DNA from: Perkinsus chesapeaki ATCC PRA-425
Taxonomy: Eukaryota; Protista; Perkinsozoa
Direction of reading: 5' to 3'
NCBI GenBank assembly: GCA_013115145.1
Contig: JAAPAO010000021.1
Span: forward strand, 62,001 to 126,000
DNA length: 64,000 nucleotides
This document shows, piece by piece, positions 1-64,000 of this stretch. A program made the translations under genes and the position numbers. The notes under the pieces were generated by a model. It ran no database searches and was not told the origin of the DNA. It was given only the letters and a program-made list of their open reading frames with translations. The first letter of the stretch is position 1. Each line of letters begins with the position of its first letter.

Positions 1-1372
1 TCAGTTAGTCTAACTGGAAACAGCAGCAGCACTCCTCTCGACCATTCTTCCCCAGCAGCAGTGGCGCCGATATCCCCGCTCGGGCAGGGTGGGGTCATAG
101 ACGCCGATGGACAGTCGTGCCAGGCAGCCTCATCATCATCACCAGATGAGCTGTCTGCAACTGCCTCGGAGTCCATGGCGGCATCCCCGGAAAAACCAAC
201 CATGACGAAGTGACTTGGACTAGTGATATCTTCGCTGTCCGTCATGGACTTCATGGCCTTCGCCGTCTCACTGGGGGATAGAACTGCCCACTCGTGGCCC
301 CTCGAGCCCAGACTCCAGGATCGCTTCCGGTGATCTATCGATGACCCAGAGGAGGAGGATGCCGGAGATGTGCCACCGGCGCGAGGGGAGCCTTCGACAG
401 CCACCAGCTCCATGGTAACCTGGCCAAAGCCTCTACTTGATGGCGGTTGACCAGCCGACGTAGCTCTGACGTCCTCAGGTCTGAGCAGGCCGTCATGGTC
501 CACATAGACGGCAAGACCGAGGTGCTGCATAGCGGGCGCTGACGTGAGCTGCTGGAGGGCATCACATACTCTGGCAGGGCCGAACCATTGCCCGGGTTGG
601 CTACATGACATGAAGGCATGGATGGAACAGGGCCTGTCCAGCCGATCTTCAAAAAGTCTGACAGGGAGAGTTCCACGCTGCCGATGAAACCGCCGCCCAG
701 CAGACTTGCCTTAATAACTCTCTCTCGGGGGGCACAGTGGTGGAATGTTGTGAAGGTGGTGGATGGTGGTCGAAGAACTCTGTATAAGGCATAACCTCCG
801 AATGTTGTCGGGTAGCAGCACCACCTAAGACATGACCACCTCACAACAGGCCTACTGGCGAGGGGCGGCGGTACTTGGATCGAGGCCATGATGCCTCTTA
901 AGTGCGGCTAATAGCAGCATCTGTGCCGACCGTATAGTACACCCCCAGCCCGTATCACAGTGGAACTCGAGACGCTTCTGTTGATTGTATAGAGGTGTCT
1001 CGAAATTCTTTCGATACGTCATCCGACGTATCCCTCGCCAAACGCTGTAGAAGTCCGCAGTTGATCTCGACTGGCGGCCCAATAGCCATGCCCGATGGTC
1101 TGACCAACACACATGCCCATATTCGTGGAAGCTGCTGCCTCACCAGGATCACGGACGACAACGGGTTCGGTGCCATAGGCGTTGGCGAAATGTTCCTGAA
1201 TGTTATGTCCCCATCCTTTCACGGTGGCCTTTGTGTCGCTAACTATCTGTTCCATGGTCACCGTGGCCGCACCGCTGGCTGAGGACACGAATCCTAGACC
1301 TGCTGGTAGATTCGGAGATGATGAAGAGGAGGAGGAGGAGGACGTAAAAGAGCCGACAAGCCCACGCATCAT
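1..1372 (-). CDS. ATG4: ATG4 cysteine protease (peptidase C54), spliced, 3' end beyond left edge
   Basis: Splicing ORFs 1019-1384 and 852-1112 gives VVRDP/DHRAWLLGRQ...RMTYRKNF...CDTGWGCTIRSAQMLLLAAL (catalytic Cys motif). Bases 1-50 read EEWSRGVLLLFPVRL, a conserved ATG4 segment, so the gene continues past position 1. Confidence 0.92.
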
Positions 1373-1447
1373 GGAGCCAATCAACTACTGAATCCACCCT
1401 GGTCAAATACAACAACCTCCTTTCCTCAAGCACAAGAAAATGCATTG

Positions 1448-2236
1448 TCAATGCCGCCGTGGCCAGGCCAGTCTGGTAGACAGAGACCCCTCTATAAGGC
1501 GCTCGAGTGACTCCTCGCTGGTCAGATCCCGGCCACGGCCTTCAGCCTGGTCTCGCCGGTCACGTGCCATCATGATGTTGGACAGTCGTTCCTGTTCAAC
1601 TGCAACGTAGTTAACTTTACGTTCCAAAAACCTGCGTATTACTGAGCGTGTCAGCCCCATCCGATGGCCCTAGTACTCTATATGGTTCTCAAGGCACTGT
1701 AAGCGCCTCTCCCTCTCGGCAATGTCCCTGAGCCTCTGGGCCTCCCACTCCTCCCGCTTGATCCTTTTATGCAGCTCATGTTCTCGGTCCTTTTTACTGA
1801 ACAATCTCGCTGGCCACAGCCGTCCACCGAAGACTTACGCTGCCCTCTGGTATTCACTAATGATGATGAGGGTGGTTACACCGAAGACGAAGGACTCGCC
1901 TATGAAGGTGGCCCCCCAGTCCAAGGCCGCATCGTCCTTCAAGGCCGGTATGGCCCTTCTGGTCTTGTTGTCATCTGCTATCTGAAACGATTGGGTTCTT
2001 ATTGAGGCCAGTTAGGCCTTTGGTTACCCGCGTGATTTGCCGGCTGACCACATTAAGGGCCTGGCCCAAGGCGACGGTCTTGCCTCGCCAGAAGTCATCG
2101 GTGCGTGCTAGAGACTGGATGCGACTCGAGACCGGTTTGGCCAGGGTCTTCAGCAGAGCGGCTGATAGAAAGCTTAACCAGGGCCGTTGCGTGAGGCTTT
2201 ACCTCCGACCTTTGCTGCGGGGAAGATGGGTGACAT
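1448..2236 (-). CDS. OPA3: OPA3-like mitochondrial protein, spliced
   Basis: Exons read MSPIFPAAKVG / LLKTLAKPVSSRIQSLAR / AALDWGATFIGESFVFGVTTLIIISEYQRAA, followed by a coiled coil. These match the OPA3 family hallmarks. Confidence 0.85.
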
Positions 2237-2379
2237 CTCAATTCGATCTCGGAGCCGCAATGGAATTGCGCCGCAGTAGCCGTTAAGGAAGTGTAAGTGA
2301 GCAAGATGAGCAAGACATCTGTGCATCTGGTCGAACGCTTCTTTGCTGCTTTCGACCGTTATGTTATAACCATGGGTCG

Positions 2380-4690
2380 ATGGAAGATCTATCTTGTCTC
2401 CACCGGTCTTGCCGTATTGCTCTAGCCCATAGGGAGGCTCAGCTGCTGAGGAAGTTGGAGGCCACGAGCTCCCAGAGACAGCGGGTTCTTATGCGGGCCA
2501 TGACGGATCTGGCTCGACAGTGCCGCCAACGGACCCTTGCTCTGGCCATTGAGCGGTGGCACTTCGCCGTTGTCCAAGAGAAGCAGAGAAGGGTCACTAC
2601 GGTCCGCTCAGCTTTGTGTGGGTGGTATAGGCTGGTCCTTACTGGTAGGAAGCAGGCCCGTGGCCGGGACGCTGGGGTTCTATTGGGCCTGTTGGCCCGG
2701 TTGCTACGTCATCGGTTGCAAGGAGTGCTGTACATCTGGAGCCAGGCGGCCACTTTAAGATGCATTGCTGTCCAGACTAACTGCCTACTGCAGCGGCAGG
2801 CCAGCAGCCAAACTCCAGCGGCTGTAATGGTATCGGTGGCCATGCAGACCTTATCGCTGTTCCGGGGCGAGGTGGGGTGTCAGACCCCTAGGGTCACGGT
2901 GGTGCATCGAGAGGCTCAGACGAGGCCGCATCTACGGCCAAGTAGGATGACACAGACCAGGCTGGTGTCTAGAGTCGCCGGCACGCAGACTGGTGTGAGG
3001 CGACTGGTGTCCGCTGGGACCAATACAGATGGACGAATGGTGACCACTGATGAGGCGGCGATCCAGACTATTAGGGTGGCTAGTAGGGAAGGAGGCACAC
3101 AGGTGGAGCTGGAGCTCATTGATGGGCACACTCAGACGGCTGCCAGCAGTGTGTTGTCTTTGGCAGTGCAGACAGAGGGAGCAGGGCAGGAATGGGCAGG
3201 GACTGATGCTGAGACTCAGACGGGGAACGATACTGCATTGGCCGCCAGGGGTATGCAGACTATGGCTGAGCAGGCTCACATTGGGGCAGGGGGTGATGGC
3301 CCGAATCTTGTGGATGCGATAACGAGTCCGGTAGGGACCTCAGAAATGGTACCAGTTGGAGTGGACAAAGGAGTTCAGACAGATCTATTAAGGGACGATA
3401 TGGCTGCTGTTTCAAAGGTTTCAGCTCAGAATAGAGAAGTCGAGACGGTTAGCATTGGGTCAATTGATTGGGGTGATGTCCCATCGTCGGCAACTAGGGC
3501 ATCATCGATTGGGCTGAGCTCCGAAGTAGAGCGTGTGCCGCCAGTCCCACACGGACCTGATGTGGAGCCATCCGTGGCTAGCGTCAATGGGGAGCCGGCA
3601 AGAACGGCAAGTGTTGTCTCGCTTCCAGCAAGATATCGTGGCTTAGCCCAGAGTGATGGAGCGGCTTCATCTACACCACCTCACACAGTGGCAATGCAAA
3701 CCAGTCCTTGGGCTGCAGAGGTAGCAGAGGCAAGATCTAGGGAGACTCAGACCGCTGCTGTGGGATCCGGCAGTGATGTTGGAACTCAAACGGAGGAGGT
3801 GCCCTTCAGCGACCGGCTGGCCATGGGCCTCCGGTTCGTTGGCAGCCCGTTGATGAGCAGGATGAGGTATGGCTTGAAGATGCTGGTGGCACATAGATTA
3901 GTGTGGGATAATAAGGAGCTGGCCAATCTGGTAGTGAGCTTGCAGAGAAGGCTGGATACCTCGGGGGAGGCCCTGAGAGACCGAGATGCGGAGATATCTC
4001 GACTGAGGCTGGGAATGGCAGCTAATGCCGAGACGGAGGAGCATACAGGTGCTGAGATGTGCGAGTTGAGGAACAAGTGCGCAGAGCTGGAGAGGAGATG
4101 CACGGGTATGGCGATTCTTGAAACCCAGTACAGGGAGCTGGAGGGCCGTTGTGAAGCTCTGTTTGAGGACAATGTGAAGCTGGCGGGCAGTTTAGAGAAG
4201 GCATTGGAGCGAGTAAAGCAGGCAGAGACGGCTGAGAAAAGGGTGGAGGAACTGCAGATAATGCTGGCTTATAAGGTACTAGCGGAGAGGCTACTAGGGC
4301 TAAGTGTTGTTAGTATAGTACGATCCTCCATTTTTGGAGGCTTAGCGGGAAATACGGTATCAGTTTCGGCTACCAAGGTCTCTGACTTTTGGTCAACATC
4401 CTTATTTTATTGCAGCGCGACAAGGCTAAAGAGGAGACCCTAAGTCCTACAAATGAGGGCTCTCTGGATGATAGTACCGCGGAGGGCATCCAGGAGCAGT
4501 TGGATGCCTATATGGAACTCCTTGTGGACCTTACCAACAAGTTAGATAAGTAAACCGTAGTGGTCTTGATGGGCAGTGATGGCATCTCATTAGGAGCGAG
4601 GAAGAGAGGAAGGCCAAGGAGGAAGCGTTGGATGAGCTGAAGGGCCGATATGAGCTGTTGCTAGCTGGCCGAAGCTCTACTGGAGGCTGA
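2380..4690 (+). CDS. Large scaffold: Sfi1-like W repeats, QT-motif array, C-terminal coiled coil
   Basis: 687-aa ORF plus two further exons (AAG|gtactagc..ttgcag|CGC; AA|gtaaacc..cattag|G) ending TGA at 4688-4690. Confidence 0.8.
2790..3795 (+). repeat. Protein-level array of about 16 xQT motifs, about 12-aa period in the core
   Basis: VQT, SQT, MQT, CQT, AQT, TQT, TQT, (TNT), IQT, (TQV), TQT, VQT, TQT, MQT, VQT, MQT, TQT, TQT in ORF 2380-4443. Confidence 0.85.
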
Positions 4691-4849
4691 GGGATGTTGA
4701 TGAATACCACTGTATTATTGAACTATCTGCCGAACTAGTACTGCCAAGTTTATGCATGTTCAGACAATATTTAGTAACATGTTTCCATTGCATTCCCACA
4801 CTTGGGCTGCGTTGCCGGCCCCGTCCTCACTGTTGTTAGGCAATCCTAT

Positions 4850-6141
4850 GCTACGCCATTTGCTGGGTTGCCGTCGGATGGCACCGGCCCTCGAGGGTCG
4901 AATAAAGAGGAAGTCTTGGCAGGACATCAAGTCCAGCTACATTACTGAGATGCTGCCAGGGTCGACGGTGGGATGGAGGCTGTAAAGGAGGAACCACTTT
5001 GGTCTGGTCAGTTGGCGGCTCAAGGGCTTGAATCAGCATTAGAACAGATGGAGGGGGAGGCTACGGAAATGGCACAGCTCCTGTCTGAGTAGGCGGGATC
5101 CTGGATATAGAGGGATGGGTTATTATCAGAGACAGCGGGAACGTGGGTAGGCTGCGGCGGCGGCGGCAGCTGCCGTCGGGTAATAATGATGGGAATAGAG
5201 AGGGTGTCCGGTGGGGCACTGCTGAGGCGAAGTAGGTTACTGTAGTTCCGGGAGGGGAATACAGAGCCCTCAGGATGATAGCGGATGCGCGAAAGGCGGA
5301 GAGGGAGTTCTTAGCGAGGCACCCTCATCTGGCAGAGTAGCTTGGAGATGGGTTAGTGATTGGTAGTACCTTGCTCAGCGACAATGAGGAGATTGGGGAT
5401 TGGCAAGCTGTGTCGCTGTCGGAGCCGTCCATGGCTACCATACCGGCTGTCACTGATAGAGAGGCTTTGGCACATAGGCTGCCAGTAGGTGACGGAGGAC
5501 CATGCTTGATGGCAGTGGAGGTGCTGTAGGGAACTTTGGCGGAGATGCCTGTGGCGAGTGACGAAGTGATGAATCCTGTAACTCGGCAAAGAGCTCGGCG
5601 ACGAGTTAGGACGCAAGCGCTAGTACAGGTGGTGCCCTCTGCAGTCGAGGGTCGAGTTATTGCTGTGTCCCCCCTCAGCGATATGTAGCACAATTCTTAC
5701 TGTGTGGATCCAGGGAGGGACGCAAGGCCCTTTTGGATGGCATTGAAGTGCAGATAGAAGGAGTGGACTCGGAGAGCTCACGATCGTAAGGCAGCTGCCC
5801 ATGGTTCGTCAGGCTACACTGTAGGCCCCACACGGTGTATTATTCCCTACGGTCATGGCAAGGAGAGGATATCGAGGCCGTTCAGAGGAGGATGGACAAC
5901 TTGGCCCCTATACTGCAGCGCCAGATAGCTGATAAGCTTGGCATCGGCCTCTGCCCATCACTGGTGTAAACGGCATCTTGTGGGGGACTGTGCAGGATAG
6001 GTGTATCAGGTTCGTCCCTGTCGGGCATACTGAAGAGGAGCGGAGAATGCTACGGCGAAGCCGAGGGAAGGCTAGGGATATGGCGATAGATTTGCAGAAA
6101 AACTTTACTCGAGAGATGAACTGGCGACGCATTCGAACCAA
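4850..6141 (-). CDS. Probable spliced hypothetical gene, structure unresolved
   Basis: Several short open stretches with plausible donors (TCA|gtatgc, ACA|gtaaga), e.g. LVAELFAELQDSSLRHSPQ. No family recognised. Confidence 0.3.
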
Positions 6142-6421
6142 TTGACTATGTCGTTTCCGACTTAATGCGTTTCATGTGAATGCCTTGTCATCTTTCGTTG
6201 TTAATACACCCTCGGTTGTTATACTGGCAATTTACTAACTCACACCATCCACGGAATGACCTTTTTTTAGTTCGCCACTTGGGAAAAATTGGGAGTCTTG
6301 GCGCAATCCACGGCTCAATAGCATGGATATTCCACTCGGTCATTTTTGGCGACTACATCTCACATTTGTCATACGTGAACACAACGATGTCCCCTTTCAG
6401 CATGCATGCTTTATACATGAC

Positions 6422-8026
6422 ATGAAGATGCTAAATAAATCCCTACTGTGCTTGCTGCCTTCGGTAGTCCTCTTCGCCGTGGCCCACGAGCACACACTGT
6501 GCAATTCCAGCGATCCTGCAATTTTGGCTCTCCAAAATCTGGAGGTCTTGGTCTCACCTATGGCCGACCTGTGGCACTCGGTCAAGCCTTTCTCAGTAGA
6601 TCTGGCAGCCTATCATGACTGTCCAGTTGCTCCCTTTATCATTGAGATGATAGCCTTGCTGGCCCAGCTCTACAATAAGGGTGATCACATACCAGCCATC
6701 CGTCAGCTCGCGGTGGCCTACCCCCGCTCGGTTGCGTTCATGGTCGCCTATCCTCCCTCGGTGGTCTGGCAAGATCAGGCGTGGCGTAAGGTTGTCGTCG
6801 AGCTCTGGGCTGCTGTATCGGCCCGGTTACGCCCACACTTGGGCACCAGGCAGGATGTGGTATTTGAATGTGCTGTAGTTCATCGGCACCGCGCCACTGC
6901 CACTGCGGTTGCTGACCATCACACTGGCGAGCTGCGCTTTCCGGTGCCGAAGCAGCTCGGCAGTTCACTCATCCCTCTTGGATATACATTCCGTGATTTG
7001 ACAATAAGCTCGCGGCACTGCCCTCCCGAGACGGCCACAGCCATAGTGTCTGCTGCTCGAGGATGGCTACAGCTAGGTGGCCCCGGCGTAGGTGTGGCTA
7101 AGTTCCTCGAAGTTGCCGAGGGATGGCTGGCTAGGGAGAATCCCTTCCGCCTGCTCAGCATGAGCAGCCCCTACTTTGAGTTCGTCCATGCAGCCCTCGT
7201 TGCCGATCACCCTCAAGCTTCCCCTCTAGCAAGAATGTTGCAGCCGCGCCCTGGTACAGCAAAGCGGGGCCATGGTGCTGGTCAGAAGGTCATGGGCTTT
7301 GAATGCGGTGGAGTTGCAGAATCTCGCCGTATTCAAATTGAGTTCCTCGAGGCGATGGTGAGGAACGTCCCTCCGACTTGGTCTCAGACCGGTCGCGGCT
7401 GCGAGGTTGCCTCAGTGATTTCGAAATTGGCTAGCCTGCCGCCACAGGAGGTGCCACAGGTCGACAGGACCCACCTTTCTTCGTGGTATTTCCTGCAGAG
7501 TGTGAACTCGCAATGGTGGCGACCTTTGAAATCTGGCTGGGGTCTGCTGCTGTCTCATACCTTTGCCCAGCTCCACGGGGAATCCCTTCGGTTGGGTTTC
7601 AAGCCTCGACGATTACCGAAGCACTGCAAAGGAAGTCCGGCGATCAACAGGCTGCAGCAGTTATCCGCCGCTTCATTGGCCGGCGATCTGCTTGAAGATT
7701 ACAATAGCTTGCCCGAGGCGATGAGTTTAGTGGCGAGCATTCATCCTGATTGCAGTGTGGCCATTGCGACCGCTCTCCAGCTTGCACTTAACTGTTACGT
7801 TCATCGACTGTTGGAGTATGGCCGTCCGCTGAAGGCTGCAAATGCCACACATCCGCTGGCCGCCGAGGTTCTCACTGAGGACGCCAGTGGCGTTGTTGAA
7901 GTTATCTGGCAGACCATTGCCGGAGAGAAGCTCGCCGACATTCTGTCCAATGAACTGCCTTTGTTCGAGCTTATGCGGCTACAATGGAAGATGCTCTTCA
8001 GTAGACCGCTTCCTACTATAGAGTAG
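6422..8026 (+). CDS. Secreted hypothetical protein (about 534 aa), intronless
   Basis: Long uninterrupted ORF. ATG at 6422 opens a signal-peptide-like MKMLNKSLLCLLPSVVLFAVA. Confidence 0.7.
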   Translation: MKMLNKSLLCLLPSVVLFAVAHEHTLCNSSDPAILALQNLEVLVSPMADLWHSVKPFSVDLAAYHDCPVAPFIIEMIALLAQLYNKGDHIPAIRQLAVAYPRSVAFMVAYPPSVVWQDQAWRKVVVELWAAVSARLRPHLGTRQDVVFECAVVHRHRATATAVADHHTGELRFPVPKQLGSSLIPLGYTFRDLTISSRHCPPETATAIVSAARGWLQLGGPGVGVAKFLEVAEGWLARENPFRLLSMSSPYFEFVHAALVADHPQASPLARMLQPRPGTAKRGHGAGQKVMGFECGGVAESRRIQIEFLEAMVRNVPPTWSQTGRGCEVASVISKLASLPPQEVPQVDRTHLSSWYFLQSVNSQWWRPLKSGWGLLLSHTFAQLHGESLRLGFKPRRLPKHCKGSPAINRLQQLSAASLAGDLLEDYNSLPEAMSLVASIHPDCSVAIATALQLALNCYVHRLLEYGRPLKAANATHPLAAEVLTEDASGVVEVIWQTIAGEKLADILSNELPLFELMRLQWKMLFSRPLPTIE

Positions 8027-8106
8027 AGGCATGTATAATTAGAGTCTGTTGTGTGAATTCCTTGTTGTGTTGTAGTTAAGTGAGCTCACAGCTATAATAT
8101 CAGTCT

Positions 8107-10720
8107 ATGACTGCGCTCTTCGAGGAGCCCACAGTCCTAAAGCCCACATGCGATATCTCACGGTCAGAAGCAGCGACCTCTTGGCCCCCTAGCCCGGCTT
8201 CTGGCCATGACTGGCTCTCTGTCACTGAGGACAATCCTCTGGCCCCCGCAAGCTGGGACGCTCTGCATGGTCGAATCCAACGTCAACGAGGGGTCGTAAG
8301 AGGCCTCCCTGTCCAAGCTCTTGGGGGAGATGAGATTGATCGAATAACGAAGTCTGCCAAGTTTGCTGTACAAGGCGTGGTCTCGGACCTGTTTCCGCGT
8401 CGCAGTGCTGAGGACAAAAGTCTCACGTGCCGCTGTGGTCTACACGAGTGTTGTCTGTGTTGGGCGCCGAAAGCGGGTAACCTTGTTAAAGGCTTGAACA
8501 GTCTAAGACTACCGATGGAGGTCCGAGAAGAGCTGGATGCTCTGGTGGCCGAGGAGTTGTTGAAGTTTGACGGCGAATCTTTCGCAGGAGTTGTCAGCCT
8601 CACGAAAAGGGGACAACAATTGTGTCGGACTTTCCAACTTCTATATGATATCTTCAACACTGCTGATGAGGAAGCGTCCGCCGATGCAGCTCGGCTGAGG
8701 CGTCTCTTGCACACTCTTGCGCAACATGAGCATGGCAGAGGCGCTGTGCTGCGTGATCGGCTGCTGACGTTTGTGGATGCATATTGCCGTGAGCCTCGTA
8801 GAAGGTGGCAAGATGCAGTGAGAGAGCGTACGGTCGACCTTGGAAATGGAGAGTGGATTTTCATGCCACAGAGTTACTGTGACCAGAGTTATTCGATTAG
8901 ATGTCTTCTGCAAGGTGCTCATCAACTTCAATTAGGTCCCTCGGACCCGCTGTATGAATATGTATGCAGAGCCTCAGAGCCCATCGGTCGGCTACTGTCT
9001 CGTGTCGAGCGAGCCTTAGACCATCCATCAAGCGTCAGTCAGGTAAGGGCAAGTGATCGACGCGGTATGCCTCACCGTTGTGGGTCTGGCCCTCTGGGTC
9101 AGGTATCACAGCAACGCCCTTCTGCGGCATCATCGATTGCCATCAGCTCCAGCCAGCTGCCTAACATAGCGTACACATCCGAGTATACTAGTCACTATGA
9201 GAGGCATTGTGAAGAGGAGAAGGCCGCCATCGCTCAGCTGCTGTAATTTATCTACCGCTCTTTGCCTTGCAAGAGTTTATCTGGCTCAGATTGAAAAAAG
9301 AAAAACAAGAGAAGTTCCAACGAGACTTGCAAGCCCAGGTCGCAGAGAAACGCGAGGCCGTCAGGAGGGCTGTCGCAGAGGAGCAGATGGCAGATCAAGG
9401 AGAACTACTCAGACGCACACAGGTCGGCGGGCGCGAGCCACTTCCGTCACATACATTTTCTTGTCAAGACCCGCAGCGAAGTCATCAGTGAGGAGAAGAA
9501 GCGACTTCTGGACATCGCCTTACAAAGTGAAAGAGCAGGGAGAGCCATTGAAGAGATGCACCAGTGGAGGCTTCAACGGTCGAGATTCGATCGAAGTCTG
9601 TATTTTTCTATATTCATCGATCTGCAGGATGTGCAACCCCAAGAGCTTGTACAAGGCACTCTACCACGACGACATGGAGGTCCAAATTGAACAGCTCAAT
9701 CGTCGAGCCCATCGCCAATTCGTCCAAGTACCATTGGCACATCGAACTGGGGAGGTTTCCTACACCTTTTGTAAGGTTGGCTTTGGTGCCCCTGTTGATC
9801 CACTTGTTGCCCGAGCGAAGATCGTGCAACGAGAATTTTTCTTCCCACCGGAGTTGCGGAAGAATCTTAAAGGGAAGCAAGGTCGGGTGTGCTGAGCAGC
9901 AGTTACTCTGGTTTAAACGACACAGTGTTCTCAGATGCTGAGGATACGACCGTTGAAAGGGATCGATCCAAAGCATTCATAAGAGTTTGGGGACCGGGGG
10001 GCAATCGCAAGCCTCTGCCAGACCATTCAGACGGAGAAGTGGCCGCTGTTGTACTTGGCACTATTTACGCTTCACTCGAGACGCCAGAAGCAGCCAATGA
10101 TGGGGAGGACATTGCCAAGGTCCACAAGGCTGGGGATGGCGTGAAGGCTGCAATGGATTACTCGTGGCTCACGGCTGAGCCCGACGAGAATCGATCGCCG
10201 GCCGTTTACGCTGATTTGCCATCGAAGCCACTGGATAAGCAGAAAGTGATGAGACGGAGTAAAAAGGTTGTGAAGGAGCTTATAGCGGGAATGTATCCAG
10301 TGGAGCTGAACACCGGCTGCTGCTCTAGCCCACAGAAAGAGAAGCCATCAGAAGAGGTAATTCAAGATACCCAGTATACGCTGTCATAGAACTGTCTCCG
10401 CAGAGTCATGATCGGCGGAGCTACTTCGTTGATCACTGGCCAGACAGAGGGAGCGACGCCCCGCCAGAAGAATCCACGAGTGGGGCTAAGCTCAGCGATG
10501 CCGCTAGCATTGGAACGATGAGTAGGCATACTACTAGGGGACAGGTAAATGAAGTGCGTAGCATACACACTGATGGTGTTTGGTTACAGCAGAGGCTTAC
10601 CAAGCAAGAGGAAGAACGACGGAAGATATTGAAAAGATTCGATGAGGTTAATTCAAGATAACATGTTTCACAATCTACGAGTGTTGTGTCACGAGTTACC
10701 CACTCCGAACTCAGAAAGGT
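8107..10720 (+). CDS. Multi-exon hypothetical protein with coiled-coil segments (possibly two genes)
   Basis: 379-aa ORF, then exons LKKEKQEKFQRDLQAQVAEKREAVRR, MCNPKSLYKALYHDD and YSGLNDTVFSDAED joined by plausible GT-AG introns. Confidence 0.5.
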
Positions 10721-10735
10721 GTTCAAATGGAAAAC

Positions 10736-11902
10736 TTAGACTTGACTGGTGCCACCATTGTCCCCCTCAATGGTAGAGTAAGAAATAGTGGGGGAATGGC
10801 GCCTTGCATACCACTTATGGATCACAACACCTAATCCCATACCCAGCATAAATATTGTAAGAATAATAACAATAGAGACCTCTGGCAAAGCTCCGAGGCC
10901 TTTTTGCTGTCCTGTAGCGGTGTCAGCCACCTGCGTGTAGACAGCCAACTGTGGATCTTTATGAGTGATAGAAGATACGTCAGAACCAAGGACAAGAGTG
11001 CGACTGCTGAACTTATAGTTGGCAGGAATCGATGCCATGTTCATGAAATCCGTGTTACGATATAGCAAGTCCAGCACCTTCTTGGGCTTATTGGGGACCT
11101 TAATATCGGCGGAAAGAGTGAATGCCGTCTGAGTTGACTTCTGCGCAGGCAAGAAGTCGTCGAGAGCATTGCAAATGGTGCCTTTTCGACATACCCTCGG
11201 TTTGGCGATACTGTCTTCACACTTACACTCGAATTCAGTGCCTTTATACTCAGGCTCATCCGGGTGCATAATCCATATATCAGTATGACAGGTCTTCCCA
11301 TTTGGATGAGGTCCTCGCACCATAAGCTCATTAGTGTTACACGCATCAAAAGAATCTTCAGGAAGTGAGCTACCGACACCTTGCAATCGAGCTCCTACGT
11401 AGAAATCGCCCCCGAGAGTCTCTCGTAGCAAACCAATCATGTTCTTGTGCTTGCCGGCGCCTTTGGCCTCGAACGCAGCATTGCATTTGTCTTGGTGCAT
11501 ACCGAGATCTCCATCAACATCCCATGGGATAACGCCTTGATGATGTCTATACCAACCAAGTAGAGAACCCGACATTAAATACGCATCAACGCCAAGCTTC
11601 TCGAGGGCGGCAATAGTTTGGCCTTCTATCCACACTATACAGTCCAACACATCTTTCTGGTTGTCTTCTGCCAAGAACTCATCGTAATCTTCGCACTGTG
11701 ATACATTAAGAAAGGCGTCTTTGCCATTCTTCCAGTCAGACATAGCACCCTCAGGGATGACCTCGGGAGGACAAACGAAGATATCATCGTTGCTGACGTC
11801 GGTGTAGTACTTCTCGGGTAGAACCTTTACTACGTCGGCCGCACTGACCAGGGACAAAAAAATTGAGAAGAGAAGAGTAACCCCTACTGTGGACGACAAC
11901 AT
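10736..11902 (-). CDS. LicD/fukutin-family nucleotidyltransferase-fold protein, signal peptide + C-terminal TM, intronless
   Basis: YLMSGSLLGWYRHHQGVIPWDVDGDLGM matches the LicD GSLLG-x-R...IPWD-x-D-x-D motif. N-term MLSSTVGVTLLFSIFLSLVSA; C-term TM VSIVIILTIFMLGMGLGVVI. Confidence 0.9.
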   Translation of the reverse strand: MLSSTVGVTLLFSIFLSLVSAADVVKVLPEKYYTDVSNDDIFVCPPEVIPEGAMSDWKNGKDAFLNVSQCEDYDEFLAEDNQKDVLDCIVWIEGQTIAALEKLGVDAYLMSGSLLGWYRHHQGVIPWDVDGDLGMHQDKCNAAFEAKGAGKHKNMIGLLRETLGGDFYVGARLQGVGSSLPEDSFDACNTNELMVRGPHPNGKTCHTDIWIMHPDEPEYKGTEFECKCEDSIAKPRVCRKGTICNALDDFLPAQKSTQTAFTLSADIKVPNKPKKVLDLLYRNTDFMNMASIPANYKFSSRTLVLGSDVSSITHKDPQLAVYTQVADTATGQQKGLGALPEVSIVIILTIFMLGMGLGVVIHKWYARRHSPTISYSTIEGDNGGTSQV

Positions 11903-13512
11903 GCAAGAAAATGGAATCTGAGCAACAGGAAGGATCAAGAATGAGGGCAAGGAATATCACAAAAAGACCTTTACATGGATTCTGTTTAACTCAAGTGGTG
12001 TTTGCGGCATCTTGAGTGGAGATAGATCATTCTACACCTTGGCGGGAAGACAAGACAGAATCCCTCTACCAGGAATACCGCAGAGTCACTTCCAGGACGA
12101 TGTTCTATGGTTTCTATGTAGCACAGATTATAAAATGTAGGCTAGTATTGTGCGCGACGTCTTTGAAATACCGTCAGTAGGAGAATAGCAGCACCTCAAC
12201 CTTGATTGCGTCGAGCAGGCTAGAGGTCCAGGGGTGAATATGATAATGACATCGCGCCAGAGTCGGGAGTCGAAACACAAACCTTGACGTCATGTAATTC
12301 CTGCACACTTACTTGTACAACTGACTCTTACTATGAGCCATAAGAACTACGGACTGAAGGGCGTTGAACGAACCATAATCGGATATTCAGTCGTCACCAG
12401 GGAGCCTGTGGTGCTCAAAGATGTTGAGCCGCACAGCACGTTTTCAGGTGGTTCAAGAAATGATCTCCGAAAGTCACAACAGGTTATAAAACGGGGTTTT
12501 GGGTAACTCTCGCTCACATAGCTCGTAGGCTAGCTCGTACAAGGACCAGTTTTGCCAGAGTTTGTTAACAACTCCTTGTTCCTGTTTCCCGCGCGCCTCG
12601 AAATTATATGCGCAGGCGGAGGGTCATTATTTCCATTTCGAGTTGCACTCGCGCTGCTTGAGGATGCCCATTCCATAGGCGTCTTGAATTAATGAAATCA
12701 CTTGACTATGATGCAACAGGAGGATAAATGGCATTTACTGTGGGCCTGTCCCAATGTTAGGACATGAGGGCCTTTAGGCTCGCCGATGGACGGCGTCCTT
12801 GTCTATCTGCTCCTTACGAACACTGATGAGAGAGATCCTTTTCATTTCTATGGCCTACCATCCCGAGACGTTTATGTGGTGATGTGTAAGCTCCGCTGTG
12901 AGCAAGTCTAGATACCACCTTGTTGGCTTTCTAAACCCGCTAGGCTAGTTCTCGATATCACACCTTTCGTGTGGGTGCCATTATGCAATCCTGATGCGGG
13001 TTTGTGGGTTTCGCTGTATGAGCCATGTAAACTATATAGCTCCATAATTACTATCCCTGGCTCTCGATCTGGCGACATCTGCGATCAATGGCGGGCCTCT
13101 GCCGGGATGAAAAGGTTATCATTAATGGACTAAGCAATTGTTGCCATGGTAATAGTGTTGGGATATCCTTAGCCGACGTCCGATGCTGGCAATAGGATCA
13201 CATAAAGTCGTAAATGCTCCGTTAACGGCGGTCCCGTTCGGGGTAGACTATTAGTGGGTTGATCCTAGACTATAATTCCTAGTAGTGTAAATTTCCTGTG
13301 GGTAAAAATTAATTGTCGTTAAAAATATGGAATTCTAGAAATGCTAATTGTTGCGGAATGGGTCACACTGGGGGGGTCCTCGGCGGATATGATGCTAGAA
13401 AGTCCTGTCTCGTGCGTTTCGCGTACGATTGATTCGAGTACCACTTTGGGGACGTGGAATCTATAGCATCGAATCCAATGCGTCTTCCTGAGGCTCAGTT
13501 CTTTTCGCCATA

Positions 13513-14067
13513 ATGCTGACCAACAAAGTGTTTCTTATCTATCTCGCCGCACTGGAAGGATTGTTCGCCGTGCGAGTTTCTAAGAGCAGGAAAAGGATCA
13601 ATAGAGGAAATGACAGCAATGGCGGTCCTATCAATAAGCGCGCCAGACGCGATGATAAATGGTCTACTGGCAATAGTGATGATAGCGATAATAATGTGGA
13701 CATGATTTCTGATGACTCTAATGATTCCTTGACCGGGGCGGCTTCATCTGGCAAGGTGAGCGTCTTGTTACAAGCGGCTTGTTAATATTTCGTTTCATGT
13801 GGGAATGTGGAAGCTGAAGCTGGTGCCTTAAAGGATATGGTGGATCCTCTTGTAGCGAGGAGGATATTGGCAATACGCCCTGAGAACGATGAGGGATGCG
13901 AAGCAATCGCGAATAGTGTTAGGAACCTGTTAACGCCATCGAATGCTCATAACATCATAACCACTCAATTCGCGCAGCTCCTTTGTTCGATTAACCGAGG
14001 AAGCATCTACGACAGCATCGAGATGTTCAATCCTGCGGGCTGGGACAATATAGAGTTTATATTATAG
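13513..14067 (+). CDS. Secreted-type protein with bipartite NLS-like motif, copy 1 (spliced)
   Basis: MLTNKVFLIYLAALEGLFA followed by RKR-x13-KRARR; donor AAG|gtgagc; next exon DMVDPLVARRILAIRPENDEGCEAIAN. Confidence 0.65.
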
Positions 14068-14811
14068 ACGTCAGCATATAGCTTAAATGATCATGATGTG
14101 CCCGTGATGATGATGTTGTTGTTTGAAGGGTGGCATAGTGGTGGTGGTGTTGTTAATGATGATACGATGGAGTATGTTTTGGATAGCAACTGCCGGGGAC
14201 TGTAAGACGGGTTAAGTGTTGTATATCGTTGGACAGGGAGAAATCCGCATGGAGGTATTTTGGACTCGATAACAAATCTCTTCTTCAAGTCAACCCAGGA
14301 TGGAGGTTTTACCAAAGGAGCCGGCGGCTCCGAGCCGCTTCAGTGAACTGTACAGCTTCAACCATGCAACCTACGCTCTAGAGGCGCCGCCTGCCGCCAT
14401 CTCTTGTTAAAGTCCGGTCCGCGAATGATCCAGGATGGGAAAGGTACTGCGAAGAGACCTACCCATATTGGTTTCCCACTGATCGCACTGGTGATAACGG
14501 TTATGTTGGTAATGTTGTTGCCGATATGTGTTGCTAGTGGCGTTGTCGGATGCCTGACTTGAGTAATATTCTAAGGCTTGCACTAAACGTCCATTCTAAG
14601 CTGGCTTTGTTAATAAATTATGGATGGCTTCAATGTTCTATGAATGGTCCGAGTAGGGTAGAATTTCATCGCCAGAGATCATATGGGACTCCATGAATGC
14701 TGATAGTCGCCTTCGGAATTGGTCATAGTAGCTGCAAGCAGAAAGTCATGGAAAATCATTAGGGTCGCTGGATTCAGCCACTTGGGACCTAGCTTTTTCG
14801 CCTTGATCATA

Positions 14812-15655
14812 ATGCTCACTAACAAAGTGCTTCTCATCTGTCTCGTTGCACTGGAAGGACTGTTCGGCATGCATCTTTCAAGGAGCAGGAAAAGGCTGAA
14901 TGGCTGGAGTGACGATAATAACGATCATACCAATAAGCGTGCCAAACGCGATGATACAAAAGAAGTTAATAATGCATTCACATCGAGGAGGGAAGTTAAC
15001 GTGAATAATGTAGACATGATTTCCGATGACTCCAATGATGCATGGTCCGACGACAGTGATTCGTCCACCTCGGGTGCTGCTGGTGCTACTGTTGGAGGTG
15101 GTGGTGACGGCAATATACTTGTCATGTTTGCCTTTCTATGCAGCAACTCGGTGTAACTCTCAAAGCAGACGGACAATGCCTGCTCGAGCAGGATGAGTTC
15201 AAATGGGTGTATTACATCACCCCCCGCGGCTTCGTGGCTACCACTAGTCTAACTTGCCGCGATAAAGACCTATATTATTTCGCATTGTGAGTATGCTACT
15301 CTGCCGACAGCCGGTGTAGTTGGGTGTATTTTATTATTCTTCATTTCAGCAACAGGATCGACTACAGTACTGAAGCTGTGATGCGTGGTAGTACGATCGC
15401 TACGACTGGTTCCTTGGAAAGTACGAGGGACCCTCTTGTAGATCTGAGGATATCGGAGCCACCCCCTAAAAACGGTATGGAATGTCAGAAAGTCGCAGAT
15501 GGTGTTAAGCAACACCTTATGTCGAGGGATGGCTCGGTTGATATTACCTATCTCGAGTTCGCACGTTAGCTCTGTTCAGTCTATCAAGGAAACATCTTTG
15601 CTAGGATAAGTCGCTCCGATCTCGTTGACCTGCCGAATTTGGATATTACTACAAA
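14812..15655 (+). pseudogene. Paralog of the 13513 gene (copy 2) with in-frame TAG at 15567-15569; possibly truncated or pseudogene
   Basis: MLTNKVLLICLVALEGLFG, RKR-x13-KRAKR, NNVDMISDDSND. The downstream exon DPLVDLRI...FAR*LCSVYQGNIF aligns with copy 1 DPLVARRI...FAQLLCSINRGSIY. Confidence 0.55.
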
Positions 15656-15679
15656 GCTTAATTGATGATGTTCTTCTAT

Positions 15680-15703
15680 AGTTGTTGTCGTTGTTGTTGT
15701 TGT
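15680..15703 (+). repeat. (GTT)n microsatellite
   Basis: gttgttgtcgttgttgttgttgtt; a related GAT/GTT-rich tract lies at about 14105-14160 behind paralog copy 1. Confidence 0.8.
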
Positions 15704-16016
15704 TAGCCTTGAAGGGTGATATTGTGTTGTTAATGAATACGTTACAATGGCCGCCGGACAGACCAGTCCGGAGGCAGTATTGCTGCCTCTCTTGGCCAGC
15801 ACTTCTCTAGATGTTCTCCTTTTCGGTGGTGGAAGTATAGTAATATGTGTCGAATGTGAAGCAAATTATCCAACCGACAGGAGCTACCTTCGGTGGTGTC
15901 CTTGTATGAGACTCGTAGAAGCTCCTTGGCTGCAATAACTGCAGCTCCACGTATCACTTCCGCATTTAGAATGATCTACTCAGTCACTACAAATCTATTA
16001 TCCCTCCGACCCAACC

Positions 16017-19000
16017 ATGTCAGGATCTGTAGGCGACGGCAGTTCACGGGCATCCGAGCCCTTATCAAGTGAGCCTCCAGCAAGCCCACGGCCATCGTTG
16101 AGTGAGGTGGTGCCGTCGAGGTCGATGCCCTACAGAAGTAGTGAGAGTTGTATTACTTTTAACTCCAAAGAGTCTAGTAGGGTTGTCGACGCTACATCGA
16201 ATGGACAGGATGGAGGAGGATACCTTCGCCAGGAGATTGGACCATACTATAACTCGGCGGTGGGCAACATCAGCAGCCTACCGTGGCCTTGTCGGCTAAC
16301 TAATGGTTGTAGGCTGAGCGCAGCATGTATTCCCACCAATGATGGCAATCTGAGTCCAAGGTCCATGGCACAGCTTTCCTTCAAGATACGCACTATGAAT
16401 AGTACTCCCATGCTAGGATCGGGGTAGGACGACGGGAGGTGCCTTCACGGTTCATGCCAAACGTTACGAGTCTGTTTGTAGTGAGCGCCGTCTGGAGGCC
16501 TTATTTGGTCCCCCACCGGCACCGGTCAGTGTACATGGTAGTGATGCATTGTCCTTTGCGATATCACCGGCACCATCTGGAATTCTGATAAGCGGCCGGC
16601 CAGCTATAGGCCCTCCCTGTGTCCAAGATGAAGAGGATACTGTTAACAGACTCACCAAGAAGCACATCCCTCTGGTCGCCTTGGTAATCTACACTACATT
16701 CAATTCTGTCATCGACCCTACTCAGTTGCTATTCCTATCCCTCGGAGTGGTAATATTCGTATCGCTGTGGGAGCCTCACCATCCGAGGTCGGATGTCCAC
16801 CGTACCAAGCTGGAGAAGTACAATATGTTTATATCATCTCCAATGTCCTCGTACTTCCCTATCGACCTCTGTATCCATCGGACAGGTATGTTGTAAGCGA
16901 AGACCAGAACGTCACATTACCATTTGAAAGAGACGCCAGAGCTGTCGACATAAAGGTTGTGGCTAGCAAAGTAGAGTGAAGGCCATGTCACACGGTAGCT
17001 GCTTTGGGCAGGATGGGCCGCCATCCAGCGAAGTTCATGAGGGAGAGGCACCCGAGCTTTCTGGAAGGTTGTTGAGATGGCAACTGTGGTATGACCCGGC
17101 ACTTAGAGACGTCATTGCGGATAGTCACAAGAGGCAGCTCGCTGGTAGTTCAGCGGCGATCTTGCCGTGTGCACCGTGCAGCTGGTTAGGTGCGGAGGCA
17201 GAGAAGATGCTTTACGATAATTCTCTGCAACTGCATACCAATTTCGAGGCTGAGCTCTTCGAGAATGTGGACCTAGTAACTGACCTGTTAGCCCTATGTG
17301 GGAATGCAAAGCTAGGTGCCAATATTCAATGAGGAAAGTATATCCACTGGCGATGGTCGAGTGCCTTTAAAGCTACTCATTTGGGTTGATCGTGATGGAC
17401 CTCCAATATCGTTCCTCTTCGAGCCGCTCTTACTTGGCAATGTCGCTCGATATAGGGTTGTTATCGCGGGTGAGTTTTGGAGCGGGGATGGTTTGTCGAT
17501 AATATTGACGGTTCTCATATGCTTGGACGAAGCGTTCTGGAGTTGAACCTCTTGCGGATGTTTCCCTAGCCGTGGATGTCAGGCATTCTTTTCCTTGCCA
17601 CCTTCATCCTTATTATCACCGAGAAGATCCACAGAGTGTAGGTGGGAGTCCCGAGTAGGCGCTAAGCTGCATGTGGCTAGATACGCCACTTTCATTGGTT
17701 CTATGTTGGGATTATTTTTAATAGCTTTATTACATGAAGTGCCAGAATTAATGGATATAATGGCAATGGTGGATTTTGGTACACTTATGTTGTTATTTAG
17801 TATGATGGTTAATGTAATCTATTAATAACAATAATAACAACAACTCAATACATAATTATTATAATGACTATAGGTACACCTGTTGGCCTTAACTGGATTC
17901 TTCCAATATATAGCAGCTCGTATGGTTATTCTTGCCAAGGGACGGATATCCTTACTCTTCTTTCTCCTCACCATTTCAACTGGTGTAATCATTATCCGTG
18001 CGTCCACTTTACATATCCTTGCAATAAATAAAGAAACAAGATATCTGTCCTCTTTTCTGAGGAGTCCGTCTTGCTTCCTTGAATCCTAGTCTTGTCGGTC
18101 TTTTGCTCTGTATGTACATCCCTTGCATAGGTCCTTTCAGCCTTCCTAGATAACGTCACAACAGTTATGCTGGTGGGGCCTGTAACTATATCCCTCTGCA
18201 AGGAGATAAAGAGAAGTCCAGTACCATTCTATCTTTCGGAGACGCTTCTCGGTGCGTCCGAGCTTTCATGGCTTCTCTTGCACACTTTCGCGTATTCTCG
18301 GACGCTCCATAGGGTACGCTTCAAGCTAAGATGTTCTGTTCCTCAGCTACCATCGGTGGTACAGCGACCTTGATTGGAGATCCTCCTAACGTTGTCATTG
18401 GTTCCAAGCTTGGCATCTCCTTCACCGACTTCATCATGTGAGTATCCAGCACTATCACGGTTGGCCCTGCTCCATTTTGCCCCTAGCCAGTTACAACGGT
18501 CCTCTGGTTGTATTGCTCCTGCCGTCGGCGGCTGGGCTGCTCTACTTGCGGTTTAAATCTGAAGTCTCTGGCAAGGCGGTACTCGACGAAGAACGAATAA
18601 AGAAGGAGAATATCATTCACGATAAAGTATTTCTTCCTCAGCAATTCTTCGTGGTGCGATAGCGTATCTTTTAGGTCGCGTTTGCCCAGATCGGATCTTT
18701 ATTCATTGCCATTATCCTAGCACTATTCCTCTCACCAGTAGCCCGTCTTCTGCTTACTCCTATCCTTCCTGACTCTAAGGTACACGGCTATGAAGCTGCA
18801 TGGTTTACCCTCCTTGGAATGTATGTGGGATGTATCGTCCTATCACCTCATGACATTCATCGAGTTCTTGAAGCTGTCGAGTGGGACACCCTTATTTTCT
18901 TTGCTAGTCTCTTCGTTCTCGTAGAAGCAGTAAATGAGCTCGGTCTTATACGGTGAGCTTGGCCCGCTATGTACAGTAAGTGCTTCAATTTCTGCTGTTT

Positions 19001-19895
19001 ATTAGAGCACTAGGGGACCTCATCACCGATATTATTACGTCTGTTCCAATCTCTCATCGACTCTGGGTGTCACAATTGCTCATCCTGTGGGTCTCTGCCA
19101 TGGGCAGTGCCTTCCTAGAGAGCCTTCCGTAAGTTGGCGTCTCTCGGTGCTGTCACACTGTGGCTAGATACACCACCACAGTAGCCTACATCCTCATTAA
19201 TATTCAAGGGAAGTCAGATTTGGGTATACCAGTCGCTCCACTAGCGTACGCCCTGTCCGGTACAAGAGACTGATGTGCTCCTGATGCAAAAGGTGTCATT
19301 TTTAGTTGGTGCCTGTGTCGGTGGAATCGGCTCTATTATGGGAAGCAGCGCTAACCTTGTATGTATGGCTATATCTCAGAGGTGAAGCTCCAAGATTGCC
19401 TTCGTACTCCGATAGACTAGCTCGTGGAAGATACTCTACCGTAGACAACAACGACGATAAGAACTCCCCCGAGAAGGAAACGACTAAACTGGAAGCGGTT
19501 GATGAAAACAGGCCGGCCTATTCCTCAACGGGCGGCGTCGACGTCAATGAGATTCACCATATAGAGATAAACCGGACACTATTCGGCCATGGTCGGGCCG
19601 TTGCACTCTGACACCTCTCGACAGTATTTTCAGACGAAGTTGCGCCTGCTATAGTGGGAGCATCGCCCAGCCAAGAAGAGCTTGGTGTCCCGGCAAAGCG
19701 ACACCCAATAACTGAGTGCAACAATGTGGAGGCTAAGTGACGGCGAATGCTCCATCCCCGAGGGAATGCTCCCATCTCAGGCACTTCCTTCAATATGGTT
19801 TCCCTCTCCTTTTATGTCTTATGCTTATCTGTAGTGTGTATCAAGTCATAGTCTTCGAGGTCATCGGTGCCGCCAATGATATGCCCGACCACTAA
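16017..19895 (+). CDS. OCA2/P-protein-like (ArsB/NhaD/SLC13, IT superfamily) transporter, copy 1, many introns
   Basis: Motifs KIHRVYATFIGSMLG, VDFGTLMLLFSMMV, LDNVTTVMLVGPVT, ATLIGDPPNVVIGS, VEWDTLIFFASLF, GGIGSIMGSSANLV; ends HFLQYGFPLLL...ANDMPDH*. Confidence 0.88.
17678..17929 (+). repeat. 252-bp AT-rich tract identical to 21776-22027
   Basis: Direct base-by-base comparison; about 30% GC (76/252); includes a 60-nt intron of about 18% GC. Confidence 0.95.
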
Positions 19896-20160
19896 CTCAC
19901 CGGCTCCCTACTAGCCTAATAGAGACATTATCTCTCTGCTGTGCGTTTAGATTTGGGACTGTTAAGTACATGCTTCCGCTGGAAGGGGCAGTGAATGAAG
20001 CCAAAAGCAGCAGTAGCGCAACTGAACCATTATTCACAGTGAGAAATGTTACGCCTCGCATCATCCAACTGCTCCCGCTGGCGCCACGATCGTATCTTGA
20101 GTATTAGCTGATTGCGTTGCCAACTATCCCACAGCAGATGAAGGTGTTCAGTGACCGGCG

Positions 20161-23100
20161 ATGGCAGACTCCACCATCGGCGCGAGAGAGGGAAGGCGAC
20201 ACACCCCGGAACGCAGGGGATCGCTGGTGATGCCTTCGCAGCAGAATCTCCTTCAAAGGAGTAAATGCTTCATAGCGCCTTCTACTGTCATTACCTCGTC
20301 TGTAGGGCTATCAACTTTACACAGAATGGATAGGATGGATGAGAATACCTTCTCAAGGAGACTAGACCATACCATAGCTCGAAGGTCGAAGGAAAGCCCT
20401 ACCTCGGGCTACTGAAAACAATTCTCTGATTGAGCAGATTGAGCGCCAGCAACCTGCTGGACACAGCAGGGTCAGGACCACACATCGTTACAAGTCCCCA
20501 CTTTTCCCTTGGATCTCAGTACACAGGAAGGAACTACAACGAGTGATGTGGACGGGCTTGAGATAACAAATGAAGACTCTATCAATAGGCTCACCAAAAA
20601 GCACATACCTGGCGTGGCGCTGGTAAACCTGCTTATTACAACCTGCGTCTTATTCGCCGTCTTGAAGCAACTCATCCCACTGCCGCTTAGCCGCCATGAC
20701 GATATATTACCGTGTATTTCTCCTTTATTGTAGCTACTTATTATGGCGATGGCTGTGGTGGTGTTTGTAACGCTATGGAATCCCAACTATGCTAGGGAGG
20801 ATGTACACAGAACTAAGCTTAAGAAATACAACATGCACATCTCCTCCCTGATGTGAAGGGCATTCTCCCTTTCATCCATTCAACTCCAGCCAGGTTCGTT
20901 GTTAGTAAAGATTCCAATCTCACTTTGCCGGTTCACAAGAATCCGCGAGCACTGGATGTGAAGGTCGTCACTAGCAAGGTGGATGCCCTCATTGCCACGG
21001 TATAGTGACTTGTGAACCGTGCTGTAAGCTAGGATACGAATACGTTATGGAGCCACCTTGAAGAAGCCACTCTAATCGACGAGCTCCCTGAGGAGTCTGG
21101 TAGAACCCTCAACTGGCAGTTGTGGTATGACCCGGCGCTGGAGCTTCCTGCCTCCAACAAAAGGGCCTTGCTAGAAGGTGCTGTTAGATTTCCTGCTCTA
21201 TGATGTTAGCTTAGGACCGACAACAGAGACGCTGCTTTATAGCAACTCGTTGGCCTTGGCTACCAATGTCGAGGCGGAGTTCTATCAAAATGTTGATCTG
21301 GTAAGGCCGTGCCACACAGTTTGCCCACTAGCCAACGGCACGCTGGAACACTTCAACATGGTCTCTGTAATTCGTGGCTCAGTTTATTGCTATGCAAGGC
21401 TTATTACCCCAGCGTGCTCGGGCTTACCCACTCGAATAGGTGCCCATCTACAAAGATTATGGCATACCCACAGACCAAGACACTATACCGCTTAAATTCG
21501 TCATTTGGCTGGAGGGCGATGGCCTGCCTATATCGTTCTTCTTTGAAGCCCTTCCTCTCGGTAACGTTGCTCGGTACCGGGTATTGATCGCAGGTAGGAG
21601 AGGCATTGTGCTCGGGTCTGCAGTAGAAAGGATGTTGCAGGTATTCTTTTTGTGTGCACTTTCGCCCTTATTATCACCGAAAAGATGCACAGAGTGTAAG
21701 GGGAAATCCAGAACTACGAGTTCAGCCTTCTTTCATTACCCTCAGTTAGTGGCACTTGAGCGAGCTCGCGTTTTGTAGATACGCCACTTTCATTGGTTCT
21801 ATGTTGGGATTATTTTTAATAGCTTTATTACATGAAGTGCCAGAATTAATGGATATAATGGCAATGGTGGATTTTGGTACACTTATGTTGTTATTTAGTA
21901 TGATGGTTAATGTAATCTATTAATAACAATAATAACAACAACTCAATACATAATTATTATAATGACTATAGGTACACCTGTTGGCCTTAACTGGATTCTT
22001 CCAATATATAGCAGCTCGTATGGTTATCTATGCCAAGGGGAGGGTCTCTTTGCTCTTCTTCCTCCTTACAATATCATCTGGGGTACCAACACATCACCCG
22101 AACCATTCAATTGTGCTTGCTCTTGTGCAGCTCCTATCAGGATTTCTAGACAACGTCACAACCGTGATGTTAATAGGACCGGTTACTATATCCCTCTGCA
22201 AGGAGATAAAGAAGAGCCCAGTGGCATTTTACCTGGCTGAGACCTTCCTCGGTAACACACATTGAGCGTTATCAACTGTACAGTAGAGCCAATCAGCTAC
22301 TATGGGCGGAGCAACAACACTGATTGGTGATCCCTCCAACATCATCATAGGATCCAAACTAGGTATCTCTTTCACAGACTTCCTCGTGTAAGTTCACGAG
22401 GATGAGCTACTCGTTCGTAGCTCAAATCTCGAGCCCGACTTTGCAGATACAATGCTCCTTTGGTACTGATACTTCTGCCCATTGCAGCTTTCATTCTATA
22501 TACACGTTTTAAGTCGGAAGTATCGGGTATGGTGGAGTTGGATATTGAGAAAATGAAAAGGGAAAACATCATCCATGATAAAGTAACGCTTAGCAGTTCT
22601 CACTTGGGCTTACGCCGTTGCATTGTTGTTCAGGTAGCCTTCGCCCATGTAGCCTCCCTGTTTGCAGCGATTGTGCTCGCTCTATGCCTGTCCCCAGTGA
22701 GCAACCTGTCCATGGTCTACATTCAGTATTTCCTATCAGGTGCATGGCTTCGAGCCAGCCTGGTTCACCCTCATGAGTATGTACATCGGATGTATGATCA
22801 CATCCCCCCATGATTTCCATAAAGTCTTGGAAGCTGTCGAATGGGACACCCTAATTTTCTTCGCCAGCCTCTTTGTCTTTGTCGAAAGCATCAACGAATT
22901 GGGCCTTATTAGGTCCGTCATCAGCGCACCTACCACGGTCCTACATTCCTCTGGTCAGGGCTATTGGAGACGTCCTCACCAATATCATAACTTCTGTTCC
23001 CATTGAGCACAGGCTCTGGGTGGCGCAGCTGCTGATTCTGTGGGTCTCAGCCATTGGCAGTGCCTTCCTTGAAAGCTTACCGTAAGCCATACACAATAAG

Positions 23101-23900
23101 CGCAACAGCTTCTGCTCGTTGACACCGATAACTTTACTTCATCAAGGCAGTATAATATCAGATACACCACTACAGTTACGTACATTCTGGTGAACCTAAG
23201 AGGACAGAGTGATCTCGGCATACCCATAAAACCTCTGGCATTTGCTCTATCGGGTGAGGCAATCCTGGTCAGTTATGCTGTATCATACACCCTCAGTTGC
23301 GGCATGTACGGGAGGAATCGGCTCGATCATGGGCAGTAGCGCGAATCTCGTCTGCATGGCGATTTCTCAGAGGCAAGTGAAGTGCCTCCAGTTGTGTAAA
23401 TATCACGGAAGGGAAGGTATGCTGATGCCGATGAGGATGAAGCTAAGGCGGAGGCGGATAAGGCAGAAGACGATGAGAAATCTGTTCACTCCGTCACTCG
23501 TGGGGATGGTGTACAGCTTGTTCACCATAGCGCAATCAATCGTAGCCTTTTTGGCGAAGGTAAGCGTGGGCTCTGTAGAGGCACTGCCGCCATTGGAGAC
23601 CGCGCTTTTTGTGAGATTCCTTCTTTTTGACCGTAGCCCCTTCAGATGACAATCTGATGCCAGTGAGCCCTGGCGGCGATGAAGAGCACCCTCCCCAGCC
23701 TGCCGTAAAAAGGCACCCTATCGCTGAAGCTAGAGCTGTCGAGGCCAAGTACGCCTTGTTGTGGTTATGCTGCGTAATCTGTAAACAGGCACTTCCTTCA
23801 GTATGGTTTTCCCCTTCTAATGTGCCTTATGGTCATCTGTAGTTTATATCAAGTCATACTGTTCGAGTTCATCGGCGCCGCCAATGATATGCCGGCTTAA
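20161..23900 (+). CDS. OCA2/P-protein-like transporter, tandem copy 2
   Basis: Same motifs (GFLDNVTTV, TTLIGDPSNIIIGS, VEWDTLIFFASLF, GSSANLVCMAISQR) and matching intron positions where checked; ends ANDMPA*. Confidence 0.88.
21776..22027 (+). repeat. 252-bp AT-rich tract identical to 17678-17929
   Basis: Direct base-by-base comparison. Confidence 0.95.
23373..23416 (+). other. GC-AG intron (AG|GCAAGT)
   Basis: Same position and phase as the GT-AG intron 19382-19430 in paralog copy 1; splicing restores QR-YADADEDE. Confidence 0.75.
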
Positions 23901-24240
23901 TGCAGCCAAATGAAGGAAGACGGTTATCCGCCGCGCAATGAAGATGCTCCCTTCTATTACCTTGTTAGCTGAGAACCTCGTAGCCCAGACATGAGCATGT
24001 TGCATGACCGTGACCACATATGAGTATATTTCTCACGCTAATCGCAGCTTGTATTCGTCAATGAAGGGTGACGGCGCTCAAATTGACACCGGCAATTTCT
24101 ACCTTTCGCTTAGCCATGTCCGACCCGATGAGTCCACGGCAGAGGGAGTCGCTGTCTGGTGTAGAGGAAATGTCATCAATCGAGGTTGATGTGCACTCGG
24201 ATGGCGATGAGGTTAGCTTTACTGTCTAACGCGTAGACTT

Positions 24241-26310
24241 GATGCTCAGGACTCGGCAAGTGCCGCGGAAAGCCCGGGATTCGTCCTCTCTCGGCAGGGC
24301 TCATTTTACGTCATCGCCCGACTTATCGAGACCAACAGAAGCAGCAAGATTGCATACCATTTTCTAGTTTTCGTGTTGAGGGTAAGTTACTTTTTACTTG
24401 GTGAAGCGGCAGCTGATACGTTTCAGATGCTCCTCGCTGTAATGTGCGGTGTTCTGGCCTATGCCCAGTTCGTCCTACCCAGCTCTCCATCTGAACGTGA
24501 ACTTTTCCACACCAACAAAGACGTATTGAATGTATCTTACCACATCACCATCAGCGTCACTGCTTGGGCCGTATGTAGAGCTTCTATTTTCGTAATCGTC
24601 GGAGTTATCTCCATAGTCGACGCTTGCGTGACGATCGTCAAGATCAGTCGAGGGACCTTTGAATTCGCCCAACTGAGGGGAACCATTCCGAAATTGCCCA
24701 AGAATGGTAACGGGAACTTACATAGCGGTTTCCGGTTGGGGACAGTATTGCACAATCCAGAGAAGACTAGAGACAGCATTCCGGATGAGAACCTCCGTGA
24801 TGTTATTGCTGAACCGTCGGTCGAGCGCCGAGAGGGAGCGACTTGTTGCTCGAGGATTGTCGCGGAGGTTAGAAAACGCACTTGCGAATTGGTGGCACTA
24901 TACAACCGAACGAAGATTATTGGAGATAAATTCTGGTATTATTACTTCCTTATGCAACTAGTGGAACTTGTTCTTCAATTGATCCGTCTAGCGGAGTACG
25001 GAGGTCATTCCTTCATTAGACCGGTGCAGCCTATCCAGACGAGAGAAGTGATCGAGGCTCAGGCAATCATCATGGCTTTTGACCTACTTCTATCTCCTTT
25101 CGTGGCGTACATCGCCAATAGGGCTATGGCTATGATACTGCAGTTGTTCTTACAGTTCAGCTACGTTATGGGCTATATGCTCATCACAGAGGACCTGTCT
25201 ACTCCCCGCAGCTGGCACACCATTCGCTTCGAGACCGTTTTCGCCTTTGCGGCTACCGCATTGCCATGTATTCTAGCAATAAGACATTTGGTGTGGATTG
25301 AGCGGTACCTCATTCTGGCAGCTAGTAGCCCTAAAGACCCCTCCCTCTGCCACAAGAGACGCTTGCCTCATGTCGTTCTCTCATCCATAGCCCTTCTCAG
25401 TGGTGCGTCAGCATTGACTGTTGTAATCTACACTTTCTATCGTCAGCACGCATTCGAATGCTCACGCCAGATTCCCCATTTCGATAGGGAATGTTTGTCT
25501 CCACGGTTCTCGCTGTTTGGTGACCCGGCATGCGACTGCGCTGTACTGCGTATACGTCTACATGATGAATGCTATCAGTCTGATCTCGAAAGGCTTAAAC
25601 AGTACGAGCGAGTGGAGCACCTTAGGGTGGTTAGATACAATGTGGGATCTGCCCAGTGCAGCTCAGATGAGTCCATAGAGCTGCAAAGTATCGTTACGAA
25701 ACTTGTATTACTGCGTCACCTATTCTTGGACGGAGTAGCATTAACTAACTGGTCGATTGGGAAGCTTGAAAAGTTGGAAGTCCTCAGCCTCTTTGCGAAT
25801 CCTTTAACGACAGCGGCAGCACATCTAGAGAACTATGATCGACTTACTAGCATCAATCTCGTTGCCACAGAGGCAACGATCTTCCCGAGCGTCGAATCGA
25901 TGAAGTCAGAGCTTGAGACTGTTACTCTTGCCGGGACGCCGGCATGCGTGGCAGAGAATGCCTCTTTGAGCAGCGCCTCCCTCACATTGGACTGTGAGTT
26001 CCCAAATGCCGAAGTTGAGACCTGCGATCCTATGAGTCGCCGATGGGCTATCATGGGTATGGCTTGCCATAGATGGCTGTGGGAGAGAAGCTCGAAGTGT
26101 ACGAACCGCTGCTTGGAAGCTGCCACCAATATTACCAATCTTGATGATGCGTTTCGGGTAATTGGTGAAACTAACTCCTTCATTAACGCGTTGGAAGAGA
26201 GTTGTATCGAAGGAGCATGTACAGCATTACAAGGTGACAGTCGAGCTGTTATGGGCATGGTAAGACACGTTAGTGCTGCGTTACGGCTTCAACTATTGAT
26301 CACTCACTAA
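24241..26310 (+). CDS. Multi-pass (about 7 TM) membrane protein with Cys-capped C-terminal leucine-rich repeats; 5' end uncertain
   Basis: About seven hydrophobic helices, then CSRQ..CLSP..CDCA and LRRs (LRHLFLDGVAL, LEKLEVLSLFANPL, LTSINLVAT, LETVTLAGTPAC). Probable intron 24382-24427; further 5' exons possible from 24004. Confidence 0.75.
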   Translation, partial: DAQDSASAAESPGFVLSRQGSFYVIARLIETNRSSKIAYHFLVFVLRVSYFLLGEAAADTFQMLLAVMCGVLAYAQFVLPSSPSERELFHTNKDVLNVSYHITISVTAWAVCRASIFVIVGVISIVDACVTIVKISRGTFEFAQLRGTIPKLPKNGNGNLHSGFRLGTVLHNPEKTRDSIPDENLRDVIAEPSVERREGATCCSRIVAEVRKRTCELVALYNRTKIIGDKFWYYYFLMQLVELVLQLIRLAEYGGHSFIRPVQPIQTREVIEAQAIIMAFDLLLSPFVAYIANRAMAMILQLFLQFSYVMGYMLITEDLSTPRSWHTIRFETVFAFAATALPCILAIRHLVWIERYLILAASSPKDPSLCHKRRLPHVVLSSIALLSGASALTVVIYTFYRQHAFECSRQIPHFDRECLSPRFSLFGDPACDCAVLRIRLHDECYQSDLERLKQYERVEHLRVVRYNVGSAQCSSDESIELQSIVTKLVLLRHLFLDGVALTNWSIGKLEKLEVLSLFANPLTTAAAHLENYDRLTSINLVATEATIFPSVESMKSELETVTLAGTPACVAENASLSSASLTLDCEFPNAEVETCDPMSRRWAIMGMACHRWLWERSSKCTNRCLEAATNITNLDDAFRVIGETNSFINALEESCIEGACTALQGDSRAVMGMVRHVSAALRLQLLITH

Positions 26311-26316
26311 GTATAG

Positions 26317-26388
26317 GCCACTTTAGCTTAGTGGTAGAGCGTCTGCTTCGTAAGCAGAAGGTCGTCAGTTCAATCCTGGCAAGTGGCT
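26317..26388 (+). tRNA. tRNA-Thr (anticodon CGT)
   Basis: Acceptor stem GCCACTT/AAGTGGC, D arm with TAGTGGTA, anticodon arm TCTGC-TTCGTAA-GCAGA, T arm GTCAG-TTCAATC-CTGGC. Confidence 0.95.
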
Positions 26389-26616
26389 TATATTATGTTC
26401 ATGTCAGGTTGTCACATTGGGGGAATCCTCCTGCACGAAGTGCTTCTAGCATATACCATTACCGTTTGTTTTACCATTCCCACGTCTTGTCGTGCTTACA
26501 CTGTTCCCTATAGACTCGAGTTTATCCAATGGTTCACTATCCACCTACGAGCCTCTCCTGCGAGGAGATATGAATCCTACCCGTGTCGAAAACAAGCTTG
26601 ATCAGTTGTTGAATAA

Positions 26617-29402
26617 ATGCTGTACAGTCCCGAGCAGTTGAAAGAGAGTATACGGAAATCCAATGTGAAAATCGGTGGCAACGAGGAGCCAACGTGAGGA
26701 CTCGGTCTACCTAGTCTTGCATTTAATCGGCAACAGATACGTGACAGTAGCCGCGGAATCCTACATACCACATGAAATCCACCCGGCAGACTTCAGTGTA
26801 CACAAACAGAATGCTGCGTGAGAGTTCACGAAGACTCAGCGAACATGTGCAATGATGTGCTCTCAGCGTCCTTCGAAGGTCGAATATCCATATGGCGCAG
26901 AACCCCAAGTTCGATCCATATTTACGAGACCGCCAAACCAGCACTAGCAAGGCTTCATACACGATGGGAGCCATCACGATACCGAGGCCCGGAGACGTGA
27001 AGTAAGATAGCGTATTGTATATACGAGAAGTAAAAACATCATTAAGCTTCGGTAAAGGGCCTTCGGGGAGGAACGCAGACGAGCAGAAGAAAGACCTAGA
27101 GAGCACACATTTTGCCTTTGGCTACCATCCGCCAACGTAAGAGTATCCTGGAACTCTCATAGCTGAGGGTGCTACTTTCTTTAGACCTAGAATGTACCAA
27201 TCTGTTACCAAGGGAGATCAAGAAGCAACGTCAAAGGCATTGTTGGGTGATAAGACCAGTAAGACGTTCATTAGCGTCACTTAGCCTCCGCCTTCACAGG
27301 TGTAGGTGGAGGAACCAAAGAAGGACGCGAGAACTTAGCGAAGCAGCTTCGTGCACAGTCCATATGCTTTGGCTCGGACGCTCCCACGTGATGCTCCATA
27401 GGGTGGTGTTCTCGTCATCACATTATCGCGGTATCTAGGTATAAATCAACATCAGCCGCTGCTCTGGTGGACCACACAGCAGGAGGTGCCAAGACCGGCT
27501 CTGACCCTCGGGCGGCAAGGTGAGATTTTGACGTACAGTAATTCGCCCAAGCTGCATGGCTTCGAATGTTCCTCAGACAATGTGCCGCGAAGCTTCGTGT
27601 TAGCAACTTCCGTATCGGAGGATACTCCAACCGTGCTCCTGAGTATATCACAACAACCGGCACAGCTCATAACGCAGAAGTATCCTAGGGCTGTCTGGAA
27701 GGGCTTTCATAAGTCATTTCAGATACATCGGATAAATGCTATGCAACGGAGCAAGGGGCTCTCATCAGATGAGGCTGATGTGAAACGTCGGAACTATAAG
27801 GCGAGCTTCCATCTCGGAAGCGATCGACCGATGTAAGTTCTAAGAGCGGTCGGCAGGGTTGCACACTGATTTCACGCGAAGGTGAAAGATGAGTTCATGT
27901 TCAACAGGTACACTTCAGAAACAGTAGATCGGTACTCCGCCAACTATGAGGCGTTCTTAGAAGCTTGCAAGCACCCACAGGGCGTCAGCCAGGCAGAGAA
28001 GGATGACCTCCGACGACAACATTTTGTACAGAGAAACGTTTGCCCAATCGTACCGTTCTGCATAGGTGTTTGGCATGAGCACGTGTGATGATGATGCTCG
28101 TAAAGATAGGATGGAGAGCATATCGGCCAGCGCGTAAGGCGATTGGCATGCTATTGGTCACAGTCTAGTACATAGATACAAAGACCACTCGAATGCAATG
28201 GTTGCTGACAATACCAGAGAGGAGATGCTCAAAGTGAGCAGCAGACCGTCGTTTGATTGGAGGCTATCACTATCAGTACAACACGACATGCTTTCAGTTA
28301 AAGGCAGACCTGAGAAAGCCTCACTTCTCCTTCGCCAGTCTATCTCAGAGCTCGGCTGGCGTGGGAATCCCCGTCAGTGTAGCAAAAGCAACGTGAGTCA
28401 GAGGAGGCAGTTCGCCTCCTAGGGAGTGACTGGTGACTTGTGCGCACAGATATACCCTACCGCCAGTCTCCGCTTATCTTGAGGGAGCTGACTCCAACAT
28501 TAGACAGGAACGGAAGATTGACTTGGAGTCAGCGTAGGTCACTATTCGGCCTGTGATCTCTGGTCTACCATTTTTCGATGCAGTTGAAACAGCCAAGAGG
28601 CTGCAGCATATCAAACTTGTTCAGGCATTTCGTGTTTGGCGTTGGTAAAGAGGAGGAGCTGCGCGATTTGCGGTCAACATCAGTGGCCAAAAACTCCTAT
28701 AAGAGCATACCTGCTCAGGCGTAAGGTCTACCTTGTTCCCCTTGCTTTGTTATATTCATCATAGCCTACTTCAGTTACCGAGATCGTGGATTAGATCCTC
28801 GTCTTAAAGCTGATCTTCGTTCCCACCATTTCGAGCTTGGAGTCGCTGGTGGAGGGCTGGCATCGAGAGGTTTGCCAGTGACGACATCGCAGGATGCATA
28901 TAAGTAATTACACAACTTGAGAGGATCCCTGCTGGTTCGCCGTACAACAAGAACGGGGCCTTTCACCTATAATTTCCTGAGGATTCTACTTAGTCGATTT
29001 CAGAAGCCATCCAGAGGGCAAACCCGCGAGCATGCCAGAAGAAGTCCGGAAGGATCTGCGACAGTCCCACTTTAATATCGGCAGAGGGGCTTCCAACCCA
29101 GACCAATGGATAACAACTCAGGTAGGCTTCTTCTCGTTCATTGCATTATCCCCACCGCGCTCCTCAGGCTAGGGCTATGGTAGCCCATCCCACTCAATCG
29201 AGCGAGCTCGACAAGAGCCTTAAGGCGGACTTGAGAGCTGCACATTTCACCATTGGAGCGCCGGGCAAATTCGACCAAGTCAGGCTCTAGGAAAAAGCTG
29301 GAGGCGGGTCAGTTTTGCATTCAGGCTCGGACGATATCCCAGACCGACTACATATGGCCTGACTTGGCTCTCGGCACTGCATCAGCAGTTAAAGGAATAT
29401 AA
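26617..29402 (+). CDS. Intron-rich repeat protein with DLRxxHFx(L/I)G motifs; candidate axonemal microtubule-inner protein (SAXO5/TEX45-like)
   Basis: Exons encode KDLESTHFAFG, DDLRRQHF, ADLRSHHFELG..TTSQDAY, KDLRQSHFNIG..WITT, ADLRAAHFTIG; last exon ARTISQTDYIW..KGI*. Confidence 0.65.
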
Positions 29403-29521
29403 TGTGAGGCGCCGCTCTCTCCATGAGAAGCATGCTGATGTTATTCAACCCTCGTGCTTTGAGTTATACTATCCAGCAACTTATTACCCCTACAGGATGG
29501 CCTCATTACTGTCGACGAACA

Positions 29522-32241
29522 ATGTCCCACACCGCTGATTCACCAGCCGCTAACGGGGCCACATTCCTCACAGATGTCCCGGAGAGCTCTCATCATTTGC
29601 ACAAGGCGACCACTAGTGGGGCACTGTCCGTGTTAGCTCTAAATAACACTCCCCCGTGCTCCCTGGACGGGCACGACATGAAGTTCCTGGAGAAGGTCCA
29701 CTACGCCCCTCCCCTTGCTGACTACTACGAGTCGTTTCCGATGAAACCAGGCGTAGACTACTTCGGGTCCCTGGTGCGGTTTAGGGAAGTCGAGCGAATG
29801 CAGATGATGCTGGGCAACCTTCGAGTACGGTGGCCTAGGACTTGGTGCTTCTGTGGGCTCGACACATACATCTTCAGCAACTCCGACAAGAAGGGGATAA
29901 CAGTCGAGTAAGGTTCCACAGTAGCAAGCCCTGTGTCTTTCAACGGCGTTCTGTCAGGTACGACTTTGTACGGGAAAGAGAAGCCCAAAGGCTCTCCAAG
30001 CTCGGGGGGCACTCTGAAAAGGACGTCCCGGTGGTGGTGTACAAGCAACGTGCTTACGGCCCTAATAAGCACCTTCACCGGACTACGACAACTGCACTGA
30101 ATGTGCCCAACGCGCTTGTGAGGCTGCAGCAGGCCGGCGGTGGCCATACGACTCAAGTTCTCCAGCGATTCATTAAGGGGCCCGGTGAGCATGCGTGCAT
30201 CACAAGAGTGTGCTATAGGACGAAGCATCCGAGGAAGCCCGTGGGGTACTCTATCGCCAACGGCTACAGCCCATCAGACCTGGAAGACCTCAGGAATGAG
30301 CGTCATGATTTGACACAGCAGTACTGTGCCTCCACCGAGACCTCGGTGCCCGGTGGGCTAGTGGTCTTCAAGAGATCTAGCGGGAGGGCATTAGAGGAAG
30401 CTGCTGACATCGCCGAGCGGATGCTGATATTTTCCGAGAATTATTTTTTGCTCAAACTGGATTGGATCGTTGTAGATGTTTTATCCGACAGGAAAGGGAG
30501 GCTGTGGTGTCTGCAAGTGAGCTTCCTCCTCTTCCCATCACTGGGGAGTCTTTCGCAGGTAAAATCCTTCAGAGTGTCCACGATCTGCCGGCCGCCCAGA
30601 CGGAGCTTGTCTCGCCCCAAGCCAGTTGCTGAGGGAAGTCCGAGTAGCAAGCTACAGCTTGCACTGATGAGGCAAGGCACCGAAAGCGCCATGGCCGAGG
30701 GGTCCACCGCTACTGCAGCCGAGTTGGAAGAGAGCAGAGCCAAGGCCTTTGGTGCAAGCGTGAAGTACAAGCGGACGTGCTCTTTATGCCGATGTACGAT
30801 GACTAGCGAGCAACACCGTGCCATGACGGGGAGGATGCTCTTATGGGTGTGGCACTCGCTCCGGGCTCGAGAGGTCCACGTCTTCCCACCCCTCCAGAGC
30901 AGCCTTCTGGCATCGACAAGTCACGTTGCTAACCGTAACAAAGTGTGCCAACTGTGTTGGTCGGTGTTTCTAGCAGAGAAGGAGCTTTGGCGGACGCACA
31001 GAGCAATAGCGAATATAGTCACTGGCCACAGGCCACCGAGCAAAGAGAAGGATGACTTTGACTTCACCGGCATTCTAGAGAACCTTCCCTTTGTTGAGAA
31101 TATTAGGACTCATCGAAAGGGTTCATCTCAGCAGCCCAAACGGAACACACCATGCTCGCAGGGGCAGCTACTTGCTATCGCGGACGCGACGCCGACCGCA
31201 CCAATAGGCGACCGGGGTCCTGCCGGAGGCGCTGTTCGAGCCATCCAAGCAACCGAGGAGGGTTTACAGTCCCCACGCCCGGAATACATGCACCAATGGC
31301 GATTGATGATCCTATTGTGGTCTGTGGAGGGACTGCCGCACTCGACCGCATCCAATGGATCAATCCAATACCAAGTGCTCGGTATGCAAAGAAAGTTTGC
31401 TCTACCAGACAGAAACCGCCGCAACGCTGCCATTGGAAAAATCGGCGTTCACTATGTTTTCTCCGAAACACCTCGGCCGTGCCTCTCAAACGGCTACATA
31501 GAGTTCCGGCTGCTGGGAGTAGGCTCCGGATATCGAGGGCGCTATTCGATAGATAGCATAGCGGGGCTTGGCAAGCACACTGTCCATGTGCTGATGTCTG
31601 CGAAGGATGGTGGAAGGCCAACTATGTTAAAGGTCACGCTTGGAATGGTTCGAGATGGTACACTGTGTCGGGACTACTGCGACATACAGAAAGCGCTCGA
31701 TGGGGTTTACATAGTAAATCCGAAGACGATGTACAGCAGTCACCATCCTTTACCGACCGAATGGATAGAAACCTTCCAAGAATGCCGAAAGACATGTGGA
31801 CTGGAAGGCACCACAACAAACACAACAAGCTCGGCCACTGAGAGTCAGAGTGAGGCAGAAGTCTCTAGTAGTTCGGTTCCCGTCACGTCAAAGGAGCCTG
31901 AACCAAATGCTCCCAATTCGCGGCCGACGACAGCTGGCCATAGCACACGGCCCCCTTCGGCTGCCCAGCTCCTCGAGAAGGACAGAAAAACTGTTGCCAG
32001 TGTCTTGCCACGTGGTCGGGTGCTGTCCAGGCAATCAGACTCTCTGGGATTCCTGGCGAGGCCTAGTAGTGCATATCCGAGACTTGCCCATTCCTCTACA
32101 GAAAGGCGTGTGACGCTAGAAGCACCAAAGCTGAATGAAGCGGAGGCAGCACGAGTCAGCGAACACTTGGAGAAGCTTAGACAGAAAATAGGTGGTCGCA
32201 CTGCACTAGGGGTGAGGTCAATCCAAGTAAACACTTTTTAA
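29522..32241 (+). CDS. Large protein with ATP-grasp/TTL-like segment and CxxC...CxxC motif
   Basis: MSHTADSP exon spliced into the 799-aa ORF. VVVYKQR, VLQRFIK and VVDVLSDRKGRLWCLQ/VK (42-nt in-frame intron) resemble ATP-grasp motifs; also CSLC...CQLC. Confidence 0.6.
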
Positions 32242-32982
32242 CGATCATTCTCAGGAACCACTCCAGAAGGCTCCGGCGGACAGGACCATCAGGGAAAGCC
32301 GGTCCAATTTGCGCAGCAGGGAAGATAGTTCATTGTATAGTGCCGCGCAAGGCAGCGTTCCAGCGGTTTCACATGTATGGCCTAGGATACTGCTCTGCAT
32401 TGCGCTATCCCCTCTCAGATTTTCCGCCTGGTACCCACCAACGGTTCGTTGAGTATGCCGAGGATACCCATAGCGGTGTGGGAGCAGCGTCCAAGCGCTG
32501 AACAGCAGGCCCAAAACGTACGCGTGTGGCATTGCCCTCGCTCAAGGTTGGTCACCTCAGGCACATGATGGTTCACAGCAACGCAGCTTCGATCAAGTTT
32601 ATAGCTCCCCAAATAGGCCGCACAGACGGCCGGCGTCGGCTTTTGATATTAACCGGCGACAGATCCGCTAAGTCACTGCCTTCACGTGCCTCATGCGTAC
32701 GATAATGCTGCTTCCACAATGGTGTACAATTCACACGAAAGCAAGACCGTTTTTTGTCGAGTTACGAGTGGAGTGAAGAGCATTCAACCGTTACCGTGCT
32801 CGGCAAAAGCCTCCCAAGGGATGCATGATATAATTATCCTTGGCAAGGTTATTTACCAATCGTTTGTGCATTATTGGGCTTCGTTGCATTAATATTTCTA
32901 TTACCATGGCATTCACATTTTCATTATACGTATGTAGTAACGGTCGATAATACTGGATAACACAATACGATGTATGAGAAAC

Positions 32983-34866
32983 TTAGTCCTCTTCGTCGAG
33001 TTCTTGTAAAGTCTTCCCTATGTCGCTTCCCTGTGGCATGTCGGGCCATCCCAGCCTTGAAGGCATTGGGGATTGGGCTTGGCCTTCTATCAATGCTATC
33101 GAGGTGATGCCCATCGCTCGTGCCTTCGGGGCTCGATACTCTCGAAGAGGTCTATCCAAGCCACCCTAAGTCGACAACTCAAGCATCAACCTGCAAACCG
33201 CACCTTTACCCTCATTTGCTGCTGACCCGAATTGCTCAAATCCCAAAGCCGCACAACTCCGTCACTGCAAGCCGTGTAAAACGACCGCCTGTCGGCACCA
33301 AAAGCGCAGTCCCATACCCACCGTGGATGCCCATTAAAGCCGCATTGCCGCGCAAAACCGTCACTAGAAAGATCCGATGATCTTTAAACTAACACAGAAG
33401 TCCAACCTATGAGCTTGCCAGATTTGAGCTGTCCCATCGCTGCTGCACGTTGCCAAAAGCTTTGCTGGGCCCGGGGCGAACCGAACCTAACAGGGGGAAG
33501 TCACCTCGAAACCTGGTACGAAAATACCACAGTACTTTCAGTATGTACGCATCGTGCGCATCCAACACATTCAACGGCACCCAACTGCTAGACTCAACAT
33601 CGTCTTCGAAAGATTCCCCAAACTCAGACAGCCGATCCTGAACCAACGCCGCAAGCGTAAAGCAAATCCAGCGCCGTTAAAGGGATGACTTACGATAGTG
33701 GGCGTATCTTGGGGGCTAATCGACCCAGATTCCCCGCCAGCCGTACCCTCTGATGCGCTGCTCGTGGCCGGCGGTGTCGCTAACATTTATCGATTCCATC
33801 GGCGTTACCAGACGAGATACTCACCAGAATCAAGCCCTTTGAAACTCGCCAACGACTGCAATTCGGGAGTACGTGGTGGAGTGGCACTGCACTGCTCGCC
33901 GGATACTCGCCAAGGAAAACAGAAACCTTTGTGATTGGCGGCCACAACAGTGACATCGTCGTTGGAAGGGTCTGCGTATCTGCCTTCCCACATCCCCTCG
34001 GCCATGAAGGATTTGTTTTTACGTTGGGGCCACAGCAATGGACTTAATTGGGGAACCTCCGGAATCCGGAACCTCCGTCCACACCTACACGCACAAGCAC
34101 ACTATTATCTCACCAAGCCTCCAAGGTGTCTACCTGGTTGGCTGTCAGGTCCCATACGACAACCTGGCCACTGGCGTCACCACAAATGACTTCAGCTTGA
34201 TTAGGATGTAGCACCGCACAGTGGATCGCCCCACCGCCGCCGCCCTCCGCTTGTTGGTTTTTGAAACACCTGCGGTACTTCAGCCGTCCGAGCTTGGAGG
34301 CATGGCCGTACATTTGGAAGCTTTTCTCGTCCTCAGTTGGAGCTCGCCTATCCCAAATCTTGGCCGTGCCGTCCTCAGATGACGTAACAAACCACCTATC
34401 GTACCAGAGCTGCCCGCTGTCGCTGCCACAGCCTACTTGGCGTCCTCCTCAAAGCTCACACTCGTAACATTATCCCTATGTCCTCCCTCATAGCTCGTGT
34501 ACGGTGCTGATGTATACTCGCAGTCGAAGATGCGAACCCACGGGTTGCCGGCTGCCGCAACGAAGCGGCTATCAGGAGTGAGCTCGAGGCAGTTGACATG
34601 TCCGTCGATAACATTGCCGTACTGAGCAGCACCTGGTCACCAAACCGACCTGCGTGATCACCATTTTCACGGCTGTCCCTACCCATAGGCAAGCCGACAC
34701 CTTCAACCCCAGGGATCCTCGAGCCTGGTCCACCTATCGTCTTTATCATCTCTCCACTGAGAACATCGTAGAGCTTAATATCTTCACTGTAGCCCGCAGT
34801 AAGTAGCACTGATCCTCCTCCCCCTGACCCACTATAGCTGATGCCACCGACACCTATACTAGACAT
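32983..34866 (-). CDS. LST8: TOR complex subunit LST8 (WD40)
   Basis: VLLTAGYSEDIKLYD, SSEDGTAKIWDRR, IHCAVLHPNQAEVICGDASG, AHDAYILK/VRFAP..LLATCSSDGTAQIW, GHPRWVWDCAF all match LST8. Confidence 0.9.
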
Positions 34867-35273
34867 TTCTGGGGAACATCACCAAACTGGTACAGCAGGA
34901 GGAGCTCAGGATCCTCAGACCCACACGACGTACTCGGTTCCTGCCGGATAGATCGAGATTTAACGTTGTAAGGCGGAGGTTTCTTGGACAGCGACTTTGT
35001 TTTATCATCGGGCTCTACTATTGGAGGATTTGGGAAGCTGATGGCTGGAACCAAATCGATGTTTATCGTTATTTACGCACTACGAACTCAAGCACGTAGG
35101 ACATGGTGGATGTCCAAAATGGTAACCATTATTGGTAGTAGTAGAACGTGGTAAAGGGGTGATAAGAAACAACATACGTTACAGAGGAGTGGCCAGACTA
35201 GTGTGTTAGATACATTAAACGTTAGGCCATCCAACCCAATGCTACCTGGGTTACCTGGGATCAAATCGGTCAT
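34854..35273 (-). CDS. Possible small two-exon hydrophobic ORF between SDA1 and LST8
   Basis: ORFs 35088-35273 (hydrophobic LVWPLLCNVCCFLSPLYHVLLLPIMVTIL) and 34854-35054 lie co-directionally; the stop overlaps the LST8 start. Confidence 0.25.
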
Positions 35274-35301
35274 GACATCATCAGCCTAAAGTGCCGTCGA
35301 C

Positions 35302-38300
35302 TTACTTCCGCCTCCTCTTCTGTGGACCAACCTGCTTCTTCAGCGTGCGTACATGAGCCTGAAGATTCTTAAGCTTGTCCGATGCCCTCATTTGTCTGCG
35401 GTTCTTGATGCCTGAACAACACATCCGTCACAGCAGCGGGCCGCCGCGGGCGTCATGCAGCAGCCTACGTTCGCTATTCATTCCCATCATCATCGGCTTA
35501 TTCCTTCGTTTTTCCTTATTAGTAGTGCCTCCTCTACGATCCCTATTCTTGTAGTGATCCTTACTGTCCCTTCCCTCCTTCACAGCTAACAGCTTCTCTT
35601 GCTTCTTCGTCATCTTATTCTGACCATGGACCTTCTTCGCCCCCACCAGGCTCTCCGGATTGACAAGCCAATCGGCAGCGTCCCCTCTCGCCTCCTGACA
35701 CGATACAGCCGTCAAGTAAACGTGTGGCAGCAGCCCTGAACTATACCTCATCATCAGACTCGCTAGAGCTTCCCTCATCATCACTAGAGTACAGGTTACC
35801 AGCCTCCTCCTCATACCTACCACAGCACACTGCCTGTGAATGGGCTAATATCGCCTCCTTACTCCTTCCTAGCAGCCTGATCACCAAGCTGGAGCTGCAT
35901 GGCCTGTCGAAGCCTTAGTTTGCGCAACTTCTTAAAGTCATCATCACCAAGTACGACCTGGTCATAGTGGGTATAACAGCCCACTTGAATACTAGACTAC
36001 CTCAGCCGCTATCTTGGCTCGCTTGGCTGGCCGCTCCTCCTCCTCTTCATCCTCCTCCTCCTCTTCATCCTCCCCCTCAGCAGGATCTGAGTATTAAAAA
36101 CAGTCGAATAGTCCAGGCTACACTGTGTCCTAATTATTGCCCTTACCTTCCTCGTTCTCCCCTTCTTCTTCTTCTTCATCATCATCGCTTGCCTCCTCCA
36201 TGTCATCTAACAATGCCATGCTGTAGACTCCACCGGCTAGCTGCCCTTACCAGAATCTATCTCTAGCTCATCCTCTTCTTCCTCCTCATTATCACTCTCA
36301 CCCTCTTCTTTTTCTTCATCCATCAAATCATCACGGTTAAGCAAAGCGGCACCGTAGACATCATCAGCCACTTCTTCCCTGAGCAAACAAATTTATGGTA
36401 GCATACCACCGTGGCAGAGCCGGCAATACTTTCCACTGGTCTGCGGGAACACCAGACTAAACCCTTTCTGCTCCCCCTTTCCCTACTACCTTCCATAAAC
36501 AGGACGAGAGTCAACTCCCTTAGAGATAGCCTCACTCGCCTCCTTGCCTCTTAATGACCTTTGTAGCATAGAAGGATACCTACCAGCCACAAGGGTAATC
36601 ATAACCGACACTTCAAGACCTACACTTCTCTGTAGAGGTTCATCAGGGCCTTGCCGGCAATGGCCACTGATTTGGACTGACGGTACTTCCTGTACTCGAT
36701 GAGATCAGCTAGCTGGTCAGCATCCAATGCCTACGAGGCACATGACCATCAGCAGGGATGATACCGACTTACCAATGGGGCGCGTGAACAAATCTCACGG
36801 ACGGCATTGAGGCCGACGGCCATCACCTCTGGAGGGCAGCTTTCCGAAATGAAGTTGTTAATAACGTGTCGGACCACCGGCTGCAGCTCTGTTGGAGGGA
36901 CCTAAAGGACACTATCCTCCACGGCGGCACACATGGAGGGTTACCTGGGGATGGCAGGCAGTGGCCAGACAGGCGAGGGTCTTGGTGACATCTCTGTTGC
37001 TTGGCTTAAGCTGTCTCTGCAAGAACGGGTACCTGCAGCCACAGTCTAAGTGAATCAACCGTTAGCTCTTACAGGTTTAGCAAGATAAGCTCGTGCCTTC
37101 CAACAAGGCGACAGCAAAGAGATAACAGCAAAGAGCGATTGGTAAAGGTAATCTAAAAGGTTACGAAGATGCCAGCGAAACTCGCGCTCTTCTCATACCG
37201 TTTCAGTGCCTTGGGCAGCACAACGCTGCAACAGACGTTCGGCGAAGTTCTGGGGATCATGTAGCAAATCGATAGCGGTGAAGTCGGTAGCTGGGGACAG
37301 TCGTCCACGTTGGCAAGTGACGGGTGCTTACTTCCAACGTCCCCTTTCCCTTCTATCTCCTTCCTCTTCTTTTCAGCTGCCTTCTTTGCCCTCTCAAGCC
37401 TCTTAGTCTTCCCCTTAGTCTTCTTACCAGCACCAGTCATCTCCTGTGCAACCCTATCAACCTCCTTCTGAGCTGCCTCGGCCTCCTCCGCCTCCGAGTC
37501 ATGCCCATCTCCAGATGCCGTCATCTTCGCCAGGAAGTTGTTACCAAGGAACAGATGGACTGCCGCAGTGCTGACTTTATTGGCAGCCTCGGAGCCCGAC
37601 AACAGGCAGACTTCAGCAAGGGCGTTAACCTGAGGGCCACCCTGCACTCTGCCCCCTCCGGAGCCATAGGCACTCACCGCCGAGCTGTCCCTCCATGCCC
37701 GCTTCATGTAGAGCCCAATCATGAGGCCTGCTGCTCCCCTAAGGAGAGCTTCATTGCTCGCCGAGGTGGCCCCTAACCGAGACAGCTACTCTGAATTTGA
37801 CTACAACAGATTCGCACCCTTGCCAGAGTTCTTGATGATTTGCTGGACCAAGAAGTTCTGAACGTCTTTGCGTAACACTCCCGGTGCAGGATCCAAATAC
37901 TTCGACTTGTGCTCCTCCGTGCTTGCCTCCGCGGCGGCATCTAACACCCCCCACCATAAGCCCTATTAATGCCCCCGAATGCCCAGCACTACCATTCCCT
38001 TTATTGAGGCGACGCTTCCTCTTCTTTCCAACTGCCTTGCCCGACGTTGCCGTGGAATTTGCAATATCACTCAGTAGGGATTCTGCAAGGCAACTGAACC
38101 TCTGTGGTTACCCGGTCTCCCTACTGTGAAGCGTCCGACGAAGCTCCTTATCGTCACAGGCAAATAACCGGAACAAAGTGGGAAGAATCTTCATCAAAGG
38201 GATCATGCCACGAGAACGGATCAACAGCAGAGCGCTGACCATCGACCCTGAAACCGTCAAGCTACGGTTTTGAAGAGAGGAACGCTTTACTTCTGGCTTC

Positions 38301-38796
38301 GGGATGAAGCTGCTGTGGATCCTTGCTGAGATAACGGAGGAGCATCTCTGGGAAGTTAAGCTCTTCACGAAGGTTAGGATAGCAGTGGTACCTATGAGGG
38401 CACCCTAGGCCTGCTGGACACCAACGATGCTTACACATGGGCGATAAACATAGTAAGCTCATTAAAGCTCTTTTGTGGACGGCCCGGTCTCAGCTGCAGA
38501 GTCTCAGCAGTCGAACGGAAATGCTCGAACCTGGCAGGATCACCGTTATAGCAGTAACTGCCAACAGTAACCCCCCTACTGTCTGCGATAGTCTTCTATG
38601 TAGGCCTCGGGATCTCTCCTGATGAAGTTCTGCAGCTGTGGGAGGGACAGGCCTACGATAACACAAAGAGATGTTAGCCTTCTTCCTCCATCTCTAAAGG
38701 GTTTCAGATCTCATTGTTACTGTTTTCATCCTGATCCTCATCACCACTCTTCCGGGCCGCTTTGGCCTTGATAGGCTTATGATGCTTAGGAGGCAT
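35302..38796 (-). CDS. SDA1: SDA1/SDAD1 60S biogenesis factor, many introns
   Basis: LLLIRSRGMI..LFRLFACDDKELRRTLH, MIGLYMKRAWRD, acidic middle region, GGTTNKEKRRNKPMMM, basic tail KKQVGPQKRRRK*. Confidence 0.88.
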
Positions 38797-39163
38797 ATAG
38801 TGAGAGAAGAAAGACTCAACACTAGACCTGACCAAATACTTACTACTCAAACGCCCTAAGACTCTTAGGCTAAGAGGTAACAAGTACGTGTCCAGTACAA
38901 GCCATGCATGGCAAGCATTTCTCAATTCAATGACAGTTGGGACGCGCGCGACGGAAAAACGCGGGGCGAAGCGCTGAGACGCATCTCGACTTGGGGTTGA
39001 GGGTTGAATTGAACCGCTCTTTTCTAAGGATGCGGCGGCCGGTGGTCATTTGGTTCCTTGATGCCTCTGGGCCTTCATCCTTTACCATGTCTTCGACATA
39101 TTGCATCTTAGACCAGCTGCTGCTTAATTTATTTCTCTTAAAGGAACCCTTTTACCATTTATA

Positions 39164-40645
39164 ATGCCAGTGCATTCCTCCCGTCCAGTGGCCCATCCTG
39201 TTATCTTCACCTACGATGAGCTCAAAGATCCTCAATCAGACCTCACAGACCGTATACTGCAGGTAACCTCTACGCCTAGAGTCCATACCGTATTTCCTCT
39301 TCATCAGGCCTTCGGTAGGGACTCTCTCGGCCTTTGCTGTGTCAGTGGCGTCCCCGCTTATCAGGAACGTCGACAGGCTTTGTTACCGAAGATCCACAGC
39401 CTCGGTAAATTGCCTCCGTCGACGCTGCAGAAGTAAGTCCACCATTCGTACGGTAGTTCGTATTGCACTACCCAGATACGCCCTACCAGAGGCCTTCTAT
39501 AACGTTGGTTGGTCCCATGGTATCGAGAAGCTTGGCGGTGGTAGACCTGACTTGGGCAAAGGATCCTTCTATGCCAACCCACTATTTGAGGATCCAGGCG
39601 AATTGGTGAGCTCATAGTGACCGGTACGAATCTCTTCTTGCGCTAGAATCGACTTGATGTAATGAAAACACTGTCGCATGGACGCCTTCGGAACCTTGTC
39701 TGCTCCTCCCTCGTGCCACTATGAGAGGGTGAACCATCAGGTTGAAGTCGGGGTGCTCCTCTCTAGTCTTTAATAAAGAATGTATCGCCACGCTATTGCT
39801 TATTAATTTAGGACCCTACCGCTCGAGAGCGTCATCCAGCATGTGCTACTCCAAACGTATGGCCCGAGGAGGTATCGGGCTTTCGTGAGGCATTCATTGA
39901 CTCTGGGGAGCTACTTGCTGAAGTTGGCGTCATGCTAGCCGGACATATGGACAAGGCCTGCCAGGCTCATGGAATTAAGGGCTGCAGTCTAGTCGAAGGT
40001 AGACCGATAGTTCCGCTCCACTTTAATATTGTACATCCCTCAGCGACGTTCAAGAACTCTCGTCTTTGTTGTGGCCGAGCCCTACACTACTATCCTCTCA
40101 AAAAGGAAGACCTCACTCATGCCTCGGAGGACTCCTGGTGTGGTTGGCATAATGACAACTCTGTTATCACCGGCCTTTTCTCGCCTATGATTCTGGATGA
40201 CGCTACGGGAATGCCGAGTACCAAGGCGGAGGACCCAGCGGCCGGCCTCTATGCCCAGAATCGACGGGGAGAGGTTCTCAAGATCCAGCTGCCTCCCGAT
40301 TGCATCGCCTTCCAACTGGGCGAGGCTGCTCAGATTATGACTGGTGGTCACTTGGTGGCCACTCCCCACATGGTCAAGGGTTCCTCTGTCACCGATGTAT
40401 CTCGGGAGCAGCTGGCTGTGTTCTTTGAGCCTGACTGGGATAGGGTCATGGGCCTACCAGATGGTATCGCTATGGATGACATGGTCAATGCTGGAGCTAA
40501 CATACCGGAGGTGCCACATCTGTCTAAACGTTATCATGGTCCTTCGGTAACGTTTGGTCAGTTCTTGGAGGACTCTTTCCGTGAATATTATAACATGAAA
40601 CTGTCTACGGGCGTCGAAGGCGATAAAACCGTTGAGGCTATGTAG
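39164..40645 (+). CDS. 2-oxoglutarate/Fe(II)-dependent oxygenase (isopenicillin-N-synthase-like family)
   Basis: SWCGWHNDNS (HxD), QLGEAAQIMTGGHLVATPHMV (distal His), SREQLAVFFEP; several GT-AG introns. Confidence 0.88.
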
Positions 40646-41368
40646 CCCCACACCTACTCAACCATGCTACTTTATCCAACAAGTTGCCTTTGAATGTTAA
40701 AAGCCGATGGGTTTTCCGAACACTTCTGGGCCTCGCTTCACAGAGTGTTCTTGACGGACGGACCAGTACTGTTTTGTTTAGTTAAGGCTGACACTAGCAA
40801 TAAACAGGCGCATGCTTGAAGACCGCCCAGCTCGACATCAAACTTGGGTTTTCGGGTTTCGAAAAGCTGCGAGGGAAATTGCCTCCTTGCTCGTTTTCCT
40901 TTTCAATTTCCATTGAGCACGATTGCTATTGTTTTACTATCGTGACAATAACAGTGTCCAGAACAATGACGTATCCTGTGGATCATGGACCAAGTCTATT
41001 AGACATTCTTACCACCATGAGAGTGACTCTACCTATTATCGATAGGAACGATTGCATATAGGTGAAGTACGAGGAGATTGATACTGAATGATGATGCCAC
41101 TTGACAATCAACATCGATCATACAGATAACACAAAGAATGATGTGGTGTGGATTTGGGAATAGTCACATGTGGCCATCTTCAACGAACGAAAGGAATTTA
41201 CTCTGCAATAGTCAGTTGGCCGCGCATTGGCCAAGTCACTACCATGACAGTGTGTACTCAATTCAACGTAACAGTAGAGCTGAAATGATACTCAATCCAA
41301 CTCAATTAAGGCATTCATATTGAAACGGAAATAACATCATGTTTAAAAAGTATTCTGTAGCATTCAAC

Positions 41369-43061
41369 TTACAATTGATCCAAACTATCCTTTAAACTAC
41401 GGATGAGATCATCGGCATCCTAAAACAAAATAATTACACAACCGAGTCAATGACGAGTATCTTACCTCGACCCCTACAGAGACTCGAATGAAACCATCAA
41501 CGATGCCAAGTCTTTGTCTGTCCTCGGGAAGCATGTTAGCATGTGTCATAACAGCACAGGCTGTAATGATAGACTCGGTGGCACCAAGATTCTCACACAG
41601 AGACCATGGACGCTGAAGGGCCAATGAAGAGATGGCGAGGAAGAGGAGCATCTACCTGGATGGAGTTCATAAGCTTAGTACCGGCATCGGAGCCTCCAAC
41701 GACATCAAACCAGAGCATGCCACCGTGAAGGTTATTCCTGAATAGCAGAGCTGACCTTAAATGGTGAATTGCGGGAGCATCGGTGATACCTGTGGAGCTT
41801 CTTGGCGAGCTCGTGCTGAGGGTGCGACTCGAGACCAGGATAGATGACGCGAGAGCATTTAGGATGGCCTTCGAGGAACTTGCAGATCTTCATGGCAGTT
41901 TCCGATTGGCGCTGAATCCTGACGGAAGGAATGGACGACCGGTCTACAGACAGCCGCGGCTCCTCACCGCAGTTCCATCGTTTTGACGGTCTGCATCTGA
42001 ATAAAGGCCACAAACGGTGACATGATATTGCCGTGCATGTTCTGGACAAACTTCATGCGCTGGCAAAGCTCCTTGGTACGGCAGGCCAGAGCACCACCTA
42101 CCAAATATGCTCGAGCTGTAGGACGAAAGCAACCCGGTCTGACCTGTGGTGATGTTGTGGCCGTCATAGTACTTGGTCGTAGACTGCAAAGTGACATCGG
42201 CACCGAAGTCCATCGGGCGGCAGATGACAGGAGTGGCAAACGTGCTGTCACAAACATGAACGATGCCCTTCTCCCGGCAAAGGGCCGATACTGCCTCGAG
42301 GTCGACCAGCCTTAATAGAGGGTTGGTCGGGGTCTCCGAGAATACCTACAAAAGTTTCGATGTACACATCAGACGGTACAGATTTTCCGTTACCATTTTG
42401 GTATTGGGTTTGATGGCCTTCTTGATGTTTTCAATATCAGTCATATCAACAAAGGAGAACTCCATTCCCAATGGGATGAACTGTTCTCGCATAATCCTAC
42501 ACACCGAAAACAACGGTCAGCTGTCGACAGCCACGGCTTCAAAGGCCTCCAATATCTACCTGTTGGTGCCACCGTAGCTGCACTCGGTAACAACAGCGTG
42601 ATCACCGGTCTTCATCAAGGCACACACTACAGTAGTGGTAGCAGCCATACCTGTACTGAAGATTACCAACTAGGTAATACGAGCTCTTACCGGTTCCGAA
42701 AGCAGCGGCGCCACCGGGAGCCTTCTCGAGCTCGGCGATCTTGGCCTCGTAGGCACTAACAGTTGGGTTGGAACTACGAGTGTAGCTGAAGCCCTGAAAG
42801 AAAGCAATGGCTTAAGAGTAAGGTAAGATTCTCGATGACCAACCTTGGCGAGGTACTTATCGACCGACTCTTGGACAAAAGTGGTAGATAGGAAAACTGG
42901 GGTGAGGATTGCTCCGGTTTCATTGTCAGGAGAGACAGCTGAGTGAACCTATTGAAGGATACCAGTCGAGGTCTATGTTGCAAGATTCCTACGAGCTCAG
43001 TTCCCATACCAAGGGGACCGGGGATCCACTCGCCAGCGACGGTCTTCTTATCAGAGGACAT
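41369..43061 (-). CDS. Cystathionine gamma-lyase / Cys-Met metabolism PLP enzyme
   Basis: [39 protein letters not shown] (PLP Lys), [31 protein letters not shown]. Exact substrate not determinable. Confidence 0.9.
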
Positions 43062-43173
43062 CTGTCTCGATGAAAAAATGAGCCAACTGTAAAAGAACAG
43101 TTGATCTGTACACTAATCGCCTTCAATTAATCGATACGTTTGAAGCGGCGTTCATGTCCCCGTTGGATCATAG

Positions 43174-44885
43174 TTCAATCGAGCTAGCGCGCGCCCTAGT
43201 GATCGATTTTTTGATAGACTATCGAAGGCAGATGTACTCTCCGATGGAGGCCATCAGGTAGGCTCCGATCGGCTTCAAACTCCATCTGCTATCCGCGCTC
43301 TCCCTATGGGAAATGTCTTCACTAGGATTGGTCGGTATTCTCCTCTATCGACGGTTCATTTATATACGGTATTATTGGGATTTGTGTAGGGATGTGTCAA
43401 CAGCCTATGTTGGTCTGATGATGGTCAATTCCTCCTTACCGGTAGCGATGACAGACGTCTAGCTCTATGGAGGTTTGACAATCACGATTTCGACAGTGCT
43501 TCGGCTAAGCGACCAGTTCGCCTATTGGAGACCGGTGGGTCCAGCGGGGTGTCAGCAGCCTTCTCAAGTGGCCGGTCTCAGGGCACAGTCTCAATATCTT
43601 TCACGGTCGGTTCTTCCCGGGCAGCACATCGCTGATTGCCAGCTGCAGCCTTGACGCCTCCGTACGAGTTCACGACATCACCACTTCTACCAACATAGTG
43701 TGTAGCACCGCTCATCGGGAGAGGGTTAAAAAACTAGTAAGACTGCGTTCCGTACCCCACAGATCTCCACCATACCAAAGGTGCTGCCATGGGACTGCCC
43801 TTCCCTGGTGATATCCTGCAGCCACGATGGAACTATAAGGCAGATGGACATCAGAGATCCAGCATCATGCAAGAGCCCTGATGTAGGCGCCCCTGTGGGA
43901 CGGTGGGCTACACTGCGAGCTTCAGATACTGGCCAGTTGGAGCGAAGGCATCAATGGTATCAGCGGTGGGTGGAATCTTCGACCATATTCCTTACTAGCC
44001 GGTGGGGAGCGGCCGACACTTAGTGTGTATGATCGGCGGCGAATGCATGCGTTGCAGTGTGGTGACAGCACGGCCTCGCCGTGCGTGGTTGCCGAACTCC
44101 AAGGGCCCGACCCTGCTATATCCGATGCTGATTTGAAGGAGCTATGTGTTAGTGGTGTATGTTTATCCCAAAGTGGTAGAGTAGGTATTGGTTCATGGAT
44201 GAATGGTGAAGGTATATATGCATTTGATATTGATAATCCTAATAAACCTATTGGTCCACCATTTAAAGGACATGCTAACTCACGTACAGTTAAAGAAGTA
44301 TCATTTATTGGATTAAATCAAGAATATATTGCCAGTGGTAGCGATGATGGTAACTGGTTTGCATGGCGACTACATGGGCCTTCTCACTGTGAGCAAGCGG
44401 ACTCAGGGTCTCCGCCATCTCCTGTGGACTCACGGCTTGTCCATGTTGGTCTTGAGGCCGATCTCGAAGTGGTGAACTGTGTCCAGCAGCATCCCTCTCA
44501 GTGCTGTGTGGTCACCTCTGGCATCGAAGATGACATTAAAGTGTGGCGTCCTGAACGAGCTGTCACATTTCATCATCGCCGGCAGTCGGTGCGTGATGAT
44601 CCGAGACTGCGGCAGATAGTGACGGAGAATCTCAGCAGGACGGCTGACACTCAGGGGCTAAGTAACTTTATCCTTACCATTCTTCGTCGAAGATTCCCTC
44701 AAGCTCGCAACATCCAAAGGTTTGGCTCCACTGTAGTGTTTACGAGGTCACCGTCCTCATCGTCAGAGAGCAGTGACCCAGCTGTTGAGTCCAGCGATGC
44801 CAGCTTCACAGAGGCCATTTCCTTGGAGGTTCAATCGGCTCTCACTTCTACGGACCAGGAATCCCTCGATGATGATGACGACTGA
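43174..44885 (+). CDS. DCAF8/DCAF6-like WD40 protein, copy 1 (start unresolved)
   Basis: GGHQ/GCVNSLCWSDDG..GSDD, GHSLNIFHGRFFP, YDRRRM, FKGHANSRTVKEVSF, YIASGSDDG, VVNCVQQHP..VTSGIEDDIKVW. Confidence 0.85.
44151..44372 (+). repeat. 222-bp AT-rich coding tract, 218/222 identical to 45993-46214
   Basis: Direct comparison; about 36% GC, with nearly all silent third positions A/T. Confidence 0.95.
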
Positions 44886-45010
44886 CGGCATGTATGATGA
44901 TCGGCCCAGTATGGAAGGAGTCATCACAGTGGGCGTGTAATTATTGCCTAGTTTCACAACGGACATACCTACGCAGTGTTCGTGCCCTTGGCTTATTGCA
45001 TCTCAGCTCC

Positions 45011-46863
45011 ATGTCATTTTATGACCGGCATCAGTGCCGCCCCCGCCGCTACAACTGCCTCCCTGGGGGCTACCATCTTCTGGGGGCTCGAAGCCTCTCG
45101 GCGAACTGGCGCATGTATCCAGCCAGATTGAAACGAAGTGAGGTTGATCTCGACGCTCACGCAGTAAGTCCCGGTAGGGTTGGCGCCCCCTATCTCCCTT
45201 GGTCGATTGTTGACTCCCTTCAGGGCTGTGTCAACACCTTATGTTGGTCTGAGGATGGCCAGCTGCTGCTATCGGGCAGCGATGACACACATCTGATGCT
45301 ATGGCGATATAGCGATATTACGGCTCGAGAGGGACTAGGGGGAACATGTCGGCCGGCGGAGATCATTCACACAGGTCGGATAGGCATGGTTGGTAGTGGA
45401 GCTGGAGCAGCTTTGGGGAGCAGGTCATAGCAGCAACATATTTCACAGCCGGTTCTTCCCGGACCGATCATTCCTTGTGGCCAGCTGTAGCCTGGACGGC
45501 AGTGTGAAGGTCATTGACATCGAGAACGGTATAGTGCTGGAGACCAGCAGTGCCCACAAGGATATGGTCACCAAACTGGTACGCCCTCGCCTCGGCTTGA
45601 TCGACTTGTGCTTATCAGGTGATACCATGGGACAGTCCTCAGTTGGTCATATCGTGTAGTGCTGACTCTACCATACGGCAGTTTGACCTCAGAGCAGGAC
45701 CGTCATCGTCGGAAATCCTCTCCCGGTGGGCAGACTGGCGAGGCGGCATCAATGCTATCAGCGGTGGATGGGCCATGCGACCCTACTCGGTGAGATTACT
45801 ACCATTGCTTCCTTTAAAGAGAGTGCATTCTACCAGATCCTAGCTGGTGGAGATTGGCCTGTAGTGCAGCTGTATGATAGAAGGCGGATGGGGTTGGACG
45901 GTCGAGCTAGCCACTCAGCACCAGGGCCTCAGCCAGTGGTCAGCCTTCGGGGACCTGCTATGAGCAATAGTCGAACTGAAAGGCTAACAGTCAGTGGTGT
46001 ATGCCTATCCCAAAGTGGTAGAGTAGGTATTGGTTCATGGATGAATGGTGAAGGTATATATGCATTTGATATTGATAATCCTAATAAACCTATTGGTCCA
46101 CCATTTAAAGGACATGCCAACTCACGTACAGTTAAAGAAGTATCATTTATTGGATTAAATCAAGAATATGTTGCCAGTGGTAGCGATGATGGTAACTGGT
46201 TTGCATGGCGACTAAGGCAGGGACATTCCAGCATCGTCCAGGAGATGGCGTCCTGCGATGACCCCGACTCTGGGACGGTCGGCTTCCCTATCGACCCTCG
46301 ACTTTGCCATGTCGGTCTCAACGCGGATTCCGAGGTCGTCAACTGTGTACAGCAGCACCCCACTGACTTCTGCGTGGCCACCGCTGGCATCGACAACGAC
46401 ATCAAAATTTGGCGCCCTTCTGGGGATCGCTCCGTCCGACCAAGTGTCACTGATATCCGACGGATCTGCCGTGAGAACTCCCTCTTGGAGTTCGGCCGCA
46501 GCAGCAACAGCATAGCTTCAATGAGCGCAATGCTCCGTTTACTAGGTGAACAGCTTAGACGGAGCGAAGTTGATGATAGCAGTGAGGATGAGGCGGAGCT
46601 CGAAGCTCGGAGGCGACTCAGGGAACTGGTAATACTGGCAGTAGGGTTAGCAGCAGCAGTGGGGGGGTCTAATGCGTGTATTGATTCAGTTGACAAGTAT
46701 GGCGGGGGAACAATCCGACTCGGACGATGACATGGAAGATGAACTTCTGAGTGATGACGATGATGACGAGGATAACGAGCGACCGAATGATAGCGATGAT
46801 GAAGACTCACCGCCAGATCCGGCCAGGCGGCGACCACGTATGATCAGATGCCTCCAGCAGTGA
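45011..46863 (+). CDS. DCAF8-like WD40 protein, copy 2, predicted C-terminal CaaX (CLQQ)
   Basis: DAHA/GCVNTLCWSEDG, YDRRRM, GHANSRTVKEV, ATAGIDNDIKIW. An acidic tail ends RMIRCLQQ* after an inferred final intron. Confidence 0.85.
45993..46214 (+). repeat. 222-bp AT-rich coding tract, 218/222 identical to 44151-44372
   Basis: Direct comparison. Confidence 0.95.
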
Positions 46864-47041
46864 GTGCTGATGTCACATTTTTAAACAGTTGTTGTTGTAT
46901 ATGTTGTTGTTTGTTTGCTCCCATTTCTGGACTGCTCCTGCTTCATGATGCTCACCGTTTCCTTCTCATGGTGTTGACTGGATGGGCTGCTGCTGCAGAC
47001 GACAGTTGTAGTTCATTTTATTGTTGGTTCGACTGGTGTGA

Positions 47042-48900
47042 ATGCAGATCGACCGACTTAAACAGCTCCAAGACGCTGCCCGAGATAGAGGCGTCGTCGT
47101 CAAGGTACTACTCCCTTCCTCAAAGTCACCATATGGACTTCCTAATAGGTCAACTTGCTCGGTCTGGCAGCGGCCACCGCGGCTACTGCTGCTGGTGCGG
47201 CGGCGGTGGCCACTTCCGCGGCGACAACTGCTGGTGGTGTAGCCGGGAAGCCCAGCCCGGTATTCGATGACTCTGCCATGCCAACCGATACTAGCGCACC
47301 AGGCACTCCTCAGGATGGAAAAATCGGCACTGGTAGTGGCCGATGCGACGAGTGGGTATGGCGACGAGGCTGCTCTGTTGTCAGGAACCGAAGTGGCTGC
47401 TTTCCTTGGTGTGTCTTGGAAGGCATCGGAGGCAAAAGCGGAGGCGGAGAAGAGGCAGGCCATGGATGAGTTCTACACCCAAGCAGGTCGGTGAAGGGCG
47501 GCACTTGTTTACATTCCCTATGTGCTGTTGGTGATCAGGCGATGTCCAAAGGAACCTCGGCCAGATTAATAAGAACTTGGATCAGTTAGACCAGAAGCGG
47601 ATAGATGTTATTAATGCCACCAGCCAGCAACAGGAGCAAGGTGAGCTGGCAGAGGAGCTCGAAAGCCGTCGACGCACTGTGTCACATTTGCAGCCATCCG
47701 AGACGATGTCGATGAGATCGTCGGCGATGTCAACAGGGATATGGTGGGAACCAAGAAGAAGGTAGCAAGGTCGAATTTCGGGGCGCAGTGAAACTATTGT
47801 ATGTCAGATTGAGGCCATGGGTGAATCTACCAAAGCCTTCGAGGATAAGTTTGCGTCCAAGTGTCACATTGCATCGGAGCTTCGTATCCGTAACGGTATG
47901 GAGCAGGCCGGCCTAAGACGGCTGAATGAATATGTAAGTTGAGGAGTAAAAGAGGATGAGGAGGGCAGAACACTCGATCTGTTTCAGCTTAAACGTTTCC
48001 AAAAATTACAAACAGACTTTAATAGTGACATCCGAGAGAAGGCTCTTCGACAGTTGGCCATCGCTGTGCCGGCGGCCACAGAGGAGGAGGTAAGGCGCTA
48101 GTATCTGCTAGTAGCTCATTTCTATCTTTAGAGGGAGGCTATGGTGGACCAGGGTGTCCAACCGCAAGAGCAGTACTTCCGGTCGAAGCAGGACAGGATT
48201 ACCAAGCTGCAGGGCCTCAGGGACAGGTCAGCTCTCCTCCAAGCTGCTCAACGGGGGGATGTGGCGAGTGTGTAGGTATGAATCAATTCAACGACTGGAG
48301 CAGTCAATACAGGAAGTGAATCAAATGATGATTGAGCTAGCGGTGAGCTTCCATGGAGTCTCTAAGATGGTGGCGTTGATGGAGTCGTTGTGGCAGTTGC
48401 TTGTGGAACAGCAAGGAGAGATGCTGGACTCAATCGAGTTCAATGTTGTTAATACCAAGAACAATGCAGGTAGGAGATTGGCTACGGTTGAGGAGGTGAT
48501 GTGATGATGTTGTGTGGCAGCCCGTACCGAGCGAGCGTTGATTAAAGGCCGTAAGAAGCAGAAAAGGAATCTTTGGTTCAAGTTTTGCATATGTGTCTGC
48601 TGTGTCGTATGCATCCTTGCCTTGGTAAGTCTAAGCCATATCGCAGTGGTGGCGGACCTGCTGCTGCTGCTGCTCCTCAACTTTTCATAAAAGTTATTTT
48701 CATGCGACTTCTTCATTACATTTATATATTCCCTAGCCTCGCCCATATTTCCTTTTTCCCAGGTACTCGGTCTCCTATCCTACTTCAAGGTATTGTTCCC
48801 TCAACAGAGCAGGTAACCATTATTCATCATTCGTACCATTCCTCCTTTGTAAATTGTTTTTACCACCCCCTTAACCATTGCCTCTAGAGTGCGGTAGTCT
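47042..48900 (+). CDS. Syntaxin (Qa-SNARE), many introns; 3' end approximate
   Basis: N-peptide MQIDRLKQL; SNARE motif RYESIQRLEQSIQEVNQMMIELA/LLVEQQGEMLDSIEFNV; Cys-rich TM FKFCICVCCVVCILAL. Confidence 0.88.
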
Positions 48901-48913
48901 TATCATAATACTC

Positions 48914-48952
48914 GCTGCTGCTACTGATGCTGCTGATGCTGCTGATGCTGCC
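48914..48952 (+). repeat. (GCTGCTGAT)n short tandem repeat
   Basis: gctgctgctactgatgctgctgatgctgctgatgctgcc. Confidence 0.75.
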
Positions 48953-49215
48953 ATAACTGTTCTTCTAATTGTCATCATTGTAAATGTATCCGACTGTTGC
49001 TATCACCACTTCGACTGACTTAAGCCGCCACCGATGTTGTCGCCGCTGGTCATTCCACCACCAGGGTCTTCAAGTTGCTCTCTTTGGAGATTTCAGTACT
49101 ATATATTATCCATCCCTGACTCCCGCAGGGCAATTCGATCCCCCAGCAAGTGTTGTGTTCGTGCCTGTGATATGCCTCGACTTAGCGTTTAGCTTCCTCC
49201 CTATATCTGCATCTA

Positions 49216-49502
49216 ATGCTGTTCGCTCGTTTCGGCGCCAGAGCTACCAGGGCCTTCTCTACCTACAAGTCTGCCCACCAGGAGACGCCGCTCACCTACT
49301 ACCGTGCCACTCAGCACGCCACATCATCCATTAATCATCGTTTGGCTTATGTCAATGCGTAAGCCTCAGCCAGCTGCCTTGTAGTGGTTATCATATCTTT
49401 CAGGGTGTTCGTTTTCTGGGTATGCGACTCGCTGAACGCTATGGTGGATTGGTAGGCCTCCAATGGAGGTTGTGGAAGATGATGAGCAGCAGCGATGGTT
49501 AA
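49216..49502 (+). CDS. Three-exon 74-aa microprotein with mitochondrial-presequence-like N-terminus
   Basis: Introns 49359-49384 (26 nt) and 49420-49455 (36 nt), both GT-AG and frame-consistent, give MLFARFGARATRAFSTYKSAHQETPLTYYRATQHATSSINHRLAYVNAGYHIFQGVRFLGLQWRLWKMMSSSDG*. Confidence 0.6.
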
Positions 49503-49635
49503 CAAACATGATAGTATCAGTTTTCAGTATTTTTGATTGGTTCGGTTTGTGTTGAGGCTTAAGGAGTAGGAGGAGGCCTCCACTTGCTTCTTTCAGAGTT
49601 TGTTTACTCATTATTATTACTACTTAACTATAACT

Positions 49636-50460
49636 ATGTCTGGTGCTGGTTCTATGATCGCTTTGGGCCCCTTCTTTGCAATCTGCCAAGGGTGCGGTGT
49701 GTCAATGCAGAAGGGCCTTCTATCACTCTTAAAACAAGTCGGTATCACCTACGGTCTCAATATCCTGGTCCGTTACAGCGTCAACGGTCTACTTCCCGAA
49801 GGCTTCTATGATTCCCTTCCGTGGGGCCCAGCTCTGGAGCTGATGCTTTATTGTTTAGATCTCCTGGGTATGGTGCAAATCATATTCTACTCTGACTGCC
49901 TTAAGAAAGGCTTTGAAGATGATGCTCGTCGAGCCCTAGCAGTTGGTGTCACATGGGCCACGGCCGAAGTAATCCGTTATAACTACAACTTCGGTCTCAC
50001 CCTCGAGATGCACCAGTCAAGGCTGGCCGTCTTTACCCCCTCCACCCTCATGAGCAATGTTGTCCTTGCCAGCGATGTGTGCTTGGCCACCGGCGTCTGG
50101 CTGGTGTACAAGTTCGGTCAGCGTCTGCTCCCCCTTCTGGTGGTGTTCCTGTCGGCCTTCTTCCTTCCTGGCCTGGCTATCGATCTTCGCAGTATCTATG
50201 GTATGAACCACTGGGATAACGAGTTCCTTGGTATTATGCTGGCGGCCGCCGCTGCGACATCTGTCTTCACCTACTGGGTGTGGGGCAAGTACTATCCAGA
50301 AGGCTCAGCTAAACAGGCTGAACTGGACGAGATAGCCGATGAGAAGCAAGAGAAGGAGGATGCTGCCAAGAAGGCTGAGAAGGACAAGTCCGGAAACATG
50401 GTCCCCGAGCGTCGTGGTAAAAAGGCCCGTGCTGCTGCCAGGAAGGCCAAGCACGACTAA
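49636..50460 (+). CDS. TMEM147: TMEM147-like multi-pass ER protein, intronless
   Basis: LDLLGMVQII, RALAVGVTWATAEVI, LMSNVVL and GVWLVYK parallel TMEM147 ADLIGL, AALGWATAELI, IDSNISL and QVWMITR. Confidence 0.7.
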   Translation: MSGAGSMIALGPFFAICQGCGVSMQKGLLSLLKQVGITYGLNILVRYSVNGLLPEGFYDSLPWGPALELMLYCLDLLGMVQIIFYSDCLKKGFEDDARRALAVGVTWATAEVIRYNYNFGLTLEMHQSRLAVFTPSTLMSNVVLASDVCLATGVWLVYKFGQRLLPLLVVFLSAFFLPGLAIDLRSIYGMNHWDNEFLGIMLAAAAATSVFTYWVWGKYYPEGSAKQAELDEIADEKQEKEDAAKKAEKDKSGNMVPERRGKKARAAARKAKHD

Positions 50461-50778
50461 GACCACAGTTACTGGAATAGAGCGAAGTTTATGTTTCATT
50501 CCGTTTATCCAACGAATACTGTACAGTAGACGCAACGGCGAATTTGCGTTAATAGTAACAGTAGGGCGAGCTGCTCTGGATCATAGATTACGAATTACTA
50601 CGCAAGGCCCCGAGTAGTAGAGAACCATCTAGCGAGGATAGTACTTGAACATGAAAGCTGCTTCGTAGTCCCCGACAACACCAGCCTGGCCTAGTCTGGA
50701 TTGTTTGCGGGCTCCTCTGCCCCTGTTCGCATTGTTGTAGAGGGTTCCTACCTGTCCTCATTGGCGGAAGAGTAATAA

Positions 50779-51994
50779 ATGTCATCGATAGCATCCGATG
50801 CGACAGGCTTCTTGGAAGCGAAAGTCGAAGCCCTCACCATGCGGGTGACAAATTTGGAGAGTCTCTATCTGCCCAAGTTGCCGACAGGCGCACTTCCCAG
50901 CCCGATGGTTCTCCTGAGTGAGACTATCGCAAGCCGTGGGCAGGCTAAGATGGAAGCTTTGAGCTCAGGCACGATGAACAGGTCTCTTTCGGAGTGCTTA
51001 GAGTTGATAGAAAAAACTGAATGCGAATTGCGCGACGAAATAAACCGAGTGCAGAACGAGTTGGCATCCTTGCTAAATTCCAAAACGAAGGTTACCCGTT
51101 GAACGGTTAGGAGGCGAATAGGTCACCCGCTCAGGAGAGCCACTTGGCCGTCAGTGACGTATTGGCCAGAACAGACTCGCTTGAAGTAGCGCGGTCTGAG
51201 GATGCTAACAGGCTCGAGCGGGTCATTAAGGAAATGAACAGCATCAAGCGACATGCACGTCAAGAAACACAGGTGAGCAAATACCTGGTCATTGGTTATC
51301 ACAAACCTGAAGGCATGCCGAGTCCCGGTTATCAGTTTCTTAATAAAACGGAGAGCTTGGGCAAGCAGATAAACGATCTCCGTGATCAAACCGATAAGCT
51401 TGGCGACGAAGTAAGAAACTTGTCCCAATCAGTAGGCTATCGGGCTTATAGGTGAAATCCCTGTCTAAGAAGTGCACGGAAACAGATGTGCGCTCCTGTG
51501 AAAACCACGTACTGTTGACGAAGGTCCAAGAAAGAGCTCGCGTCTATGAGAAGGCCGCCAGTCGAGTAGATCTGATGGACAAAAATATCGACGCGGCAGG
51601 AGCCAAACTAGCAGCATATCGGCACTTGTGTTCGTTCTAGGTTCAGGAAGAGCTATTCCGCTTAGCAGCAGCGTCAACGAAGAGTGGACAGTCGATTAAT
51701 GATAAGGTCGAATCTATCCGGACGGCGCTGAGCGCCTTGGAAGCTTCGCTCGCACCAAGATTGACTTCTTTCGAAGCTAGGATAGAAAAATTAGAGAATG
51801 TCAGGCATCTCGAAATCTGCGCCTTCGCGGAGTGTGTCACTCAGGTACCAGTGGAACCCTTGTCAATGAAGTCGTTCCCCGATAGCTACGATCAGGCGGT
51901 CCCCACAGTGCCAGGCGTGGCGAGCTTGCAGAAAATAAGCTTGGAAGTGAAGAACATCGCCCGCGGTGGGCGAGATAGAGCTCCTCATGCTTGA
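50779..51994 (+). CDS. Spliced coiled-coil hypothetical protein
   Basis: Consecutive heptad-rich exons (ELRDEINRVQNELASLL; ANRLERVIKEMNSIK; KQINDLRDQTDKLGDEV; FEARIEKLENV). Confidence 0.55.
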
Positions 51995-52172
51995 GTGTGG
52001 AGTCGATCCAGACGTTCTCGTATTCAAGCGTTGGGTTACTTTTTCAACACGACACTTCCAATGGAGAATATACGTAGCTCAAAAAGTATTCGACTATTGT
52101 GCAACAATCCCTATGAGGGCTTGATTAAAGGACAGATAATATAACAAGCAATTAGTGATATTGGTCTATGCT

Positions 52173-53387
52173 TCAGCAGTTACCTCCGAAGCATTTCCTA
52201 TAGTCCACTGTCAGCCATGTGAATGGCATCAAACTGAGTGTATAGAAGCCTAGACGAGTTCCATCGCTTCCAGCCTTGGACTTTAGATCCTTCATCAGTT
52301 CAATAGCTGCCATAGGCGACCAAGAGCCCAGTTCATTAGCACCCAGAGTGTCCGTACAAGCACGGTTGTTGAGAGGGTACATGCAACCAGGCGAACCGAA
52401 ATGCCTCGGTGACCACAACAGCACAGTGTCGTCGGCGTATCGCTGCGTATCGGTCTTAGGAATAGGAGATTCTCCGCTGATGCTAGAGAGAAGGAAGTTG
52501 GCCATGTCCTGGGCTTGATCCTTCCTAGTAGCAAACTCTGACCCCGCTCCCCGATAGGCTTCAGGACTAGGGACCCAAAAGTCCAGCAGGAATGAAAAAT
52601 AAACATCTATTGAAGTAGTGTATCGGTTCTTGGCGCCGTTCAAGACACCTAGCCCAACGGTCAGCCCTAGCCTCAAGCTGCCTTTGGCTGCGGCACCCTG
52701 GTTAACGAGATCTGGCAGGACTGAACTGCTGATGTTGATGCCATCGATCACGATACCGACGATCATTCTGGCGCCAACATGGCTGTTCCACGTCGAAGCG
52801 AATGTAAAGAGGCACTCCATGATGCTGGGCCGACCGTTACATACAGTGGACCAGCTGTTGTCGTTGGGAACGGCATTAAGCCAAAGGCTTCCTCCGACGT
52901 CTTCGAGCCGTCGAAGAAGCGACTGAAAATCCTGGCCACCACCAACGCTGGTACTTTGGCTCACACGTGTCACGTCACCATCGATCCAATTTTTGAGAGT
53001 GTTCCCGGTTACTGAAAGAACCAGATCGCCAACACGTACATTGAGGCAATTTACACCAGAAGCAAAAGTGGGCAGATGGTCAGTTAGAAAAGCTCGAGGA
53101 CCAGCAGCCGACATGCTCGGCCAGTCGGAAAAGAGAACGACGTCGGAAGTGACGTCAGTCGGCCTGCCGTCTGGGCATACGTTGGGCGGCGGGGTTGTTG
53201 TGGGCCCGGTGGGGGTCGGGGGCTGAGTAGGCTCGATGGTGGGACCACCTGGTGTAGTGGTACTGCTGAAGCCTGGAGGTGGTCTTATGCTGGGTGTTGC
53301 TCGTGATGAACAACCAACAGCGAAGAGAGCAGTGAGACTAAGTGTCCAGAGGATGACCAGGTCTCTCCAGCAGTTGTACGAGGGCAT
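52173..53387 (-). CDS. Secreted/surface hypothetical protein: signal peptide, P/T-rich linker, Cys-containing globular domain; intronless
   Basis: ATG 53387, hydrophobic LVILWTLSLTALFAVGC, linker PPPGFSSTTTPGGPTIEPTQPPTPTGPTTTPPP. Confidence 0.75.
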   Translation of the reverse strand: MPSYNCWRDLVILWTLSLTALFAVGCSSRATPSIRPPPGFSSTTTPGGPTIEPTQPPTPTGPTTTPPPNVCPDGRPTDVTSDVVLFSDWPSMSAAGPRAFLTDHLPTFASGVNCLNVRVGDLVLSVTGNTLKNWIDGDVTRVSQSTSVGGGQDFQSLLRRLEDVGGSLWLNAVPNDNSWSTVCNGRPSIMECLFTFASTWNSHVGARMIVGIVIDGINISSSVLPDLVNQGAAAKGSLRLGLTVGLGVLNGAKNRYTTSIDVYFSFLLDFWVPSPEAYRGAGSEFATRKDQAQDMANFLLSSISGESPIPKTDTQRYADDTVLLWSPRHFGSPGCMYPLNNRACTDTLGANELGSWSPMAAIELMKDLKSKAGSDGTRLGFYTLSLMPFTWLTVDYRKCFGGNC

Positions 53388-53477
53388 TTGAGATGTTACA
53401 GTACTAACTGGAATCCTGTGAACCAACAAGAGCGTACCAACCCACAGGCGCGCAACAAAAGTAGTCCGGAGACTGCC

Positions 53478-56400
53478 TTATGACGACGATGAGGAGGACG
53501 TGAGGCAGAACCCACCGCCGGTATATCGTGGCATGCCGGAATTTACTTTCGCCTTCACCTTCCCTTGCCCGCTCGTTGACTTGCTCTTCGCCTTGGCATT
53601 CTGACTCGCTTGCTGCTGCTGTTTTTTCTCTTGATAATACTTCTGCATAACTTCTTGTTTCTCCTTCTTCAACCGCCGTACTTCTGCTTGGTACCTGCCA
53701 GTAGGCAGGGTGCTGCCACCCCACCAACAAAACTCTCCACTGCGCGTCTTACTCATCAATTATCCGCCGGTAATCAGCCAACTCCGCGTTCATAGCAGCC
53801 AACTGGTCATTTCTCTCCTTAAGATTCTCCCCATGGATGGCAAGCTGCTCCCGCAACTCCGGCCCTGAGAGCGACCGATAGTCTCACCTCACTTTGTCAC
53901 TTACCGGGAATCCTTGCTAGTTTGCGCTCCAGCTCCTTGATCTCTTGATCAGCCCTCTTAACAGCTTCCTTCTTCTTCACCGCCTCATCCACACCTGCAA
54001 TGCAGCCAGCCCTGGTAACCACAAAGGGCGGCGCCCTTAGGGCGCTGGACTTACTCGCAATGAGCCTCCGTTGCAAGTTACGCATCTTCTCGAGCATATG
54101 TAGGGTCTCCGGATCAGAGCCTTCCAACAGTCGCCATCTGTGTATCTGCCCCGTAGCCCTGTGGAAGAGCTTGCCCGGATCGGTGCCAAGCCCACATTCA
54201 TTGGGTTTTCCAGCTCCTCCCCGAGAGCCTTCACCTTGGCTTGTTCGGCCAGCAATTGCTGGTGTAATTGGTAGGCTTCGTGCTTGTATCTTTCGCCACA
54301 GTATTGAGAACTGTTGGCGGTGGCGAATGGATGCTACTCGTCCATGTTTCCGACTCGAGCTTGGAGACCGGCGAGCTCCACCTCAAGCTTCCGTAGTTGG
54401 CTCTCCTTCTCCTTCATGTTGTCTGTCAGTTCACGGTAGCGCGCTTCTCCCTTGCGCAGGGTGGACTGAAATTGACGTCTACCAAGCTGGAGAAGGCGAC
54501 AAGCTCAAACCTCGCAGAGGCGGATCTTCGCGTGGACTTCTGCCTGTTCTTCCTTTTTCTTCACCAGTCTTGTACTAAGGAGCTCCTTCTCACTAGCCAC
54601 TTTGTTACACTCCTTCTCCTGCATGTCCCTATCCTCCTCGGTTTCTTTCAGCGCCTTCTCCAGCTTGCTGATCTCCTTCCGATAAACCTATTCCAAGCCT
54701 GTGAAGTCCAGCCCAAAGATTTCTGCTTGCTCCACCTCAGCAACGCTGCCTAGATTCCTGAGTCGCTTCGTGGCCTTCTCCTTTGAGCTCTTCAGCTGCT
54801 CTAAAGTCTTGGCCATCTCTTGAGTGGCAAAGTGTCTCCGAACGAGCTCTTGGTCTTTGTCCTCAATTTCTCCTCGAAGCTGTTTGATACGATGCTCGAG
54901 ACCTTTGAGGAAGATATGAATTAGTCGGTATTAGCCGATGGATCCTACTCGCAAACTTTCTCTTGATCTCGGAAATCTCCGACTGGGACTCTAGCATGTT
55001 CTTGGCGTATCTGCAAGCTTCAAGCTAAGATCCCCTCAAACCCCAGCAAGGAACCCCTCACAGATTCCTATCAGCCTTCACAGTCTCACAGAGATTCTTT
55101 TGCTGAATAAACTCCGCTTGTAGTGCCGCTATCTGCTCTTTCATGCCAGCCAGCCGAGTGTCCTTCTCCCTGATCTTCTGTAGCGTTGCGACGTACCTGC
55201 CGTGGACTTTGCCGTATCCTCAAGCTCCCCCACCTTACCGATCGTTAGCCTCCTTCAACTGCTGCATAAACCTGTCTCTTTCCATGACCAGGTCCTGTAG
55301 TCTGCCGACAAGCAGCGTCCTTGACGAGGAATCCGTAGGCACTTTACTGTTCATCGCTCTGGGCCTTGGCCTGCCTCCACTTCACGAGCTCCCGGAACAG
55401 GTTATTCGACTTCTGCTCCTGTTCTTTAACCTTACACCAGGAGACCAGTTCCCTCTTAGCAACCACCACATCGCCATAATAGGATCACACACTACACTCC
55501 CATAGAACATTGCCCCACACCAACAGAAAGAGCCCCAAATCCATCTGTTTAAACTCATAGTAGATGATCCATGCTGCTAGCGTGAGAGATGGTCAAACGG
55601 TGAAGCAAAGTTTAGCTCTAGCATTGACCGATAAATCCATCGCATTCTCTGGGACCGGGATGTGATTGAAAAGATAACGGATGTTGATGTCCGCTCACCA
55701 ATGCAATTTCAATATCCTTGCGGTCAGTCGCTTTCTGTAAGGCTTTATAAAGGAGCTCTCGTTCGTGTGACAGGTCCGACAGCATCTACAAGAGGTAGTA
55801 ATGAGCCACAACAACTTGAAACTGAGGCGTAATTTAGCGTCCATCTCCTGTCGTTTGCTAATCTTCTCGACTCTCTCAGTTAGCTCCTTAACTCTCTTGG
55901 ATGCATTCTTCTTCTCCTCCAGCAGCGCAGCACGCTCTCTCTCTGCCTCCTACACCCCATCAACTCAACCTACCTACTCAGAAACCACGAACCTCTTTAT
56001 CAGCACCCAGCTGCTCATAGGTGGCCTCTGCCTGATCCTTCGCCTTCGTCGCCTTCGCCAATTCCTTCCTGTGCTTCTCCGCCTCTTCCTAATAACACAA
56101 ACTGTCCCGAAGTCAAAGAGTTCTGTCTCCGGTCACTTGAAGCGCCTTTATATCCTTCTTCAGTTTCTGCGTCTTTCGGCTCTCCAACGCGCTCTGTTGC
56201 TTTATGCGGCTTATCTCCTCTTGAAGGCTGCCCTGACCAAGCTGCTTTTACCATCCTTAAAACCTCTGGGCAAACACCTGTATAGTAGTTTGGTGCTCCA
56301 CATCCTTAGTGGCCGCCTTTAGCTCCCGAAGTGCCTGTCTGTGCCTGAGCGCATAACCTCACCACCAGCATCAGCAGCACCCAGTTTATATTCACTCTTC

Positions 56401-57812
56401 CTGAGCCTCGGCTATCTGATCCAGCGTATCGACTGAGTCTGAGGTGGAAGAGGCACTGCAATCTCCACTGGAATACCTTCCAAAGTGCGGCGCTGTCACC
56501 TTTGCTGATATTTTCCAATGTCTCCCTCTTCTGCTTCATTTCAGCATCAAGCTTCTCTCTCTTACTCACAGTGTCCGTCAGCTTCGTTGTGAGATCCTCC
56601 AGGAATGCTGACAGCCACTATGCAGTTATCAGAGCTGGTGCTGCTGCAGGTGTTGCTACCCTCGGCGCGAGCTAGGTCCTGGGTACTCTTTTCAAAGTCG
56701 GCCGTCAGGGTTTCCCGGGTCTGAAAGAAAACATTAGACGCGGTGAGGGGGGTATCTTAGTCCATGAAGATGAACGTAACCATTTGAATACCAACACAGA
56801 ATCTGCCCTACCATCAACGCACCACAGATCATTTTCGCCTTCCGAAATGCACGAGGCGACCTCCGGATACCCTTATCGCATGAAAGACAGATAACGCTGT
56901 CGATGCAGTGCTAGGTCGGAGGCTCACTTTCTCCAGCTCTTGAGACTGTGCCTGCAGCTGATCTTGTTGAGCTGCTAGGAGGTCCCTGTGCTTGGTGAGA
57001 TCTATCTGCTTCTGTGTAAGGATCTTCACTTGAGTCTCCTGCTGGGTAGCCATTTCGGCACTCTGCTCGACCAGCTTTGATAGACGGGCCACTTCAGCCT
57101 GAGGAGATGTCTTAGGCTGCGGGCCCTATCTAGTCTGCTCATTAGATACGGCATTCTTAATTACTAGAATAACACATAGGGCTTTCAAGTCCGCTTTCTA
57201 TCGATTATTACACACCGCATCACATTTTCAACAGCACCTTTACGGACGACCGCATCTCAGAAGGGTAAGTGAAGAGTATTGATTATTGCAGCACCCTCAT
57301 GTCCTCAACAGTGGCCCTCAACGTCTGCTCCTTGTCATGGCTTCCTTCCACAATCTTCCACGCCTTGTCTATCTCCTTCTTCAGTGCTGTTATGGTAGTC
57401 TGGTCCTCTTGCGACTGCTTCAATGCTCTTTGGACCTGCAGAATGGCTGCCACCAAATACTTAACCGCAGACGCCCAACCTTATAGGCATTCTCGACAAT
57501 CTCAGCATTGAGCTCTCGACATTTACCTATGAGCATTTTCTCTGTGTCGTGCGACTGTCTCAGAGCGTCATGGAGCCTTTCGTACCTGAGGGAATCTAAG
57601 CTCGACCCATGCATCATACGGCAAAACACTCACTGCTTCCTGAATTCCTGCAGGGACTCATCATCAAGTAGTTCAGCCAGGACTTCTTGGAAGTCCCTCT
57701 CAAGAGCTTCGAATGCCGAGGCCTCGAAGGCTTCAAGATTCTCGAGCTCATTGGATTGCTTTCGCTGTTCTTCTGCTGCTTCCTTCGAACCGGCCGATGC
57801 TGCTGCCGTCAT
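53478..57812 (-). CDS. CFAP58: Cilia- and flagella-associated protein 58 (CCDC147), many introns
   Basis: AFEALERDFQEVLAELLDDESLQEFRK/YERLHDALRQSHDTEKMLIGKCRELNAEIVENA and C-terminal PRYTGGGFCL match CFAP58. Confidence 0.9.
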
Positions 57813-58025
57813 CGAAACAAACAGCAGGTATGCTGGGAAGCCATTCGAGCCTCCATCCGTCGAGTTTCCTAGCAACCGTAGTCGATCGCTGATGTATCTC
57901 CCAATCACCCTTTGGCATTAAGTATGCTAACTAACCCAAAGCACTGGCTACAGATAACGTAAGTAAGATGCTACGGTTGAGAACACAGTAGGAGCAGTAA
58001 AACGGTGACGGTATTATTATGACCA

Positions 58026-59828
<1,803 letters not shown>

Positions 59829-59999
59829 GATAAGGGGAAAGTATGGTACAAAAGGAACAACTGTGAATGTGCTGCAATACAGGAAGCGGTTGGATGCTTA
59901 GATTTAAGATTAAGACAAGCCATAGCGCGCGGGTAAGCACCACCCTGCTCTTTAAATGCTGCCCCAACTATACAATACAGCACGGCTGTACGATGACCT

Positions 60000-62900
60000 A
60001 TACGGTTGTTGTTGTAACGTAAGAGCTCTGATATAGAAAGAATGGCCGACGAAAAGGGCATGGCGTCATGCGAGCAGCATTCATTGCTTTGTATCACATC
60101 GACGGTCTTTGAGTTCCTTAACCCTACCAAGGGATCTGAATGCATGCTGCGATCGACGGGACTGTACCGCTGTAAGATGCTCTTGCGGTGACTCTTCGTC
60201 TCGACAGGATCTCCTTCTGTAATCGACTTTACCTTGAATAAATGAAAATACCAGCAGGCCGAAACTTCTTCGTACTCTCTTTATCAGTGCCTCAATTTGC
60301 CTGTCCTTTCCTCGGCTGCTATTAACACTCACTTCTAGCGGCGGAGCGTAGCTCCGCCGAGGGGACTTCGAAGGAGCGGTGTTCTCAACAGGATTGATCT
60401 GCGCGAATCAAAGGCCATCCACTCTAGCACTCGCCTTTACCACTCGTATCATCAGACCGTCCCAGGACCAAATCTTGCAGCCCTCACCGACCCCTACTGT
60501 AATCACCACGCGGGGATCTACAACTACCTGAAGGCAGAGCGTCTGGTGGTAGCACCCGGCGCTGCTCCTCAACCTGCACCGACGATATTGCCTCCTCATG
60601 AGCCCTCCATGTTCGTTCCATCGTTACCAAGCGCCTGCCCTGGAGAAGCTGAAGGACGGGGTTGAAGATGCCAGCTAGAGCCAAGCTTACAGTAGGCATC
60701 CTGTGGCCCAGCTTGCTAACTTTCCTCCCGCTTAGGTCGGCCATTTCTGCCCCATCGCATGTACCCCTCCAGTGAGGGTTCCTCGATCGATAGGCTGTAC
60801 TGTCAGATGGCGGATGCAGTCCTGGAATATTTCGAGCTTGTCTTGCCGCCAAGCCCCCCCTAGCATACCACATTCCAGGAGCTCTGGAGACTGTATAAAC
60901 TGAGTGCAGTTCCAGCATTTTATACATCCCTCCTCATCACCAGTCACCACTGTTAACGATAAAGGGTAGCCACAGCCGCGGCTGGTCTCTGGCGGCTGAG
61001 TGCCTATAACGCTACAGTCGCATTACACCCTTCTCTACAGCTTACTGAAGAACCTTCTATCCTCTTCCAGGTCCTCAAGCGTTTCCTTATCAAAGCCTCC
61101 GGTCTGAGAAATAAGAGGCAGAATGGCAATTGTTCATCTAGATTTTTTGTCTAGCAAACGCACCACCGATCTAGTATAGGGAGCTCTGGTACATCGACCA
61201 TCTCGCGGAGTCACCGTCAGCATTGGCGCCTCCGCCTGCCATACTTCGCAGGGCGTCGAAGCTGTGAAGACTCTAAAGAGCATAGTCCACGGAATTACCG
61301 AGGTTCGATGCCCACCTTGAGGAGCTACACACTCCAGTGAGAGTGAAGTCTATAGCGGACACAGGTATGGTCTTGGCCAAGGAACGTATGTTCATAAAAC
61401 GGTACAGACATTTAAATTGAAGCTCTAGTGGTGACGGCGGCAAGCCCCATATAGCAATCTGATTCAGGAATGGAGTAAAGCTTGTACACTAACACCCCCT
61501 GCGTAACGGTTGTTATCCCATTTTCTATAGAGCTGCAGCTACAAACAGTGTGAACGGTAAGACCGAAGCACCCTCTAATAGGCCCACCGAGGCATAAGTG
61601 TTTCGAGCCGCTAGGAGCGTAGGACCTACATTTCCATGGAGATCAGCACTGGCAAGTAAAGCAAGAGGATCGAGGAAGCACAGGGCAGTGATCTCCGAGC
61701 GATGACCAATACAGTGTCTAAGCGGCAGCATGACATAATAATACTGAGGCACCACCACCGACCCCATAAATGCAAGCTGCTCGAAGGATCTGACGCTGAT
61801 CACCGCATCGATGCTGCCAAATGCAACAAGCTCTCCACACAGGGAGAACGCTATAGCCGTTAGTGGCTGAAGATGAAGGTTGTGGGCCGTGCCTGTATCG
61901 AGGCAGGCTCATTGGGATGGAAACGCTGGGACTCCAGCCCCACGTAAAACGGTTGCCTCCGCTCCACGACCAATCTCGTCCATCTCTGGATCACTCTCAG
62001 TACTAGGAATGGACTTCAGCACCGACAGCTCATCATGCACTTTAATGCGGTTGTCAGAAGAGGCAGAAAAGAGGATATGATCGCCACTAGGACCATAGCT
62101 GGACAAAACGTGGCCAAACCTCACGGCAGGAGCCCTACTGTATATCAATAACGGGGCTAGAGTGAGGTGAATATTCGTGAAGTCGAGCGCCTGTGTAGTG
62201 GTTGTAGCTGAAATGAAGGCGCCAGCGTGTATGTGGAAACCAAGGGGCGGCTACGCAGCAATGCCCCCATGATAGTCACCGACGAAGACTTTTAGGCCAC
62301 GGTCGCCAAGACAGAAGCAGGAGACCTGAACGCCGCCGTAGATTGGTACAGCTGGGTGCTGGATGGTACCTCTGATGTGTGCTTGATGACACTTGCTAGA
62401 GACATGGACATATTGTGGGAAATGCTCCACGAACGGACCACGTTCCCAGACGCTGTTAATAGAATGTTGTATGCCTGATTGGTGACTACTAAAAGCCAAA
62501 CTCTAATGGAAAATGATATACATAGGATGGTAAAAGGTGCGTGGCTAAGGCAGGGTAAATTCTTAGAAAGCGGAAGAGCGCAGAGGCGGCCGGTAGTGCG
62601 ATTATACCCTGGTCCTACACCGCTCTAGGTACGAGCAGCAGGTGAGGAACGGTAAGAAGCACTGGTCGTTATCAATTTGATACCCCCTACTGACGGTATA
62701 TATCCGAGCACAGGTAACAGGTCCTGGATTGGTATCCCCAACACACGCCACGAGGCCTTCAGTGGCATCCGGATCTACATGCATGGGACAGCAAGTTGTG
62801 GGGAGAGGGAGCTTAGATAGTGAATGGAGTTAGTGAATAGATGGTGAAATAGAGTGAAGAGGAGGTGCCAGATCTGGCTCACTGTGATCTAGTTCAGCTG

Positions 62901-64000
62901 AGGAGAGATCGAACACTCGAAATTGTCTCGCACAGGCTACGGCGCGGACCAGAAGGCCACCACCATTGAATCTCGAGGAGGCACTCTGGATCTAAACAAG
63001 ACCTTTTCTGTTCAACCTTTTTCTTATAAGGGGCACTATACAAGGGCGAAGTCATTTAGTAGAGATATGTCCGGTATGGGCAGAGACTGCAGCTGTTGGC
63101 CTGTGCCTATGTCATGCACTTTAATACATGCTATAGAGTCGATTGATACAACTCGGTGAATATCTGAACAACGGAATCTGCGGTCTTCAGCCGGGCTCGT
63201 ACGGACCGTCAAGACCCGGCACATCCGGCAGGACCTCCACTGCCTGTATTGGTGCTTGGTGGGACTTGATTGAGCTCAACGGTTCAGAGTAATACGGGTT
63301 CCATACCTACTTCAGGTAGGTGCGAGCCAAGCTTACGGGAACAAACTAACCAGGATGGAATAGTCGAAGCCGCCACTTAGGAGGCACACGTTCGTGGGGT
63401 TATTATTGCTGCTACTGAAGGTCATACAAGTGACTGCTCTCGTGTGGCCCATCAGCACCTAGAGCGGTGGTAGTAAAGGGCATGAGCAAGCACTGCCACG
63501 CTACACGCTTTCGGCAGCCTGAATAGGCATCCCAGAGCACTATTAAATTATTAAGACCGCAGCTGGCCAGGAGGCCGATGGCTGGCAGCTCCATCAAGCA
63601 CGTCACCTGAGATCGATAAGAATGAAAGCCGTGAAGGCCTTATAGAAGCAACACAGGCTTCTCGCTGGGGTCCACAGATTGCCTAGGGATAAGGCGGGCC
63701 ATGCGGGGGGTTAAACTGACAGGGTAAGTAGTGATAGCAAAGGCTGTAATGTAGTCTTACCCACGGTACTCTGGCCTTGGCGAAGTACTCCTGCTCCTCG
63801 CCGCTGCTGTGTAGTGCTTCAATGGCGATCCTTTCCGTAGCATCCACTGAATAGAAGCACATCTCAGTGGTGCAGTGGCGCACAAAAGAGGATCGCTGGC
63901 GTCGTCTTGGTTACTTGCCTGCGTCAGGAAGGCCCTGTGCCGGTCAGAATCGGACATTTGATCCCCCACGTTGGCTCGGGGCACACTCAGAGTTATGATT
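60000..64000 (-). CDS. Large WD40-repeat protein, many introns, 5' end beyond right edge; 3' end approximate
   Basis: LLASCGLNNLIVLWD, LMGHTRAVTCMTF, LFSASSDNRIKVHD, GHRSEITALCF..LLASADLHG, VTGDEEGCIKCWN, WRAHEEAISSVQV. Confidence 0.8.

What the first reader, a model, noticed from the sequence alone, without database searches (positions are those of the whole stretch)
17678..22027. Identical, AT-shifted 252-bp island shared by two otherwise diverged transporter paralogs
Seen: 17678-17929 and 21776-22027 are base-for-base identical, while neighbouring exons differ at many silent sites and neighbouring introns are unalignable. The tract is about 30% GC against roughly 50% around it. Its core has no C-ending codons (TTA, ATA, GAT, GGT), CpG occurs only at its two edges, and it contains a 60-nt intron of about 18% GC. 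The left edge is exactly a 3' splice site, and because the intron is included the copying was DNA-level, not cDNA-mediated. Inference: repeated gene conversion keeps the tract homogeneous while a homology-linked process (RIP/MIP-like methylation-deamination, or AT-biased conversion) erodes GC. I know of no description of this for this lineage, though that is recall only.
Basis: partly seen in the sequence, partly recalled or inferred. Interest (0 to 1): 0.85.

Follow-up and report, generated by a model that had tools for sequence, protein, structure and literature searches.

The report
AT-shifted gene-conversion island in paralogs
Two neighbouring transporter genes of the clam parasite Perkinsus chesapeaki keep one 252-letter stretch identical by copying from each other, and that stretch has drifted strongly towards A and T, the reverse of the usual pull towards G and C.

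Summary
Window 17678-17929 and 21776-22027 are identical over 252 nt at 30% GC, against 51% for the window. Assembly graphs of two independent samples hold the tract at twice the flank depth, with all four junctions.

The genes are tandem P-protein/CitMHS transporter paralogs of Perkinsus chesapeaki, 56% identical as proteins. The orthologous exon has GC3 0.63-0.82 in P. marinus and P. olseni, against 0.19 here. The enclosed intron is 18% GC against 51-76%. So the AT shift is most likely derived and species-specific.

A WD40 paralog pair in the same window (44151-44372 / 45993-46214) repeats the pattern: GC3 0.07-0.10 against 0.53-0.59 in the same exon. There the paralogs are 98-99% identical within each of three species, while the flanks group by ortholog. 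That is the signature of long-running interlocus gene conversion.

Inferred P. chesapeaki changes in the tracts are 39 S>W against 2 W>S. Of the 39, 32 are transitions and 7 transversions. They show no CpA or CpG preference, and RIP indices sit at background.

Gene conversion is supported. Classical RIP/MIP is not. AT-biased conversion and a recombination-linked S>W mutagenesis remain open.

The scan noted the same phenomenon before on other DNA of this genome; one follow-up (s1-230248) reached the same reading.

The parts
17678..17929 (+). Copy 1 of the identical AT-shifted tract, in transporter gene 1. It holds the last 3 nt of the upstream intron, exon A, a 60-nt intron and the first 56 nt of exon B.
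   Evidence: 252/252 identical to copy 2, GC 0.302; present in the contigs of two samples at 2x depth.
21776..22027 (+). Copy 2 of the identical tract, in transporter gene 2.
17681..17813 (+). Exon A of gene 1, the AT-saturated core. The copy-2 equivalent is 21779-21911.
   Evidence: GC 0.31. GC3 0.19, against 0.63-0.82 in P. marinus and P. olseni.
17814..17873 (+). GT-AG intron inside the tract, 60 nt and 18% GC. The copy-2 equivalent is 21912-21971.
   Evidence: the orthologous intron sits at the same position but is 43-45 nt and 51-76% GC.
17874..17984 (+). Exon B of gene 1. Only its first 56 nt lie in the identical tract, and it is partly AT-shifted.
   Evidence: the annotated gene-1 protein P0152 skips this exon although it is intact.
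15747..19892 (+). Transporter gene 1 (P-protein / CitMHS, PF03600; product P0152, 895 aa).
   Evidence: 77% aa identity to the P. olseni ortholog.
20743..23897 (+). Transporter gene 2 (P0001, 643 aa), a diverged tandem paralog.
   Evidence: 56% aa identity to gene 1.
44151..44372 (+). Second case, copy 1: an AT-saturated homogenised tract in WD40 paralog W1.
   Evidence: GC3 0.07 against 0.53 downstream in the same exon.
45993..46214 (+). Second case, copy 2: the same tract in WD40 paralog W2.
   Evidence: 98.2% identical to W1; the 4 differences in this span, and a fifth at 44150, are all transitions. GC3 0.10 against 0.59.

Best explanation
The tract is an island of interlocus (ectopic) gene conversion between two old tandem transporter paralogs of Perkinsus chesapeaki.

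Proposed mechanism:
1. DNA breaks in one copy are repaired from the neighbouring copy 4.1 kb away.
2. This happens only where nucleotide homology survives, in the most conserved membrane-helix exons. The island is bounded on the left by a non-homologous intron.
3. The enclosed intron is carried along with the exons.
4. In this species the homogenisation carries a strong G/C-to-A/T bias, most likely in how heteroduplex mismatches are resolved (AT-biased gene conversion).
5. A/T variants therefore spread to both copies and G/C variants are erased.
6. Over time synonymous and intron sites saturate at A/T, and conservative amino-acid changes to AT-rich codons are also fixed.
7. As both copies converge on the same A/T states their identity rises, which should favour further conversion.

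Shown: the identity, the DNA-level copying, that the tract is AT-shifted relative to both relatives (its polarity is inferred), the S>W excess, and conversion in relatives.

Inferred: that the bias lies in repair or fixation rather than in mutation input, and that conversion recurred at the transporter pair.
For: - The tract is exactly identical, has abrupt edges and includes an intron.
- It is real and two-copy in reads of two studies.
- Gene 1 is orthologous to the P. olseni gene (77% aa), while gene 2 is only 56% identical to gene 1.
- The P. marinus tandem pair is 99-100% identical over about 470 bp at the same region.
- In the WD40 pair, paralogs are 98.2, 99.1 and 97.7% identical within three species in one tract, against 79-87% between species. 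Downstream proteins group by ortholog: 60-67% against 40-47%.
- The AT shift is confined to the tracts. Exon A has GC3 0.19 against 0.63-0.82 in orthologs, and the intron is 0.18 GC against 0.51-0.76. The WD40 tract has GC3 0.07-0.10 against 0.53-0.59, p about 1e-12.
- Inferred changes in the tracts are 39 S>W against 2 W>S. In non-converted control sequence they are 25 against 11, Fisher p = 0.0046.
- Both transitions and transversions go towards A/T. At four-fold sites, outgroup C corresponds to T 20 times and to A 14 times.
- There is no dinucleotide context.
- The transporter copies show no private mutations.
- Amino-acid shifts in the tracts are V>I three times, E>K, L>I, L>F and E>M.
- Across the window's paralog alignment blocks, identity and GC correlate at rho = -0.67, p = 0.023.
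Against: - Bias in repair was not observed directly.
- The P. marinus transporter tract is homogenised but has normal GC, with GC3 0.62-0.67. Conversion alone therefore does not give the shift; a lineage-specific bias or much more time is needed.
- The centre of the WD40 tract is homogenised yet G/C-rich in P. marinus and P. olseni.
- In P. chesapeaki W1 carries 4 private S>W transitions against 0-1 in W2. This could mean a raised C>T mutation input.
- Polarity is inferred, not rooted: P. chesapeaki was taken from recall to be the outgroup of the three species, so a P. chesapeaki-specific difference could lie on either branch. Its direction rests on composition, and synonymous sites are saturated between the species.
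- Only three paralog pairs in one 64-kb window were tested here.
Confidence: 0.45

Rival explanations
1. A repeat- or recombination-triggered cytosine-deamination hypermutation (RIP-like in the broad sense, or deamination of single-stranded repair intermediates) erodes G/C in the duplicated tract. Unbiased gene conversion then re-equalises the copies. Selection removes harmful hits.
For: - 32 of 39 S>W changes are transitions.
- All five W1/W2 differences are transitions, and four are private S>W changes of W1.
- Saturation is extreme, with GC3 0.07-0.19.
- The shift is limited to the near-identical segment.
- It is species-specific, as a gained enzyme would be.
- A review states that RIP-type use of deamination may exist outside fungi but is known only there.
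Against: - There is no CpA or CpG preference, and RIP indices are at background.
- Transversions towards A/T are also enriched.
- C>T and G>A changes are interspersed, with no strand-coordinated clusters.
- The transporter copies have zero private differences over 252 nt.
- The reading frames are intact, which heavy hypermutation in a mostly clonal organism would make unlikely.
- No candidate enzyme was examined.
Confidence: 0.33
2. The tract is conserved and AT-rich because selection acts on the nucleotide sequence itself, for example an RNA element, an intronic small RNA or a regulatory site. The identity of the copies is then purifying selection plus occasional conversion.
For: The ends of the WD40 tract are A/T-ending and nearly invariant at synonymous sites in all three species, although flanking synonymous sites are saturated.
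Against: - No Rfam family matches the tract.
- The predicted fold is no better than shuffled sequence, z = -0.03.
- The transporter tract is G/C-normal in both other species, so the sequence is not conserved across the genus.
- Unrelated gene families show the same shift.
- The intron is a low-complexity AAY-type run.
Confidence: 0.06
3. Both copies were overwritten by a third, AT-rich donor: another paralog, a divergent haplotype, or foreign DNA with AT-rich codon usage.
For: Sample S1 holds extra variant copies of exon A that are also AT-rich, with 6-8 clustered and mostly synonymous differences. More than two members of the tract family therefore exist in at least one sample.
Against: - In run X5 the tract has 2.06x flank depth and forms one contig, so no third identical copy is present.
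- The peptide is 44/45 identical to that of P. olseni, and the intron position is shared, so any donor would be a Perkinsus gene.
- The WD40 tract shares its A/T-rich ends with the other species by descent.
- A donor only moves the question of why it is AT-rich.
Confidence: 0.06
4. The identity is an assembly or polishing artefact.
For: Collapsed or cross-polished repeats can create false identity in draft assemblies.
Against: De Bruijn contigs of two independent studies reproduce the tract, its four junctions with no mismatch, and a 2x depth step exactly at its edges.
Confidence: 0.02

Closest known systems
Interlocus gene conversion / concerted evolution of tandem paralogs (for example long-lived conversion in mammalian gene pairs, PMC2720389)
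   Same: A short tract is far more alike than its flanks. Paralogs group by species in the tract and by ortholog outside it. Non-coding sequence is carried along, and the process lasts across speciation.
   Different: Here the tract is driven to extreme A/T, with GC3 0.07-0.19 in a 51% GC genome. The homogenised tracts usually described are GC-enriched or neutral.
GC-biased gene conversion (gBGC; reviewed in papers cited)
   Same: A composition shift confined to recombining or converted DNA. It affects synonymous, intron and even amino-acid sites, and is independent of translation.
   Different: The polarity is reversed: 39 S>W against 2 W>S.
AT-biased gene conversion proposed for organelle genomes (yeast mitochondria, PMC7846184; plastids, PMC4524490)
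   Same: Conversion-linked enrichment of A/T.
   Different: Those cases are organellar and genome-wide. This one is nuclear, between paralogs, in islands of 200-250 bp.
Repeat-induced point mutation (RIP) and MIP of fungi (PMC9246332, PMC3318451)
   Same: Duplicated DNA becomes AT-rich, mainly by C>T and G>A changes. The effect is limited to the duplicated segment.
   Different: There is no dinucleotide context and RIP indices are at background. Transversions are included, the copies stay identical and functional, and the lineage is an alveolate. No RID-type enzyme was examined.
AT-rich mammalian tandem gene arrays (PMC10463633)
   Same: Tandem paralogs are associated with AT bias.
   Different: There whole arrays and their isochores are AT-rich, which is ascribed to low allelic recombination and relaxed selection. 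Here only the converted tract is, with edges sharp to the base.

Membership tests
Interlocus gene conversion (concerted evolution) | A tract of much higher identity than the rest of the paralogs, with abrupt boundaries | tested here: met
   252/252 identical against 60-85% in the other exon blocks, with unalignable introns.
Interlocus gene conversion (concerted evolution) | Phylogenetic incongruence: paralogs group by species in the tract and by ortholog outside it | tested here: met
   WD40 pair: 98-99% identity within species against 79-87% between species in the tract. Downstream, orthologs are 60-67% identical and paralogs 40-47%. Transporter: gene 1 is 77% identical to the P. olseni ortholog and 56% to gene 2.
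Interlocus gene conversion (concerted evolution) | DNA-level transfer that includes non-coding sequence | tested here: met
   The 60-nt intron is identical in both copies.
GC-biased gene conversion | W>S excess and raised GC in converted tracts | tested here: not met
   S>W 39 against W>S 2. Tract GC3 is 0.07-0.19 against 0.5-0.6 in the flanks.
AT-biased gene conversion | S>W excess in converted relative to non-converted sequence of the same genes | tested here: met
   39:2 in the tracts against 25:11 in the control, Fisher p = 0.0046.
AT-biased gene conversion | Bias arises in the resolution of heteroduplex mismatches (transmission bias), not in mutation input | not testable with these tools
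   This needs tetrad-like or clonal-lineage data, or allelic conversion tracts.
RIP (fungal repeat-induced point mutation) | Only C>T / G>A transitions | tested here: not met
   7 of 39 S>W changes are transversions. At four-fold sites, outgroup C corresponds to A 14 times and to T 20 times. Saturation between the species weakens this test.
RIP (fungal repeat-induced point mutation) | Dinucleotide context (CpA in Neurospora) and shifted RIP indices | tested here: not met
   Context counts are CpT 5, CpA 5, CpG 3 and CpC 2. (CpA+TpG)/(ApC+GpT) is 1.21-1.33 against 1.26 for the window.
RIP (fungal repeat-induced point mutation) | RID/Masc1-type methyltransferase and a premeiotic stage | not tested
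   No query sequence was available from the tools, and a sexual cycle cannot be assessed here.
MIP / 5mC deamination | CpG-targeted loss and cytosine methylation of the repeat | tested here: inconclusive
   CpG observed/expected is 0.36-0.46 in the tracts against 0.77 for the window, but on only 2-3 CpG. Only 3 of 15 C>T changes are at CpG. Methylation was not measurable.
ArsB/NhaD-superfamily P-protein (CitMHS, PF03600) transporters | Pfam CitMHS domain and homology to P-protein / OCA2-like proteins | tested here: met
   The precomputed hit for P0001, P0152 and their relatives is PF03600. The P. marinus homologs are named pink-eyed dilution protein.

The most novel reading that the evidence does not exclude
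Perkinsus chesapeaki, an alveolate, has a homology-dependent mutational process that attacks duplicated DNA and converts G:C to A:T. It would be a functional analogue of fungal RIP that arose independently, with a different, context-free signature.
Probability: 0.2. Interest if true: 0.9.

Novelty: new variant of a known kind. Interest (0 to 1): 0.72.

Why it matters
Where gene conversion leaves a composition bias in eukaryotic nuclear genomes, the bias is generally described as towards G/C. That gBGC model underlies much of how base composition, codon usage and false signals of selection are interpreted.

Here a nuclear genome shows homogenised paralog tracts that go the other way, to near-zero GC3. 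The edges are sharp, and two sister species provide contrasts at the same loci. This gives a natural system for asking what sets the polarity of conversion bias: the mismatch-repair repertoire, or a deaminase or methylation system.

It also bears on Perkinsus work in practice. Such tracts mimic foreign DNA or codon-usage outliers. They distort paralog phylogenies and collapse in short-read assemblies.

If the cause proves to be repeat-triggered mutation, it would be the first RIP-like system outside fungi.

Tried and rejected
- Assembly artefact: rejected by the contig graphs of two studies.
- RNA element or intronic small RNA: no Rfam family in the tract, and the fold z-score is -0.03.
- Resection-type strand-coordinated deamination (C>T on one side, G>A on the other): the changes are interspersed.
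- Classical RIP indices and CpG targeting: at background or inconclusive.
- Search for the extra exon-A variant seen in sample S1, by protein with the exon ORF: no candidate.
- The same search by DNA pattern in JGI metagenomes: no match.
- tblastn with default settings missed the short exons. An exact-match chaining script replaced it.
- Literature searches for Perkinsus plus gene conversion, AT-biased conversion between paralogs, RIP outside fungi, and Perkinsus DNA methylation found no description of this phenomenon.
- A rate comparison to separate biased conversion from hypermutation was considered and dropped, because synonymous sites between the species are saturated.
Full report
**1. The observation**

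Window 17678-17929 and 21776-22027 are identical at all 252 positions, and the identity does not extend one base further on either side. The tract is 30.2% GC. The window is 51% GC and the flanks 48-51%. The two copies are the two lowest-GC 150-nt spots of the whole window, at 0.24 against a first percentile of 0.35.

The other alignable blocks of the two genes are 60-85% identical, and the neighbouring introns do not align. At that background identity, 252 straight matches cannot be chance.

The tract consists of:
- the last three bases (TAG) of the upstream intron;
- a 133-nt exon, 17681-17813;
- a GT-AG intron of 60 nt at 18% GC, 17814-17873;
- the first 56 nt of the next exon.

From codon 6 to codon 45 no codon ends in C. 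CpG occurs only at 17684 and 17919. With about 5.5 CpG expected, that count is not significant by itself.

**2. It is real in the reads**

Contigs of four public runs were laid on 17000-22600.

- In run X5 (sample S2) one 252-nt contig equals the tract and has depth 161.6. The three flanking contigs have 75.6-78.5, run exactly 30 nt (k-1) into the tract at all four junctions, and carry no mismatch. This is what a true two-copy repeat looks like in a de Bruijn graph.
- Runs X1 and X3 (sample S1, another study) hold the same junctions.
- An assembly or polishing artefact is therefore excluded, short of long-read confirmation.

**3. The genes and the organism**

An exon query retrieved a 643-aa protein, P0001, of Perkinsus chesapeaki. 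Its exons map exactly onto 20743-23897. A second protein of the same contig, P0152 (895 aa), maps onto 15747-19892.

Both carry PF03600 (CitMHS). Their P. marinus homologs are named pink-eyed dilution (P) protein. The two proteins are 56% identical. Gene 1 is 77% identical to the P. olseni protein P0151, so gene 2 is an old or fast-evolving paralog.

**4. The AT shift is specific to P. chesapeaki and most likely derived**

The orthologous DNA was fetched for P. marinus (L001, two tandem copies) and P. olseni (L002, L003) and aligned.

| Feature | P. chesapeaki | P. marinus | P. olseni |
|---|---|---|---|
| Exon A GC3 | 0.19 | 0.63-0.66 | 0.82 |
| Enclosed intron length | 60 nt | 43 nt | 45 nt |
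| Enclosed intron GC | 0.18 | 0.51-0.54 | 0.76 |

The exon values are and the intron values. The intron lies at the same position in all three species. All other introns of the two P. chesapeaki genes are 37-61% GC, and all their other exons have GC3 0.35-0.67.

Because an intron is shifted as much as the codons, selection on translation is not the cause.

**5. Gene conversion**

- In P. marinus the two tandem copies are 99-100% identical over about 470 bp at the same region, while their flanks fall to 40-80%.
- The window holds a second pair, 44151-44372 and 45993-46214. It lies in two tandem WD40 paralogs, is 98.2% identical and is again among the lowest-GC spots.
- Orthologous pairs were fetched from P. 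marinus (L004) and P. olseni (L005).
- In that 222-nt tract the paralogs are 98.2, 99.1 and 97.7% identical within each species, but 79-87% identical between species.
- Downstream in the same exon, orthologs are 60-67% identical as protein and paralogs only 40-47%.

The duplication therefore predates the species, and one tract has been homogenised independently in each. This is the classical signature of long-running interlocus conversion. In both P. chesapeaki cases the left edge of the tract is a 3' splice site, where homology ends.

**6. Size and direction of the shift**

GC3 of the WD40 tract against the rest of the same exon:

| Species | Tract | Downstream | Fisher p |
|---|---|---|---|
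| P. chesapeaki | 0.07-0.10 | 0.53-0.59 | about 1e-12 |
| P. marinus | 0.37 | 0.49-0.53 | 0.031 and 0.12 (W1, W2) |
| P. olseni | 0.46-0.49 | 0.60-0.66 | 0.12 and 0.0039 (W1, W2) |

I counted sites where all outgroup copies agree and P. chesapeaki differs. In the tracts there are 39 S>W changes (32 transitions, 7 transversions), 2 W>S and 4 others. At conserved-residue codons of the non-converted downstream sequence there are 25 S>W and 11 W>S. Fisher's p is 0.0046.

The five W1/W2 differences in P. chesapeaki, four inside 44151-44372 and one at 44150, are all transitions. Four of them are S>W changes private to W1, judged against the other species.

Amino-acid replacements specific to P. chesapeaki in the tracts go mostly to AT-rich codons: V>I three times, E>K, L>I, L>F and E>M.

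Across all 11 paralogous alignment blocks of the window, identity and GC are negatively correlated (rho = -0.67, p = 0.023). The three blocks above 90% identity are the three most AT-rich.

**7. Tests of RIP and MIP**

- The C>T changes, counted on both strands, sit at CpT 5, CpA 5, CpG 3 and CpC 2.
- TpA/ApT is 0.82-0.97 in the tracts against 0.81 for the window. (CpA+TpG)/(ApC+GpT) is 1.21-1.33 against 1.26. Both indices are at background.
- CpG observed/expected is lower in the tracts (0.36-0.46 against 0.77), but this rests on 2-3 CpG.
- Transversions towards A/T are also common. At four-fold sites, outgroup C corresponds to T 20 times and to A 14 times.
- C>T and G>A changes are interspersed along both tracts, so there is no strand-coordinated pattern.
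- The transporter copies carry no private mutation.

Classical RIP and CpG-methylation deamination are therefore not supported. A context-free deamination cannot be excluded.

**8. Other readings**

- No Rfam family matches the tract, and its predicted fold is no better than shuffled sequence.
- A foreign or third donor is unlikely. In X5 the depth is exactly two copies. The peptide is 44/45 identical to that of P. olseni. The intron position is shared. The WD40 tract shares its ends with the other species by descent.

**9. Mechanism**

The best-supported account has two parts:
- ectopic gene conversion between tandem paralogs, limited to the segment where homology persists;
- in P. chesapeaki, a strong S>W bias tied to that process.

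AT-biased resolution of mismatches explains several features:
- the inclusion of transversions;
- the absence of sequence context;
- the intact reading frames;
- the perfect identity of the copies.

A raised C>T input (RIP-like in the broad sense) explains two features:
- the dominance of transitions;
- the private changes in W1.

Either way the effect is lineage-specific. The P. marinus transporter tract is homogenised without any shift, and the centre of the WD40 tract is G/C-rich in the two other species. P. chesapeaki also shows a milder S>W excess outside the tracts (25:11) and the lowest GC3 of the three species at these loci.

**10. Comparison with what is known, and novelty**

Concerted evolution is ordinary. 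Its polarity here is not. Interlocus and allelic conversion in eukaryotic nuclei is described as GC-biased, AT-biased conversion has been proposed mainly for organelles, and RIP is listed as fungal only.

My literature searches found no description for Perkinsus. Absence from the held library is not proof.

The scan's own earlier notes record the same pattern on other DNA of this genome, and one follow-up (s1-230248) reached the same reading. These are unchecked leads. Apart from the WD40 pair, I did not test them.

**11. Unexplained and limits**

- In sample S1 the exon-A part of the tract also occurs as bubble contigs with 6-8 clustered, mostly synonymous differences. The summed depth is about 3.4-4 times single copy, while the right part of the tract stays at 2 times. 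One or two further copies, or a divergent haplotype of the pair, must exist there. Two searches failed to locate them.
- Polarity is inferred, not rooted. I took P. chesapeaki to be the outgroup of the three species from recall, so a P. chesapeaki-specific difference could lie on either branch. Its direction rests on composition: the P. chesapeaki values are far outside the range of its own genes. Synonymous sites are also saturated between the species.
- No RNA evidence was obtained, because no contig of the one RNA run laid (X6) mapped here.
- Only one 64-kb window and five fetched loci were analysed.

Noticed in passing
window 44151-44372 and 45993-46214: A second AT-saturated, 98.2%-identical tract, in two tandem WD40 paralogs. 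The same tract is homogenised within P. marinus and within P. olseni too. Its two ends are A/T-ending and almost invariant at synonymous sites in all three species, while its centre is G/C-rich in the two relatives.
   Followed up: yes
window 21794-21915 (runs X1, X3 of sample S1): Extra 127-nt variant contigs of exon A carry 6-8 clustered, mostly synonymous differences plus one Ala>Gly change. Summed depth is about 3.4-4x single copy. This implies further copies or a divergent haplotype of the AT-rich exon in that sample.
   Followed up: partly
window 13690-13725 and 15004-15039: A third small case, in the tandem pair upstream. A 36-nt block is 92% identical at GC 0.31-0.33, all three differences are transitions, and the surrounding paralog sequence is about 78% identical or unalignable.
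   Followed up: partly
L001:2100-2570 and L001:6390-6860 (P. marinus GG673921.1): The P. marinus tandem transporter copies are 99-100% identical over about 470 bp at the region orthologous to the tract, introns included, with normal GC (0.45-0.59).
   Followed up: yes
L002:7634-7924 (P. olseni): In P. olseni the orthologous exons and intron are the most G/C-rich part of the gene: GC3 0.82 and 0.78, intron 0.76, against about 0.63 and 0.55 elsewhere. This is the opposite of P. chesapeaki.
   Followed up: no
window 17874-17984: The public gene model of gene 1 (P0152) skips this intact exon, which gene 2's model includes. Both proteins are named 'protein kinase' in the source, although they are CitMHS/P-protein transporters.
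   Followed up: partly
window 32805-33021, 41224-41480, 49495-49644: Three further low-GC spots (0.31-0.35) have no copy inside the window. Whether they have near-identical copies elsewhere in the genome is unknown.
   Followed up: no
window 18026-18080 (- strand): A weak Rfam match to Plastid-psbA-3 scores 29.8 bits against a gathering score of 48.4 (E = 0.015). It lies inside an intron of gene 1 and is most likely chance.
   Followed up: no
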